This document shows, in pieces, positions 1-64,000 of a stretch of 64,000 bases of DNA. Each line of letters begins with the position of its first letter. Position 1 is the stretch's first letter. The notes below the pieces were generated by a model. That model did not search any database, was not told the origin of the DNA, and worked only from the letters and a program-made list of their open reading frames with translations. Source of the stretch: Anaeromyxobacteraceae bacterium (GTDB lineage: Bacteria; Myxococcota; Myxococcia; Myxococcales; Anaeromyxobacteraceae). The stretch spans positions 1,088,001 to 1,152,000 of the forward strand of contig JASGHJ010000001.1 of NCBI GenBank assembly GCA_047602405.1, given 5' to 3'. The position numbers and the translations under genes are program-made.

Positions 1-2
1 CG

Positions 3-905
3 ATCCTCCAGCGCGACAGCCTCTTCCGCGTGGTGCGGCCGTTCCTCGAGGACCCGCGGACCATCGCGAGCGGCGGCACGATCCGGGTCGCGAACGGCTG
101 CCGCGTCTCGGAGGGCTTCATCGAGCAGATCGGCGTGCCGGGGGGCTGGCTCGCCCGCGTGCAGATCGTCGAGTACCTGCGCGCGTTCCTGTTCGGCCGG
201 CTCGGCTGGTCGCCCTTCAACGCGGTGCTCATCGTGTCGGGCGCGTTCGGGCTCTTCCGGCGGAACGTGGTGCTCGAGGCGGGCGGGTACGCGCCGGACA
301 CCGTGGGCGAGGACATGGAGCTCGTGGTCCGGCTCCACCGCCTGCACCGCGCCGCGGGCGCGCCGTACCGGATCGTCTTCGTGCCGGACCCGATCTGCTG
401 GACCGAGGCGCCCGAGTCCGTCGCGGTCCTGCGCAAGCAGCGGATGCGCTGGCAGCGCGGGCTCCTCGAGAGCCTCTCGGCGAACCGCGGGCTCCTGTTC
501 CACCGGCGGGGCGGGGCGGCGGGCTGGTTCGCGTTCCCCGCGCTGCTCCTCTTCGAGGGGCTCGGCCCGCTCGCCGAGGTGACGGGCTACCTCGCGCTCG
601 CCGCCACGGTCGCCACGGGCCACCTCTCCGGCCAGGCGTTCCTCGCCTTCCTCGTCGCGGCGACCGGCCTCGGCGTCCTGCTCTCGGTGAGCGCGCTCCT
701 CCTCGAGGAGGTGTCGTTCCACCTCTACAAGCGCCCCGCCCACCTCGCGGCGCTGCTCGCCGCGATCGTGGTCGAGAACGCCGGCTACCGGCAGCTCACC
801 GCGATCTGGCGGCTCGCGGCGATGGTGGAGTGGGCGACCGGGCGGCGCCGCGCGTGGGGGGAGATGAAGCGCACCGCGTCGTGGGCGGCCCGCCCGGGGC
901 CGTAG
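3..905 (+). CDS. Glycosyltransferase family 2 (PgaC/IcaA/cellulose-synthase-like), 5'-truncated by window edge
   Basis: SGAFGLFRR, GEDMEL and QRMRW (QxxRW) processive GT2 motifs, C-terminal TM helices; frame open from position 3. Confidence 0.85.
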   Translation: MLQRDSLFRVVRPFLEDPRTIASGGTIRVANGCRVSEGFIEQIGVPGGWLARVQIVEYLRAFLFGRLGWSPFNAVLIVSGAFGLFRRNVVLEAGGYAPDTVGEDMELVVRLHRLHRAAGAPYRIVFVPDPICWTEAPESVAVLRKQRMRWQRGLLESLSANRGLLFHRRGGAAGWFAFPALLLFEGLGPLAEVTGYLALAATVATGHLSGQAFLAFLVAATGLGVLLSVSALLLEEVSFHLYKRPAHLAALLAAIVVENAGYRQLTAIWRLAAMVEWATGRRRAWGEMKRTASWAARPGP

Positions 906-961
906 GGCCCGCGGCTGGCGCGCCGCGGGTGAGGGACTAAAGACCCCGGAGGTCCCGCCGC

Positions 962-1348
962 ATGCCGAACCTCGCCCGGCGCCTCGCACCGCCCGTGCTC
1001 GCCGCGCTCTGCGCGTGCGGGAGCGGCGTGGACATGCCGCAGGCCCCCGCGCCCACCCTCCCGGTGATCGCCGTCCAGCCCGCCGACGTGACCGCGCTCG
1101 AGGGCACCGAGGCCTCCTTCATGGGCGGCGCGACCGGCACGCCGCCCCTCGAGTTCCAGTGGGAGTTCAACCGGGACGGCAGCTGGTTCGACGTCCTCGA
1201 GGCGACGCGCCCCCGCTACACCATCGCGGAGGCGCGCCTGCTCGACGACGGGACGCTGTTCCGGCTGCGGGTGCGGAACGCCGCCGGGATCGTGACGAGC
1301 GAGGCCGCCCGGCTGACGGTGCTGCCCGCGCCTGCGCCCGGGCCGTGA
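962..1348 (+). CDS. Lipoprotein with immunoglobulin-like (I-set) domain
   Basis: GGAGG RBS; lipobox-like LCAC; Ig pattern IAVQPADVTALEG...GTPPLEFQW...DDGTLFRLRVRNAAG. Confidence 0.7.
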   Translation: MPNLARRLAPPVLAALCACGSGVDMPQAPAPTLPVIAVQPADVTALEGTEASFMGGATGTPPLEFQWEFNRDGSWFDVLEATRPRYTIAEARLLDDGTLFRLRVRNAAGIVTSEAARLTVLPAPAPGP

Positions 1349-1466
1349 CCGCGCGTTTCACCTCCCTCGACGCGTTCGTTGATCGGACCCCCCCCGGCTG
1401 CTAAAAAGTCCTCATTCCGCGGGAGTCGCGCCCCCGAGCGCCGGCCCCGCAGGTACCCGAGGACCC

Positions 1467-4307
1467 GTGGACTACAAAGAGACCGTGAACCTCCCGCAGA
1501 CGGGGTTCGCCATGAAGGCGAACCTCCCGCAGCGGGAGCCCGAGATCCTGCGCGGCTGGGAGGAGTCGGCGATCTTCCAGCGCGTCGTCGCCCAGAACGC
1601 GGCCCGCCCCGGCGCGAAGCGGTACGTGCTGCACGACGGCCCGCCGTACGCGAACGGCGACATCCACATCGGCCACGCGCTCAACAAGATCCTGAAGGAC
1701 ATCGTCGTCCGCTACCGCAACCAGAAGGGCGAGGCGGCGGACTACGTGCCCGGCTGGGACTGCCACGGCCTGCCGATCGAGCTCAAGGTCGACAAGGAGC
1801 TCGGCCCGAAGAAGCGCGACATGGACCGGCCGGCGATCATCGAGGCCTGCCGCAAGTACGCGCAGAAGTGGATCGACAAGCAGCGCGAGTCGTTCAAGCG
1901 GCTCGGCGTGTCCGGCCGCTGGGCGACGCCGTACCTGACGATGTCGCGCGGCTACGAGGCCGCGATCGTGCGCGCGCTCGCGAAGGCGGCCGCGAAGGGC
2001 TTCCTCTACCGGGGCAAGAAGCCGGTCTACTGGTGCGTCACCGACCGCACGGCGCTCGCCGAGGCCGAGGTCGAGTACGAGGACCACACCTCGCCGTCGA
2101 TCCACGTGGCGTTCGACCTCGTGGACCCGCTGCCGGACGCGAAGCTCGCCGGCCGCAGCGCCCGCCTCGTCATCTGGACCACCACCCCCTGGACGCTGCC
2201 CGCGAACCTCGCGGTCGCGGCGCACCCGGACTTCACCTACGTCGCGTACGACCTGAAGGGCACGGTCGTCGTCGTCGCGAAGGACCTCCTCGCGTCGTTC
2301 CTCGAGGCCTGCGCGCCGGACGAGCTCGCCGTGAAGTCGGTGCCGGTGCCGCACTCGCCGGAGGCGCACGCCGCCTCCACGGGCGGCGGCGCGGTCTCGG
2401 CCGAGCACCTCGTCGACCCGAAGCGCATCCTCGCCTACCTCGAGGGCAAGGACCTCGAGGGCCTGAAGTACCGCCACCCGTTCATGGACCGCACCTCGCC
2501 GGTGATCCTCGGCGACCACGTCACGCTGGAGGCCGGCACCGGCCTCGTGCACACGGCGCCGGGCCACGGCGCCGAGGACTACGTGGTGGGCCTGAAGTAC
2601 GGGCTCGAGATCCTGAACCCGGTCGACGGCGCCGGCCGCTTCACGCCGGAGGCCGGCAAGTACGCCGGGAAGAAGATCTTCGAGGCGAACCCGGAGATCG
2701 TGGCCGACCTCCACGCGTCGGGGCACCTGCTCTCCGACCCGAAGGCCTCGCTCTCGCACAGCTACCCGCACTGCTGGCGGTGCCACAACCCGGTGGTCTT
2801 CCGCGCGACCGACCAGTGGTTCGTGTCGCTCGAGCACGACGACCTCAGGAAGAGGTCGCTCGCCGAGATCCGCAAGGTCTCCTGGGTCCCGCGCTGGGGC
2901 GAGGAGCGCATCCACGGGATGATCGAGAACCGCCCGGACTGGTGCATCTCGCGGCAGCGCACCTGGGGTGTGCCGATCCCGGTCTTCTACTGCGAGGGGT
3001 GCGACGAGGCGCTCGTGTCGCCGACCGCGATGGAGCGCGTCGCGGCCGCGTTCGAGGAGGAGGGCATCGAGGCGTGGTACCGCCACGCCCCGGCCGACTT
3101 CACGAAGGGTGAGAAGTGCGGGAAGTGCGGCAAGGAGGCGTTCCGCCGCGAGCAGGACATCCTCGACGTGTGGTGGGACTCCGGCGTGTCGTGGTTCGCC
3201 GTCGCCGAGCGCGAGGGCATGGGCGTGCCGGTGGACCTCTACCTCGAGGGCTCCGACCAGCACCGCGGCTGGTTCCACTCCGCGCTGCTGACCGCCGTGG
3301 GGATCCACGGCGGCGCCCCCTACAAGACGGTGCTCACCCACGGCTTCGTGCTCGACGAGAACGGCCGGCCGATGTCGAAGAGCGCCGGCAACGGGACGAC
3401 GCCCGAGGAGATCATCAACAAGTACGGCGCGGACGTGCTGCGCCTGTGGGTGTCCGCGTCCGACTACCGCGACGACGTGGCGCTCTCGCCGCAGATCCTC
3501 GCCGGCCTCGCCGAGGGCTACCGGAAGATCCGCAACACCATCCGCTACGCGCTCGGCAACCTGCACGGCTTCGACCCCGCGAAGGACGCCGTCAAGGTCG
3601 AGGAGATGGAGCCCATCGACCGGTGGGCCCTCGCGCGCCTCGCCGCGTGGGACGAGAAGGTGAAGCAGGCCTACGAGGAGTACGAGTTCCACGTCGCGTA
3701 CCACGCGACCACGCAGCTCTGCTCGGTGGACCTCTCGGCCGTGTACTTCGACGTCCTGAAGGACCGGCTCTACACCTGGAGGAAGGACGGCAAGGCCCGC
3801 CGCTCCGCGCAGACCGCGCTCTGGATCATCGCGCAGGATCTCCTCAGGCTGCTCGCGCCGGTGCTCTCCTTCACGGCCTCCGAGGCCTGGGAGTTCCTGC
3901 CCGGCAAGACCGCCGAGTCGGTGTTCCTGGCGGGGCTCCCCGATCGGAAGGCCCCGGCCGACGCCGAGGCGCTCGAGGCCCGCTACGGGCGGCTCCTCGA
4001 GGTGCGCGCGCTCGTCCAGGGCAAGCTCGAGGAGGCCCGGCGCGCGAAGCTCATCGGGTCCGGCCTCGAGGCCATGGTGACGGTGAAGGCGGACGGCGAG
4101 ACGAAGCAGCTGCTCGCGGCCAACCTCGCGGAGCTCCCCGGGATCTTCATCGTCTCGAAGGTGGTGCTCGCCGACGGCCCGCTCGGGGCCGAGGTCGCCC
4201 GCGCCCCGGGCCAGAAGTGCGACCGCTGCTGGATGTTCACCGAGGACGTCGGGAAGGCGCCGGCGCATCCGACGGTTTGTGGGAAGTGCGCGGAGGCCCT
4301 GACGTGA
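1467..4307 (+). CDS. ileS: Isoleucyl-tRNA synthetase (type 1, C-terminal Zn finger)
   Basis: LHDGPPYANG..HIGH, WTTTPWTLPAN, GTGLVHTAPGHG, WCISRQR, EGSDQHRGWF, PMSKS, CDRCW...CGKC. Confidence 0.98.
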   Translation: MDYKETVNLPQTGFAMKANLPQREPEILRGWEESAIFQRVVAQNAARPGAKRYVLHDGPPYANGDIHIGHALNKILKDIVVRYRNQKGEAADYVPGWDCHGLPIELKVDKELGPKKRDMDRPAIIEACRKYAQKWIDKQRESFKRLGVSGRWATPYLTMSRGYEAAIVRALAKAAAKGFLYRGKKPVYWCVTDRTALAEAEVEYEDHTSPSIHVAFDLVDPLPDAKLAGRSARLVIWTTTPWTLPANLAVAAHPDFTYVAYDLKGTVVVVAKDLLASFLEACAPDELAVKSVPVPHSPEAHAASTGGGAVSAEHLVDPKRILAYLEGKDLEGLKYRHPFMDRTSPVILGDHVTLEAGTGLVHTAPGHGAEDYVVGLKYGLEILNPVDGAGRFTPEAGKYAGKKIFEANPEIVADLHASGHLLSDPKASLSHSYPHCWRCHNPVVFRATDQWFVSLEHDDLRKRSLAEIRKVSWVPRWGEERIHGMIENRPDWCISRQRTWGVPIPVFYCEGCDEALVSPTAMERVAAAFEEEGIEAWYRHAPADFTKGEKCGKCGKEAFRREQDILDVWWDSGVSWFAVAEREGMGVPVDLYLEGSDQHRGWFHSALLTAVGIHGGAPYKTVLTHGFVLDENGRPMSKSAGNGTTPEEIINKYGADVLRLWVSASDYRDDVALSPQILAGLAEGYRKIRNTIRYALGNLHGFDPAKDAVKVEEMEPIDRWALARLAAWDEKVKQAYEEYEFHVAYHATTQLCSVDLSAVYFDVLKDRLYTWRKDGKARRSAQTALWIIAQDLLRLLAPVLSFTASEAWEFLPGKTAESVFLAGLPDRKAPADAEALEARYGRLLEVRALVQGKLEEARRAKLIGSGLEAMVTVKADGETKQLLAANLAELPGIFIVSKVVLADGPLGAEVARAPGQKCDRCWMFTEDVGKAPAHPTVCGKCAEALT

Positions 4308-4891
4308 GGCTCGGGAAGTGGCAGCTGCTCGCGGTGTGCTTCGTCGTGCTGGTCGCGCTCGACCAGTGGACGAAGTACCTCGCCGTCGAGCACCTCACGT
4401 CGGTCTTCGGCCGCGTCGGCGCGGAGACCACCTTCGAGAAGGTCGGGATCTTCTACCGGGCGCGCCACCTCGAGGGGCTCGCCACGGCGCCGTACATCGT
4501 CCACCCGGCGTGGTGGCGGATGAGCTACGCCGAGAACCCCGGCGCCGCCTTCTCGATGTTCAGGAACCTCTCGCCCGACACGCGGAACTGGTTCTTCACC
4601 GCGGTCATCGTCGCGGCGGTGATCTTCATCATCACCACCTACCGGAAGGCGCGGGAGGACCAGCGGCTCCTGCAGCTCGCGCTCGCGGGCGTGCTCTCCG
4701 GCGCGGTCGGCAACTTCATCGACCGCCTCGCGCGCCACTACGTCATCGACTTCATCGAGTGGCACTGGTGGAACCGGCCGGACATCGCCTGGCCGACCTT
4801 CAACGTCGCCGACTCGCTCATCGTCGTCGGCGTCGCGCTCCTGATCCTGCACCCCGGCCCCGCGAAGGAGCGGGCGCCCGCGTCCGCCTGA
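4304..4891 (+). CDS. lspA: Lipoprotein signal peptidase II
   Basis: GTGA overlap with ileS stop; LDQWTK, NPGAAFS, GAVGNFIDR, VIDFI, WPTFNVAD. Confidence 0.95.
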   Translation: MRLGKWQLLAVCFVVLVALDQWTKYLAVEHLTSVFGRVGAETTFEKVGIFYRARHLEGLATAPYIVHPAWWRMSYAENPGAAFSMFRNLSPDTRNWFFTAVIVAAVIFIITTYRKAREDQRLLQLALAGVLSGAVGNFIDRLARHYVIDFIEWHWWNRPDIAWPTFNVADSLIVVGVALLILHPGPAKERAPASA

Positions 4892-4899
4892 AAGGCTCC

Positions 4900-5973
4900 A
4901 TGCTGCCCGTCATCTTCACGATCGTGATCCCCGCCGGCTTCGGGAAGCCGGTCGCCCTGGGCCTGTTCGTCCTCTTCGTCGTCGGCCGGGCCATCGCCTA
5001 CGTGCGCCGCGCGAAGGCCGAGGGGCACCCGGTCTCCTTCGTCCAGGCGCTCAAGGACGACGCGTTCCTGGTGGTGATCCTCGCGGCGGTGGTGGGCGTG
5101 CTCTGGTCGCGCGGCCTCCTGGACGGGCGCCGCGAGCTGCCGCTCCACACCTACGGCCTCCTCATCGCGTCCGCGTTCCTGGTGGGCATCTGGCTCTCGC
5201 AGCGCGAGGGCGCGCGGCGCGGGCAGGACCCCGAGAAAATCGCCGACCTCTCCTTCTGGATCCTCGTCGCGGCGCTGGTGGGCAGCCGCGTCTACTACAT
5301 CCTGCTGCACCTCGACGACTACTTCGGCCCCGGCCGCTTCATGGCCGAGACCGCGGTGGGCTCGATCCCGCGCATCCTCGCGGTGTGGGAGGGCGGGCTC
5401 GTGTTCTACGGCGGCTTCATCGGCGCCGTGCTCGCGGCCATCCTCTACATGCGCGCGAACCGGATGAACTTCCTCGCGCACGCCGACACGATGATCCCGC
5501 AGGTCGCGCTCGGCCACTTCCTCGGCCGGCTCGGCTGCTTCGCCGCGGGCTGCTGCTGGGGCGGCCGCATGACCGGCGAGCACGCCTGGGGCGCGAAGTT
5601 CGGCACCGAGTCGCTCGCCTACCAGACCCTCGTCATCGAGAAGCCGGAGCTCATCGCGCCGGACCACCTCCACACCGTCGCGCTGCACCCCACGCAGCTC
5701 TACGAGGCGTTCGGCGAGCTCGGGCTGTTCTTCGTGCTCGTGCTGCTCGTCCGCCCCCGCAAGCAGTTCCACGGGCAGGTGCTCGCGGCGTGGCTGATGA
5801 TGTACGGCATCCAGCGGAGCATCACCGAGCTCTTCCGCGGCGACCTCGACCGCGGCTACCTCGCCGGCATCAACTCGGCGCAGTGGACCTCGGTGTTCAT
5901 CTTCGCGGCCGGCCTCGCGGTGTGGGCGATCGGGCGCCGGGCGCGCGCCGCGCTCGCTCCGGCCCCCGCGTAG
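4900..5973 (+). CDS. lgt: Prolipoprotein diacylglyceryl transferase
   Basis: LHTYG, GSRVYY, WEGGLVFYGG, GRLGCFAAGCCWG, HPTQLYE; follows lspA. Confidence 0.93.
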   Translation: MLPVIFTIVIPAGFGKPVALGLFVLFVVGRAIAYVRRAKAEGHPVSFVQALKDDAFLVVILAAVVGVLWSRGLLDGRRELPLHTYGLLIASAFLVGIWLSQREGARRGQDPEKIADLSFWILVAALVGSRVYYILLHLDDYFGPGRFMAETAVGSIPRILAVWEGGLVFYGGFIGAVLAAILYMRANRMNFLAHADTMIPQVALGHFLGRLGCFAAGCCWGGRMTGEHAWGAKFGTESLAYQTLVIEKPELIAPDHLHTVALHPTQLYEAFGELGLFFVLVLLVRPRKQFHGQVLAAWLMMYGIQRSITELFRGDLDRGYLAGINSAQWTSVFIFAAGLAVWAIGRRARAALAPAPA

Positions 5974-5988
5974 CAGTGCTTTCAGGGT

Positions 5989-6037
5989 CCGGACGCCCCG
6001 AGCGTAGCCGCCGCTCCGCGGCGGCGGAGACGAGGGG
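5989..6037 (-). repeat. REP-like palindromic repeat, copy 1
   Basis: Minus strand CCCCTCGTCTCCG-hairpin-CTACGCTCGGGGCGTCCGG, same scaffold as copies at 38326, 51856, 60112. Confidence 0.7.
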
Positions 6038-6084
6038 TCGACGGCCCGTTTGCCCGTGGCCGGGCCGCGCCGTAGACTCCGCCC

Positions 6085-6885
6085 GTGGCCGTTCCCCCGC
6101 GCATCCCCGGCAAGCCGGGCCTGCCCCGCCCCGGCGCGGCGCCGCCGCAGGAGTCGGAGGCGGACGCCCTCGCGCGCGCGAAGCGCGAGAAGGAGCAGCT
6201 CAGCCTCGAGGTGAAGGAGATCGAGGAGGAGCTCGAGCGGGTGAAGGCGCGGTACGACCAGTACTTCCTGGGCTACGAGCGCCGCGAGCCGAAGCGCGAG
6301 CAGGGCGAGATCCGCAAGCGCGTCATGATCGTGAAGGACGCCTTCACCCGCAACGCCGCGCTCAAGTTCCGTATCCAGTCGCTGCACGCGCGGTACCTCG
6401 CGTACGAGCGGCTCTGGGTGCGCAGCGCGCGCGAGAAGGAGGAGGGCACCTACCGGCGCGACCTCTTCAAGGCGCGCCTCAGGTCGAAGGACGCGCCCGC
6501 CGAGCAGCGCCCGCCCACGCCGGCCGGCGGGACGCCCGCCCAGGCCGCGCCGTCCCCCGCCAGCGCCGCGCCTCTCGTCGCCGCCGCACCCCCGAAGCCG
6601 GCCCCGGTGGCCGCGGCCGCCACCCCGAAGCCCGCCGCGTCCCCGGTCCCCGCCGCTCCGCGCCCGGCCGGCGTGGATCCCAAGGTGAAGCAGCTCTTCG
6701 ACCAGTACGTCGCCGCGAAGAGGCAGTGCGGCGAGGACGTCTCGAAGATCAGCCTCGACGCCGTCGCGCGCACCGTGGCGAAGCAGACGCCCGAGCTCAT
6801 GGCGCGCTTCAAGGCGAAGGCCGTCGACTTCAGGGTCGAGGTGAAGGACGGCCGCGCCGTGCTGAAGGCGATCCCGAAGGTGTAG
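6085..6885 (+). CDS. Myxobacterial MXAN_5187 C-terminal-domain-like protein
   Basis: N-terminal coiled coil YDQYFLGYERREP, Pro/Ala linker, C-terminal LFDQYVAAKRQCGE...VDFRVEVKDGRAVLKA. Confidence 0.7.
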   Translation: MAVPPRIPGKPGLPRPGAAPPQESEADALARAKREKEQLSLEVKEIEEELERVKARYDQYFLGYERREPKREQGEIRKRVMIVKDAFTRNAALKFRIQSLHARYLAYERLWVRSAREKEEGTYRRDLFKARLRSKDAPAEQRPPTPAGGTPAQAAPSPASAAPLVAAAPPKPAPVAAAATPKPAASPVPAAPRPAGVDPKVKQLFDQYVAAKRQCGEDVSKISLDAVARTVAKQTPELMARFKAKAVDFRVEVKDGRAVLKAIPKV

Positions 6886-6990
6886 CGGCAACCCTCCCCT
6901 CGGGCGCTGTCCCGCACTCGCGGTGCTCCCCAGGTTTTCCCCGTCCGGGCCGTCGCGCCCGCACGGGGAGGAACCCTGGAGAGGATCGTC

Positions 6991-7344
6991 ATGCTCGCCG
7001 CCCTCGCGGCGCTCGCCACCGCCTGCGGCGCGTCCGACCGGACGGTGCGCCTCGCCCGGCTCGACGCCGAGCGCGCCGCGCTCGACCGCACGTTCGACGC
7101 GCTCGAGGAGCGCATGCTCGCGACGCAGGCCCGCGTGCACTTCTGGCAGGAGATGAAGGAACGCCACGCCGGCGTGACCGCGCTCGCCTGTCAGAACCAG
7201 GACGCGCACGCGCGCGGGATGGCGCTCCACGCGCTGCCGCCGGAGCCCGCCCGCCCCCGCAGCCTCGCCGGCCGCCGGCTCGCCTCCGCCGCCGGCCCCG
7301 CGAAGCGACCCGCGCCTCCCCGCCCGGCCCCGGCGACGCCCTGA
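6991..7344 (+). CDS. Hypothetical lipoprotein, coiled coil
   Basis: GGAGAGGA RBS, lipobox LATAC, host-like codon usage. Confidence 0.6.
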   Translation: MLAALAALATACGASDRTVRLARLDAERAALDRTFDALEERMLATQARVHFWQEMKERHAGVTALACQNQDAHARGMALHALPPEPARPRSLAGRRLASAAGPAKRPAPPRPAPATP

Positions 7345-7356
7345 GCCGACGGAGGC

Positions 7357-8235
7357 CTACGCGTCCGGGGTGAACACCGGTCGCAGGTGCTCCACGAGGA
7401 GGTCCACCAGCGGGCGGATCGCCCGCGAGCGGCGCAGGTCGCGGTGGTAGACCACCCAGAGCTCGCGCTCGAGCGGCCTCACCGCCGGCAGCACGCGGAC
7501 GAGGTCGGGGTGGCGCGCCGCGACGGCGCACGGCAGCGCCCCCAGGCCGCCCCCGGCGCGGATCGCCTCCAGGAGCGCGAGCAGGCTGTTCGTCTCGAGG
7601 AGCGGGCGGACGCCGGGGGCCACCCGGGCGAGCCAGCGCTGCTGCGGCGTCCGCGCAAAGCCGGCGTCGAGCACGCAGAGCGGATGACCGGCGAGCTCCG
7701 CGGGGCTCCGGGGCGGCGGGTGCGCGCCGAGGTGGGCGCGCGAGGCGTAGAGCCCGTACGCGACGGCCCCGATCCGCCGCCCGGCGAGCGACTTCCCGGC
7801 CGGCCGCCCCACCCGCAGCGCGACGTCCGCCTCGCGCAGCCCGAGGTCGAGCGCGCGGTTCTCGATGCGCAGGCGCAGGCGCAGCTCCGGCCGCGAGCGC
7901 GCGAGCTCCACGAGGACGGGCGTGAGGAGCGGCACGCCCCACTCGGCGGAGGTCAACGTGAGCGCGCCCGCCGCCGACTGGCCGAGCCGCTCCCGCTCGA
8001 AGGCGAGCTGCACGCCCTCGAGCCGCTCCGCGGCCGCGACGACCTCGGCCCCGTCGGGCGTCGGCTCGAGGCCGCGGGGACCCCGCACGAACATACGGGT
8101 GCCGAGGCGGCCCTCGGCGGCCTCGAGGCGCCGGCCGACGGTGGCGGGGTCCAAGCCCAGGGTGACGGCCGCGCCCTTCAGCGAGCGGGCGCGGGCCACG
8201 TGCAGCGCGTCGCGGTAGTCCTGCGGCTCGAGCAT
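7357..8235 (-). CDS. LysR-family transcriptional regulator
   Basis: N-terminal HTH (SLKGAAVTLGLDPATVGRRLEAAEGRLGTRMFVR), substrate domain (DLGLREADVALR); start set at MLEPQD rather than the 683-aa ORF start. Confidence 0.9.
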   Translation of the reverse strand: MLEPQDYRDALHVARARSLKGAAVTLGLDPATVGRRLEAAEGRLGTRMFVRGPRGLEPTPDGAEVVAAAERLEGVQLAFERERLGQSAAGALTLTSAEWGVPLLTPVLVELARSRPELRLRLRIENRALDLGLREADVALRVGRPAGKSLAGRRIGAVAYGLYASRAHLGAHPPPRSPAELAGHPLCVLDAGFARTPQQRWLARVAPGVRPLLETNSLLALLEAIRAGGGLGALPCAVAARHPDLVRVLPAVRPLERELWVVYHRDLRRSRAIRPLVDLLVEHLRPVFTPDA

Positions 8236-8364
8236 GGCTGCATCCTCGCATGTCTCGAATGCGTTCTCGCCGTCGCGCAGCGCCGCGGGTCGCGGCAGGA
8301 AGGGGCCTCGAGCACGTGGCGGTCCGCCCATCCCGGGCGCCCGCGGCCACGGAGGAGGTGCAGC

Positions 8365-8784
8365 ATGACGGGTGGCAGAGCAGGGCACGACGGCAGCGCG
8401 GACGCGGTGCGCAGGTTCTTCTCGGCGTTCGGGCGCGGCGACGTGGACGGCCTCGTGGCGGCGTTCCATCCGGAGGCGCTCGTCGCCGCGGTCCGGGAGG
8501 GGCCGCGGGACGGGGGCATCCACGGGGCCTACCGCGGGCACGCCGGCGTCCGCGAGTTCGTGGGCGCGCTCGGGGCGGCGCTCGAGACCGAGGCCTTCGA
8601 GGTGGACGGCGTGGTGGGCGAGGGGGACGTCGCCTTCGCGAGCGGGCGATTCCGGCACCGGGTCCGGTCGACCGGTCGGCCCTTCGAGAGCGCCTGGGCC
8701 CTCCGCTGCCGGGTCCGCGACGGCCTGATCCAGGAGTTCCGGTTCTACGAGGACTCCGCCGCCTACGAGGCCGCTCGCCGCTGA
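8365..8784 (+). CDS. SnoaL/NTF2-like (ketosteroid isomerase-like) protein
   Basis: GGAGGAGG RBS; VRRFFSAFGRGD...GHAGVREF...VRDGLIQEFRFYEDS; divergent from LysR. Confidence 0.85.
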   Translation: MTGGRAGHDGSADAVRRFFSAFGRGDVDGLVAAFHPEALVAAVREGPRDGGIHGAYRGHAGVREFVGALGAALETEAFEVDGVVGEGDVAFASGRFRHRVRSTGRPFESAWALRCRVRDGLIQEFRFYEDSAAYEAARR

Positions 8785-8867
8785 CGCCCGGTGCGGCTCA
8801 CTCGACCGTTGCCTTTCGGCCCGGTCGATCGTAGAACCGTCGCCCCGCGGCCCGCCGTGGGGGTAAC

Positions 8868-8940
8868 GCCTGGATAGCTCAGCTGGTAGAGCAGGGGATT
8901 GAAAATCCCCGTGTCCCTGGTTCGATTCCGGGTCCAGGCA
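8868..8940 (+). tRNA. tRNA-Phe (GAA)
   Basis: GCCTGGA/TCCAGGC acceptor stem, D arm TAGCTCAGCTGGTAGAGC, anticodon arm GGGGA-TTGAAAA-TCCCC, T loop TTCGATT; CCA not encoded directly after the discriminator (ACTCCA). Confidence 0.97.
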
Positions 8941-8962
8941 CTCCATCTCGTCCGACATCGAA

Positions 8963-9004
8963 GGGGCCCCGGGACTGCAAAGTCCTCGGGGCCTCAGTGT
9001 TTTC
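8963..9004 (+). terminator. Rho-independent terminator after tRNA-Phe
   Basis: GGGGCCCCGGGACT-GCAA-AGTCCTCGGGGCCTC hairpin followed by GTGTTTT. Confidence 0.7.
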
Positions 9005-9022
9005 GGTGCGGAGGGGACCTCA

Positions 9023-9385
9023 TTGAAGAAGCACAGGTTCGGCATCGCGGTGGCGCTCGGGCTCGGGACCCTGGCGGTCGTCCAACTCTTCGTGCAACAG
9101 CGGCGGTACACCATCGCTGTGCACGTGATGTCCGAGCTGGTCGAGGAGATCCGGAACGGACGGGCCAAGGACGTTCGGCACCTCGAGGACGGCGACGTGC
9201 GGGAGCGGAATTGGATGCAGTCGCCGTTCACGGTCCACTGCGATCTCGTGCCTCCGTTCTCGTGGACTCGCTTCGCGTGTGTCGCCCGGTTCGACGACGG
9301 CGGTTCGGCTGCCGCCGACGTGGACACGAAGACGGGCCGGATCCTTGGCGCGCGCGTCCTTCCGCCCAGGCGCGCGGGGGACTGA
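9023..9385 (+). CDS. Hypothetical membrane-anchored protein
   Basis: GGAGGGG RBS before TTG start; single N-terminal TM segment. Confidence 0.5.
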   Translation: MKKHRFGIAVALGLGTLAVVQLFVQQRRYTIAVHVMSELVEEIRNGRAKDVRHLEDGDVRERNWMQSPFTVHCDLVPPFSWTRFACVARFDDGGSAAADVDTKTGRILGARVLPPRRAGD

Positions 9386-9432
9386 CGCGGCCAAGATGCT
9401 GAAATCAACAGTAACCATCCTCAACGAACCAG

Positions 9433-9473
9433 GTTGCGTTTGGGTCGTCTGGAGTTGCGTCTGGGTCGTTTGG
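9433..9473 (+). promoter_or_regulatory. Tandem direct repeat, putative operator of the TA operon
   Basis: GTTGCGTTTGGGTCGTCTGG / GTTGCGTCTGGGTCGTTTGG (18/20 identical, 21-bp period) just upstream of the Xis-HTH gene. Confidence 0.6.
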
Positions 9474-9499
9474 TGCTAGGCTCAACACCGGAGGTTCCA

Positions 9500-9997
9500 A
9501 TGGCCAACGCCCTGCCCTCGCTCGAAGACCAGATCCGCCGGATGACGCCCGTCGCCGCGCCGCCCGAGCAGCGCGCCCAGGTCGTCGAGCTCTCGAAGGC
9601 GCTCGACGTGATGGCTCAGGCTCGGACGCGCAGCGCACCCGCGTGCAAGCTCGTCGGTCCGGGCGGCAAGGCCATCCCTTTGCCCGAGTCGGTGTTCTAC
9701 GTGCTCGAGCGCGTCGCCGAGGTCCTGGCGCGCGGCGACTCCATCACGGTCGTGCCGGTCGGGCGCGAGGTGACGACCCAGCAGGCGGCCGACCTCCTCA
9801 ACGTCTCGCGGCAGTACCTCGTCAGGCTTCTCGAGGGCGAACGCATCCCCTACCGGAAGACCGGGAAGCACAGGCGCCTGAAGATCGAGGACGTCCTGGC
9901 ATTCAGGGCGAGGCGAGACCAGGAGCGCCGGGAAGGCCTGCGCCAGCTCTCGCGGACGACGCAGGAGTTCGGTGGATACGACTCCGAGTTGAAGTAG
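9500..9997 (+). CDS. Excisionase-family (HTH_17) DNA-binding protein, putative antitoxin
   Basis: GGAGG RBS; EVTTQQAADLLNVSRQYLVRLLEGERIPYRKTGKHRRLKIEDVLAF; adjacent to PIN gene. Confidence 0.9.
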   Translation: MANALPSLEDQIRRMTPVAAPPEQRAQVVELSKALDVMAQARTRSAPACKLVGPGGKAIPLPESVFYVLERVAEVLARGDSITVVPVGREVTTQQAADLLNVSRQYLVRLLEGERIPYRKTGKHRRLKIEDVLAFRARRDQERREGLRQLSRTTQEFGGYDSELK

Positions 9998-10015
9998 TCT
10001 CGGGCGCGAGGCCTC

Positions 10016-10582
10016 ATGGTCCCCGCGCCCTTCGTCGTCATCGTCGACGCGAACCTGCTCTACCCATTCACCCTGCGGGACACGATCCTGCGCGCGGCCG
10101 CGCGCGGCTTCTTCCAGCTCCGCTGGAGCCGCGAGATCCTCGACGAGATGGAGCGCAACCTCGTCGAGCACGCGGTCATGCCGGCGGACAGGGCCGCAAG
10201 GCTGCGGGCGATCATGGAGGCGAACTTCCCGGAGGCCGACGTGTCCGGGTACGAGCTGCTGACCCCCGTCATGCCGAACCACGAGAAGGACCGTCACGTG
10301 GCTGCGGCGGCCGTGAAGGGCGGCGCCCAGGTGATCGCCACGGCCAACCTGCGGCACTTCGAGCTGCTGCCGGACGGGGTCGAGGCTCAAGCGCCGGATG
10401 CGTTCCTGTGCAACCTCTTCGACCTCGACCCGAACGGCTTCGTCGAGCTGCTGGCCGAGCAGGCCGAGGACCTGAAGAATCCGCCGATGACGTTCGAGCA
10501 GCTGCTGGGGCGGCTCGCTCGTGACGTGCCCGAGCTCGTGGCCGGCGTTCTCAGGAGGATCGGACGAGGCGGTGTTCGCTAG
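10016..10582 (+). CDS. PIN-domain protein (VapC-like putative ribonuclease toxin)
   Basis: VIVDANLLYP, WSREILDE, EKDRHVAAAA, IATANLRHF acidic PIN motifs. Confidence 0.9.
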   Translation: MVPAPFVVIVDANLLYPFTLRDTILRAAARGFFQLRWSREILDEMERNLVEHAVMPADRAARLRAIMEANFPEADVSGYELLTPVMPNHEKDRHVAAAAVKGGAQVIATANLRHFELLPDGVEAQAPDAFLCNLFDLDPNGFVELLAEQAEDLKNPPMTFEQLLGRLARDVPELVAGVLRRIGRGGVR

Positions 10583-10628
10583 ACGGCCAAAGGTGCGCGG
10601 CGCGCATGGCGAAGCGCCAGGTGAGACG

Positions 10629-10931
10629 ATGAAGCCAGTACTCGTACTCGATGGCAGTGCGTTCGACGACCTGCAGGGATTCGCCCGCGAGGTGAGCACC
10701 AGTCTCCTCGGAGGGCACCACCCGTTTCACGGCAAGCTCGACGCGTTCAACGACATCCTGCGCGGTGGATTCGGAACGCCAGAGGGTGGGTTCGTTCTGC
10801 GATGGAAGGACTCGGCGAGGTCACGTGCCGCGCTCGGTCCAGGACTCTTCGACACACTCGTTGAGATCATCCGAGATCATGGTCCAGGAGGCGCAGAGGC
10901 GGAGGATGGAGTGCTCCTCGAGCTGGCGTGA
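10629..10931 (+). CDS. Barstar-family ribonuclease inhibitor
   Basis: LVLDGSAFDDLQGF...GKLDAFNDILRGGFG...LRWKDSARSR...FDTLVEII barstar pattern. Confidence 0.8.
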   Translation: MKPVLVLDGSAFDDLQGFAREVSTSLLGGHHPFHGKLDAFNDILRGGFGTPEGGFVLRWKDSARSRAALGPGLFDTLVEIIRDHGPGGAEAEDGVLLELA

Positions 10932-11005
10932 TTGCGCCGTCGGCCTTCACCTCAGCGCACGCCATCCGTTCGTCGAGCGCCTGCAAGCCTTCAGACGGGT
11001 GAGCC

Positions 11006-11413
11006 TCACTCGCCGAGCGACCAGATGCCCGTGCACTTCCCGGCGCTCGTGCAGGACGCGGCATGCAACTCGGGTGGCGGACAGAAGCAGGCGAGGCGCG
11101 TGCACCCCGCGCCGTCGTAGCGCGCGAGGAGGGCATCCAACCTCGCCGTCCGCTCGGGGTTGACCGCCCCCAGGCACTGGCAGAGCCCCTCCAGCGTGAC
11201 CTTGCCGCCCGCATCTTGCTTCGAGACGATGAGCGGACGTCCCGCGTCGCACGAGCCGACCTCCGTGGGGTCACAGACCATCGCATCCGGCATGGCGGCC
11301 TGGTACTCGCGAGCGAGGTCCAGGCACGAGGCGCCGTCACCGCATCCCGCGAGGACGAGCACGGGCAGGACGCACCCCAGCAAGCGCCTTCGCGCGCCGT
11401 CGCTGACGTTCAT
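11006..11413 (-). CDS. Cys-rich hypothetical lipoprotein
   Basis: GGAGGAGGGAG RBS; lipobox VLAGC; many cysteines. Confidence 0.6.
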   Translation of the reverse strand: MNVSDGARRRLLGCVLPVLVLAGCGDGASCLDLAREYQAAMPDAMVCDPTEVGSCDAGRPLIVSKQDAGGKVTLEGLCQCLGAVNPERTARLDALLARYDGAGCTRLACFCPPPELHAASCTSAGKCTGIWSLGE

Positions 11414-11547
11414 GTCTCCCTCCTCCGCTCCGGAGTATGGAACGGCACGCCCCCTGGGAGTGCAACGCGGCGTCCTCCGGGCCCACGGCAAGTTGTCGCC
11501 CTCCCGGTGCTCACGCGGGCCAGGTCATCGTGGACGGTGCCGTGACC

Positions 11548-14082
11548 TCACCCCCCGCGCCACCACGTCCACTTCACCATGAACGAGTCGACCTTCGGCC
11601 CCCGGAAGAGCTCCGGCGTGCCAATCCCGTCCGGCGGCGCGCGGTCGCCCGGCGGCGGGAGCTCGCTCTGCGAGCGCGTGTACACGACGTAGATCGTCGA
11701 GCCGAGCCGGTACTCCCAGCGCAGGACCGCGTTCACGTTCACGACCGCGTCGTGCGCGCTCGGGTCCTTGTCGTAGGTGATCGGGACGAGATCGGAGTGG
11801 GAGAGGTCGCGCCGGCCCACGATCGAGGCGCCGTAGAAGGTCGAGCCCCAGCGGATCGCCTGGCTGAAGAACTGCACGTAGAGCTGGGCGGTGAGGCGCG
11901 GCGTGAAGACGAGCTGTTGACGGAGCGTGAGCGAGAGGAACTCCGGATCCTGCACGCCGAAGACGGCGGTGCCGTCGCCGAGCGTCTCGATCCAGCGCGG
12001 GCCCTGGGGCTTCAGCCCGTAGGCGCCCTCGAGCCGCGTCTCGAGCCTCGGGTGCGGCCGCCAGCTCGCCGCGAGGTCCCAGCCCCAGCCGGTCTTCGCC
12101 GTGAACGGGCCCGCTCCGATGGTGCGGATCAGGAACACGTCCCCGTTCGCCTGCAGCGCCTGGTGCGGGTCGGACGCGAGCACGAGGGCGACCCAGCCGT
12201 CGCTCGTGCGCTCGAAGGGCACGCCGGCCCGGACAATCTCCCTCGCGTCGTACTGGAGGACCTCCAGCGCGACGCGGACGCCGATCTTCTGGTACCCGGG
12301 GAGCTGCAGCGACGAGTAGACGTTCGTGTTGACGCCCCGGGGGAGCCGGCCGTCCGCGGTCCAGTTGAGGTCGAGGTTGTAGTCGACCTGGAACGCGTGG
12401 AACGGGCCGATGCCGTTCGGACGGACGTAGTGGAGGTTCAGGTCCGCCCACTGGTAGTCGGCGAACGGCTGGAAGCCGATGCGGTTGAGGTCGAGCTTCG
12501 GCGGCTGGTAGACGTACTGAACGTCGAAGCGCCACGGCTCGCCCCGGAGCTTCCCCCAGCGCATGTGGCCGCCGAGGCCGAGGTCGCCCGAGTGCAGCAC
12601 GGTGCCGTCGCGCAGCGTGCGGCCCGCGGAGCCCCCGCCGACCGCCTGGGACAGCGAGAGCTGGCCGAAGCCGCCCCACTCGCCCGCGTCGTTCAGGTCG
12701 AGGGCGAGCGCGTTCGCGCCGGTGACGCCGCAGCCGGCGCCCTCGTAGCAGCGCTGCTCGAGCGGCGTCGCCGCCGCGACCGTGACCCCGGCGCTGAGAT
12801 CGCCCGCGAGCTTCTTCCGCGCGACGGCCGCGAAGTAGTTCGTGGTGACGGGGCGCTCCGCCGGGAACGCATCTTCCGGCCCGAAGCGGAACGGCTGGCG
12901 CGCGTGGAGGCGCCAGCGCCGGTCGGGATCATCCTCGGGCGAGTCGCTCGCCGCCCCCATGACGACGCTGTCGAGCACCCCCACCTCGAGCCCGGGCCCG
13001 GCGTTCCCGGTGAGCTTCGCCGCCGCGAGGATCGGCGCGTCGAGGCCCACGCGGCGCGAGTAGAAGAGCTGCTGCTGGGTCCCGTACTCGAAGCCGACGG
13101 GCTGGAAGATGTCGAGCCCCTCGAGGAAGAACGGCCGCTTCTCCGGGAAGAACTGCTCGAAGGTGGAGAGGTTCTGGATCACCTCGTCGGTCTCGACCTG
13201 CCCGAAGTCCGGGTTCACGGCGCCGGTGAGCGTGAGCCGGCGCGTGAGCGGGAGCTTGAGGTCGAGGCCGACGTCGAGGATGGGGTCCACGAGCCGCGGG
13301 TTCGGCCGGGCGGGATCCGAGTACTGCGGCCGCAGGATCCCGCGCGCCGCCACGTACGGCAACAGCTCGAGCGGGCGCGGCGGATCCACGCCGGCGAGCC
13401 CCTCGAGGCGGCCGAGCCGCGAGACCACGAGCTCGCCGGGCTTGCGCGGGTTGGCCTCCTGGGGGACGAGCGTCGAGCCGAACACCTGGTGCGTCCTCGG
13501 CACGTGCCGGCGCACGACGAAACCCCACGCCTGCCCCGCGTCCTCGCCGAGGCGGAGGGAGCGGAACGGGATGGCGAGCTCGGCGCCCCAGCCCTGCTCG
13601 CCGACGTGGACGGCGGCGTCCCAGACCGCGTCCCAGCTGTCGGTGGTGTTCACGTCGCCGAAGAGGAGCGCGTCGCGCAGCACGCCCGCCGCGTTCACGA
13701 CGAAGACGTAGGCGGTGCGGCCGCCGGCGCCCGGGTCGATCGCCACCTCGACGCGGTCGGAGGTGGTGTCGGTGTCCCGCCGGGCGAGCTGACGGATGAT
13801 CCGGTCCGGCGCCGGGTCCGAGCAGGTGACCGCGACGTAGAGCGTGGTGTCGTCGAAGACGACCCGGAGCTCGGTCGGCAGGCTCGCGGGCGCTCCCGCC
13901 TGCGGGAAGCTCTCGACGAACCGGGAGAAGACCGGCGCCTCGGCCCAGTCGGGTTCATCGAGCCGCCCGTCGAGGTGGATCTCGCCGGTGGCCCGGCGCG
14001 CGACGACGGGGTCGGGCTCGGCGGCAGAAGCGGCGCCGGAGAGCAAGCAGGCGAGAGCCGCGAGACTCCAGCGCTTCAGCAC
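11548..14082 (-). CDS. CBM9-like / DUF5916 outer-membrane protein
   Basis: Signal peptide, IHLDGRLDEPDW N-terminal CBM9-like domain, AVNPDFGQVETD and FFPEKRPFFLEG motifs, aromatic C-terminus. Confidence 0.85.
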   Translation of the reverse strand: MLKRWSLAALACLLSGAASAAEPDPVVARRATGEIHLDGRLDEPDWAEAPVFSRFVESFPQAGAPASLPTELRVVFDDTTLYVAVTCSDPAPDRIIRQLARRDTDTTSDRVEVAIDPGAGGRTAYVFVVNAAGVLRDALLFGDVNTTDSWDAVWDAAVHVGEQGWGAELAIPFRSLRLGEDAGQAWGFVVRRHVPRTHQVFGSTLVPQEANPRKPGELVVSRLGRLEGLAGVDPPRPLELLPYVAARGILRPQYSDPARPNPRLVDPILDVGLDLKLPLTRRLTLTGAVNPDFGQVETDEVIQNLSTFEQFFPEKRPFFLEGLDIFQPVGFEYGTQQQLFYSRRVGLDAPILAAAKLTGNAGPGLEVGVLDSVVMGAASDSPEDDPDRRWRLHARQPFRFGPEDAFPAERPVTTNYFAAVARKKLAGDLSAGVTVAAATPLEQRCYEGAGCGVTGANALALDLNDAGEWGGFGQLSLSQAVGGGSAGRTLRDGTVLHSGDLGLGGHMRWGKLRGEPWRFDVQYVYQPPKLDLNRIGFQPFADYQWADLNLHYVRPNGIGPFHAFQVDYNLDLNWTADGRLPRGVNTNVYSSLQLPGYQKIGVRVALEVLQYDAREIVRAGVPFERTSDGWVALVLASDPHQALQANGDVFLIRTIGAGPFTAKTGWGWDLAASWRPHPRLETRLEGAYGLKPQGPRWIETLGDGTAVFGVQDPEFLSLTLRQQLVFTPRLTAQLYVQFFSQAIRWGSTFYGASIVGRRDLSHSDLVPITYDKDPSAHDAVVNVNAVLRWEYRLGSTIYVVYTRSQSELPPPGDRAPPDGIGTPELFRGPKVDSFMVKWTWWRGG

Positions 14083-14172
14083 ATGACCTCGGCAGGTTGA
14101 ATCACGAGTGAAAGAGGTCCTACGCGCCCAGGCGTGACGCGACATCTTGGGCGCAGTCCCGCCCGCGTTCGC

Positions 14173-15017
14173 TCAGTCGACCCAGCGCACGCCGTCCACC
14201 CAGGCCAGCCCGTCGCGCTCCACCGCCTCAGCGTTCCGCACGACCTTGCACCAGGCCGAAAGCCGCACCGTGTCGTGGTCCACGTGCCGGACGCGCCCGC
14301 GGACGAGCACGAAGGCCGGCGCGGCGGAGCGCCCGGGCACGTCGGCCTCCGGCGGCACGGCCGGCGTCGCGGGCACCTCCACGCGCTCGTCCGCGACGTG
14401 CGGGTTGCGGCCCGGCCCGACCGGGACGCCCCGCTGCACGACGGTGCGCTTGGCGCGGAGCGCCTCCTCCAGCGCGGCGAGCTCGGCGGAGGTCGCCGGC
14501 GGGAAGAACCACTCGCCCTGCCGCGGCACCGCGCCCGCGCGGGCGACCTCCGGTGCCCTCAAGGCCGCGTGGGCCGCGCGGTGGTGACCGCCCGCGGCAG
14601 CCGGCAGATGAACAGCTGGCGCTCGTCCCGGCCGCAGAGGAAGTGGCGCTTGCGGGCCGGCGCGCGGCGCTCGACCCAGACCCGCGAGCGGTCCTCCCGC
14701 ACGATGGCGGCGCCTCGGAGGTCGAGGGTCCCGTTCTTCCAGAACATCTGGTGGAACGAGCGGGGCGGCTCGTGGACGAGGAGGACGAGCTGGTGGAGCG
14801 CGGGGTCCACGCCCTCCACCTCCACGCGGTTGTTTGCGGCGCCCGGCCAGATGCGGAAGTACTCGTCCCTCCCCTTGCCGACGATGGTCAGCTGGAAGAT
14901 GTCGGCGGAGTCCACCGTCCCGGGGAACTGCGCGGCGGTCGCGCGGCCCCGGTCGATCACCTCGGCGCGGAGGTTCGCGGCCGCGAACCGGCGCACCAGC
15001 AACTCGGAGTTGCCCAT
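14173..15017 (-). pseudogene. Uncharacterised RQGEWFF-motif protein split by a 1-nt frameshift near 14580 (pseudogene or sequence error)
   Basis: GGAGAG RBS then MGNSELL...HFLCGRDERQLFICRLPRAVTT in one frame; continues as RAAHAALR...RQGEWFF...VRGRVRHVDHDTV...WVD-stop in another frame. Confidence 0.7.
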
Positions 15018-15230
15018 GTCGCTCTCCATGCAGGCCGGCAAAGGCCTGCGGTCGGTTGTCTTCGTGCTGTTCGGACGACCAACGATGGGGCGACCACGGG
15101 AACCTCCTTTCCTGCGACGTGACTGAGGGTGTACGCCTCCGGCGCGCGCGCGTCAACGGGTGGGGCGCCGCCGAGGGCGTGTCCGGGGTGGGTGGAGAAT
15201 GAAGCGGCGGCGCCGGTGCGAAGCGGGTGT

Positions 15231-15264
15231 TATCCCACCGTATCCTATTCGAGACGGCCGTATA
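15231..15264 (+). promoter_or_regulatory. Putative RtcR upstream activation sequence for rsr
   Basis: TATC-N6-TATC-N6-GAGA-N6-TATA at 10-bp period; CCGTATCCT shared with 20499-20507 upstream of rtcB. Confidence 0.5.
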
Positions 15265-15328
15265 AGGCGTCAGACCCGCCCGTCCAGGGCTCCCCAGCCT
15301 ATTCGCCCACTTGCAGGCGCCCCGACGC

Positions 15329-15346
15329 TGGCACGCCCGCTGCTCT
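15329..15346 (+). promoter_or_regulatory. sigma54 (-24/-12) promoter of rsr-Y RNA operon
   Basis: TGGCACGCCCGCTGCTCT (GG-N10-GC), identical to the rtcB promoter core. Confidence 0.85.
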
Positions 15347-15420
15347 ACCGGTCCAAGTCGCACGCACCCCGCCGCCCGGCCGGAGTCGAGGCCGGGCGGC
15401 GGTGGGGCAGGGAGATCGCC

Positions 15421-16971
15421 GTGGCCAACAGGAACCTGTTCCGCTCCATCTTCGGAAAGCTCATCCCTTCCGCCGACGCGGTGAACGAGGCCGGCGGCCG
15501 CGCCTACGCGCTCGCCCCGAAGGCCGCGCTCGCGCAGTGCGCCGCGACGGGCTGCCTGAACGGCGTCTACTACGCGACGGCCGAGACCCAGCTCGACCAG
15601 GTCCTCACCCTGGCGGCCGGCGTGGAGCCGGCGTTCGTCGCGCGCACGGCGGTCTACTCGCGCGAGCGCGCCTTCATGAAGGACATGCCGGCGCTCCTCC
15701 TCGCGCACCTCAGCGTCCGCGAGCCGGACCTGTTCGAGCGGGTGTTCCCGCGGGTCGTGACCGATGGGCGCATGCTCCGCACCTTCGTGCAGATCCTCCG
15801 CTCGGGCGCCGTCGGCCGGAAGTCGCTCGGCTCGCGCCCGAAGCGGCTCGTGCGGGAGTGGCTGGCCTCGCGCGACGGGGACCAGGTGTTCCGCGCCTCG
15901 GTGGGCCAGTCGCCGTCCATCGCGGACATCGTGAAGATGGTCCACCCGCGCCCCGAGGGCGACGAGCGCCGCGCCCTCTACGGCTACCTGCTCGGCCGCG
16001 CGCACGACGCCGCGGCCCTGCCGCCGACGGTCCGCGCGTACGAGGCCTTCAAGGCGGGCGCCTCGACGATCGTGCCGGACGTCCCGCACCTCATGCTCAC
16101 GGCGCTGCCGCTAGGGCACCGGGAGTGGAGGGAGATCGCCCTGCACGCGAGCTGGCAGACGGTCCGCATGAACCTCGCCACCTTCGCTCGGCACGGCGTC
16201 TTCGAGGAGCCGGGCCTCGCCGAGGTGATCGCGGCGAAGCTGCGCGATCGCGAGGCGATCCGTCGCGCGCGGGTCTTCCCGTACCAGCTGCTTGCCGCCC
16301 GGATGATGGCGGACGGCCTGCCGCTGTGCGTGAAGGATGCCCTCGCGGAGGCGCTCGAGCATGCGACCGAGAACGTGCCGGCGGTCCAGGGCAAGATCTA
16401 CGTTTGCCCGGACACCTCCGGGTCGATGGGCTCGCCCGTGACCGGTCACCGCACCGGCGCGACCTCGAGCGTGCGGTGCATCGACGTGGCGGCGCTCGTG
16501 ACGGCGGCGCTCCTCCGGAAGAACCCGGAGGCCGAGGTGCTGCCGTTCGCCGAGGGCGTGAAGCGGGCGCGGCTCGACCCGCGGGACACCATCGCCACGA
16601 ACGCCGCCGCGCTGGCGGGGCTCGGGGGCGGTGGGACGAACTGCAGCGCGCCGCTCGCGGAACTGAACCGCCGCGGCGCGAGGGGTGACCTCGTGGTGTA
16701 CGTGTCGGACAACCAGTCGTGGATCGACGTCCACGCAGGGAGGGGCACCGCGACGATGGAGGAGTGGAACCGCTTCCAGCGGCGCAACCCGCACGCGAAG
16801 CTCGTGAACATCGACATCCAGCCGTACGTGACCAGCCAGACCGCGCCGCGCGCCGACATCCTCAACGTCGGCGGCTTCTCGGACCAGGTGTTCGAGGTCG
16901 TCTCGGAGTTCCAGCGCGGAGGCCACGACGGCGCGTACTGGATCCGGACGATCGAGGAGGTGACCGTCTAG
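15421..16971 (+). CDS. rsr: Ro60-related RNA-binding protein (TROVE + vWA domains)
   Basis: GGAG RBS + GTG; MANRNLF..NEAGGRAY, MKDMPALLLAHL, GRKSLGSRPKRLV, RMNLATFARHGVF, FPYQL, MIDAS DTSGSM, GGGGTNCS, SDNQSW, VGGFSDQVF. Confidence 0.95.
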   Translation: MANRNLFRSIFGKLIPSADAVNEAGGRAYALAPKAALAQCAATGCLNGVYYATAETQLDQVLTLAAGVEPAFVARTAVYSRERAFMKDMPALLLAHLSVREPDLFERVFPRVVTDGRMLRTFVQILRSGAVGRKSLGSRPKRLVREWLASRDGDQVFRASVGQSPSIADIVKMVHPRPEGDERRALYGYLLGRAHDAAALPPTVRAYEAFKAGASTIVPDVPHLMLTALPLGHREWREIALHASWQTVRMNLATFARHGVFEEPGLAEVIAAKLRDREAIRRARVFPYQLLAARMMADGLPLCVKDALAEALEHATENVPAVQGKIYVCPDTSGSMGSPVTGHRTGATSSVRCIDVAALVTAALLRKNPEAEVLPFAEGVKRARLDPRDTIATNAAALAGLGGGGTNCSAPLAELNRRGARGDLVVYVSDNQSWIDVHAGRGTATMEEWNRFQRRNPHAKLVNIDIQPYVTSQTAPRADILNVGGFSDQVFEVVSEFQRGGHDGAYWIRTIEEVTV

Positions 16972-16975
16972 GAGT

Positions 16976-17056
16976 GGGAGGGAGCCGAATGCTGGCCGGG
17001 AGTACATCGCTTGGGACGATATTCGCTCTCTGTGACGTCCTCGTCGGCTCCCTCCC
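16976..17056 (+). ncRNA. Y RNA-like element 1 (short, no tRNA-like domain)
   Basis: 13-bp terminal stem GGGAGGGAGCCGA/TCGGCTCCCTCCC; GCCGAATGC Ro-binding-type motif; GGGAGTACA and CGTCC motifs shared with elements 2 and 3. Confidence 0.7.
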
Positions 17057-17065
17057 TGCAGTACG

Positions 17066-17220
17066 TCGTTCGATGGACGAAGCGCCGGATGCCGCCGGGA
17101 CTACACTCCAACGTGCCAGGTCGCGGGTTCGAGTCCCGCTCCGGGGTGTCCCCTCGGGTAGCTCAGCTGGTAGAGCAGGACGTCTCGGCAACACTCGCCG
17201 GCGCTTCCTCGATCGAACGA
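17066..17220 (+). ncRNA. YrlA-like Y RNA with circularly permuted tRNA-mimic domain
   Basis: Terminal stem with GCCGGATGC/CTCGCCGGC; T arm GCGGG-TTCGAGT-CCCGC (17123-17139) precedes a loop-closed 7-bp acceptor-like stem (17140-17158) and D arm TAGCTCAGCTGGTAGAGCA (17159-17177). Confidence 0.9.
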
Positions 17221-17223
17221 TCA

Positions 17224-17376
17224 TCGACGGCCGCACGGACGGGCGGCGAATGCTGCGGGGACTACATGGTCCTTCGCCGGGGTTCGAGCCCCCGGGCAGG
17301 CGCAGCAAGCCTGCGGGCGGGGTCACACCCGCTACGTCTCCGCGCCCTCGTCGCCGCCCGTCCGTGCGGCCGTCGG
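17224..17376 (+). ncRNA. Y RNA-like element 3 with T arm and non-canonical D arm
   Basis: Long stem CGACGGCCGCACGGACGGGCGGCGA/TCGCCGCCCGTCCGTGCGGCCGTCG; GGCGAATGC, GGGGACTACA; T arm CCGGGG-TTCGAGC-CCCCGG; GCAGGC/GCCTGC and GCGGG/CCCGC hairpins. Confidence 0.85.
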
Positions 17377-17380
17377 CTCA

Positions 17381-18876
17381 GGGACCGTGAAGGAATGGCC
17401 CGGCGGTAGCGGAGGCGGCTCCCGGGCTGGCCGTCGCGGGCGGTGGGCGGGGTGAGAGGCCGACGACGGCCCTCACGCCTGTGGGCGGGATTCGTCGAGG
17501 ACGATCGATCGGCTTCGCCCGATGTCAGGTCGCCGCGCTCGCGGCGACGACCCGCAGGAGGTTGAAGGTCAGGGCGGCGAGCAGCACAACCGTCTTCACT
17601 TTCACGATGCCGCGGACCTTGAGGCGATCGAGCCCTCGGTGTCCTCGAAGATCGGCGTTGGTCCGTTCGGCGAGCACGCCACGCTGGACGTAGATGCGCT
17701 TCGCATCCTCGGTTCCCATCCGGACGCGCCAGGCGGCTACGTTCGGTGTGTCGCCGCGCTTGGGGGCGTACCGGTCTACGGTGTCGTTCTTCGGCTTGGG
17801 GGTCGGCGCGTAGATCGTGGCGCCGCGGTGCGAGACGACCTCGATGTTCTCGAGGCTCGTGAAGCCGCCATCCACCAGGTACTCGTCCGGCACCTTGCCT
17901 GTGCGCCGCTCGATCTCATCGAGCATCGGCACGACGTGGGGTTGGTCCGTCCCGTGGTTCGTCACGTCGACGCCCACGATGATCCCGCTCTCGTCGGTTG
18001 CGAGCTGGACGTTGTATGCGGGCCGGAAGCCACCGTCCGCCATCTTCATCACCCTGCTCTCGGCGTCCGTCGTGCTGACGCGGATCTCCTTGCGCCGCTT
18101 GGCCTCGGAAGGCTTCCTCGCGTCGCGCTCCGCACGATCCCGCTCGATGATCGGCAGTTCCTTCAAGGCCGCCTCGATCGCGGCCTGGCGAGCCGTCGCC
18201 GCGCGCTCCTTCGCGGCCGAGACCCGCTTCGACGACGCGGACGGGTCCGACTCGATCTCTCGGCGCAGCTTACGAACCTGTTGCTCCGCCTCGTCGCGGC
18301 AGCGCTCCAGGGACTGCCGCCGCCGAAAACTCGCTGCACCAGCGCTCGCTCGGACCTTCATCCCGTCCTGCGCGACACGCCGCAACTTCACCACGCCTTC
18401 CTTCATGAGGACGGCGAGCACCTGGGTCAAAAGGCCATCGAGCTTCTTCCCGTGGTCCACGCGGAAGTCCGCGAGCGTGTGGTAGTTCACCGGGACTCCG
18501 CCGCAGATCCACCGATACGGAGCATCCCGGACGCAGAGCTGCTCCAGCAGCCGCGCGCTACCGACACCCTCCGAGTTCGCGAACAGCCACAAGGCGAGCA
18601 TCACGGCGGGATCCGTGGCGGGGCGCCCAGCGATGCTGCCTCGCGCGCGGATCTCGTCGTAGAACGCCGACAGGTCGAGGCGCTCGACCATGGCCCAGAT
18701 CCCACGCACCGGGTGGTCGTCGGGCACCATCGCCTCGAGGTCCGTCGGCTGCAACGCCAGCTGATTCCGGACCGGCCTCAGCACTCGCGGCGCGTCGTCG
18801 TCGCTCACGCCACCAGAAGATCACGGCCAGGGGGCCCCAGTCCATGGGACACCCCGGCCGATTCCTTCACGCTCTC
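17381..18876 (-). mobile_element. IS1182-family insertion sequence (1496 bp)
   Basis: Imperfect terminal IRs GGGACCGTGAAGGAAT (17381-17396) and reverse complement GAGAGCGTGAAGGAAT (18861-18876); TCA on both flanks; single transposase. Confidence 0.88.
17525..18808 (-). CDS. IS1182-family DDE transposase
   Basis: VPDDHPVR, GRPATDPAVML, NYHTLADFR (DUF772-like N-terminus), AQDGMKVRASA, STTDAESRVMK, PAYNVQ, LVDGGF. Confidence 0.92.
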   Translation of the reverse strand: MSDDDAPRVLRPVRNQLALQPTDLEAMVPDDHPVRGIWAMVERLDLSAFYDEIRARGSIAGRPATDPAVMLALWLFANSEGVGSARLLEQLCVRDAPYRWICGGVPVNYHTLADFRVDHGKKLDGLLTQVLAVLMKEGVVKLRRVAQDGMKVRASAGAASFRRRQSLERCRDEAEQQVRKLRREIESDPSASSKRVSAAKERAATARQAAIEAALKELPIIERDRAERDARKPSEAKRRKEIRVSTTDAESRVMKMADGGFRPAYNVQLATDESGIIVGVDVTNHGTDQPHVVPMLDEIERRTGKVPDEYLVDGGFTSLENIEVVSHRGATIYAPTPKPKNDTVDRYAPKRGDTPNVAAWRVRMGTEDAKRIYVQRGVLAERTNADLRGHRGLDRLKVRGIVKVKTVVLLAALTFNLLRVVAASAAT

Positions 18877-20481
<1,605 letters not shown>

Positions 20482-20498
20482 ATCGCCTGGTCTAGCAC

Positions 20499-20515
20499 CC
20501 GTATCCTGTCAGATA
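20499..20515. promoter_or_regulatory. Putative RtcR binding site in rtcR-rtcB intergenic region
   Basis: CCGTATCCTGTCAGATA containing inverted TATC-N6-GATA, about 80 bp upstream of the sigma54 core. Confidence 0.55.
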
Positions 20516-20580
20516 AAGTCGGTTGGCGCCGAGGGACCGCTTGTCCCGGGAACCGCGCGTAGAATCAGGGAGAACGCACC

Positions 20581-20598
20581 TGGCACGCCCGCTGCTCT
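20581..20598 (+). promoter_or_regulatory. sigma54 (-24/-12) promoter of rtcBA
   Basis: TGGCACGCCCGCTGCTCT, identical to 15329-15346; divergent from rtcR. Confidence 0.88.
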
Positions 20599-20608
20599 CT
20601 AGGCTGGC

Positions 20609-21859
20609 ATGGAGACCGCCATCACCGAGACGCGCGAGCGCACCCACGAGGTCCAGGACGTGCCGGGGGGCGTGCCGGTCCGCTCCTGGACCCTGGGCGT
20701 CCAGTTCGAGGAGAAGGCGCGCGAGCAGGTCCTGCGCGTCGCCGCGATGCCGTTCGTGCACCCCTGGGTGGCCGTGATGCCCGACGTGCACGCAGGGATC
20801 GGCGCCACGGTCGGCTCGGTCATCCCGACGGCGGGCGCGATCATCCCGGCTGCGGTCGGGGTCGACATCGGCTGCGGGATGATGGCGGTGCGGACCACGC
20901 TCACCGCTGCCGATCTCCCCGCCGACCTGAGGCCGCTCCGCGAGACGATCGAGCGCGCGGTCCCCCACGGTCGGACGAACCACGGCGCTCGCGGCGACAA
21001 GGGCGCGTGGCACAACCCGCCCGAGCGCGTGACCGCGGCCTGGGCACGCCTCGAGCCGGGGTACCAGACGCTCGTCGCGCGGGTGCGCAAGCTCGATCGC
21101 GGCGCGACGCTCGAGCACCTGGGGACGCTCGGGACGGGGAACCACTTCATCGAGGTGAACCTCGACGAGGCGGCGCAGGTCTGGTTCATGCTGCATTCCG
21201 GCTCGCGGGGGGTCGGGAACCGCATCGGCACGGACTACATCGAGCTCGCGAAGCGGGAGGCGAAGCGCTGGTACCTCGACCTTCCCGATCCCGACCTCGC
21301 GTACTTTCCGGAAGGCACGGAGCTCTTCGAGGACTACCTGCGCGCGGTGACCTGGGCGCAGGAGTACGCGGCGACGAACCGCGAGCTCATGATGGAGGCG
21401 GTCGTGGAGACGCTGAAGCGCTGCGGGCGTCTCCCGCCGTTCGAGCTCGAGGGAGCGCGCGTGAACTGCCACCACAACTACGTGGCGCGCGAGAGGCACT
21501 ACGGGAAGAGCGTCCTCGTGACCCGCAAGGGCGCCGTGCGGGCCGGCCCCGGTGACCTCGGGATCATCCCGGGCTCGATGGGGGCGCGGTCGTACATCAC
21601 CCGCGGGCTCGGGAACCCGGAGGCGTTCATGAGCTCGAGCCACGGAGCGGGCCGGGCGATGTCTCGCACCGCGGCGAAGAAGGCATTCACCCTCGAGGAC
21701 CACGCCCGCGCCACCGCGGCCGTGGAGTGCCGCAAGGACGCCGAGGTGATCGACGAGACGCCGGCGGCGTACAAGCCCATCGACGCCGTGATGCACGCGC
21801 AGCGCGACCTCGTCGAGGTCGTCCACACGCTGCGCCAGGTGATCTGCGTGAAGGGATAG
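20609..21859 (+). CDS. rtcB: RNA ligase RtcB
   Basis: MPDVHAGIGATVG, VGVDIGCG, LGTLGTGNHFIE, HSGSRG, CHHNY, RKGA, IPGSMG, HGAGR, DETPAAYK. Confidence 0.98.
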   Translation: METAITETRERTHEVQDVPGGVPVRSWTLGVQFEEKAREQVLRVAAMPFVHPWVAVMPDVHAGIGATVGSVIPTAGAIIPAAVGVDIGCGMMAVRTTLTAADLPADLRPLRETIERAVPHGRTNHGARGDKGAWHNPPERVTAAWARLEPGYQTLVARVRKLDRGATLEHLGTLGTGNHFIEVNLDEAAQVWFMLHSGSRGVGNRIGTDYIELAKREAKRWYLDLPDPDLAYFPEGTELFEDYLRAVTWAQEYAATNRELMMEAVVETLKRCGRLPPFELEGARVNCHHNYVARERHYGKSVLVTRKGAVRAGPGDLGIIPGSMGARSYITRGLGNPEAFMSSSHGAGRAMSRTAAKKAFTLEDHARATAAVECRKDAEVIDETPAAYKPIDAVMHAQRDLVEVVHTLRQVICVKG

Positions 21860-21862
21860 CCG

Positions 21863-22894
21863 ATGGCGACGCTCGAGATCGACGGGGCGCAGGGCGAGGG
21901 CGGGGGCCAGCTCCTCCGATCCTCGCTCGCCCTCTCCCTCGTCACCGGGACACCATTCCGCATCGTGAACATCCGCGCCGGGCGGCGCCGGCCGGGGTTG
22001 ATGCGCCAGCACCTGACGGCGGTCCTCGCGGCGGCCGAGGTGGGCCAGGCGCAGGTGTCCGGCGCGGACATCGGATCTCGCGAGCTCACCTTCGAGCCCG
22101 GCGCGGTCCGCCCTGGCGAGTACGCCTTCTCCGTGGGCACCGCCGGCAGCGCGACGCTCGTCCTCCAGACCGTGCTTCCCGCGCTCGCGCTCGCGAAGGG
22201 CCGCTCGAGCGTCACCGTGGAGGGTGGCACCCACAACCCGATGGCGCCGCCGTTCGACTTCCTCGCCCGCGCCTTCCTGCCCCTCGTGTCGCGGATGGGC
22301 CCGCGGTTCGAGGCGGTCCTCGACCAGCCGGGCTTCTATCCGGCCGGGGGCGGCCGCCTGCGGGTGGCCATCGAGCCGGCGGCGGGCTTCGGCCGGCTCG
22401 AGCTGCGCGAGCGCGGGGAGGTGAAGGCCCGACGGGCGACAGCGGTCGTCGTGATTCTGTCGCGCACGATCGCGGAGCGCGAGCTCGCGGCCGTGCGCCA
22501 GCGGCTCGGCTGGGAGGAGTCCGCGCTCCGGATCGAGTCGGTCGGGAGGGCGGCAGGGCCGGGAAACGTCGTGACGGTCGAGGTCGAGAGCGAGCACGTG
22601 ACCGAGGTCTTCACCGCCTTCGGCGAGCGCGGCGTGTCGGCGGAGCGCGTGGGGTCCACGGTCGCCGACGAGGCGGCGGCGTACCTCGCGGCGGGCGTGC
22701 CGGTGGGGCCACACCTAGCCGACCAGCTCCTCCTCCCCATGGCGCTCGGCGAGGGCGGCGTGTTCCGCACGCAGCGCCTCACCGGCCACACGCGCACGCA
22801 CATCGCGCTGCTCCGGGCGTTCCTCGGCGCCGAGATCCAGGTGCGCGAGCTGGGGGACGCCGTGCGGGAGCTCGAGGTGCCCCCACGGAGATGA
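21863..22894 (+). CDS. rtcA: RNA 3'-terminal phosphate cyclase RtcA
   Basis: IDGAQGEGGGQLLR, IRAGRRRPGLMRQH, GTAGSATLVLQ, GGTHNP, GFYPAGGG, HLADQL, TGH. Confidence 0.97.
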   Translation: MATLEIDGAQGEGGGQLLRSSLALSLVTGTPFRIVNIRAGRRRPGLMRQHLTAVLAAAEVGQAQVSGADIGSRELTFEPGAVRPGEYAFSVGTAGSATLVLQTVLPALALAKGRSSVTVEGGTHNPMAPPFDFLARAFLPLVSRMGPRFEAVLDQPGFYPAGGGRLRVAIEPAAGFGRLELRERGEVKARRATAVVVILSRTIAERELAAVRQRLGWEESALRIESVGRAAGPGNVVTVEVESEHVTEVFTAFGERGVSAERVGSTVADEAAAYLAAGVPVGPHLADQLLLPMALGEGGVFRTQRLTGHTRTHIALLRAFLGAEIQVRELGDAVRELEVPPRR

Positions 22895-22950
22895 GGGGCA
22901 ATTGCCTGCTGGAGCCGCGAGGGCGCGGCGCGGCCTCGCCGTCCGGCCGC

Positions 22951-23511
22951 TCACGCCTCCCGCGCCACCGCCACCCCGACCTTCCGCCCCGCGACCGCCC
23001 TGACCGCGAGCACCGCCCCGTGGGCCCCCGCGGCGACGAGCACCGAGACGAGCAACCCGGGCTGGTTCACCATCAGGAAGAGCGTCGCGATGCCGTTCGC
23101 GAGCAGCGCGTCGGCGCCGCGGTTCCAAGGCGCCGCGTGCCGGAGGGCGTCGAGCGCCGGCGGGATCGGGCCGCGGGGCGCCGCGACGGCGGCCGCGGCG
23201 AGCTGCTTGCCGGCGCGCGCGACGATGGCCATCGCGATGACCGCGCTCGCGACGAAGAGCGCCGCGGAGACCTCGAGCCAGCCCTCGCCCCAGCGGCCCT
23301 CGGCGAGCCAGAGGCCGGTCGCGAGGACCACGAGCGACGCGAGCGGGTTCAGCTTCGCGGAGTCGCGCGCGAAGCCGAGCCAGGGCAAGAGCGCCTCGAC
23401 GGTGGGCGCGCGCTTCACGGCCGCGTGGACGAGCGGCGAGGCGAGGCCGTGGCCGACGAGCGCGGTCGCGCCGAGGATGTGGAGGAAGACGACGATGGTG
23501 AACGGGCTCAT
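22951..23511 (-). CDS. 4-TM membrane protein (DUF2269-like)
   Basis: FLHILGA N-terminal motif, TGLWL, C-terminal FLMVNQP. Confidence 0.6.
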   Translation of the reverse strand: MSPFTIVVFLHILGATALVGHGLASPLVHAAVKRAPTVEALLPWLGFARDSAKLNPLASLVVLATGLWLAEGRWGEGWLEVSAALFVASAVIAMAIVARAGKQLAAAAVAAPRGPIPPALDALRHAAPWNRGADALLANGIATLFLMVNQPGLLVSVLVAAGAHGAVLAVRAVAGRKVGVAVAREA

Positions 23512-23697
23512 CTCGAGGGACCTCGCAGGGGAACGGGTTTCGGTGTGGCGAGGTCTACGCCTCTCCCGGCGGGCGATTTCCTCAGAGCTCGCTCGCGGAA
23601 CCTTAAGAATTCCCTATCCGGGACCCGCCCGGGGCCGTCACGTGGCGGGCCGAGACCGGTTCCGTCTTCGGGCCTCGTGTGGCCCGGGGGATCTCGC

Positions 23698-24363
23698 ATG
23701 GCTCATCGAAGGTCGATCGCGCTCGCCGCCGCCGCGTGGGCCGTCCTCGCCTCGCCTCTCGTCGCGCGCGGCGAGGAGTACGACTGGCTCACGCTCCAGG
23801 CCGGGAAGTTCACCGGCCACTCCAGCACCACCGGGGACCGGGACCTCACCCAGACGCAGTTCGGCGTGCGCCTGCACACCGGGATCGGGGACACGCCCTT
23901 CTGGGAGAACGTGAGCGAGGTCGCGGTCCTGAAGTGCCAGTCGGGCTGGTTCGCCGACTTCGACTTCCTCGCCACCTGGCAGTTCAACGTGGGCAGCCTG
24001 TGGCTCCAGCCCGCGATGTCGGTGGGGATTCCGATCGGGATGGTCGGCAACCCCTACTACTTCAGCGGCTGGGACGTCACCTGGGGTGGAGGCCTCACCG
24101 CCCGCATGCCCGTGGGACCGCTGAAGCTCGAGGCGCGCGGGCAGGCGTCCTTCAACTTCCTCTCGTACCTCTCGAAGCTCAACGGCGACCCGTACGACGC
24201 CGGCGGCGACGGCCGGCCCGGGCCCCACGGCGCCATGCTGCTCTACCGGGTCGTCGCCGCGGCCTGGATCCCGCTCGGCCGGCAGGAGCTGCGCCTCGAG
24301 GTCCGGCGCGACAGCTTCAACAAGTTCCGGATGACCGGGGCCAGCCTCGGCATGGCGTTCTAG
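23698..24363 (+). CDS. Hypothetical exported beta-barrel-like protein
   Basis: Signal peptide, alternating beta-strand pattern, C-terminal Phe. Confidence 0.55.
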   Translation: MAHRRSIALAAAAWAVLASPLVARGEEYDWLTLQAGKFTGHSSTTGDRDLTQTQFGVRLHTGIGDTPFWENVSEVAVLKCQSGWFADFDFLATWQFNVGSLWLQPAMSVGIPIGMVGNPYYFSGWDVTWGGGLTARMPVGPLKLEARGQASFNFLSYLSKLNGDPYDAGGDGRPGPHGAMLLYRVVAAAWIPLGRQELRLEVRRDSFNKFRMTGASLGMAF

Positions 24364-24399
24364 ACCGGGAGTCCGGTAGGCTCCTCCGAGGAGCCCGCC

Positions 24400-24789
24400 A
24401 TGACGAACCGGACCTCGCTCGCGCTCCTCCTCGCGCTCGCCGCCCCGGGCTGCATCGAGTCCGAGACCGCGTGCGACTGCGCGCCGTGCCCCCCGCCGTA
24501 CGCGACCGTGAGCGTCTCGGACGCGGCGACGGGCGGCCCGGTCGCGGGCGCGAGCGTCATGGGCGGCGGCGTGGCCTGGCTCTGCGCGCCGGACGCGGGC
24601 AAGACGCTCTGCACGCCCGCCGGTCCGCTCGAGGGCGGGGCGCCCATCGCGCTCACCGTGAGCGCGCCCGGCTACGCGCCGGGCGGCACCGCGGTCGTCG
24701 CCACGTATCCGCACCCCACGCGCGGCACCTGCTGCGGCGGGTGCGCGACCTACGCGGCGGCGCCGGTCGCGCTGCAGGCGCTCCCGTGA
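24400..24789 (+). CDS. Cys-rich hypothetical lipoprotein
   Basis: GAGGAG RBS, lipobox APGC, CDCAPC and CCGGC clusters. Confidence 0.6.
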   Translation: MTNRTSLALLLALAAPGCIESETACDCAPCPPPYATVSVSDAATGGPVAGASVMGGGVAWLCAPDAGKTLCTPAGPLEGGAPIALTVSAPGYAPGGTAVVATYPHPTRGTCCGGCATYAAAPVALQALP

Positions 24790-25316
24790 GCGCGCGGCCG
24801 AACCCGGCGCTCGAGGCCGCGCTCTGGTACGCCGTGGCCGGGCTGGCGGGGTGGCTCGCCCATGGCTGGGCGCCGGCGCAGCCCGACGCGGCCGCGCTCG
24901 GCCTCGCGGCGTCCCTCGCCTGCCAGGCCGCGTTCGTGCTCGCGTCGCTGGCGCTTCAGCGCCTCCTCGGCGGCCCCGGTCCCGTGCGCCGGGGCCTGCT
25001 CGTCGGGCTGGCGCTCCTCTCGGCGCCGGTCGTCTTCGCGGCCGGGCCGCACGCCGCCGCGATCCCCTGGGGCGCCTGGCTCGTCGCCCTCGGCGCGCTC
25101 GCGCGCCGCGCCGGCCTCGCGACACGGGGCCTCGTCGCGCTCCTCTGGCTCGGCGGTCTCGCCCAGGCCGTGGACGGGCTCCTCTCGCTGCGCGTGCCGG
25201 ACACCGCCATCCTGGTGGCGCCGCTCCTCGGCCTCGCGATCGGCGCCGGACAGCTCACGGTCCTCGCCTGGCTCCTCTGGCTCGGACTCCGCGCGCGTCG
25301 CGACCCGGCGACCTGA
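24786..25316 (+). CDS. Hypothetical integral membrane protein
   Basis: GTGA overlap with upstream stop; multiple hydrophobic segments. Confidence 0.5.
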   Translation: MSARPNPALEAALWYAVAGLAGWLAHGWAPAQPDAAALGLAASLACQAAFVLASLALQRLLGGPGPVRRGLLVGLALLSAPVVFAAGPHAAAIPWGAWLVALGALARRAGLATRGLVALLWLGGLAQAVDGLLSLRVPDTAILVAPLLGLAIGAGQLTVLAWLLWLGLRARRDPAT

Positions 25317-25442
25317 CCCGGTCGCCACCCCCGAGGCCCGAGTCCGGCCACCCGCAGTGGACCCCATCGGGCCGGCGGGGCCGTGTCGATCGGGTTGCGT
25401 CCCGCCCGACGTACGGGCACACGACGCAGCCTGGGAGCCACC

Positions 25443-26024
25443 ATGCGAAAGCTCATCGTTCACGAGTTCATGACGCTCGACGGCGTCATGCAGGCGCCGG
25501 GCGGCGAGGACGAGGACCGCGACGGCGGATTCACGCACGGCGGCTGGGTCGCCCGGAGCTTCCACGAGGAGATCGGGAAGACCTTCGGAGGGCTGATGCA
25601 GGGCGTGGACGCCTTCCTGCTCGGCCGGCGGACCTACCTCGGCCACGCCGGCGCCTTCGAGCCGATGCCGGCCGGCGACTTCTTCGGCGACCTCATGAAC
25701 GCGCCCAGGAAGTACGTCGTCTCGAGGACGATCGAGAAGCCGACCTGGCGCGACACGACCATCGTCCGCGAGGATCCGGTCGCCTTCACCCGCACGCTCA
25801 AGACGCAGCCGGGCGGCACCATCCTCATCGACGGCTCGAGCCCGCTCGTCCACGCGCTCCTCGGGGCGAACCTCGTGGACGAGCTCCACCTGACGACGTT
25901 CCCGCTGGTGCTCGGCCAGGGGAAGCGCGTCTTCCCGGCGGGCTGGAGCGGGACGCTCACGCTCGAGGCGGCGCGGCCGTATCCGAACGGCGCGGTCCAC
26001 CTGCACTACCGGTCGACGCGCTGA
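25443..26024 (+). CDS. Dihydrofolate reductase-like (RibD C-terminal domain) protein
   Basis: MRKLIVHEFMTLDGVMQAPG, LLGRRTY, KYVVSRT, LVDELHL..FPLVLGQGKRVF. Confidence 0.9.
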   Translation: MRKLIVHEFMTLDGVMQAPGGEDEDRDGGFTHGGWVARSFHEEIGKTFGGLMQGVDAFLLGRRTYLGHAGAFEPMPAGDFFGDLMNAPRKYVVSRTIEKPTWRDTTIVREDPVAFTRTLKTQPGGTILIDGSSPLVHALLGANLVDELHLTTFPLVLGQGKRVFPAGWSGTLTLEAARPYPNGAVHLHYRSTR

Positions 26025-26109
26025 CGGGCGGGCGGACGCGAGGCCGCCCGATGGTGCGACGCGCCATCGCGGGAACGAGCGCCGGGTCCGGCCCGGACGG
26101 ACCGTAAGC

Positions 26110-26553
26110 GTGCCGGGTACTGGCGTGGGCGCCCACCTTGGATTACATCAGCCCGCCGTGTACATCCTCCGCCAGGAGCCGGGCGACGCGCTCGTGCTCG
26201 ACTCGATCGACGGCCACGCCGGGACCCGGCTGCGGATCGTCAACTTCGCCGGCTCCGAGGCGCCCGAGCTCGAGCTGCCCGCGCGCGGACGCTGTCCGGT
26301 CGCGCCGACGCTCCCGCCGATCCGCGCGCTGCGCATCCTGAAGCGCCCCGGGCTGCTCCGGACCTCGCTCACCGCGGACGGCACGCTCGAGGTGAGCGGC
26401 CGCCCCGAGCTGCTCGCGCTCTACGCCGAGGCCTTCACCTTCGCGCCGCACGCCGACGGCGACGAGCACGTCCCCGAGCACGCCTTCCGGGACATGCTCG
26501 AGGACGGCTCGCTCTCGGTCGTGGTCCGCGCCGAGGAGGACCTCGCGCGCTGA
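26110..26553 (+). CDS. Hypothetical protein, possibly immunity-protein-like (start may be GTG 26158)
   Basis: Host-like codon usage; LEVSGRPELL...DEHVP loosely resembles Imm32-type proteins. Confidence 0.45.
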   Translation: MPGTGVGAHLGLHQPAVYILRQEPGDALVLDSIDGHAGTRLRIVNFAGSEAPELELPARGRCPVAPTLPPIRALRILKRPGLLRTSLTADGTLEVSGRPELLALYAEAFTFAPHADGDEHVPEHAFRDMLEDGSLSVVVRAEEDLAR

Positions 26554-26561
26554 CCCCACGG

Positions 26562-27344
26562 GTGCCCACGCCCGCGCCCCTCGCGATCGAGGCCGTCGCC
26601 GCCCAGCTGCGCGCGCTCGGCGTGGCGCCCGGCGGTGTGCTCCTCGTGCACGCCTCCTTCCGCGCGGTGCGGCCGATCGAGGGGGGGCCGGCCGGGCTCC
26701 TCGAGGCGCTCCGCCGCGCGCTCGGCCCCGAGGGAACGCTGGTGCTGCCGTCGTGGACCGGCGAGGACGACGCGCCCTTCGACCCCGCGGCGACGCCCGC
26801 GGCCGGGGACCTCGGCGTGCTCGCCGACACGTTCTGGCGGCTGCCCGGCGTGACCCGGAGTGATCACCCGTTCGCGTTCGCGGCGGCGGGGCCCAGGGCA
26901 CGCGCGATCGTGGAGGGGCCGCTGCCGCTCCCGCCGCACGCCCCGGGCAGCCCGGTGGACCGGGTCCAGGAGGCCGGCGGGCAGGTGCTGCTCCTCGGCG
27001 TGGGCCACGACGCCGACACGACGCTCCACCTCGCGGAGCTGCTCGGCGGTGCGCCGTACCGGGTGCCCAGGCGGATCACGGTGCGCGAGGGTGGCCGGGT
27101 GCGGACGATCGCCTACGGCGAGAACGACTCCTGCTGCGCGCGGTTCGCGCTCGCGGACGGCTGGCTCCGCGCGCGGGGGGCGCAGGCCGAGGGGCCGGTC
27201 GGGCACGGCGTGGCCCGGCTCGCCCGCGCGCGCGACGTCCTGGCCGTCGCGCTCGAGGCGCTCGCCCGGGATCCGCTCGTCTTCCTGCACGCGCCCGGCG
27301 ACGGCTGCGCGGACTGCGACGCGGCGCGCGCGACGTCGCGCTGA
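26562..27344 (+). CDS. Aminoglycoside 3-N-acetyltransferase, AAC(3)-IV-like
   Basis: LGVAPGGVLLVHASFR, GTLVLPSW, DTFWRLP, HPFAFAAAGP, PLPLPPH, VLLLGVGHDADTTLHLAE, ENDSCC, C-terminal FLH..CxxCDAAR, collinear with AAC(3)-IVa as recalled. Confidence 0.9.
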   Translation: MPTPAPLAIEAVAAQLRALGVAPGGVLLVHASFRAVRPIEGGPAGLLEALRRALGPEGTLVLPSWTGEDDAPFDPAATPAAGDLGVLADTFWRLPGVTRSDHPFAFAAAGPRARAIVEGPLPLPPHAPGSPVDRVQEAGGQVLLLGVGHDADTTLHLAELLGGAPYRVPRRITVREGGRVRTIAYGENDSCCARFALADGWLRARGAQAEGPVGHGVARLARARDVLAVALEALARDPLVFLHAPGDGCADCDAARATSR

Positions 27345-27399
27345 CCGCGCGCGGAGTGGTGGACCCCGGCCGGCCTTCCGGGCGAACATGCCGCCCGCC

Positions 27400-28158
27400 A
27401 TGGCCTCCGAGGTCCCGACCGCGCTCGTCGTGCCCTGCTTCAACGAGGCCTCGCGCCTCGACGCCGGCGGGTTCGCGCGCCTCCTCGACCTCGCGCCGGC
27501 GCTCACGCTCTGGTTCGTCGACGACGGCTCCACCGATCGCACCGTGGACGTGCTCGAGCGAGCCGCGGCGCTCCGGCCGGGCCGGGCGCGGGTGCTGCGC
27601 CTCGAGCGGAACGGCGGGAAGGGCGAGGCGGTCCGGGCGGGCCTGCGGGCGGCGCTCGAGGCGGGCGCGGCGATCGTCGGCTACGCGGACGCGGACCTCT
27701 CGACGCCGCCCGAGGAGCTCGCCCGCCTCGCGGGGCTCGCCACGGCCTCGCGCGCGCAGGTCACGCTCGGCTCGCGCGTGCTGCTCCTCGGCCGTCACAT
27801 CGAGCGGCAGGCCTCGCGCCACTACCTCGGCCGCGTCTTCGCGACCGTGGCCTCCGTGGCGCTCGCGATCCCGGTCTACGACACGCAGTGCGGCGCGAAG
27901 TACTTCCGCGCCGGGCCCGCGCTCGACCGCGCGCTCGGCACCCCGTTCCGCACGCGCTGGGTGTTCGACGTGGAGCTCCTCGCGCGGCTGCTCCGCGGCG
28001 GCGGGCCTGCGCTCCGGGTCGAGGACCTCGTCGAGGAGCCGCTGCTCGCCTGGCGCGACGCGGGCGACTCGCGCCTGTCGGCGCTCGCGATGCTGCGCTC
28101 CGGGCTGCAGGTGATCGGGCTCGCGGTGAGGCTGCGCACCGGCGGCTCGCCGTTCTGA
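27400..28158 (+). CDS. Polyprenol-phosphate glycosyltransferase (GT2, DPM/DPG synthase-like)
   Basis: VVPCFNE, VDDGSTD, NGGKGEAVR, DADLST, YDTQCGAK, WVFDVELL. Confidence 0.9.
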   Translation: MASEVPTALVVPCFNEASRLDAGGFARLLDLAPALTLWFVDDGSTDRTVDVLERAAALRPGRARVLRLERNGGKGEAVRAGLRAALEAGAAIVGYADADLSTPPEELARLAGLATASRAQVTLGSRVLLLGRHIERQASRHYLGRVFATVASVALAIPVYDTQCGAKYFRAGPALDRALGTPFRTRWVFDVELLARLLRGGGPALRVEDLVEEPLLAWRDAGDSRLSALAMLRSGLQVIGLAVRLRTGGSPF

Positions 28159-28195
28159 GCTTCACGGGGAGCACGGCGCCCCCACCCCGGCAGCA

Positions 28196-29845
28196 TCACC
28201 GGAGCCCCTCGGGCGCCGGCGGCCCGGTCCACGTGCCGCGCGCACGACGCTCGTAGACGGTGACGAGCGGCACGCCCATCCGCGTGACGGCGTGGATCGG
28301 CCGGCCCATCTCCGGCAGGCAGCGGTAGCGCGGGGTCGCGACGAGGAGGTCCGGGTCGGCGTCGAAGCGCACGACCACGAAGGGCCCCGTGGGCTGCGCC
28401 TCCTCCAGCCAGTAGCCGACGAGGAACTCCGCCGCGCAGTCCGCGACGCGCACCGGGCCCGACGGGCGGTAGTGCCGGACGACGTCCTCGATCGCCTGCC
28501 GGTAGCTCTGGCCCCAGTAGTCGGTCTCGAACCGGCCCGCGGCGCCGGGGAGCCCGCCGACCGTGACGCGGTTGAAATAGACGGTCTCGTACGGGTGGAG
28601 CCGGGCCATGTCGACCGCGGTCAGCGCGAGCGAGCCCGCGACGGCGGCGGCGAGCGCGAGGCGCGCCGGGCGCGGCACCATGCGGTCACCGAGGAACCGC
28701 ACGAGCCCGGCCGCCATCAGCACCGCGAGCGGCGGCAGCACGAACAGGAACTGCCGGTGCCCGTCGTACATCACCGGGCGGAGCAGGAGGACCGTGAGGA
28801 ACGGGAACGCGACCGCGAAGCCGACCGCGCCGAGGTCGAGCGCGGCGCGGAGCGGGCCCGCGCCGTGGTGGCCGGGCGCGGGCGCACGCGCCACGTGCCG
28901 GCGCAGCGCGAGGCCCATCGCGGCCGCGCCGGCGAGGAGCGCGAGGAGGTGCGCCTCCGGCAGCGTGATGGTGAACCAGGTCGGCAGGTAGCGGAGCGGC
29001 AGCCGGAGCGCCCAGACCTGCTGGCCGTCGAAGAGCACGTTGCCGTTCCAGTCGAACCGCGTCGCGGCGCGGATCGCCTCGAACGGGCGCGTGAACGGCC
29101 CCTCGAGCGCCCAGGGCCAGCACGCGAGCATCACCGGCCAGGCGACCGCGACCACCGCGAGGAGCCGGGGCGCGAGCGCGCGCGCGGCGGCGAGCGCGGG
29201 CCGCGGGCCGCGCCACGGCAGGAGCGCGGAGGCCGTCCAGAGGAGCCCGACGTAGCCGAGGAGGAACGCGCCGCCCACCCGCACGCCGAGCGCGGCGCCG
29301 GTGGCGAGGCCCGTGAGCACGACGAGCCGCCACGGCACGCGCGGCGCCTCGTGCGCGGCGCGCACCATCGCGAGGAGCGCCAGGGTCGCGAAGGCCGCGA
29401 ACGGCACGTCCTTCGGGTTCGCGAAGGTGTGCCCGTACCACGCCGGCACGAGCGCGAGGAGGAGCGCCGCGAGGAGCCCGGCCGCCTCGCCTGCGACGAG
29501 CGCGCCGAGGCGCCAGGTGGCCGCGACGCCGGCGAGCCCGAGGAGCGCGCTCGCGAGGTGCCGCGTCTCGTAGACGCCGAAGGGCGAGGCGCGCGCGAGG
29601 AGGTTGGCCGGGACGTCGAAGAGCCCGCCGTAGAGCCAGAGGTTCGAGAACGTCATCGCCGACCGGTCGGTGAACCCGGACGCCCACCAGCGGATGACGT
29701 GGTCGCCGTAGCGGCGCTGGAGCTCCTCGTCCCAGACCGTCCCGTACCCGCGGAACGTGGCGAGGACGAGCGCGAGGAGGAGGCCGAGGAGGGCCAGCCC
29801 GGCAAGCCGCCACCGGTGGCCCGTGATGGCATCGCGTTCGACCAT
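28196..29845 (-). CDS. GT-C fold membrane glycosyltransferase (ArnT/PMT-like)
   Basis: WDE motif after TM1, YGGLFD, NPKDVPFA, many TM helices, ETDYWG. Confidence 0.8.
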   Translation of the reverse strand: MVERDAITGHRWRLAGLALLGLLLALVLATFRGYGTVWDEELQRRYGDHVIRWWASGFTDRSAMTFSNLWLYGGLFDVPANLLARASPFGVYETRHLASALLGLAGVAATWRLGALVAGEAAGLLAALLLALVPAWYGHTFANPKDVPFAAFATLALLAMVRAAHEAPRVPWRLVVLTGLATGAALGVRVGGAFLLGYVGLLWTASALLPWRGPRPALAAARALAPRLLAVVAVAWPVMLACWPWALEGPFTRPFEAIRAATRFDWNGNVLFDGQQVWALRLPLRYLPTWFTITLPEAHLLALLAGAAAMGLALRRHVARAPAPGHHGAGPLRAALDLGAVGFAVAFPFLTVLLLRPVMYDGHRQFLFVLPPLAVLMAAGLVRFLGDRMVPRPARLALAAAVAGSLALTAVDMARLHPYETVYFNRVTVGGLPGAAGRFETDYWGQSYRQAIEDVVRHYRPSGPVRVADCAAEFLVGYWLEEAQPTGPFVVVRFDADPDLLVATPRYRCLPEMGRPIHAVTRMGVPLVTVYERRARGTWTGPPAPEGLR

Positions 29846-29976
29846 GGGTCAATCCGGTGGGCGGTCGGTTCAGCGCTGCGTCCGCGTCGATGGGCGAATT
29901 GATCGATTCTGGGGCCGCCCCGACCCCGAACGCCTCCCGGAAGGGTGTAGCCTGGAACGCCGGGGAGGGGAAGCCG

Positions 29977-31830
29977 ATGGACGAGGTTCGACCGGCGGCG
30001 CGAGGGCCCGCCTGGCGCGGGTACGCACTCGCGGTGGTGGCGACCGCCCTCGCGTTCTTCGTGCGGGCCGTGCTCCAGCCCTGGCTCGCCCCTCCGTTCA
30101 TCCTCTTCTACCCGGTCGTCCTCCTCGTGGCGCTCGGGTGCGGCCGCGGGCCGGGGCTCGTGGCCACCGCGCTCGCGTCGACGCTCACGCTCGTGTTCGT
30201 CCTGCCGACGAGCGGGCCCCAGGCGGCGCCGGGGGTCGGCTTCGCGGTGGCGGCGTTCTCCGGCGTCTGCGTCGCCGTCAGCCTGCTGTCGGGCCGCTTC
30301 AGGGAGCTGCAGGAGCGCGTCGCCCGGTCGGAGGCGCAGCGGGACTTCCGGGCGCTCTTCGATCAGGCCGCCGTGGGCATGGCCGAGACCGACCTCGAGA
30401 CGGGCCGGTTCGTGCGCGTCAACGATCGCCTGTGCGAGCTCCTGGGCTATCCACGCGAGGAGCTCCTCGCGCTGCGCATCCAGGACGTCACGCACCCGGA
30501 GGATCTGGTGTCGGCCCGGGAGGGCGTGGCGCGCATGCGGGCGCGCGGCGAGCCCTACCGCGTGGCCAAGCGCTACGTGTGCAAGGGCGGCGCGGTCCGC
30601 TCGGTCCGGCTCACCGCGGCGCCGCTCTCGGCGCCGGGAGGGCCGGCCCGGCGCGCCGTGGCCGTGATCGAGGACGAGACCGAGCTGCGCGCGCTCGGGG
30701 ACCAGCTCCGGCAGGCCCAGAAGCTCGAGAGCGTCGGGCGGCTCGCGGGCGGCGTCGCGCACGACTTCAACAACCTCCTGACCGTCATCCTCGGGTGCGT
30801 CGAGGTCGCCCGGCAGGACCGCGCGGACGGCCAGCCGGTGAGCCCCGAGGATCTCGACGAGATCCGCGGGGCGGCGCTGCGCGCCCGGGATCTCACCCGC
30901 CAGCTCCTCACCTTCGCGCGCAAGGGCGTGGCCGAGCCGGTGCCGCTCGACCTCGCCGCGGTGGTGCGCGACACCGAGAAGCTCCTGCGCCGCGCCCTCG
31001 GCGAGGACGTCGGGCTCGCGCTCGAGCTCGAGGCCGCGCCCTGGACCGTGGTCGCCGACCGCGGACAGCTCGAGCAGGTGCTCGTGAACCTGGCCGTGAA
31101 CGGACGGGACGCGATGGGGCCCGGCGGGCGGGTCGAGGTCTCGGTGCGGAACGTCGAGGCCGAGGCGGCCGGGCGGCGCTCGCCCCTGCTCGCCGGGAGG
31201 GACTGGGTGTCGATCGCGGTCCGCGACACCGGCAGCGGCATGTCGGAGGTGGTGAAGGCCCACCTCTTCGAGCCGTTCTTCACGACGAAGCCCGTCGGGA
31301 AGGGCACCGGCCTGGGCCTCGCGAGCGTGCACGGGATCGCCACGCAGGCCGGAGGCCACGTCCTCGTGGAGAGCGCGGAAGGCCGGGGCACCACGGTCGA
31401 GGTGCTCCTGCCGCGGGACCGGGCCCCGCGCGCGGGTGACGGGGGCGGCGCGCCGGAGCGGCGGGGGACCGAGACCGTGCTCGTCGTGGAGGACGACGCC
31501 GCGGTCCGCGCGGTCACGACGCGCACGCTCGAGCGCGCCGGCTACCGCGTGCTCCAGGCTGCCGACGGGGCCGAGGCGCTCGAGGCCGCGCGCGCCCACC
31601 CGGTCGTCCGCGCGGTCGTCACCGACGTGGTCATGCCGGGGATGCCGCTCGCCGAGCTCGTGGACGGGCTCCGCCAGACGCTGCCCGGCGTGAAGGTGCT
31701 CTACGTGTCGGGGTGCCCGAACGACGTGCTGGGTGAGCGCGGGATCGCGGCCGCGCGGGACGAGCTCCTCACGAAGCCGTTCCCGCCCGAGGCGCTGCTC
31801 GCGCGGCTGCGGCAGGTGCTCTCGGCCTGA
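29977..31830 (+). CDS. Hybrid sensor histidine kinase (membrane sensor-PAS-HisKA-HATPase-REC)
   Basis: THPED PAS, AHDFNNLL, NLAVNGRDAM, DTGSGM, FEPFFTTK, GTGLGL, VLVVEDD, TDVVMPG. Confidence 0.93.
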   Translation: MDEVRPAARGPAWRGYALAVVATALAFFVRAVLQPWLAPPFILFYPVVLLVALGCGRGPGLVATALASTLTLVFVLPTSGPQAAPGVGFAVAAFSGVCVAVSLLSGRFRELQERVARSEAQRDFRALFDQAAVGMAETDLETGRFVRVNDRLCELLGYPREELLALRIQDVTHPEDLVSAREGVARMRARGEPYRVAKRYVCKGGAVRSVRLTAAPLSAPGGPARRAVAVIEDETELRALGDQLRQAQKLESVGRLAGGVAHDFNNLLTVILGCVEVARQDRADGQPVSPEDLDEIRGAALRARDLTRQLLTFARKGVAEPVPLDLAAVVRDTEKLLRRALGEDVGLALELEAAPWTVVADRGQLEQVLVNLAVNGRDAMGPGGRVEVSVRNVEAEAAGRRSPLLAGRDWVSIAVRDTGSGMSEVVKAHLFEPFFTTKPVGKGTGLGLASVHGIATQAGGHVLVESAEGRGTTVEVLLPRDRAPRAGDGGGAPERRGTETVLVVEDDAAVRAVTTRTLERAGYRVLQAADGAEALEAARAHPVVRAVVTDVVMPGMPLAELVDGLRQTLPGVKVLYVSGCPNDVLGERGIAAARDELLTKPFPPEALLARLRQVLSA

Positions 31831-31903
31831 GGCCGAGGCCCGGGGCCAGCGCTCGACGCGCCACCGGCCGGCGGCGCGGAGCTGCGGGCGCGGCGCGGTC
31901 GCG

Positions 31904-32134
31904 CTAGGCGGCGAGGCCGAGGGCGACGAGCGCCTCGGAGCCGTGCGCGACGGCGCGGGCGAACTCGTCCGGCGTGCGGCAGGGCCTGCCGTTGCGCGCG
32001 TCCTCCTCGGCGAACTCCTGGATGACGGCCTGGATCGGGCCGAGCGGGCGGCCGAGCAGGAACGCGGCGTTCCGGCCGCGGTCGTATTCTGCGTAGCACT
32101 GCCGGTAGAGCTCGTAGAGCGCGGACGTGGTCAT
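31904..32134 (-). CDS. Small hypothetical protein
   Basis: GGGAGG RBS upstream of ATG; 76 aa with non-shadow composition. Confidence 0.5.
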   Translation of the reverse strand: MTTSALYELYRQCYAEYDRGRNAAFLLGRPLGPIQAVIQEFAEEDARNGRPCRTPDEFARAVAHGSEALVALGLAA

Positions 32135-32500
32135 CGGGCCTCCCGCTGGCTCCGATTGCCCCTCACCCGCCGCCGCCCGCCTGCCTCGTGGAGCCAGGCA
32201 CCTCCCATCGTGATCGCCGCGATCGACGATTTCAAGGCGGAGTGGTGACTACACCGTGAGCAACTGATCGTCGAGCGGGCACCAGATTCCGGGCAGCGCG
32301 CCAAGCCCGCGAAACGAGATCGAAAGCGGCGCGGCGTGACCGCGCGCCGCGCCCGGACCCTCGAAAGAAAGGTGCGCGGGGTCGCCGCGCCGGCCCCCCG
32401 TATCCACGGGGCACAGGGCCGATGCCGCACTGCGACGGATCGCGGGGCACCTCGCGTGTCCGGCACCCGGGATCCCGCGGGGTTGCGCGGCCGGAGCCCC

Positions 32501-32516
32501 TGGCCCGCGGCTTGCT
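32501..32516 (+). promoter_or_regulatory. sigma54 promoter of exbB-exbD-tonB-receptor operon
   Basis: TGGCCCGCGGCTTGCT matches TGGC-N7-TTGC. Confidence 0.65.
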
Positions 32517-32735
32517 CAGGGCCGCCCTCAGGGGACTCACACAGGGTGATGTAATCGGCGTTCACGCCGTTCGTACGCAGCGGCGGCGGGGACGGAGGCG
32601 GTACCCGCGAGGGCCGGTGACGGTTCACCGCACCTCGGGGGTTCACACCCCGAAACCGGACGGACTGCGCAGCGACGAACCACGAACCAGGGCGGCCGCG
32701 AGAAGCGCCGCCAGGAAACACGGAGCTCGAAGGTC

Positions 32736-33401
32736 ATGACGAACGCACTCTTCCAGCTGTTCACGCGAGCCGGCGCCGAGTGGGTGATGCTGCTGCTCGT
32801 CGCGCTCTCGGTCGCCTCGCTCGCGATCGCCCTCGAGCGCTTCCTCTTCTTCACCCGCAACGGCCGCGCGCTGACGCCCGACCTCCTCGCCCTGCTGTCG
32901 GGCGGGAAGCTCGAGGAGGCCCAGATGCGCGTGGGCGGGCGGCCCGGCCTCGAGGCGCAGGTCGCGCGCGCGGCGCTCGCTGCGGCCGACGGCGGCCCGG
33001 GCTCGGTCGACCAGGCGGTCGCGGCGACCATCGCCACGGCGCGCCCCGGCTACGAGCGCGGCCTGTCGTTCCTGGGCACCCTCGGCGCGAACGCGCCGTT
33101 CCTGGGGCTCTTCGGCACGGTCGTCGGCATCATCCAGGCGTTCTCGCAGCTCTCGCTCGGCTCCGCGAAGGGCCAGGCCGCGGCCCAGGTGATGGGTGGC
33201 ATCTCCGAGGCGCTCGTCGCCACCGCGGTGGGCATCCTCGTCGCCATCCCGGCGGTCGTCGCCTTCAACGGCTACCAGCGCTGGCTGAAGAACCTCACCG
33301 CCCGCGCCGAGGCCGTCGGCCACGCCCTGCGCACCCACCTCGAGCGCGACGACGTCCGCGAGCCGGCCCTGCGCCGCGCCCGCGAGGCGCGGGCCGCGTA
33401 A
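32736..33401 (+). CDS. exbB: MotA/TolQ/ExbB proton channel protein
   Basis: LGTLGANAPFLGLFGTVVGII, GISEALVATAVGILVAIPA. Confidence 0.9.
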   Translation: MTNALFQLFTRAGAEWVMLLLVALSVASLAIALERFLFFTRNGRALTPDLLALLSGGKLEEAQMRVGGRPGLEAQVARAALAAADGGPGSVDQAVAATIATARPGYERGLSFLGTLGANAPFLGLFGTVVGIIQAFSQLSLGSAKGQAAAQVMGGISEALVATAVGILVAIPAVVAFNGYQRWLKNLTARAEAVGHALRTHLERDDVREPALRRAREARAA

Positions 33402-33411
33402 GGAGCGACCC

Positions 33412-33849
33412 ATGGCCGGCCACGCCACCACGGGCGACGACGCCATCACCGGCATCAACGTCACCCCGCTCGTCGACATCGTCCTCGTGCTGCTCATCAT
33501 CTTCATGGTCACCGCCAGCTACATCGTGAAGGACGCCATCGATGTGGATCTTCCTCGCGCCGCGTCCGGCGGCGAGACCGTGGGCGAGACGCTCTCCTTC
33601 GCGATCGACAAGGACGCGAAGCTCTTCCTCGACGGCCGCCCGGTCGATCCCGCCGCCGCGCGGGCCGCGGTCCAGGCCGCGGTCGGCCGCTCGAAGGACG
33701 CCCGCGCGCTCATCGGCGCCGACCGGGCCGTCGCGCACGGCGAGGTCGTCGCGCTCATCGACCTCGTGAAGTCCGAGGGCATGGCGAAGTTCGCCATCCA
33801 GATCGTCCGCGACGACGCCGCGAAGGCCGCCGCCGGGGCCACGCCGTGA
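33412..33849 (+). CDS. exbD: ExbD/TolR protein
   Basis: INVTPLVDIVLVLLIIFMVT, VDLP, IGADR. Confidence 0.92.
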   Translation: MAGHATTGDDAITGINVTPLVDIVLVLLIIFMVTASYIVKDAIDVDLPRAASGGETVGETLSFAIDKDAKLFLDGRPVDPAAARAAVQAAVGRSKDARALIGADRAVAHGEVVALIDLVKSEGMAKFAIQIVRDDAAKAAAGATP

Positions 33850-34589
33850 CCACCCTCGAGCCCACCTCCACGCCCCGCAAGCGGATCCTCGCGCTCGCCG
33901 CGGTGGGCTCGCTCGCGCTGCACGCCGGCGGCATCGCGCTCGCGGCGCACCTGCCGCCGCCGGTCGCCGAGGTCCGCCCGCCCCCGGTCGAGGTCGCGTT
34001 CGAGGTCGCGGACCCCCCGCCGCCCGCCGCGCCGCCGAAGGCCGAGCCCCCGCCGCCGGCCCCCGCGCCGCGTCCGGTCATGGTGAAGGCGCCGGCCCCC
34101 GTCGAGCCGCCCCCGCCGCCGCCCTCCTCCGAGCCGCCGCCGCCGGAGCAGCCGAAGGCCCGCGCCGTGCCGCGCGTCGGCATCACCCTCGGCTCGACCG
34201 CCACCGGCGGCGGCTTCGCCGTGGGCGTCGGCAACACGCTCTACGGGAAGGCCTCCACCACCGCGGCCGACCCGGCCTCCGTGAAGCCGTACGCTGGCCC
34301 GTCGACGCCGCCCGCGCGCCTCTCGGCGCAGCCGCGGCTCGTCGGCCGGCCCGAGGTGCCCTACCCGCCCGACGCGCGCAAGGCCGGCGTCGAGGGCCGG
34401 GTGCTGCTCCTCCTCCGCATCGCGGCCGACGGCCGGGTGGCCGCCGCCACCGTCCTCGCCGACCCCGGCGCCGGCCTGGGCGAGGCCGCCCGCGCCGCCG
34501 CGCTCGCCTTCCGGTTCACGCCCGCGCTCGTCGAGGGCGAGGCGGTCGAGACCGAGCTCCGCTTCACGTACACGTTCGTCCTGGAGTGA
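33846..34589 (+). CDS. tonB: TonB energy transducer
   Basis: TM anchor with SLALH (SHLS motif), Pro-rich linker, YPPDARKAGVEG C-terminal domain. Confidence 0.88.
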   Translation: MTTLEPTSTPRKRILALAAVGSLALHAGGIALAAHLPPPVAEVRPPPVEVAFEVADPPPPAAPPKAEPPPPAPAPRPVMVKAPAPVEPPPPPPSSEPPPPEQPKARAVPRVGITLGSTATGGGFAVGVGNTLYGKASTTAADPASVKPYAGPSTPPARLSAQPRLVGRPEVPYPPDARKAGVEGRVLLLLRIAADGRVAAATVLADPGAGLGEAARAAALAFRFTPALVEGEAVETELRFTYTFVLE

Positions 34590-34593
34590 AACC

Positions 34594-37173
34594 ATGCTGC
34601 CCCGCCTCCTCGTCGCCGTCCTGATCCTCCTCGCGCTCGGCGCGCTCCCCCCGCGCGTCCGCGCGGACGAGCCCGCCGGCGTCCTCACGAAGCCGCCCGC
34701 CGTCGTGCACGACGCGACGCCCGAGTTCCCGGAGGCCGCGAAGGCCGAGGGCGCGACCGGCGTCGTCGCCCTCGAGCTCGAGCTCTCCGAGCAGGGCGAG
34801 GTGGTCGACGCGGTCGTGACCCAGCCCGCCGGCCACGGCTTCGACGAGGCGGCGCTGGCCGCGGCGAGGAAGCTCGTGTTCTCGCCCGCGGAGGTGGACG
34901 GGAAGCCGTCCCCGGTCCGGATCGAGTACCGCTTCAACTTCACGCTCGCCGCCGCGCCCGCGCCCCAGGCGCCTCCCCAGGTCAACCTGCGCGGCCGGGT
35001 GGTGGAGCGCGGCAGCCGGGAGCCGGTGGTCGGCGCGCTCGTCACGGCGGGCGGGAAGCGCGCGGTCACCGGCGCCGACGGCCGCTTCGAGCTCGCGGGC
35101 GTGCCGGACGGCAAGGTGCAGGTGGTCGTCGAGGACGGCGCCCACGCGACCTTCCGGAGCGAGGAGGAGATCCTCCCCGGCCAGGCGACCGAGCTCACGG
35201 CCTGGGTGCGCCGCACCGCCGCCGACGCCTACGAGCTCACGGTCGTCGGCGAGCGCGAGAAGAAGGAGGTCGCGCACGTCGCCCTCTCCTCGATGGAGGT
35301 CCGCAAGGTGCCGGGCGTCTCCGGCGACGCGGTGAAGGTCATCCAGAACCTGCCCGGCGTCGCCCGCCCGTCCGCGATGTCCGGCGAGCTCATCGTCCGC
35401 GGCGGCAACGCGCGCGACACCCGCGTCTACGTCGACGGCCACGAGGTCCCGCAGGTGTTCCACTTCGGCGGGCTCACGAGCGTCTACTCGTCCGACCTCA
35501 TCAAGGACGTCGAGTTCGAGGCGGGCAACTTCGGCGCGCGCTACGGCCGCGCCATCGGCGGCCGGGTCAACCTCGAGACCCGCGACCCGGGCGAGAAGGT
35601 GCACGCGCTCGCCGACATGAACCTCTACCACGCGACCGCGCTCTGGGAGGGCAAGGCCGCCGAGGACCTCACCCTCGCCGTGGCGGCGCGCCGCTCCTAC
35701 GCCGACGCGATGATCAAGGCGGCGGTGAAGCAGATGGACGACCCGCCCTCGCTGTCGGTCGCGCCGCGCTACTACGACCTGCAGCTCAAGGGCGCGTGGA
35801 AGCCCCGGCCCGAGGACGCGGTCCGCTTCGACGTCTACGGCTCCGACGACCGGATGAAGATGACCGGGTTCGACTCCGGCACGCTCGAGAACATCGACGG
35901 CATCGACCTCGGCACGAAGTTCTGGGCGGCCTCGGTGCGGTGGACGCACCGGTTCGACGAGGACACCCGGCTCGAGCTCGACCTCGGCGGCGGCGTCGCC
36001 GAGTTCGACCTGGACCTCTCGACCGTGTTCCAGGACCACGAGAAGGTTCCGAACACGACCGGCCGGGTCGAGCTGCACCACACGTTCGGCAAGCGGGCGC
36101 GGATGGTCGCGGGCTTCGACGGCACGGGCTACCTCGGCACCCAGCTCACCGTCACCGCGCCCGAGATCCCGCCGCCCGGCGAGGTCCCCTCGCCCGGCGC
36201 GCCCAGCCGGCGGTTCCACAAGTCGACGAGCGCAGGCGAGGGCGGCGTGTTCGTCGAGGGCACCTTCGAGCCGGTGGACGGCCTCACGGTCGTGCCGGGC
36301 CTGCGCGCCGACGTGCACCGGACGCTCGGCACGCTCGCGTGGGTGGACCCGCGGCTCGCGGTGCGCTGGAAGGTCGGCGAGAACCTCGCGCTCAAGGGCG
36401 CGGTCGGCCTCTACCACCAGGCGCCGCCCATCGTCTACATGACGCGCGAGTGGGGAAACCCGGACCTCGGCCCGGAGGGCGCGCGCCAGTACGCGGTCGG
36501 CGCGGAGCAGAAGCTCTTCGGGAAGGTCTCGCTCGACCTGCAGCTCTACTGGAAGGAGCTCTACGACCTCGCGCTGCCGTCGAGCGCGGTCGTCGAGCGC
36601 GACGGGCAGCAGGTGCTCGAGCGCTACCGGTCGGCCGGCACCGGCCGCTCCTACGGCGCGGAGCTGCTCCTGCGCTGGGATCCCGACGGCCGCTTCTTCG
36701 GCTGGGTCGCGTACTCGCTCTCGCGCACGAAGCGCGACCAGGCGCTCGCGAACGGCTCCTCCATCGAGACGCAGGGCGACGCCTACGACCAGCCGCACAA
36801 CGTCGTGGCCGTCGGCACCTGGGAGCTGCCCGAGGTCTGGGACGGCCTCTCCGCCGGGTTCCGCCTGCGCTACACGAGCGGCAACCCCTACGAGCCCATC
36901 GTCGGCGCGATCTACGACGCCGACGCCGACTACTGGTCGCCCATCGGCTCGGGCAAGTACTCGCGGCGGCAGCCGGCCTTCTTCCAGGCCGACCTGCGCG
37001 TCGATCGGAAGTGGACCTTCCGGACCTGGACCTTCACGGCCTACCTCGAGGTGCAGAACGCGACGAACCGCAAGAACCCCGAGGGCGTCGCGTACTCGGC
37101 CGACTACTCGCAGAAGGGCTGGATCACCGGCCTGCCCCTCTTCCCCGCCTTCGGTCTCCGGGCCGAGTACTGA
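34594..37173 (+). CDS. TonB-dependent receptor with N-terminal TonB-C and CarboxypepD_reg-like domains
   Basis: Signal peptide, PEFPEAAKAEG TonB-C domain, plug NLPGVAR..LIVRGG..YVDG..HFGG, barrel, C-terminal aromatic residue. Confidence 0.9.
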   Translation: MLPRLLVAVLILLALGALPPRVRADEPAGVLTKPPAVVHDATPEFPEAAKAEGATGVVALELELSEQGEVVDAVVTQPAGHGFDEAALAAARKLVFSPAEVDGKPSPVRIEYRFNFTLAAAPAPQAPPQVNLRGRVVERGSREPVVGALVTAGGKRAVTGADGRFELAGVPDGKVQVVVEDGAHATFRSEEEILPGQATELTAWVRRTAADAYELTVVGEREKKEVAHVALSSMEVRKVPGVSGDAVKVIQNLPGVARPSAMSGELIVRGGNARDTRVYVDGHEVPQVFHFGGLTSVYSSDLIKDVEFEAGNFGARYGRAIGGRVNLETRDPGEKVHALADMNLYHATALWEGKAAEDLTLAVAARRSYADAMIKAAVKQMDDPPSLSVAPRYYDLQLKGAWKPRPEDAVRFDVYGSDDRMKMTGFDSGTLENIDGIDLGTKFWAASVRWTHRFDEDTRLELDLGGGVAEFDLDLSTVFQDHEKVPNTTGRVELHHTFGKRARMVAGFDGTGYLGTQLTVTAPEIPPPGEVPSPGAPSRRFHKSTSAGEGGVFVEGTFEPVDGLTVVPGLRADVHRTLGTLAWVDPRLAVRWKVGENLALKGAVGLYHQAPPIVYMTREWGNPDLGPEGARQYAVGAEQKLFGKVSLDLQLYWKELYDLALPSSAVVERDGQQVLERYRSAGTGRSYGAELLLRWDPDGRFFGWVAYSLSRTKRDQALANGSSIETQGDAYDQPHNVVAVGTWELPEVWDGLSAGFRLRYTSGNPYEPIVGAIYDADADYWSPIGSGKYSRRQPAFFQADLRVDRKWTFRTWTFTAYLEVQNATNRKNPEGVAYSADYSQKGWITGLPLFPAFGLRAEY

Positions 37174-37184
37174 AAGTGAATTCC

Positions 37185-38309
37185 ATGAACACCCGCACCC
37201 CGCTCCTCCTGGCCGCCGCCGCGCTCGCGACCGCCTGCGGCCAGCCCGACTTCACGAAGCCCCAGCAGGTCACGAACCTGCGCGTCCTCGGCGCCCGCGC
37301 CGAGCCGCCGGAGGTCGCGCCGCCAGGCGACGTCTCGGCGCCGTCGCAGGCGACCCTCGGCGCGCTCGTCGCCCACCCGGACTTCGCCGCCGACCCGGCC
37401 CGCCGCGCGACGGTGCTCCACATCGCCTGCACCCCGGCCCCCGGCGCGGCGGGCGCGACGCCGTGCAGCGCGCTGTCCGAGCTCACCACCCCGACCGACG
37501 TGGTCGGCCTCGTCGACGTCGCGCTCGCGTGCACCTCGCCCGGGCTCGGGAAGGCGGGCGGCGTCACCTTCGCCGGCATCGAGGCGTGCGGCGCCGCGGG
37601 CTGCGAGCCCGTCACCGTGCGTCGGGACCCGGCGGACTCCGGCTCGGGCGTCACGCTCACCTCGCCGCGTTACGAGGTCCCCGCGGCCGCGTCGCTCGCG
37701 GCGCTGCCCGCGGGCCACCCGGACCGCGTGAACGGCGGCGAGATCACCGACCTCGTCCTCGCGCTCGATGCCGCACCGTCCGCCCTCGCGCCCACGGCCG
37801 CGGTCGCCGACGGCTGCGCGGCGCTCGCCGCGGTCGCCTCGAACTTCGCGGCCCGCTGGGCCGAGCGGCCGGGCGTCACCTCGCTGAAGCGGCTGCGCCT
37901 GCGCGGCCCGGAGGCGCCGTCCCCGGCGAACCAGAACCCGGCGCTCTCGGGCATCACCCTCGCCGGCGCCGCGCTGCCCGCGCCGGGCGGCGTCCCCGCG
38001 ACGCTCGCGGCGGGCGCGAAGCGGGATCTCCTGCCGGTGCTGCCGGGCGATCCCGCGGCGCTCGCGGAGCGTTACGTGGAGACCGATGCCGACGGGAAGC
38101 CGGTGCGCGAGAAGACGGAGGAGTGGGCGTACGCCTGGTTCACGACCGCGGGCGAGCTGAAGGACGCGTACACCCGCGGGGTGGACGACCCCGAGGAGCT
38201 CACCGCGCCGGCCGAGGGGCCCGTGCCCCTGCTCGTCTGGCTGGTGGTCCGCGACCTCCGCGGCGGCGTGAGCTGGACGGCGGGGTCGCTCCTCGTGCCG
38301 GCGCGGTGA
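37185..38309 (+). CDS. Lipoprotein partner of TonB-dependent receptor
   Basis: Lipobox LATAC; LRVLGARAEPPE, NQNP, WFTTAG, WLVVRDLRGGVSW motifs of myxobacterial TBDR-associated lipoproteins. Confidence 0.75.
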   Translation: MNTRTPLLLAAAALATACGQPDFTKPQQVTNLRVLGARAEPPEVAPPGDVSAPSQATLGALVAHPDFAADPARRATVLHIACTPAPGAAGATPCSALSELTTPTDVVGLVDVALACTSPGLGKAGGVTFAGIEACGAAGCEPVTVRRDPADSGSGVTLTSPRYEVPAAASLAALPAGHPDRVNGGEITDLVLALDAAPSALAPTAAVADGCAALAAVASNFAARWAERPGVTSLKRLRLRGPEAPSPANQNPALSGITLAGAALPAPGGVPATLAAGAKRDLLPVLPGDPAALAERYVETDADGKPVREKTEEWAYAWFTTAGELKDAYTRGVDDPEELTAPAEGPVPLLVWLVVRDLRGGVSWTAGSLLVPAR

Positions 38310-38325
38310 CTTCGCCCGTCTGCGG

Positions 38326-38376
38326 CCGTTCGTCCCGAGCGCAGGCCTGCCCCTGGCAGGCCGAAGTCGAGGGACG
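38326..38376 (-). repeat. REP-like palindromic repeat, copy 2
   Basis: CCGTTCGTCCCGAGCGCAG-GCCTGCCCCTGGCAGGC-CGAAGTCGAGGGAC. Confidence 0.75.
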
Positions 38377-38406
38377 TGACCATCGTCCCTCGGAAGGGAG
38401 GACGGC

Positions 38407-39441
38407 GTGCGGCGGACGGCAGGCTGGCTGTTGACCGGGGTGGTGGCCGGCGGGCTCGCGCTCGCCTGGGCGCGGAGACGTCACCGCGGCTCGGTGGCCG
38501 GGAAGATCGGCCTCGTGACCGGCGGCTCACGCGGGCTGGGCCTGGTGCTCGCCCGGGAGCTCGGCCGGCGGGGCATGCGGGTGGTGCTGGTCGCGCGCGA
38601 CGAGCAGGAGCTCGAGCGCGCGCGGGCGGGCCTCGCGGCCGAGGGCATCGACGCGACCGCGCTCCCGTGCGACGTGACCGACGCGGAGGGCATGGAGGTG
38701 CTCGTCGCCGACGTCGAGGAGAACCTCGGCCCGGTCGACCTCCTCGTGAACAACGCCGGCATCATCCAGGTCGGGCCCGCCGAGGCGATGTCGCTCGAGG
38801 ACTACCGGCGCGCGATGGACGTGATGTTCTTCGGCGCGCTCGACGCCGCCGAGGCGGTGCTGCCGCGGATGCGCGACCGGCGCCGCGGCACGATCGTGAA
38901 CGTCACCTCGATCGGCGCGGCGGTGGGCGTGCCGCACCTCGCCCCCTACACCGCGGCGAAGTTCGCGCTGCGCGGCTGGTCGGAGGCGCTCGGCGCCGAG
39001 CTCGCGCGCGACGGCGTGCGGGTGGTGACGGTCGTGCCGGGGCTCATGCGCACCGGGTCCTTCGGGCACGCGCTCGTGAAGGGCGAGCGCGAGCTCGAGG
39101 CGAGCATCTTCGCGCTCGCCGCCTCGCTGCCGCTCCTCACCGTCTCGGCCGAGCACGCCGCCCGGCGGATCGTGCGGGCCATCGAGCTCGGCGAGCGCTC
39201 GATCGTGATCGGCGTCCCGGCGAAGCTGCTCCGGCTCGCGCACGCGCTCTCGCCCGGGTTCGTGGTCGGGGCGCTCGGCTTCGTGAACCGGTTCCTGCCG
39301 CGGGCTCACCGCGCCTCGCGCGACGCGATCGCGCTGCCGGGCGAGCTCTTCCGCCGCGGGCTCGCGCGCTCGGTCCTGACCGCCCTCGGCGACCGCGCCG
39401 CGCACGACTACAACGAGGAGCCGGAGCCGGAGTCGGCGTAG
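38407..39441 (+). CDS. Short-chain dehydrogenase/reductase
   Basis: TGGSRGLG, NNAG, YTAAK (YxxxK). Confidence 0.92.
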   Translation: MRRTAGWLLTGVVAGGLALAWARRRHRGSVAGKIGLVTGGSRGLGLVLARELGRRGMRVVLVARDEQELERARAGLAAEGIDATALPCDVTDAEGMEVLVADVEENLGPVDLLVNNAGIIQVGPAEAMSLEDYRRAMDVMFFGALDAAEAVLPRMRDRRRGTIVNVTSIGAAVGVPHLAPYTAAKFALRGWSEALGAELARDGVRVVTVVPGLMRTGSFGHALVKGERELEASIFALAASLPLLTVSAEHAARRIVRAIELGERSIVIGVPAKLLRLAHALSPGFVVGALGFVNRFLPRAHRASRDAIALPGELFRRGLARSVLTALGDRAAHDYNEEPEPESA

Positions 39442-39448
39442 CGCCTCG

Positions 39449-39485
39449 AAAAGGAGAGGCCCCGCTCCACGGGGAGCGGGGCCTC
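39449..39485 (-). terminator. Rho-independent terminator between convergent SDR and fadL-like genes
   Basis: GAGGCCCCGCTCC-ACGG-GGAGCGGGGCCTC hairpin with T-rich tail on minus strand. Confidence 0.75.
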
Positions 39486-39507
39486 GAGACCTCGGGACCG
39501 AAGGATC

Positions 39508-40737
39508 CTACTGCCCGGCCGACCAGGTGAAGCCGAGGCCGGTGATCCAGATGTTCGTCTTGTAGCTGCCCGGGAACGCGGCGGCGCCGGTCGCGGTCTG
39601 CTTGTCGCGGTCGCCGTAGAAGAGCGCCCAGCTGAGCGCGAACGCGTTCGACGCCTTCCAGGTGAAGCCGGTGGTGAGGCCGGTCGTGTTCGAGTCGGGC
39701 AGCGTCGGCGAGAGCGTGTCGGTCTTCAGGCCCGAGAAGTCGCGCATGAGGCCGAAGCGCAGCTCGAACGACGGGTTCACCGTCCACTCGACGCCGCCGC
39801 GGACCACGTGCCCGTCGCCGTAGTCGCGCGGGACGATGAGCGTGAGGCCCTTGTCGCCGACGAACTTGTCCTCCTTGTACACGTTGAAGCCCGCGTAGTT
39901 GTACTGGAGGGTCACCAGCACGGCCTTCGACACCTGGTAGGACGCGCCCGCCGCGATCTGCATCGGGAACGGCAGGTCCTCGGAGACGCCCTGGTCCTGC
40001 GTCGCGGCGCTCGCGATGGAGTCCGGCACGCTGAAGTGGCCGTCGCCCTTCGTCTTCATCGTCGCCTTGTTCTTGAAGTCGACGCCGAGGCGGAGCTTGT
40101 CGGTCACCTGGACGTCGGCCGCGAGCTGGAAGGAGAGGCCGCCGCCGTTCGCGGAGAGCTCGCCGAAGGAGCCCTGGAACGGCTCGATGCCCTGCTTCAG
40201 GTACTGGATGCCGTAGTAGTAGATGAGGCCGCCGCCGACGCGGATCATCGGGGTGATCTCGAAGCCGGCGTTGAGGTACGCGCCGAGCACGCGGCGCTCG
40301 ACCGTGATGATGCGGCCGCGGCCCTGCCAGTCCTCGTCCCACTTCATCTGGCCACCGCCGGGGACGCCGAGGCCGCCGCCGATGCCGAGCCTGTGGCCGC
40401 CGGCGTCGAGCCCGTAGGCGAGGAACAGGGCCACCGGCGGGGTGGGCGCGAAGTTGGTGGTCGCGTCACCGCTGACGCCGGAGGTGCCGTCGCTTGGCGC
40501 GGTCCACTTCGTCTTGAGCGACAGCATGGAGCCGGCGAGCGAGAGGTTCAGCCCCTCGGGGATGCGCGTGAGCGACGCCGGGTTCTGGAACGTGGCGGCC
40601 GCGTCCCGCTGGGCCGCGACGCCGGAGCCCGCGAGCGACAGGTCGCGGGGGTTGGTGTTGATGACCTCGAACCCGCTCGCCGAGGCGAGCGCGGGGACGA
40701 GGAGCGCGGACAGGATGGCGATCTTGAGCGTGCGCAT
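39508..40737 (-). CDS. fadL: FadL/OmpP1 long-chain fatty acid outer-membrane transporter
   Basis: Signal peptide then SGF, DAAATFQNPA hatch motif, TLPDSN, barrel pattern. Confidence 0.85.
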   Translation of the reverse strand: MRTLKIAILSALLVPALASASGFEVINTNPRDLSLAGSGVAAQRDAAATFQNPASLTRIPEGLNLSLAGSMLSLKTKWTAPSDGTSGVSGDATTNFAPTPPVALFLAYGLDAGGHRLGIGGGLGVPGGGQMKWDEDWQGRGRIITVERRVLGAYLNAGFEITPMIRVGGGLIYYYGIQYLKQGIEPFQGSFGELSANGGGLSFQLAADVQVTDKLRLGVDFKNKATMKTKGDGHFSVPDSIASAATQDQGVSEDLPFPMQIAAGASYQVSKAVLVTLQYNYAGFNVYKEDKFVGDKGLTLIVPRDYGDGHVVRGGVEWTVNPSFELRFGLMRDFSGLKTDTLSPTLPDSNTTGLTTGFTWKASNAFALSWALFYGDRDKQTATGAAAFPGSYKTNIWITGLGFTWSAGQ

Positions 40738-40755
40738 GTTCTCGTTCCCCTTCGC

Positions 40756-43715
40756 TTACGGGAGGGTGCGGGTGGTGGGCGGGACGACGCCGAGCAGGTA
40801 CCCGGCCGCGTCGCCCTGGACCGTCGCGGCGTTGGCGGGCGTGACGCCGGAGCCCGCCAGCATGCCGTGGGCGACGGAGCCGCCGGGTGCGCTGGCGCTG
40901 TCGTAGAACGTCTGATCGGCGCCCATCACGTTGTTGAGCAGCAGGTTGAACGGGTTCGGGACGACCGCGTCGTTCTTCGCGATCTGGCCGTACCCGGCCT
41001 TGGCGGTCATCGCCGTCGCGCCGGTGGGGTCGGCGAGCAGGTTCGGCAGCATCGCCTTCTTCACGTGCTGCGCGTAGTTGATCGGGTCGCCCGGATCGAG
41101 GATCCACTTCGCGACGTTGAGCGTCTTCAGGTAGGCCGCCGCGATGTTGGCGTCGAACGCCGGGTCGCCGGGGTGATCTTCGCGCGGGTGTAGCCGGGGA
41201 TGAGCTGCGCGAACAGGCCGTCCACGCCGGCCTGGAAGGCGGGCGAGTTCGTGAACACGTCGGTGACCGTGCCGCCGCCCACCGACAGGGAGGCGCGGGT
41301 GATGCGCGGGTTCGTGGCGACGACCTGCGTGCCGGCGATCGAGCCGAGCGAGATGCCCTCGTAGAAGATCTGGGTCGGGTCGACGACGACGCCGAGCCCG
41401 CCCGCGGCGGTCGCGAACGGGTTCGCCGCCGGCTGCGGCCAGTTGAACGGCGCGCCCGCCGGGAGCCGCGCGAGCGCGAGGCCGAGCGCGGACTGGTCGA
41501 GCACGTTCTGGCGGAAGGCGTCGCGGATGCGGAAGAAGTTCGCGCTCACGAAGTAGCGCGAGCCGACGTTCGCGCCGGCGGCGGTGAAGACCTTCGTCGT
41601 GCCGGTGGTGCAGGTGCCGGGCGGGGTCGTGTCACCCTGGCCGGCCGCGCCGGTGAACGGCGTGCAGACGCCGTCGGCGCCGCCGTTGTCGCAGTCGGAG
41701 TTGGCCGCGCACCAGTTGCGCTCGCCGTGCAGCGGGAAGTCGATGGCCGCGGCGACGAGGCCGGCCTGCGCGAGGCCGGAGGCCACCGCGAGCATGGTGT
41801 CCTTCGAGCCGTTGAGGCCGTGGCCGAAGATGACGAGCGGCGCGCACTTCAGCGCGTTCGCCGGGGCCGGGCAGTTGTTCGCCACGTTCGCGGCGTTCGG
41901 CACGGCGACGTACGCGTTCAGGTTGGTGATCAGCGTCGCGGCCTTCGTCGCGAGGGCCGGGTCGAGGGCGCCGGTGGTCTTGTCGATCGCGTCGACCGAC
42001 TTGAACGTCACCCGGTAGAACTTCGCGACGCCGGTGGTCGGCACGCTCGCGGGGGGCGTGAACTCCACGGCGGCGGTCGGCGTGAAGATGGCGGCGTTGG
42101 CCGTCTTCTCCATCGAGTACGGCAGCGCGGCGAGCTGGAGGGAGACGTTCGGGACCGTCTGGGTCTTGAACGTGTAGGCGAACGCGACGTCGGCCTTGGT
42201 GGTGCCGGCGGGCAGCGCGTTCCACACCGGCGCGAGGTTGGCGCGCATGTCGCGCAGGCCGCGGGCGGTGTCGTCGGAGACGCCGGACAGCGCCGAGACG
42301 CCGGTCGTGTCGCCGGCGGTGCCGGTGGCGGGCTCGGCGGTCATGCCGAGCAGGATCTTGCCGACGGTCGGGGTGACCATCGCGGCGCCGGTGACGCCCT
42401 TCACCCGCTTCGTGACGACGACCGCGTAGGTCGTGTTGGAGCGGAGCGGCGGCAGGTAGATCGTGGTGGACGCGTTGACGGGGGCCGGCACGGCCGGCTG
42501 CAGGCCGATGGCGACCGAGCACCCGCCCGCGATCGGGCACGCGGCGCCCTGGGCCGTGACGATGGCGGAGGGCTGCGCGACGTAGCCGGCGGTGGCCGGG
42601 TTCCCGCCGCCGCCGAGCGTCGCCTTCAGCTCGGGGACCATGGTGGCCGTCTTCGTGGTGGTGCCGGTCACCGTATAGAGGAGGACGTTCGCGCCGTTGA
42701 TCGTCGAGGCGTCGATGGGCGAGGACGTCTGCGCGAGCATCATCGCGGTCGTCGAGAAGCCGTCGAGCGTCGTGAGGCCGGCGGCGGCCGGGCCGAAGGC
42801 GGGGTTCGTGATGACCGTGCCGTCGGCGTCGGTGCGGAGGAGGTCGATCGGGAGCGGGACGACGCCGGAGCCGGAGTCGACGAGCACGGCCGGGCCGGCG
42901 AGCGCCGGGGCCACGTTGAACGCGGCGGCGGAGGCGGTCTCCTCGACCGGCCACGCGGTCTTCACCACGTCGAAGGGCGAGAGCGCCGGGGAGGCCGCGT
43001 CCGGGGCCCAGACGTTCGCACCGCCGACGGCGGCGGTCTTCCAGCTCACCGGCGTCCAGAGCGCCTTGCGCACGCCCTCGAGCAGCGGGATCTGGGCCGC
43101 GGGCAGCGCGCCGAGCGGCTGGTTCTCCTTCTTCGTCAGGTCGCGGTTCGGGATCGCGAGCGCGATCGCCGTGTCGGCCGAGACCTCCTTGCCGGTGGTC
43201 GTCCTGACGCCGTTCGGGCCGCCGCGGACGGCGAACACGTAGCGCGCGCCGGCGTCCCAGCGGCGGGCGCCCGTCGCGTCCGCCTTCTTGCGGAGCGTGA
43301 GCACGCCGGCCGAGGCGCTCTTGTCGTAGTCGACGGCGGTCGGCGCGGCCGTGCCGTTCACCTTGAAGAGCGCGACGGTCGAGGACGTCACCGTCGCGAG
43401 GTCGATCGTCGGCGCCGCGTCGGCGACGTAGGCGGACCCGTTCCACTTCTGCGCGCGGAACGGGATGTTGATCGTGACCTCCTGGTCGACGGGGAAGCCG
43501 CCGGCGTCGACGAACGCCTGCAGGAACTCCTTCTGGGCGGAGGCGGGCAGCGTGGGGACGCCCGCGAGCGCGAGATCGTTCGGGGTCGGGATGTTCGGCG
43601 ACACGAAGGCGGCGAACACGATGTCGCTCTTCATCGGCTCCTGCTTCACTTCCGTGCAGGCGGCGAGTCCGAGCGCGGCGGCTGCGACGAGCGCAACGCG
43701 GCGGGCGATCATCAT
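40756..43715 (-). pseudogene. Large lipoprotein lipase (VolA/Pla-1/Cef-like alpha/beta hydrolase) interrupted by a 1-nt frameshift near 41170
   Basis: Lipobox LAAC, PTPND, LDGFST, IFGHG, AIDFPLHGER, nucleophile GISLG; frame shifts at KITP/GDPAFD; downstream frame carries DPINY, NDAVVPN, AHGML. Confidence 0.85.
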
Positions 43716-44058
43716 CGAGGCTCCTCAGGGTGCGGGCGACGAAGAAGAAGGTGCGGCTGGGGACTGTGAGGGAGAGAGGCGACTCCCCTGATTGCCGATC
43801 GCAGACTGCAAAGTCAACAAAGCGCTGACGCCCGGCTCCAATTCGGATGAGCTCGCAATAACGCAATGCACCACGAGGGCTGGCGTGACGCGTCGCGCAA
43901 TCCCGGACAGGTCGCGCCGCCAATTCCGTCCGAGGTGCCGGTCGCCCGATCGTCGGAGAACTCAGCGGTGTACCCCCCGGCCGGGAGACGCGGTGCCCCC
44001 CACCGGACGCTCGGTGGTAAAAGGCAGCCGCCGTCGTCACCGGAGGGGCCTCAACGCC

Positions 44059-44985
44059 ATGACGCCGATCCCGTCGCTCGACGCGCTGCTCGACGCCGCG
44101 CGTGCGCTCGGTCCGCTGCGCCTCGCCGTGGCCGCCGCGGAGAGCGACACCGCGCTCGCCGCGGCCGTCCTCGCGCGCTCGCGCGGCATCGCGGAGGCGG
44201 TGCTCGTCGGCGCCCCCGACGCGCTCCGCGCGAGGTTGAGCGCGCTCGGCGAGGACCCCGCCGCGTACCGCCTCGAGCCCGCGGCCGGCGACGTCGACGC
44301 CGCCCGCCGCGCGGTCGCGCTCGTGCGCGCGGGCGAGGCGCACGTGCTCCTCAAGGGCAAGCTCTCGACCGGCGACCTCCTGCGCGCCGTGCTCGACAGG
44401 AAGGACGGCCTGCGAGGAGAGGGACTGCTCTCCGACGTGCTCGTGGCCGATCACCCGGTTTCGCCCGCGCCGCGCCTCGTGGGCATGACCGACGGCGGCG
44501 TGAACGTCGCGCCCACGCTCGACGAGAAGCGCCAGATCCTCCGCAACGCGGTCGCGCTCTTCCACGCGCTGGGCGTCGAGCGCCCGAAGGTCGCGTGCCT
44601 GTGCGCGGTGGAGACCGTGAACGAGAAGATGCCGCACACCGTGGAGGCCCGCGCGCTCGCCGAAGAGGCCGCGCGCGGCGGGCTCGGCCCGTGCGAGGTC
44701 GCCGGCCCGCTCGCGCTCGACAACGCGCTCTCGCCCGAGGCGGCGCGCGCGAAGGGCATCGACCACCCGGTCGCCGGCCACGCCGACGTGCTGCTCGTGC
44801 CGTCGATCGAGGCGGGCAACCTGCTCGGGAAGGCGTTCACCTGGCTCGCGCGGAAGCCGGTGGGCCACGTCATCCTCGGCGCGCGCGCGCCGGTGCTCAT
44901 CCCGTCGCGCGTCGAGTCGAAGGAGGACAAGCTCGCCTCCATCGCGCTCGGCGTGGTGGCCGCGGCGCGGGGGGCGTTCCAGTGA
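44059..44985 (+). CDS. ptb: Phosphate butyryltransferase / phosphate acyltransferase
   Basis: LLKGKLST, LSDV, TDGGVNVAP, PKVACLCAVETVN, GPLALDNA, PSIEAGN, SR. Confidence 0.9.
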   Translation: MTPIPSLDALLDAARALGPLRLAVAAAESDTALAAAVLARSRGIAEAVLVGAPDALRARLSALGEDPAAYRLEPAAGDVDAARRAVALVRAGEAHVLLKGKLSTGDLLRAVLDRKDGLRGEGLLSDVLVADHPVSPAPRLVGMTDGGVNVAPTLDEKRQILRNAVALFHALGVERPKVACLCAVETVNEKMPHTVEARALAEEAARGGLGPCEVAGPLALDNALSPEAARAKGIDHPVAGHADVLLVPSIEAGNLLGKAFTWLARKPVGHVILGARAPVLIPSRVESKEDKLASIALGVVAAARGAFQ

Positions 44986-46082
44986 CGCCGGGCGGACACG
45001 GGAAGCTCGTCCTCGCGGTGAACCCCGGCGCAGGCTCCACGAAGCTCGCGCTCTTCCCCGCCCCCGGCGACGCGGCGCTGCGCGAGGAGAAGCTCGAGCA
45101 CCCGGAGCTCATGGCGCGCCCGGCCGCGCGCATGGTCGAGGAGCTCCCGGCGCGGCTCGGCGCGGTGCGCGCGTTCCTCGATCGCGCCGCGGTCGGCCCC
45201 GGGGCGCTCGCGGCCGTGGTGGGTCGCGGGGGCCTGTTGCCCCCGCTCGCCGCGGGCGCCTGGGAGGCCGACGACGCGATGCTCGCCGAGCTCGCCCGCG
45301 CCGAGCGCGGCGAGCACGCCTCCAACCTCGGCGCGCCGCTCGCCCGCGCCATCGCCGACGCCCGCGGCTGCCCCGCGCTCGTCGTCGACCCGGTCGCCGT
45401 CGACGAGCTCGAGCCGGTCGCGCGGCTCACCGGCCTCCCCGGCGTCGAGCGCCGCAGCTTCAGCCACGCGCTCAACATCCGCGCCGTCGCCCGCCGCCAC
45501 GCGACCGCCCGCGGCGCGCCGCTCGCCTCGCTCCGGCTCGTCGTCGCGCACCTCGGCACCGGCATCTCGCTCGCCGCGCTCCGCGACGGCCGCATGGTGG
45601 ATGTCGTGAACCCGCAGGACGAGGGCCCGTTCTCCGGCGACCGCGCCGGCGGCGTGCCCGCGACGGCGCTCCTCGACCTCTGCTTCGCCCCGGGCGCCGA
45701 GAAGAAGGCGCTCCGCCGCCGGCTCTTCGGCGAGGGCGGGCTCTACGCGCACCTCGGCACCCGCGACGTCCGCGAGGCGCTGCGCCGCGCGAGCGCCGGT
45801 GACGGGAGGGCCGCGCTCCTCGTCGACGCGCTCGCCTATCAGACCGCGAAGGCCGCCGCCGGCCTCGCGGCCGCCCTCGAGGGCCGGCTCGACGCCGTGA
45901 TCCTGACCGGTGGCCTCGCGTTCCTCCCGGAGGTCGTCGAGGCCGTCCGGCGCCGGGTCACCTTCCTCGGGCCGGTCGACGTCCAGCCCGGCGAGGACGA
46001 GCTCAGGGCCCTCGCGGAGGGCGCGTGGCGGGTGCTCCGCCGCGAGGAGGAGCTCAGGAGCTATGCCCGTCGGAACGCGTAG
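44982..46082 (+). CDS. buk: Butyrate kinase
   Basis: VNPGAGSTKLA, GRGGLL, EHASNLG, VDPVAVDE, HALN, HLGTGIS, GPFSGDRAG, ILTGG, PGEDE. Confidence 0.93.
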   Translation: MTPGGHGKLVLAVNPGAGSTKLALFPAPGDAALREEKLEHPELMARPAARMVEELPARLGAVRAFLDRAAVGPGALAAVVGRGGLLPPLAAGAWEADDAMLAELARAERGEHASNLGAPLARAIADARGCPALVVDPVAVDELEPVARLTGLPGVERRSFSHALNIRAVARRHATARGAPLASLRLVVAHLGTGISLAALRDGRMVDVVNPQDEGPFSGDRAGGVPATALLDLCFAPGAEKKALRRRLFGEGGLYAHLGTRDVREALRRASAGDGRAALLVDALAYQTAKAAAGLAAALEGRLDAVILTGGLAFLPEVVEAVRRRVTFLGPVDVQPGEDELRALAEGAWRVLRREEELRSYARRNA

Positions 46083-46089
46083 TTGGCTC

Positions 46090-46124
46090 GTGTCCGGCAC
46101 CGGCGTCTCCGGCGTGTCCGGCAC
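46090..46124 (-). repeat. Two copies of 11-bp GTGCCGGACAC motif (24-bp period)
   Basis: GTGTCCGGCAC at 46090 and 46114 on + strand. Confidence 0.7.
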
Positions 46125-46234
46125 CACCTGCCGATGGGGCTGCGACAGAACGCCACTTTTTACGTTGCCTCGTCTTGCTGCACTGCGTAAGGTTCCAACC
46201 CCGTCGCATTGACTCCAGAATCAGGAGCTCCCGA

Positions 46235-47038
46235 ATGCCTCTGAAGATCCTGGTGACCGCGAAGCGCGTCGAGGACCCGGAGTCGAAGATCAAGGTCCGC
46301 CCGGACGGCGCCGGCATCGTCACCGACGGCGTGAACTACAAGATGAACCCCTTCGACGAGATCGCCGTCGAGGAGGCGCTCCGCCTGAAGGAGAAGCACG
46401 GCGGCGAGGTGATCGTCGCCTCCATCGGCTCCGACAAGGCGACCACCGAGCTCCGCGCCGCGCTCGCGATGGGCGCCGACCGCGGCATCCTCGTGAAGCA
46501 CGAGGGCCCGCTCGACCCGGTCATCGTCTCGGCGATCCTCGCGAAGGTCTGCGAGCAGGAGAAGCCGGACCTCTGCATCCTCGGCAAGCAGTCCATCGAC
46601 GACGACCAGAACCAGGCGGGCCAGTACCTCGCCGAGCGGCTCGGCGTCGGCCAGGCGACGTTCGCCTCCAAGAACGAGAGCCTCGAGTCGGAGGCCGAGC
46701 AGAAGAAGCAGCCGGGGCTCGAGCTGTCCGCCGACGGGAAGAAGCTCTCCGTCGTCCGCGAGGTCGACGGCGGCGTCGAGACGCTCGAGGTCACGCTGCC
46801 GGCGGTCGTGACGACCGATCTCCGCCTCAACAAGCCGCGCTTCGCGTCCCTGCCCGGCATCATGAAGGCGAAGAAGAAGCCGCTCGCGGAGCTCTCGGCC
46901 GCGGCGCTCGGCGTGGACCTCACGCCGAAGGTCATCGTGAAGAGGCTCTCGGAGCCCCCGGCGCGCAAGGGCGGCGTGAAGGTCGCCGACGTCGACGAGC
47001 TCTGGAACAAGCTCCACGCGGAGGCGAAGGTCCTGTAA
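46235..47038 (+). CDS. etfB: Electron transfer flavoprotein beta subunit
   Basis: MNPFDEIAVEEALRLKE, ALAMGADRG, GKQSIDDD, REVDGG, PRFASLPGIMKAKKK. Confidence 0.96.
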   Translation: MPLKILVTAKRVEDPESKIKVRPDGAGIVTDGVNYKMNPFDEIAVEEALRLKEKHGGEVIVASIGSDKATTELRAALAMGADRGILVKHEGPLDPVIVSAILAKVCEQEKPDLCILGKQSIDDDQNQAGQYLAERLGVGQATFASKNESLESEAEQKKQPGLELSADGKKLSVVREVDGGVETLEVTLPAVVTTDLRLNKPRFASLPGIMKAKKKPLAELSAAALGVDLTPKVIVKRLSEPPARKGGVKVADVDELWNKLHAEAKVL

Positions 47039-47057
47039 GGGCCCTCGGGAGAACGCC

Positions 47058-48020
47058 ATGTCCAACGTCCTCATCGTCGCCGAGCAGTTCGCGGGCACCC
47101 TCCGGAAGGCCTCCCTCTCCGCCGTCGCGGCGGGGAAGCAGCTCGCCGCCCGCACCGGCGGGAAGCTCACCGTGGCGCTGCTCGGGAAGGGCATCGCCGC
47201 CGCCGCGCAGGAGCTGTCGTCGTACGGCGTCACCGTCCTCGCGGCCGACGACGCCGCGCTCGAGCACCCGCTCGCCGAGGCCTACGCCCCGGTGATCGCG
47301 CGGCTCGCGAAGGAGCAGGGCGCGGCCTACGTCGGCGCCGCCGCCACCGCGCTCGGGAAGGACCTCCTCCCCCGCGTCGCCGCGAAGCTCGAGGCCGGCA
47401 TGGCCGGCGACGTGCTCGCGTTCGGCGGCGACGGCGCGGCCGTCACGTTCAGGCGGCCGATGTGGGCGGGCAACGTGCTCGCCGAGATCGAGCTCGCGAC
47501 CGCCGTGAAGGTGTTCACGATCCGTCCCACCGAGTTCGCCGCCGCGGCGAAGGAGGGCGGGGGCGCGGTCACCGCCGTCCCCGCCGGCGTCGACGCGGGC
47601 GCCCTGAAGACCCGCTACGCCGGCTTCAAGGAGGTCAAGAGCGCCCGGCCGGACCTCGGCGAGGCGCGGGTCGTCGTCGCGGGCGGCCGCGGCACGAAGG
47701 GCGACTTCAAGCCCGTCGAGGCGCTCGCCGACGAGGTCGGCGCGGCGGTCGGCGCGAGCCGCGCGGCCGTCGACGCGGGCTGGGTGCCGAACGACTGGCA
47801 GGTCGGGCAGACCGGCAAGGTGGTCGCCCCCGAGCTCTACGTGGCGGCGGGCATCTCCGGCGCCATCCAGCACCTCGCCGGCATGAAGGGCTCGAAGGTC
47901 ATCGTGGCCGTGAACAAGGACGCCGAGGCGCCGATCTTCGCCATCGCGGACTACGGCCTCGTCGCGGACCTCTTCCAGGCACTCCCGGCCCTCACCGCGA
48001 AGGTGAAGGCTTCGAAGTAG
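47058..48020 (+). CDS. etfA: Electron transfer flavoprotein alpha subunit
   Basis: [46 protein letters not shown]. Confidence 0.96.
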
Positions 48021-48051
48021 CGGAGGCGAACACGGCAGGGGCGAACGCGCG

Positions 48052-49050
48052 ATGACCGAGCAGGACCTCGCGGACCTGGGGGTCCACCGCGTCGCGGTGC
48101 CGGTGCCGTTCCCGCAGGCGGGCGGCCCGGTGAACCTCTACCTCGTCGAGGAGGCCGGGGGCGGCGTCATGCTGTTCGACGCCGGCCTCGGCTCGGACGA
48201 GGGCAAGGCGGCGATCGAGGAGGGCTTCCGCCGCCTCGGCCGCCGCTTCGACGAGGTCACCCGCATCGTCGTCTCGCACGGCCACGTCGACCACTTCGGC
48301 GCGGCGCGCTTCATCCAGGAGCGCCACGGCGGCGAGCTGCCGGTGTACGCGCACCTCGCCGACCAGCCCAAGATGACCGAGGCCGGTCCGCGCTGGGCCG
48401 AGCTCGCGCCGCGTTACGGTGCCTACCTCGTGCGCCTCGGCGTGCCGCCCGACGTGCTCGCCGCGGTCGCGAAGGAGGGCGAGCGGAGCCACGGGTTCTC
48501 GCGGCGGCTCGCGTCCGCGATCCCGATCGGCGAGGGCGACGTGGTCCGCACGAAGCACCTCGCGCTCGAGATCCTGCACATGCCCGGGCACACGCCGGGC
48601 CTCCTCTGCGCGTACGACCGCGCGCACGGCGTGATCCTGTCCGACGACCACCTCCTCGAGAAGGTCTCGCCGAACCCGCTCATCGAGCTCGGCCCCGACG
48701 GCCAGCCCTCCGGCTTCCGGCCGCTCTCGGCCTACCTCGCGAGCGTCGCCCGCATGCGCGCGCTCGATCTCGAGCTGGTCCTGCCCGGCCACGGCCCGCC
48801 GTTCGCGGACCACCGCGCGGTCATCGACAGGCTCGTCGGGTTCTACGGGAAGCGCCAGGAGAAGATCCTGGGGCTCCTCGGCGAGGGCGCGCCGACCGTC
48901 TACGAGGTCGCCGCCGCGCTCTTCCCGCGCGCGCGGCCCGGCGACGTGTTCCTCACGGTCTCGGAGACCATCGCGAACCTCGAGGTGCTCGAGGACCGCG
49001 GCGCCGTCCGCCGCGCGGACGACCGGACCATCCGGTTCGCGCGCGACTGA
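48052..49050 (+). CDS. MBL-fold metallo-hydrolase
   Basis: SHGHVDH, PGHTPG, LPGHG; C-terminal winged-helix-like segment. Confidence 0.88.
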   Translation: MTEQDLADLGVHRVAVPVPFPQAGGPVNLYLVEEAGGGVMLFDAGLGSDEGKAAIEEGFRRLGRRFDEVTRIVVSHGHVDHFGAARFIQERHGGELPVYAHLADQPKMTEAGPRWAELAPRYGAYLVRLGVPPDVLAAVAKEGERSHGFSRRLASAIPIGEGDVVRTKHLALEILHMPGHTPGLLCAYDRAHGVILSDDHLLEKVSPNPLIELGPDGQPSGFRPLSAYLASVARMRALDLELVLPGHGPPFADHRAVIDRLVGFYGKRQEKILGLLGEGAPTVYEVAAALFPRARPGDVFLTVSETIANLEVLEDRGAVRRADDRTIRFARD

Positions 49051-49124
49051 AGGTCGCAGGCAGCGTGGGCTCGTTGTCGAGCCGGGTGGGGGGTGGAAGA
49101 CTCGCCCGCCGGGGAGAGACCGCC

Positions 49125-49643
49125 ATGCTCCGCACCCTCCGTCGGCTCCTGCCGTTGCTCGTGCTCGTGTCTGCCAGCACCTCGGCGGAGGAGCCCGCCC
49201 GGAACGCGCTCACGTTCGGCGTGGGGCTCGGCCGCGCCCGCGTCTCCGGCACCGGCTCCGTGACCGGGTGGGCGCTCCGGCTGCGGGCGGTCACTCCGGT
49301 GGCCGCGCGCGTCGAGCTCGGGCTGGAGGCCCTCAGCGAGACCTCCGTCTTCGACTCCCTCTCCACCGTGGACGTCGCCGCCACGTACTATCCGGTGGCC
49401 GGGTTCTTCGTGCGGGGCGGGGTCGGCGCGAGCAGGCGGGAGGGGGCGACCGGGCCGTGGTCGGCCACCGAGGTCGAGGACGTGGGCGCGAACGCGCTCG
49501 CTGGCCTCGGCTACGCGCTCGGCGGCACGCGCGGGCTCGCCGCCTCGATCAACCTCGAGGGGCAGCTCCACCTCTTCGACCGGCAAGGCGGCTGGGAGAG
49601 GTCGGAGAGCGCGGTCCTCTGGCTCGGGCTCGACTGGCGCTGA
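49125..49643 (+). CDS. Small outer-membrane beta-barrel-like protein
   Basis: GGAGAG RBS, signal peptide, Gly/aromatic alternating strands. Confidence 0.55.
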   Translation: MLRTLRRLLPLLVLVSASTSAEEPARNALTFGVGLGRARVSGTGSVTGWALRLRAVTPVAARVELGLEALSETSVFDSLSTVDVAATYYPVAGFFVRGGVGASRREGATGPWSATEVEDVGANALAGLGYALGGTRGLAASINLEGQLHLFDRQGGWERSESAVLWLGLDWR

Positions 49644-49652
49644 GCGCGGGGC

Positions 49653-50039
49653 TCACGTCGGCCGCGCGAGGATCTCCTCGTCGAGCGTCCCGTGCGCGTG
49701 CCCCGCGGGCAGGTCGAGGTGCGCGGGCGTGCGCCGCACCGGCCGGTGGTGGATCGGCTTCACCATCGACAGCACGAACAGCACCGGCGCCACGAGGAGC
49801 AGGTCGAGCCGCGTGCCGGGGCCGAGGTCGGGCAGGAAGAGCGCCGTGAACGGCATCGCGAGCGCGATCGCGGTCACGACGAAGCGGAGCGCCGGCTTGC
49901 CGGGCGCCGCGAGCGCGAGGACGAGGAGCGCGAGCGCGGTGGCGACGGTCAGCGCCGCGGAGAGCGCGGTCTGCGGCAGGAAGAAGGCGGACGCGAACAG
50001 CCAGGTGGCGACGAGCAGCACGTAGGTCAGGAACCTCAT
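49653..50039 (-). CDS. Small membrane protein (SPW-repeat-like)
   Basis: GGGAGG RBS; four short TM segments. Confidence 0.55.
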   Translation of the reverse strand: MRFLTYVLLVATWLFASAFFLPQTALSAALTVATALALLVLALAAPGKPALRFVVTAIALAMPFTALFLPDLGPGTRLDLLLVAPVLFVLSMVKPIHHRPVRRTPAHLDLPAGHAHGTLDEEILARPT

Positions 50040-50200
50040 GACGGCCTCCCAGGCCTCAGCTCCCCCGGGGCTGGAGCACGCCCGATCGTGGCCCCGCGGA
50101 GGTGGACCGTAGAAGCCCGCCGCAGGGGTCGCCACCGACGCGTGCGCACCCCGGCACACCCTCGACAACCGGGCGCGGTTCGGGCATTTCTTCGAGCCCC

Positions 50201-50959
50201 ATGCTCGACCTCCTCGCGCAGCCGGAGACCTGGGTGTCGCTCGCGACGCTCTCCCTCATGGAGATCGTCCTCGGCATCGACAACGTCGTCTTCCTCGCGA
50301 TCCTCGCCGGGCGGCTCCCGCGCCCGCAGCAGCCGTCGGCGCGCCGCCTCGGCCTCGGCCTCGCGCTCGGCACGCGGCTCCTGCTCCTCTTCTCCATCAC
50401 CTGGGTGATGGGGCTCACCGCCGAGCTGTTCCACCTGTTCGGCCGCGGCTGGTCCGGGCGCGACCTCATCCTCGCGGGCGGCGGCCTCTTCCTGATCGCG
50501 AAGGCGACCTTCGAGATCCACGACAAGCTCGAGGTGAAGCACGAGGAGCACGCCGCGAAGACCGCCGCGAACGCGGCGTTCTGGATGGTGATCGCCCAGA
50601 TCGCGCTCCTCGACGTCGTCTTCTCGCTCGACTCGGTCATCACCGCGGTCGGAATGGCCCAGCACCTGAGCATCATGATCGCCGCGATGGTGATCGCGAT
50701 GCTCGTGATGCTGGTCTTCGCGGGCCCCATCGGCGACTTCGTCGAGCGCCACCCGACGATGAAGATCCTCGCGCTCTCGTTCCTGATCCTCATCGGCGTG
50801 ATGCTCGTCGCCGAGGCGCTCGGCCGGCACATCAGCCGCGGCTACGTCTACTTCGCCATGGCGTTCTCGTTCGGGGTCGAGCTCCTCAACCTGCGGATGC
50901 GCAGGGCCCACCAGGCCCCGGTGAAGCTGCACGGGCCCGGCGAGGGCGGCGCACCCTGA
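50201..50959 (+). CDS. TerC-family membrane protein
   Basis: EIVLGIDN, QIALLDVVFSLDSVITAVG, HPTMKILALSFL. Confidence 0.93.
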   Translation: MLDLLAQPETWVSLATLSLMEIVLGIDNVVFLAILAGRLPRPQQPSARRLGLGLALGTRLLLLFSITWVMGLTAELFHLFGRGWSGRDLILAGGGLFLIAKATFEIHDKLEVKHEEHAAKTAANAAFWMVIAQIALLDVVFSLDSVITAVGMAQHLSIMIAAMVIAMLVMLVFAGPIGDFVERHPTMKILALSFLILIGVMLVAEALGRHISRGYVYFAMAFSFGVELLNLRMRRAHQAPVKLHGPGEGGAP

Positions 50960-51846
50960 TGGCCGACCTCGCGCTCCTCGTCCTCACGCTCGCCTGGGGC
51001 ACGACCTTCTTCTTCGTGAAGGGCGTGCTCGGGGTCGCGCCGCCGGGCGTGTTCCTCGCGTCGCGGTTCCTCGTCGCCTCGCTCGTGCTCGGCGCGGTCG
51101 CGCTCTGGCGCCGCGACCGGGTGGGCCCGCGCTTCTGGCGGGACGGCCTGTTGCTCGGGCTCTCGATGTGGGGTGGCTTCGTCCTGCAGACCCTGGGGCT
51201 CGAGCACACCACGCCCGCGCGCTCGGGCTTCCTCACCGGGCTCGCGGTCCTCATCGTGCCCTTCGTGATGCGCTTCGCGCTCGGGCGGGCGGTGAAGCTC
51301 GCGTCGTGGGCCGGCGTCGCGCTCGCGGTGGTGGGCCTCGCGCTCCTCACCCGCCCCTGGACCGACGACCTCGCCGGCGCCATCCGCCTCGGCGACGCCC
51401 TCACCGCCGGCTGCGCGGTCGCCTTCGCGATGCAGATCGTCTGGACGAGCGAGTTCGCGCCGCGCCACCCGCTCGTGCCGCTCGTGCTCCTGCAGGTCGG
51501 CGTCACCTTCCTCGGCGCGGTGCTCATGCTGCCGTTCGAGGAGGTCGCCATCCAGCCGGGCGGCGTGCCGCGCTTCGCGGCGACCGTCGCCTACACCGGC
51601 CTCGTGATGACGGCGTTCGCGTTCTTCGTCCAGAACTGGGGCCAGCGGCACACCACCGCCGTCCGCGCCGCCCTCATCTTCGCGCTCGAGCCGGTCGCCG
51701 CGGCGCTCTTCTCCTGGGGCGTGGGCGGGGAGCCGCTCTCCCGCTGGGACTGGGCGGGCGGCGGGCTCATCGTGCTCGGCGTCGTCGCCGGCGAGGTCGG
51801 CGGCGCGCTCGAGAAGCCCTCGCACGCGGAGCACATCCCGGCATGA
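50959..51846 (+). CDS. DMT/EamA transporter
   Basis: WGTTF, LQTLGL..TT..SGFLTG, GDAL, ALIFALEPV; about 10 TM. Confidence 0.9.
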   Translation: MADLALLVLTLAWGTTFFFVKGVLGVAPPGVFLASRFLVASLVLGAVALWRRDRVGPRFWRDGLLLGLSMWGGFVLQTLGLEHTTPARSGFLTGLAVLIVPFVMRFALGRAVKLASWAGVALAVVGLALLTRPWTDDLAGAIRLGDALTAGCAVAFAMQIVWTSEFAPRHPLVPLVLLQVGVTFLGAVLMLPFEEVAIQPGGVPRFAATVAYTGLVMTAFAFFVQNWGQRHTTAVRAALIFALEPVAAALFSWGVGGEPLSRWDWAGGGLIVLGVVAGEVGGALEKPSHAEHIPA

Positions 51847-53087
51847 GGTGGGGGCGTGCTTCGACTCCGCGCCCGCTGCGCGGGCGCTACGCTCAGCATG
51901 AGCGGGTCGGTGGCGTTGCGGTTCTGGTGGCGCTGGTCCTGACCGCCTGCCCGGGCGCGCCGCCCACGCCGCCGCCGACGCCCGCGCGGACGGCGGACCT
52001 CGCGCTCGTCGAGCTCACCCCCGACGCGTTCCCGTCCTTCTCCGACGACCTCGACTGGGCCGGGCTCGACGACGCGCTCGCGCGCTCGCAGGAGGCGCTG
52101 GCGCGGATCGCCGCCGCCGACCCGGGCCGGACCTTCGCGTTCGGGAAGGAGCGCGTGCCGGTGAAGCGGCTGCAGGCGACGCTCGCCCGCTTCCGCGAGC
52201 TCGCCGCGGCCCGGCCGCCGCCCGCCGACCTCGACGCCGCGCTCCGCCGCGAGTTCCGCGCCTTCCGCTCCACCGGCGACGGCACCGGCAAGATGCTCGT
52301 CACGGGCTACTACCTGCCCGAGCTCCGGGGCTCGCTGAAGCGCGACGGCCCGTTCCAGATCCCGCTCCACGCCGCGCCGGACGACCTCGTCACCGTGCGC
52401 GCGAAGGACTTCCCGGCGCTCTCCGAGGACCTCGTCGGCAAGGTCGAGAAGGGCCGGCTCGTGCCCTACCCGACGCGCGCCGAGATCGCGGGCGGCGTGC
52501 TCGCGGCACGGCGGGCGGAGCTCCTGTGGGTCGACTCCGAGGTGGACGCGTTCTTCCTCGAGGTGCAGGGGAGCGGCGTCGTCCGCTTCCCCGACGGCAC
52601 GCTCCGGACGGTCACCTACGCCGGCAACAACGGCCACCGCTACGAGTCGCTCGGCGCGGAGCTCGTCCGGCGGGGTGCGATCCCGCGCGAGCAGATCTCG
52701 ATGCAGACGATCCGCGCGTGGCTCGCGGCGCACCCGGAGGCGCAGCGCGACCTCCTCGACCGGAACCCGAGCTACGTCTTCTTCCGGCTCTCCGACGCGG
52801 CCATCGGCGCGCTCGGGGTGCCGGTGACCGCGGACCGCACCGTCGCCGCCGACCCGCGGGTCTTCCCGAAGGGCGGCCTCGCCTTCCTCGAGTCCGAGCG
52901 CCCCATCGACGCGACGCCGGGCGGGCCGCTGCGGCCGTTCGCGCGCTTCGTGCTCGACCAGGACTCCGGCGGCGCGATCCGCACCTCCGAGCGGCTCGAC
53001 CTGTTCCTCGGGCACGGCGCGTACGCGGCCGAGGCCGCGGGCCGCATGAAGCAGCCCGGGCGGCTCACCTACCTGCTGCTCCGCTGA
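51843..53087 (+). CDS. mltA: Membrane-bound lytic murein transglycosylase A
   Basis: Lipobox [49 protein letters not shown] (3D domain); start uncertain. Confidence 0.9.
51856..51905 (+). repeat. REP-like palindromic repeat, copy 3 (within mltA 5' end)
   Basis: CTTCGACTCCG-CGCCCGCTGCGCGGGCG-CTACGCTCAGCATGAGCGG. Confidence 0.75.
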
Positions 53088-53327
53088 GACCGGGCTTCGG
53101 CCCCATCGGCCCCGGCGGCGCGGATCCGACCTGCGGGACCGACCCGCGGCTCTCGCCGCAGCGGGGTCGAGCGTACCCGGGTGCACTTCGCCACCCCACC
53201 GATCTCCGCTCCGCCGGCGTCGCGCGCGTGAGGGGCCGTGTGGGCGGGATCGGCGGTGGGTCGAATCTCCGTACGCTCGGTCTTGGTCCGGGACCCGTCG
53301 CTGGCCTGATCGGGACGGCGCCGTGGA

Positions 53328-53343
53328 TGGCATGTCCCGTGCT
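53328..53343 (+). promoter_or_regulatory. Putative sigma54 promoter of MCP gene
   Basis: TGGCATGTCCCGTGCT (GG-N10-GC). Confidence 0.55.
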
Positions 53344-53436
53344 CCTTGCCGGCGAGTCGTGAGTAGTCCATCGAGCCGAACCGAAGCTCCGACCCCAACG
53401 CCGGAGCGCCCCGCCTCTCCTCCCGGAGCAGTCCAC

Positions 53437-56031
53437 GTGATCCGCCTTCGCACCACGGCGCAGAAGCTCGCCGCCGCGTTCGTCCTCCTCGTCGTCATGA
53501 CCGCCGCCGTCGGCTTCTTCTCGTCGCGGGGGCTCCTGCTCCTCACCGGGCACATCGAGTCGCTGGCGGACGACCTCCTCGCCTCGGAGGTGGCGCTCGG
53601 GCAGGCGCAGAACGCGTTCACCTCCATCCGCCTCGCCTCGTCGCAGGCCTCCGGCGCGGCGCTCCAGGGCAAGCCCGAGAAGATCGCCGGCTTCAAGGAG
53701 ACGCGCGACAAGCAGGTGCAGCTCATGGCGGAGGGGCTGAAGGCCTTCGAGAAGACCAACCTGTCGGAGAAGGAGCGCGAGCTCTACGCAGTCGTCAAGG
53801 AGGGGCGCGACTACTACGTGGGGGAGAACGACCGCTTCTGGCAGGCGCTCACGGCGGGTGACATCGACCGCTCCGTCGAGATCCAGAACGGGTACCGCGC
53901 CGCCGCCCAGACGAGGATCGTGGAGCCGCTCAACGCGCTCATGGCCCTCGAGGCCACGATGGCGCACGCGGAGGCGGTCCAGGCCGAGGTCGACGCGTCC
54001 CGCACCCGCGCGACCATGTGGATCGTCGTCGCGCTGTCCGTGCTCGCGGCGTCGTTGATGGGCTGGTACCTCGCCCGCGCCACCTCCCGCGCCGTGCGGA
54101 CGCTCGTCTCCGAGGCGGCCCGCCTGCGCGCCGCGGTGGTCGAGGGCCGGCTCGCCGAGCGCGGAGACGAGTCCCTCCTGTCGAGCGAGTTCCGGCCGAT
54201 CGTCCAGGGCCTCAACCAGACGATGGACGCGTACGACCGGCCCATCCGGCTCTCCGCCGACTACCTCGACCGGATCTCGCGGGGCGAGATCCCGCCGAAG
54301 GTCACCGAGCAGTACGCCGGCGACTTCGACCGCACGAAGGAGAGCCTCAACCGGTGCATCGACGCGGTGAACCTCCTGCTCTCCGACACGGGCGCGCTCG
54401 CGAAGGCGGGCACGGAGGGCCGGCTCGCGACCCGCGCCGACGCCACCCGGCACCAGGGCGACTTCCGCAAGGTCGTGGAGGGCTTCAACGCCACGCTCGA
54501 CGCCGTCGTCGGCCCCCTGACCGCCGCGGCCGGGTGCGTCGAGCACATCGCCCGGGGCGAGATCCCGCCCGAGATCGACGCGGAGTGGAAGGGGGACTTC
54601 GCGAAGCTCCGCGACAACCTGAACACGTGCGTGCGCTCGGTGAACCTCCTGATCGCCGACGCCCGCGAGCTCTCCCGCGCGGCGGTGGCCGGCGAGCTCG
54701 CGGTGAGGGCCGACCCCACCCGCCACGCCGGCGACTTCCGCGCCATCATCCAGGGCGTGAACGACGCCCTCGAGGCGATCGTCGTCCCGTTCCGGGTGGT
54801 GGCCGAGTACTGCGAGCGGATCTCCCACGGCGACCTCCCGCCCCGGCGCACGAACACGGTGCGCGGCGACATCGTCGCCATGCAGCGGAGCCTGAACCGC
54901 TGCGTGGACGCCGTGACCGCGCTCGTGAAGGACGTGAACGGGCTCGCGGAGCAGGCGGTGGCGGGGCGGCTCGCGGGCCGCGTCGACGTGGGCCGCCACG
55001 AGGGCGCCTTCCGGGAGACCCTGGCGAGCGTCAACGCCACGCTGGACGCGGTGACCGCGCCCATCGCCGAGGCGTCGGGCGTGCTCGAGAAGCTCGCCGA
55101 GCGCGACCTGCGCGCCCGGATGACGGGGGAATACCAGGGCGACCACGCGAAGATGAAGCAGTCCCTGAACGCGACGGCGGAGGCGTTGAACGACGCGGTT
55201 GCGCAGGTGGCGGAGGCCGTCGACCAGGTCTCGTCGGCCGCGAGCCAGATCGCCGCGTCCTCGCAGGCCGTCGCGAGCGGCGCCTCCGAGCAGGCGGCGT
55301 CGCTCACCGAGACCACCGCCTCGCTCGACACGGTGATGTCGATCACGACCCACGCCTCCGAGAACGCACAGCAGGCCCACCACCTCGCGACGGCCGCCAC
55401 CGCGGCCGCGACGGAGGGAGCCGGCGCGGTGGAGCAGATGCAGGGCGCCATGGGCCGGATCAGGGCGTCCGCCGAGTCGACCTCGCAGATCATCAAGGAC
55501 ATCAACGAGATCGCGTTCCAGACGAACCTGCTCGCGCTCAACGCCGCGGTGGAGGCGGCGCGGGCCGGAGAGGCGGGCCGCGGCTTCGCGGTGGTGGCCG
55601 AGGAGGTCCGGTCCCTGGCGCTCCGCGCGAAGGAGGCGGCCTCGAAGACCGAGGGGCTCATCCGGGAGTCGGTGAAGCAGGCCGCGGAGGGAGAGGTCAC
55701 CTCGCGGCACGTCGCCGGCAAGCTCTCGGAGATCGTGTCCGGCGTCGGGAAGGTCTCCGGCATCGTGACCGAGATCGCGGCCGCCGCGAAGGAGCAGTCG
55801 AGCGGGATCACGCAGGTGAACGAGGCCCTGGTGCAGATGGACAAGGTCACCCAGCAGAACGCGGCCTCCGCCGAGGAGTCCTCCTCGGCGGCGAGCGAGC
55901 TCTCCGGCCAGTCCGAGGAGCTCGCGGCCATGGTCTCCGCGTTCAGGATCTCGCGGTCCGAAGGTGGGGCCGCGCTCCTCCGCCCGCCCGGCGCGCCGCA
56001 GCTCCGCTCCGGCCGCAGGCAGCTCGCCTGA
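53437..56031 (+). CDS. Methyl-accepting chemotaxis protein with poly-HAMP array
   Basis: TM-4HB sensor-TM, repeated HAMP units, [34 protein letters not shown]. Confidence 0.95.
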
Positions 56032-56071
56032 GGCGCCCCACCTGGTTCGCGAGCGGGCACCGGGCGATCAC

Positions 56072-57412
56072 ATGACCGCGGCTTCGCCAGCGGAGCGGAC
56101 CGCCGAGGGCGGGATGCCGGCCTCCTACGTGCGGCTGGGCCTGGGCCTCGGCGCGCTCGCGTACGGCGCCTTCGTCGTGCTCGGCCTCGCCCTGGGCGGC
56201 GTGGACGGATGGCACTGCTTCGCCGCCCTCGGCTTCGCCCTCGCCTTCGGGTGCTCCTTCCGCGAGCCCACGCGGGCGGGCGCGGTGGCGCTGACCATCG
56301 GGCTCGTGGAGATGCTCTCGCACTTCGCGCGGCACGGGATCATGAGCGGGTCCGGGCTGGCCCTGCCGGTCCTGGTCGCGATGTCGGGGCTCCTCCTCGG
56401 AGAGCGCGCCGCGCTCGCCATGGGCGTCGTCGCGGGGGTCGGCGCGGAGGTCGCCGCGTTCTCGGGAGGGGGAGGCGGCGCGCTCACGCGCGAAGAGCTC
56501 GAGCGCATCGTCGTCGTGACGCTGACCGTGACGATCACCTCGGCGCTGACCTTCGCCGCCGTGCGGGGCCACCGGCGCGCGCTGGCGGCCTCCGAGGCGG
56601 CGCGGGCGCGGACGCTGCGCGAGGCCGCGGAGCGCGAGGCGCTCCACCTGCAGCTCGAGCACGCCCAGCGCCTCGAGACCGTGGGCCTCCTCGCGGGCGC
56701 CGTGGCCCACGACTTCAACAACGTCCTCGCCGCCGTCGCCGGGACCGCGGAGTTCATGGAGGAGGTGGGCACCGCCGAGGTCCGCGAGGCGGCGAGGGAG
56801 CTCCTCGACATCCAGCGCAGCGGCAGCGCGCTCACCCGCCAGCTCCTCGCGTTCGCCCGGCGTGACGTGAGGTGCCCGCAGCCGCTCGACCTCGGCGAGA
56901 CGGTGCGCGGGATGACGCGGCTCCTCGAGAGCATCCTCGGCCGGGAGCGGGCGCTCGAGCTCGTCCTGGCGCCGGACGTCCACGTCGTGGCGGACGTGGG
57001 GCAGATCCAGCAGGTGCTCGCGAACCTGGTCTCGAACGCCAGGGACGCGAGCGGGCCGGGCGCACCGGTGAGCGTCCGCGTCAGGGCGCCCGGCGCGGCG
57101 GAGGGGTTCACGCCCGGTTGCACGCTCCCGGGCGCCATGGCGGTGATCGAGGTCGAGGACCGCGGCGCGGGGATGACCGCCGAGGTGCGGGAGCGGTGCT
57201 TCGAGCCCTTCTTCACGACGAAGCCCAGGGGCCAGGGCACCGGCCTCGGCCTCTCCACCGTGCACGGGATCGTGGGGCAGAGCGGCGGCGAGCTGACGGT
57301 CGAGAGCGCGCCGGGCCAGGGCGCGATCTTCCGGGTGTTCCTCCCGGCCGCGCCGCCGCCCACCGCGCGGGCCGCGGGCCGCGTCGCGCGGGCCGCTCCG
57401 CTCGCCTCCTGA
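56072..57412 (+). CDS. Membrane sensor histidine kinase
   Basis: TM region, AHDFNNVL, NLVSNARDA, DRGAGM, FEPFFTTK, GTGLGL; no receiver domain. Confidence 0.88.
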   Translation: MTAASPAERTAEGGMPASYVRLGLGLGALAYGAFVVLGLALGGVDGWHCFAALGFALAFGCSFREPTRAGAVALTIGLVEMLSHFARHGIMSGSGLALPVLVAMSGLLLGERAALAMGVVAGVGAEVAAFSGGGGGALTREELERIVVVTLTVTITSALTFAAVRGHRRALAASEAARARTLREAAEREALHLQLEHAQRLETVGLLAGAVAHDFNNVLAAVAGTAEFMEEVGTAEVREAARELLDIQRSGSALTRQLLAFARRDVRCPQPLDLGETVRGMTRLLESILGRERALELVLAPDVHVVADVGQIQQVLANLVSNARDASGPGAPVSVRVRAPGAAEGFTPGCTLPGAMAVIEVEDRGAGMTAEVRERCFEPFFTTKPRGQGTGLGLSTVHGIVGQSGGELTVESAPGQGAIFRVFLPAAPPPTARAAGRVARAAPLAS

Positions 57413-57415
57413 GCC

Positions 57416-58042
57416 CTACCGCACCACCCGCGCGACCGACTCCTTCCACGCCGCCGCCGCGGCGCGGTCGGGCGGGCCGATCACGATCTGGTGCCGGCCG
57501 ACGAGCGCGAAGAGCGGCCCGGAGAGCTCCGGGAAGCGCGCGCCCAGCTTCGCCCTGAGCGCGTGCGTCGTCATGCCCTCGCCGAGCGCCGCGAGCACGT
57601 CGGCCTCCTCCGGCGCGAGCTCCGGATCGACCCGCGGCGCCGGCCCCGGCGCGAGCGGCGCGTCGAGCGGGATGCGCGCGGGCGAGTACGAGAAGCCGCC
57701 CAGGCCCGGGTACGCCTCGAGGATCGCGCGGAAGAACGGCTTCGCCGCGTCCACGCTCGCGGGCGTGAACGCGAGCCCGGTGTGCCACGGCGCCCGGTCG
57801 GAGACCCACACGACCTTGCCGGTCACGGTGACCGGTGACCGCACCCGGTCCTCCTTGAGCTCGAGGGTGAGCTCGCTGCCGAGCGGCAGCGGCTCCGCCG
57901 TCACGATTTGGCAGCCCGACGAGCCGAGGTCGTACGTCGGCGAGCCCCAGAACCCGCCGCGCGGCAGCGCGATGCGCGCGTCGCAGCGCACGGGGATGCG
58001 GGGGTTGTGGCGGGGGTTCTCGAGGAACTCCATGGTCGGCAC
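57416..58042 (-). CDS. PilZ-domain protein
   Basis: RHNPR (RxxxR) and DLGSSG motifs, GKVVW, TGLAF. Confidence 0.8.
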   Translation of the reverse strand: MPTMEFLENPRHNPRIPVRCDARIALPRGGFWGSPTYDLGSSGCQIVTAEPLPLGSELTLELKEDRVRSPVTVTGKVVWVSDRAPWHTGLAFTPASVDAAKPFFRAILEAYPGLGGFSYSPARIPLDAPLAPGPAPRVDPELAPEEADVLAALGEGMTTHALRAKLGARFPELSGPLFALVGRHQIVIGPPDRAAAAAWKESVARVVR

Positions 58043-58146
58043 CTTTCCTCGCCGATGCTACCGATCGTCCACCCCGGCGGGCACGGGTCGAGTGGGCCCC
58101 GGGGCAACCCCGCGCAGCCACTTCGCGCGGACGGCCCCGGCGGCGC

Positions 58147-58986
58147 TCACTCCCCGAGCCGGCGGGGCTCGAGCGGATGGATCGAGCGGCCGAGCGCCGA
58201 GACCACGTCGGTGATCTTCTCGACGCCCTCCACGGCGTCCGCGAGCACCTCGGCGCGCTCGGCCGGAGGGAGGTCCTCGCCGGCGAGCGACCTGAGGTTG
58301 GTCCGGAGCGCCGCGAGCGGGCTCGACATCTCGTGCACGACGCCCGCGGCGAGGCGGCCGGCCTCGAGGAGCGCCTCGGCCTCGGCGCGGCGGCGCTCGG
58401 ACTCCACCCGGGCGCGCTCGCTCTCGGCGAGCGCCTCCATCGCGTCGACCCGCGCGTTCGCCGCGGCGACCTCGTCCGCGATGAGGCGCCGGGTCATCAC
58501 GGTGCCGAACACCGCGAGGACCGTCATGACCGTGGAGAGGAGGACCCACGCACCGAGCTCGAACGCGCCCTGGCCCTCCGACCAGCGCACGAGGAGGCCG
58601 CCCGGGGCGCAGATGGCGCCCGCGATCGCGGCCGCCGACGGCAGCTCGGGGAACGCGACGAGCAGCGCGAACGGGGAGGCGAGGAACATGCCCTCGTAGA
58701 TCGAGTGCGTGCCGCCCGACAGCCACACGATGGAGGTCACCGCGAGCCCGGTCGCGGCGCCGCCGACGTGGCCGCCCGCGACCGCGAGCCGGGTGCGGCC
58801 GCGCTGCTGCGACCACGAGGCGAACAGCGCCGCGAGGATCCACCCGGCGCGGAGCAGCCAGACCCTGCCGGCGTTCGGCTGCCCGAGGTCGATCGGGGAG
58901 CACGCCGCGATGAGCGCCGCCGCGAGCAGCGTCGCCCGCCGCTGGTGGCGGAGGGCCTTCTCGCTGAACGGCGCGTGGCGGTACAC
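58147..58986 (-). CDS. Membrane protein ending in a HisKA dimerisation domain (no ATPase domain)
   Basis: Multiple TM, coiled coil, GRLAAGVVHEMSSPL H-box, stop soon after DHp helix 2. Confidence 0.7.
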   Translation of the reverse strand: MYRHAPFSEKALRHQRRATLLAAALIAACSPIDLGQPNAGRVWLLRAGWILAALFASWSQQRGRTRLAVAGGHVGGAATGLAVTSIVWLSGGTHSIYEGMFLASPFALLVAFPELPSAAAIAGAICAPGGLLVRWSEGQGAFELGAWVLLSTVMTVLAVFGTVMTRRLIADEVAAANARVDAMEALAESERARVESERRRAEAEALLEAGRLAAGVVHEMSSPLAALRTNLRSLAGEDLPPAERAEVLADAVEGVEKITDVVSALGRSIHPLEPRRLGE

Positions 58987-59106
58987 GCGGCCCTTCCTAG
59001 CAGATCGGGCGGCCGGACAGGCGCCCGGAGGTCCGGTCCACGCTGGGTCCGCCCGGGATCAGGGCCGGGCCTGACCGGCGTCAGAAGATCGGGGTAAGAA
59101 GGTCCC

Positions 59107-60102
59107 GTGACGAGGGGACGACCCATCGAGCTGCACCGCGGCGAGCTCCGGGTGACGGGCACGGCGCTCGCGCTCGACGCGCGGCGCCGGGCGGCCTGCG
59201 CGTTCGTCTCGCACGCTCACGGCGATCACATCGGGCGCCACGACCGCACCATCGCCACCGCGCCGACCCTCGCGCTCATGCGCCACCGGCTCGGCGAGCC
59301 GCGCCGCAAGCCCACCGAGGCGCTCCCGGCCGGCTACCGCACGCCCTTCGGCCTCGGCGAGCTCACGCTCGAGCTCTTCTCGGCGGGCCACGTGCTCGGC
59401 TCCGCGCAGCTGCGCGTCTCGCGCGGCAACCTCGCCGTCGCGTACACCGGCGACCTCTGCACCGAGCCCACGCACGCGGCCGAGCCGGGGGAGGTGGTGC
59501 CCTGCGACGTCCTCGTGATGGAGTCGACCTTCGGGCACCCGCGCTACGTCTTCCCGCCGAAGGCCGAGACGCTCGCCGCGATCCGGAAGTTCGTCGACGA
59601 CGCGTTCGCCGACGGGGTGACGCCGGTGCTCCTCGGCTACGCGCTCGGGAAGGCGCAGGAGATCCTGAAGTACCTGTCCGACCTCGGCTACAGGTGCCGG
59701 GCGCACCCGACCGTGCAGGCCGTGAACCGCGTGTACGAGGCGCACGGCGTGTCGCTCGAGAACGTGCGGCCGCTCGGGCCGGAGGGGCCGGCGCGCGACG
59801 AGGTGGTGGTCGCGCCGCCGAACCTCGCGCGCGGCGCCGCGATGCGCGGTGTCGGCAAGAAGCGCACGGCCATCCTCACCGGCTGGGCGGTCGACGGCGC
59901 GCGCTGGTTCCGGGGCGTCGACGCGGCCTTCCCGCTCTCCGACCACGCCGACTTCCCGTCCCTCGTGCGCTACGCGAAGGCCTCCGGCGCCGGGCGCGTG
60001 TTCACCGTGCACGGCCACGCCGGCCCGCTCGCCGCGGCGCTCCGCAAGGAGGGGCTCCGCGCGGAGCCGCTCAAGGAGCAGGCGCAGCTCGAGCTGCTGT
60101 AG
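59107..60102 (+). CDS. MBL/beta-CASP exonuclease (ligase-associated DNA damage response exonuclease-like)
   Basis: SHAHGDH, AGHVLGS, YTGD, MESTFG, YALGKAQE, LSDHADF, VHG. Confidence 0.88.
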   Translation: MTRGRPIELHRGELRVTGTALALDARRRAACAFVSHAHGDHIGRHDRTIATAPTLALMRHRLGEPRRKPTEALPAGYRTPFGLGELTLELFSAGHVLGSAQLRVSRGNLAVAYTGDLCTEPTHAAEPGEVVPCDVLVMESTFGHPRYVFPPKAETLAAIRKFVDDAFADGVTPVLLGYALGKAQEILKYLSDLGYRCRAHPTVQAVNRVYEAHGVSLENVRPLGPEGPARDEVVVAPPNLARGAAMRGVGKKRTAILTGWAVDGARWFRGVDAAFPLSDHADFPSLVRYAKASGAGRVFTVHGHAGPLAAALRKEGLRAEPLKEQAQLELL

Positions 60103-60111
60103 CTCCGCTCC

Positions 60112-60180
60112 CCGTTCGTCCCGAGCCCTTCGACTCCGCGGCCTCCGGCCGCTACGCTCAGGACGGGCGGAGACGAGGGA
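60112..60180. repeat. Nested REP-like repeat, copy 4
   Basis: CCGTTCGTCCCGAGC[CCTTCGACTCCG-CGGCCTCCGGCCG-CTACGCTCAGGACGGG]CGGAGACGAGGGA between convergent genes. Confidence 0.75.
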
Positions 60181-60193
60181 CGCCTCGCAGGTC

Positions 60194-62683
60194 CTACGGC
60201 ACCACGTTCGGCGCCCCCGCGTCGTACCGGGCCTTCGCCGGCAGCGCCGTGGTCGCGCCGGTGAGCGGGTTCACCCAGGGCCACGCGCTCGCGCCGAAGA
60301 AGGCCGGCTTCGCGGTCAGGTAGAACGAGCTCGGGATGGTCTTCGCGCCCGCCACCCAGACCACGCCGTTCGTGACGTTGTCCCAGTTGCCGTCCCGGAA
60401 GATGTGCGCGGCGGAGTAGCCGTTGTCCCAGTTGCCGCCGCCGCCCCCGTAGTTGTCGCCCAGCCGGTAGATGGGCGCGCCGCCGCCGGTCGAGGACGGG
60501 TTCGCCTCGTACTTCGAGCCGCCGCGGAGCACGTTCCCCACGTAGGCGTGCCAGTGGGTCCAGCCGTCCATGCCGACCGCGCGCAGGTTTCCGCTCATGC
60601 CGCCGCCGGAGTTCTGGCCGTGGGCGTAGTTGCGCAGGTGGACGTGCCAGCCCGAGTTGCCGTGGGTGGTGTCGCCGCCGAGGTTCGGCGTCCAGTTGCC
60701 CTCGATGAGGTCGTGGTGCGTGAAGTTGGCGTGGCAGTCGTCGATGCCGTTCTCCTGCCAGCCCGGGCTGTTCCAGATGTGCGCGTCGTCGACGTAGTTG
60801 TAGGCGATGACGTTGCCGCCGCCCGTGGAGTTGAGCGCGATGGGCTTGTTGTTCCGGATCGAGATGTTGTTCTCGACGAGGCACGCCGAGGAGCCCACGC
60901 CGATCACGATGCCGTAGCCCTGGCCGCCCGGGTTCTCGTCGGCGGAGCCGTGCACGTAGGAGTCGCGGATCACCACGCGGTAGCTGCGGCCGACGCCGAC
61001 GTTGTAGCCGTACTTGCCGGGGTGGGCCGGGTCGCCGCTCCAGCGCTCGCCGTCGGCGTCGATGTTCTTCGCCCAGCCGTAGGCGACGTAGCTGAAGACC
61101 ACCGTGCCGCCGGGGAAGCCCCACATGTTGTTGCCGCCGGCGACCGCGACGTTCTCGATGCCGACCCACCGGTTCCCCACCGGGACCGAGGCGGTGTTCT
61201 TCGGGACGGTGCGCCACAGCTGCGCCTTCGCCGAGACCGGGAAGTCGATGTTGACCGGATCCTTGAGGGTGATCGTGTTGCCCGAGATCGCGGCGATCTC
61301 GTTCGTCTGCATGGTGGAGCGCCAGGTCGGGTTGATGTTCTTCGCCGCGTTCGCGGCCGAGGTGAGGTCGGTGACCGAGACCATGTTCGGCGCGCCCGTG
61401 CCCGGACCGTTCCACGAGAAGCCCGGCTGCCGCTTGAAGTACTCCCCGTCGTAGAACCAGATGTAGCCGCCGTTGAACCACGCGCCGCCGTTCTGGGTGG
61501 CGGCGCCGTCCTGCCGGTCCAGGGTGACGACGTCGCCCACGACGTAGGCGCTCGCGCTCGCGACCTGCACCGTCGTCGCCCCCTTCACCGCGTCCGCGCT
61601 GAGGTCGGTGACGGCGAAGCTCGCGTCGGAGGAGCCGGTCCGGTGGCCGAACAGGATCACCGTGCCGTAGTCGTTGATGGTGCCGTTCGCGGCGATGCGG
61701 GTCGAGTCCGCGCCCTCGCCGCGGATCGTCACGTTGTCCACCTTCACCACGATGCCGACCTGGCCGCCCGAGTTCGTCTGCGGGTTCACGTAGTAGGTGC
61801 CGGCCTTCAGCTTCACGATCTTGCGGGCGGTGGGCGTGGCGGCCGCGCCGGCGGCGTTGATCGCGGCCTGGAACGCGCTCGAGAACGCGGCCGCGCTGGC
61901 GGTGGCGGTGAGCGCCGGGTTCACCGAGTAGCCGCCGTACGGGTCGCCGGCCGGCAGCCAGACCGTCGCCGGGCGCACCGGGTCGTCGTCGCGCGGGATG
62001 CCGCCCGGGATGCCGGGGCTCCACGTCGAGCGGAGGTCGGCGGGGAGGATCGACTGGTCGATGGCCGACGGCTGCACGACGGTGATGCCGAGCGGCGCGG
62101 TCGCGGTCGCGGCCTTCGAGTCGATGACGGTGACGGTGAACGAGATGGTGCCGGTGGCCGACGGCGTGCCGGTGATGGCCCCGGTCGCGGCGGCGAGCGA
62201 GAGGCCGGCGGGGAGCGTGCCGGCCGTGATGGACCACGTGTACGGAGCGGTGCCGCCGGTCGCCGCGAGCGAGGCCGAGTAGGCCTGGCCGGTCGCGCCC
62301 TGGGGCAGCGCACCCGTCGTGATCGCGAGCTGGGTCGGCGGCGGCGGCGCCTTGACCGTCACCGTCGCCGTGCCCTGCTTCGCCGGGTCGGCGGTCGCCG
62401 TCGCGATCACGTGGAAGGTCCCGGCGGTCCCTGGCGCCGTGTAGAGCCCCGCCGCGCTCACCGTCCCGCCGGTCGCGCCCTCCTGCACCGTCCAGGTCAC
62501 GTCGACGGCCGCCGCGCCGGGGCCCGTCGCCAGGAACGCCTGCGTGCCGGAGGTGAGCACCTGCGCCGCGGGCGGGCTCACCGTGACCTCGGTGTCCCCG
62601 GAGTTCCCGGGGGGCGTCGCGGTGGCCTGGCAGCCGAGCGCGAAAGCGGTGAGGAGCGCGAGGGTGGAGCGGCGGCGGTTCAT
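60194..62683 (-). CDS. Secreted lipoprotein with Ig-like domains and pectin-lyase-like beta-helix
   Basis: Lipobox ALGC; Ig domains (GLYTAP, GGTAPYTWSI..GTLPAGLSL); KLKAGTY, TIRGEG, LVENN, LIEGN beta-helix repeats. Confidence 0.8.
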   Translation of the reverse strand: MNRRRSTLALLTAFALGCQATATPPGNSGDTEVTVSPPAAQVLTSGTQAFLATGPGAAAVDVTWTVQEGATGGTVSAAGLYTAPGTAGTFHVIATATADPAKQGTATVTVKAPPPPTQLAITTGALPQGATGQAYSASLAATGGTAPYTWSITAGTLPAGLSLAAATGAITGTPSATGTISFTVTVIDSKAATATAPLGITVVQPSAIDQSILPADLRSTWSPGIPGGIPRDDDPVRPATVWLPAGDPYGGYSVNPALTATASAAAFSSAFQAAINAAGAAATPTARKIVKLKAGTYYVNPQTNSGGQVGIVVKVDNVTIRGEGADSTRIAANGTINDYGTVILFGHRTGSSDASFAVTDLSADAVKGATTVQVASASAYVVGDVVTLDRQDGAATQNGGAWFNGGYIWFYDGEYFKRQPGFSWNGPGTGAPNMVSVTDLTSAANAAKNINPTWRSTMQTNEIAAISGNTITLKDPVNIDFPVSAKAQLWRTVPKNTASVPVGNRWVGIENVAVAGGNNMWGFPGGTVVFSYVAYGWAKNIDADGERWSGDPAHPGKYGYNVGVGRSYRVVIRDSYVHGSADENPGGQGYGIVIGVGSSACLVENNISIRNNKPIALNSTGGGNVIAYNYVDDAHIWNSPGWQENGIDDCHANFTHHDLIEGNWTPNLGGDTTHGNSGWHVHLRNYAHGQNSGGGMSGNLRAVGMDGWTHWHAYVGNVLRGGSKYEANPSSTGGGAPIYRLGDNYGGGGGNWDNGYSAAHIFRDGNWDNVTNGVVWVAGAKTIPSSFYLTAKPAFFGASAWPWVNPLTGATTALPAKARYDAGAPNVVP

Positions 62684-62858
62684 GGGAATCCCTTCGGTCT
62701 GGAGCGGGGCGCCCGGGCGTCGGGGGAACGCGGGACAGTCCCGTTCCGGACAGTCGCCCGGGTGCGGGTGGGCGGCAACCCCCCAACGCAGCGGAGCCGG
62801 TGTGGGAATTCCGCATACGTGTCGGACGCTTGGCCCGGAGGAGTGGCGCGAACCGGGG

Positions 62859-62952
62859 GTGCCGGACACGGCCTCCCCGCGGTGCCGGACACGCGAGATC
62901 CCGCGGTGCCGGACACCAGGGGTCGGCCGTGCCGGACACGAGCGCGGACACG
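62859..62952 (+). repeat. Tandem array of 11-bp GTGCCGGACAC motif
   Basis: Exact copies at 62859, 62882, 62906, 62929 plus partial at 62945; 12-13 bp variable spacers. Confidence 0.85.
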
Positions 62953-63011
62953 AGCGCGCAGCCCCGAGCGGATCACGCTCCGGCCGCCTGGCGCGGGCGT
63001 AGCGTCGACGC

Positions 63012-63299
63012 GTGGGCCGGCTCCTCCCCGCGCTGCTCGCGCTGTCCCTGCTCGCCGCCTGCGAGCCCCTCGACCGCGACGTCTTCCGGTGCGAGGAGGC
63101 GATGGCGCGCGTCCTCGACTGTTGCCCGTCGGTGAAGTCGAGCCCGGTGGTGTGCGAGTACGGCGAATCCCCGCTCAGCCCCTACGTCCACACGTTTCCG
63201 GAGGTCGACTGCCTCGTCGGCCTCTCCTGCGCCGGGCTCCTCGAGCGCGGCGCCTGCGCGTGGGCCGAGGCGGGCGGGAAGGACGCGGTGTGCCCGTGA
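63012..63299 (+). CDS. Small Cys-rich lipoprotein
   Basis: Lipobox LAAC; CEEA..CCP..C..C..C..C..C. Confidence 0.65.
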   Translation: MGRLLPALLALSLLAACEPLDRDVFRCEEAMARVLDCCPSVKSSPVVCEYGESPLSPYVHTFPEVDCLVGLSCAGLLERGACAWAEAGGKDAVCP

Positions 63300-63871
63300 T
63301 CGCGCGCGCGTGGCTCGCGGCGGCCACGGTCGCCCTCGCGCTCCCGCTCGCGGCGGGCGCGCAGCAGCCAAAGGCCCCGCCGCCGGAGTTCGACTCGAGG
63401 ACCTCCGGCGAGCTCCTCCTGACCGCCGGCACCTCGGTGCTGCACGGCGTCGGCGAGAGCGCCTGGGGCGTGCGGCTCGGGCTCGGCCGGATGGGGATTG
63501 CGCGGCGTCCCTGGGGTGGGCCGGGCGCGCTCGGCTGGCTCCTGACGGCGGCCTACCAGCGCGGCCTGCGCGACGGCGGCGCGCCGGTCGACGAGGCGCG
63601 GCTCGGGCTCGGCGTGCGCGCGCGCAGCGGGCGGTTCGGCGCGGGCGCGGACGCGGAGCTCCTCCGGCTCTCGGTCGACCGGGCCTCGCGCCCGGGCGCG
63701 CTCGTCGCCACCGGGGCCGCGGTGCGGCTGTCCGGCACGTTCGACCTCACCGAGCCGGACGCGCCGGTGGCGTTCGTCGCGGCCCTCGACGTCAGCCTCG
63801 CGGGCGTCGGCCTCTTCAAGTCGCCGAGCTACGAGCCCTCCATCACGGCGGGGCTCGGGTTACGGTTCTAG
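63296..63871 (+). CDS. Hypothetical outer-membrane beta-barrel-like protein
   Basis: GTGA overlap with upstream stop, signal peptide, C-terminal GLGLRF. Confidence 0.6.
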   Translation: MIARAWLAAATVALALPLAAGAQQPKAPPPEFDSRTSGELLLTAGTSVLHGVGESAWGVRLGLGRMGIARRPWGGPGALGWLLTAAYQRGLRDGGAPVDEARLGLGVRARSGRFGAGADAELLRLSVDRASRPGALVATGAAVRLSGTFDLTEPDAPVAFVAALDVSLAGVGLFKSPSYEPSITAGLGLRF

Positions 63872-63920
63872 GGTCCGGTGCACGAGACCGTCTCGGTGCG
63901 GCCCGTGAACCGAGACGAGA

Positions 63921-63952
63921 CGCGGCGGGCCCCTCGGAAGGGACCCGCCGCG
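63921..63952. terminator. GC-rich hairpin, probable terminator
   Basis: CGCGGCGGG-CCCCTCGGAAGGGA-CCCGCCGCG downstream of 63871. Confidence 0.45.
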
Positions 63953-64000
63953 GAGCGCGGGCCAGCGGGGACCGTGCTAGCTGCGCAGGAGCTCGCGGGC

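Follow-up and report, generated by a model that had tools for sequence, protein, structure and literature searches.

A predicted array of three Y RNA genes with one conserved handle and differing distal domains follows rsr in an Anaeromyxobacteraceae bacterium

What are the three long stems that follow the Ro60 gene, rsr, in the genome of an Anaeromyxobacteraceae bacterium, and do they equip one Rsr protein with different distal domains? We analysed a stretch of 64,000 nucleotides of this genome (hereafter the window), for which a first-pass annotation had proposed three tandem Y RNAs with a constant Ro-binding module and interchangeable effector domains. The rsr gene (15421..16971, + strand) encodes a Ro60/TROVE-vWA protein of 516 amino acids, with the Pfam vWA_Ro60 and TROVE domains both above cut-off. 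It most likely starts at the GTG at 15421, since homologues align from residue 1; a longer reading frame starting at 15160 found no support. The protein matches Deinococcus radiodurans Rsr (2nvo) over residues 20–500 (E 9.9e-20) and scores 72 bits against the 900-bit cut-off of the NCBIfam Rsr equivalog, and by these comparisons it belongs to a clade that is divergent relative to the studied Rsr proteins.

The three elements sit 5–405 nt past the rsr stop codon, on the same strand as rsr, within a cluster of RNA-repair genes: rtcR, the sigma-54 activator (18877..20481, - strand; NCBIfam RtcR 820 bits, cut-off 650; also Pfam RtcR), rtcB, the RNA ligase (20609..21859, + strand; Pfam RtcB, E 1.1e-127), and rtcA, the RNA 3'-phosphate cyclase (21863..22894, + strand; Pfam RTC, and NCBIfam above cut-off). 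A sigma-54 (-24/-12) promoter is predicted, by consensus match only, for the rsr-Y RNA unit at 15329..15343 (+), and an identical one for rtcBA at 20581..20595 (+). In the whole genome, the 19-mer containing the first of these (15328–15346) has just two occurrences, one preceding rsr and one preceding rtcB. With rtcR, rtcB, rtcA, rsr and the predicted sigma-54 promoters, the cluster has the make-up of an RtcR-regulated RNA repair operon. Of 48 loci examined, 15 have a strict sigma-54 pattern before rsr; all 15 belong to the same-order/same-phylum set, and the count includes the window's own locus and takes one locus twice. A sigma-70 promoter scan found none, and no U-tailed intrinsic terminator was found in 15100–17600. 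Similar palindromic boxes of the form TATC...GAT/GAC lie at 15232–15270 and 20495–20520, about 80–90 nt before both sigma-54 sites; such boxes also occur 5' of rsr in relatives and are candidate RtcR binding sites.

Between element 3 and the rtcR stop codon lies an IS1182 element (17382..18875, - strand; transposase 17525–18808), which scores 366 bits with NCBIfam (cut-off 270). It is bordered on both sides by a CTCAG repeat and has a second copy in the genome, 99.8% identical. The insertion does not belong to the Y RNA/RNA-repair system, and because of its second copy and the flanking CTCAG repeats we conclude that element 3 formerly abutted the rtcR stop codon, as it does in relatives. The distribution of rsr itself is patchy, at 9 of 151 genomes of the order and 14 of 401 of the phylum (both counts include this genome).

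The stems proposed at 16976–17056, 17066–17220 and 17224–17376 were borne out by folding, in that the 409 nt spanning them fold into three separate domains with a handle pair probability of 0.86–1.0. Uninterrupted pairing closes 16976–17056 (13 bp), 17079–17207 (10 bp) and 17224–17376 (26 bp), and the fold of element 2 adds pairing out to about 17066–17220. The units are spaced 3–9 nt apart, each with its own closing stem. Fold z-scores were -2.7 for element 1, -1.5 to -1.8 for element 2 and -6.7 for element 3. A GNCGA-type 5' motif stands in the end-to-end stem of each element (positions 16984, 17084 and 17245); in element 2 a G replaces the first A, with a compensating C opposite. In the 6.16-Mb genome the 5' handle pattern has 11 matches; the window accounts for three of them, and these all fall in the array. 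The shared scaffold described by the first-pass annotation is present in all three elements, but in element 1 its GGGAG pairs with CTCTC at 17026–17030 and not with CGTCC.

Alignment of the regions downstream of relatives' rsr genes, an analysis that the first-pass annotation had called for, showed that the shared handle covaries. In the upper handle stem, 92.7% of cells were paired, with 55 two-sided changes against 17 in shuffled alignments, and only 30–48% were paired after sliding. For D-arm-less units, the upper handle stem and T stem together were 97.4% paired, with 62 two-sided changes against 17. These tests were confined to the upper handle stem, which was not used in picking units, and the T stem; covariation in the lower handle stem is partly circular, as units were picked by that pairing, and kinship among units inflates both the two-sided-change counts and the locus counts. 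The core of the original proposal, that the three Y RNA genes have a conserved and covarying handle in common and differ in their distal domains, is supported. The first-pass annotation did not note the conserved GG of the element-3 class, the sigma-54/RtcR setting or the IS1182 beside element 3. The expectation that gene callers would miss the array also held, but the array was not called a pseudo-tRNA: ARAGORN reported no tRNA in it, its only call in the window being the tRNA-Phe at 8868, and the Rfam tRNA model had no match in 12000–22000.

Element 2 (17066..17220, + strand; core 17079–17207) is the most readily assigned of the three. The suggested Rfam covariance-model search returned it, and it alone, as a YrlA above cut-off (RF02553, 73.7 bits, cut-off 69, E 6.9e-16), with all 114 model positions matched; it is the only one of eight RF02553 matches in the genome to exceed the cut-off. 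The description of element 2 as a full permuted tRNA mimic proved accurate, with a T arm (17123–17139), a closed acceptor-like stem and a D arm (17161–17176) in that order. From the sequence and the Rfam alignment, the nucleotides of the tRNA tertiary contacts U8/A14, G15/C48, G18G19 and T54-A58 are readable, and 9 of 47 predicted pairs show two-sided change among four family orthologues. The minimum-energy fold of the element differs from the cloverleaf.

Counted back from the T arm, positions 32–38 of element 2 read CTCCAAC, an anticodon-loop-like 7-mer at 17106–17112. Among 55 YrlA-type or canonical-order units, the linker is long enough for such a loop in 25 and too short in 30. The pattern Y32-U33-N3-R37 occurs in the anticodon register in 15 of the 25 long-linker units, where 7.5% would be expected; in shifted registers it occurs in 0–3 units, except for 8 of 34 at shift -1. 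The anticodon-like triplet varies among element 2 orthologues and across relatives' YrlA-type units. Possibly the 7-mer is left over from an origin in tRNA, or else it serves as a decoy.

Element 1 (16976..17056, + strand) has the handle plus a variable loop, a YrlB-like architecture. Its score with Rfam YrlB (RF02565) was 24.7 bits against a cut-off of 97, so that it is not a family member by score. We built a model of the short class, R1, from 42 units of other genomes (44 de-duplicated short units minus the window and its same-genus orthologue), and with R1 element 1 scored 45.2 bits (E 5.6e-10), the next unrelated match reaching 17.3 bits. The genome search with R1, in which 150 of 1655 candidates were scored, gave two matches at E<=0.1, both in the array. 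A short distal hairpin had been described for this element; a handle with a small distal part was found, but in relatives that part is a variable loop and not a conserved hairpin. Element 1 belongs to a short class broader than Rfam YrlB.

Element 3 (17224..17376, + strand) is closed by an outer stem of 26 bp and carries a GG (17268–17269), a T arm (17277–17295), a closed acceptor-like stem-loop (17296–17314) and an extra hairpin (17317–17332). It scored 22.1 bits with Rfam YrlA, below cut-off, and the place of the D arm holds the extra hairpin, which lacks the D-loop GG. Element 3 is classed as a Y RNA other than YrlA. A model of units with a T arm and no D arm, R2, was built from 30 of 38 D-less units, all from other genomes; not used were the window's own unit, its family orthologue and six rows that were long or atypical. 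R2 scored element 3 at 48.4 bits (E 6.6e-13), element 2 at 52.4 bits and element 1 at 31.7 bits, with the next match at 15.4, so that it bears out element 3 as a Y RNA without telling it apart from YrlA.

The T arm, acceptor-like stem and third hairpin claimed for element 3 are all present, but the hairpin does not hold as a general substitute for the D arm. Among 92 family genomes we found four units orthologous to element 3: two keep the stem with a different loop, one lacks the third hairpin and has a hairpin before the T arm instead, and one has a decayed YrlA D arm. No covariation was found in the hairpin, the stem of which is invariant in three sequences, and we regard it as a local feature of this small group. 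It was rejected as an anticodon arm, its loop being 6 nt here and closed to 5 nt in the orthologues. We also rejected mimicry of the 16S decoding strand, to which the hairpin presumably bears some resemblance: the loop differs in both orthologues, and the motif occurs in only two other units, both short-type.

The same-genus locus has elements 1 and 2 only. The two genomes that share the third hairpin (G438 and G439, 94% and 91% complete) have no rsr match, and the other two orthologue loci carry a broken rsr, so the element-3 orthologues may be relics. In G439 and G438 (loci L115 and L117) they adjoin rtcR fragments, and in L115 a sigma-54 site just before the remnant suggests deletion of rsr together with elements 1 and 2. 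A third unit in locus L114 (1426–1581, - strand) is hybrid-like, with an element-2 handle and D arm and an element-3 linker, and could reflect recombination between tandem units; rsr is broken in this locus, which could also contain sequencing errors.

The GG immediately after the handle is typical of the D-less class, standing there in 29 of 32 de-duplicated D-less units (four with D-arm pieces having been dropped first), against 6 of 56 short and 14 of 44 YrlA-type units. A U follows it in 18 of the 29. This GG perhaps stands in for the D-loop GG, taking the place of G18/G19 on the T loop. The literature covered, which did not include the likeliest reviews, yielded no account of D-less units as a class marked by a conserved GG.

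Is such an array unusual? We gathered rsr loci by protein search and, in addition, with the 5' segment of element 3 as a pattern. As PF05731 performs weakly on the present Rsr clade, the Rsr protein itself served as a query. Of the metagenome matches to the element-3 pattern, 48 of 53 have an rsr homologue in the locus. The protein search gave 71 loci, the window excluded, in which 400 nt or more of sequence follow the rsr stop codon. Of these, 64 have a handle after rsr, 60 at least two and 39 at least three, and a handle match falls inside rsr itself in only one. A rough classifier found a short unit in 50 of these loci (first in 44), a D-less unit in 36, a YrlA-type unit in 35 and all three in 18, so that short units are missing from 21, D-less units from 35 and YrlA-type units from 36. 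This regex classifier errs, for example in labelling the YrlA of L059 as D-less, and its errors led to two counts, 21 and 24, of loci with at least three handles for the same 44 loci. The D-less units come from several phyla. Applied to 27 loci fetched after model building, at least one of them close kin of a training locus, R2 found 82 units, in all 27 loci. Seven apparently 'permuted' units in metagenome loci were adjacent YrlA pairs that had been misparsed, and were left uncounted. In viral contigs, three rsr relatives showed no handle array by eye within 900 nt after their stop codons. The idea of a specially expanded set did not survive this comparison, given that 39 of 71 related loci already hold three or more handles; judged by these loci, the graded trio is an ordinary arrangement in the Rsr clade. 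In three Bryobacterales loci (L010, L011 and L012), large tRNA gene arrays lie immediately upstream of rsr.

Relatives also graft the same handle onto a tRNA body in two topologies besides that of YrlA. The first is a full tRNA mimic opened at the D loop, with 25 matches representing 18 distinct units in 20 loci (for example, L062:869–971, L066:667–768, L143:994–1099 and L145:1249–1343). These units run from handle to 3' D-arm half, anticodon-arm hairpin and T arm, and then through the closed acceptor and the 5' D-arm half back to the handle. In 18 of 18 units, though these represent two lineages, the split D stem is concordant, and in about half of them the 3' D-arm half begins with GG right after the handle. 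From this order of parts, the D-less units may be reduced forms of the D-loop-opened topology.

The second consists of canonical-order Y RNAs with open acceptor ends, found after rsr in L038, L039, L041, L046, L053 and L057 (for example, L057:3158–3277 and L039:3311–3427), in which a short-loop-closed handle replaces the anticodon arm. Rfam scores six canonical-order units as tRNA with a long insert, and ARAGORN calls none. Where canonical-order copies stand in tandem, a YrlA can also be traced from one unit into the next, in line with the prediction of the dimeric-tRNA origin model; the single copies in L041, L046 and L057 do not allow this. Neither D-loop-opened nor canonical-order Y RNAs were found described in the literature covered, again without the likeliest reviews. 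It is possible, though we hold it only tentatively, that this Rsr clade joins a constant handle to a tRNA body in three or more topologies (in YrlA the handle sits at the anticodon arm and the acceptor is closed; in a second form it is itself a closed anticodon arm and the acceptor ends are open; in a third it opens the D loop), that element 3 is a reduced D-loop-opened type whose GG docks on the T loop and so forms a minimal tRNA elbow, and that the array is a selected set of tRNA-elbow displays that are not equivalent and have partners or targets of their own.

The locus as a whole is Rsr/Y RNA/RtcRBA, a known system, and what is gained here is a refinement and no new pathway. It resembles the rsr-yrlBA-rtcBA locus of Salmonella Typhimurium (Chen 2014, PMC4201824; Hughes 2020, PMC7790460) in that first a short hairpin Y RNA and then YrlA come after rsr, and in the presence of rtcB, rtcA, rtcR and sigma-54 sites in the cluster. 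It differs in its third, D-arm-less Y RNA, its divergent Rsr clade and its IS1182 insertion, and in that rsr-Y and rtcBA form two units, on either side of rtcR, whose promoters are identical. Element 2 has the permuted arm order of YrlA RF02553 (structure in Wang et al., 10.1101/312249), with the T arm first, then the closed acceptor stem and then the D arm, but it carries its anticodon-loop-like 7-mer at the place where a V region is described. Element 3, unlike that family, has the handle, T arm and closed acceptor stem without the D arm. Element 1 is like YrlB RF02565, M. smegmatis YrlB and D. radiodurans Yrn2 in consisting of a handle and a small loop, and it stands first after rsr. M. smegmatis YrlB has a possible T arm and no described D arm, like element 3. 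The D. radiodurans locus likewise has several small RNAs beside rsr (Yrn1, Yrn2 and RNAs a, b and d), some of them T-arm-only, but its Y RNAs represent another RNA lineage with another handle and lie upstream of rsr. Chen 2014 (PMC4201824) already has loci with several Y RNAs, forms with a T arm only and the idea of different partners.

How might such an array work? We favour, with some confidence and by analogy to other species, a reading in which Rsr forms alternative particles, three in all, with the products of the three Y RNA genes once RtcR senses broken tRNA. On binding tRNA halves, an activation shown for Salmonella only (PMC7790460), RtcR would turn on both sigma-54 promoters. A single precursor would then be cut into three RNAs at the outer stems, and each RNA would bind one Rsr ring through its handle, as work in Salmonella, Deinococcus and Mycobacterium suggests (PMC4201824). 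Element 1, lacking a distal domain, would act mainly as a gate and stabiliser of Rsr. Element 2, with a full tRNA elbow, could tether Rsr to PNPase or another tRNA-recognising factor; D. radiodurans RYPER is a precedent for Rsr-PNPase tethering, which by analogy could occur here, PMC12135203 reports Y RNA-dependent PNPase complexes of a phage Ro60, 10.1101/312249 describes the tRNA fold of YrlA and a putative elbow-binding factor, and this genome has a PNPase gene, as well as one for TruB, which bears on pseudouridine 55 of YrlA. Element 3 would present a reduced elbow, a T arm on a closed acceptor stem, with its GG predicted to replace D-loop G18/G19. Together the three RNAs would help to clear or hand on damaged RNA while RtcA and RtcB repair ends. 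That the partners of the three RNAs really differ is a more doubtful step. Against the favoured reading, this Rsr is divergent from the studied ones, two element-3 orthologues lie in loci with no rsr match, the GG is also present in 14 of 44 YrlA-type units, and no single Y RNA type is indispensable, because element 3 is missing from the same-genus locus and each type is missing from some of the 71 loci.

An unlikely alternative is that only the handle matters, the array being a set of redundant Rsr gates or stabilisers from tandem duplication and element 3 a YrlA copy with a decayed D arm. Array make-up does vary freely, from none to seven units, with some arrays of short units only, and the absence of element 3 from the same-genus locus fits, as do the three states found after the acceptor stem in family orthologues (extra hairpin, nothing, decayed D arm) and the persistence of orthologues in loci with no detectable rsr. 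Against it, D-less units recur in 36 of 71 loci and in several phyla, and decay would preserve neither the covarying T stem nor the class-typical GG. A less probable view takes elements 2 and 3 to be mainly Rsr-carried tRNA decoys, directed at anticodon nucleases and other toxins that attack tRNA, which they would bind or inhibit. The anticodon-register match in 15 of 25 long-linker units and the CTCCAAC of element 2 favour it, the operon answers anticodon cleavage, and competitive inhibition is suggested in PMC7790460. The same source gives Salmonella YrlA as not cleaved, however, and the linker is too short for the loop in 30 of 55 units, the triplet differs among element 2 orthologues, and the 7-mer lies in an open internal loop, its first letters in element 2 perhaps belonging to the handle motif; element 3 has no anticodon-like loop at all.

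We consider it improbable, to a still greater degree, that the array is one unprocessed RNA scaffolding several Rsr rings, or that the stem of element 3 serves chiefly as the transcript end between the convergent rsr and rtcR genes. The spacing of 3–9 nt, the lack of a U-tailed terminator in 15100–17600 and the position of element 3, which ended at the rtcR stop codon before IS1182 arrived, as in relatives, are compatible with these ideas. Every unit is nevertheless closed by a separate stem, polycistronic precursors are cut to release the Y RNAs of Mycobacterium and Deinococcus (PMC4201824), and a transcript end would not need handle, GG and T loop. Finally, the elements are 63–76% G+C and the IS begins 5 nt past element 3, so one might take the stems for inverted repeats, arisen by chance or repeat-like, in GC-rich DNA, or for part of the IS; but the Rfam match lies above cut-off, the second IS copy has nothing in common with this locus to the left of 17374, the stems covary and they are strictly linked to rsr, and we regard this reading as refuted.

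With a single promoter and a single Rsr, the locus provides a natural series in three steps, from no distal domain through a T arm lacking the D arm to the full mimic, in which partner specificity is directly testable. The series bears on what YrlA binds through its tRNA-like domain and on why rsr loci keep more than one Y RNA. Mixed Y RNA arrays are common in relatives and little catalogued; R1 and R2 show that Rfam misses most array units, including the widespread D-arm-less class. What is added here is this uncatalogued D-less class with its conserved GG, together with the topology series in relatives, the locus itself being not unusual.

Public data provided an independent relative: a 2.6-kb sludge contig covers 16651–17381 with 65 other letters and 22 gaps and spans all three elements. 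Seven public sequencing runs contain only 4–6% of the locus words, and none matches the locus closely. Of 170 metatranscriptome contigs across the region, from one dataset, 123 are below 90% identity, too distant to report on this locus. To the left of rsr, a gene oriented divergently from it (14173–15041, - strand) without a Pfam or NCBIfam match is split into two overlapping frames here and is largely one frame in the same-genus locus L047, and so is probably one frameshifted gene. Farther out, a tRNA-Phe gene followed by a pair of HTH_17 and PIN_3 genes (8868–10582) stands on the left side of the rsr-bearing island.
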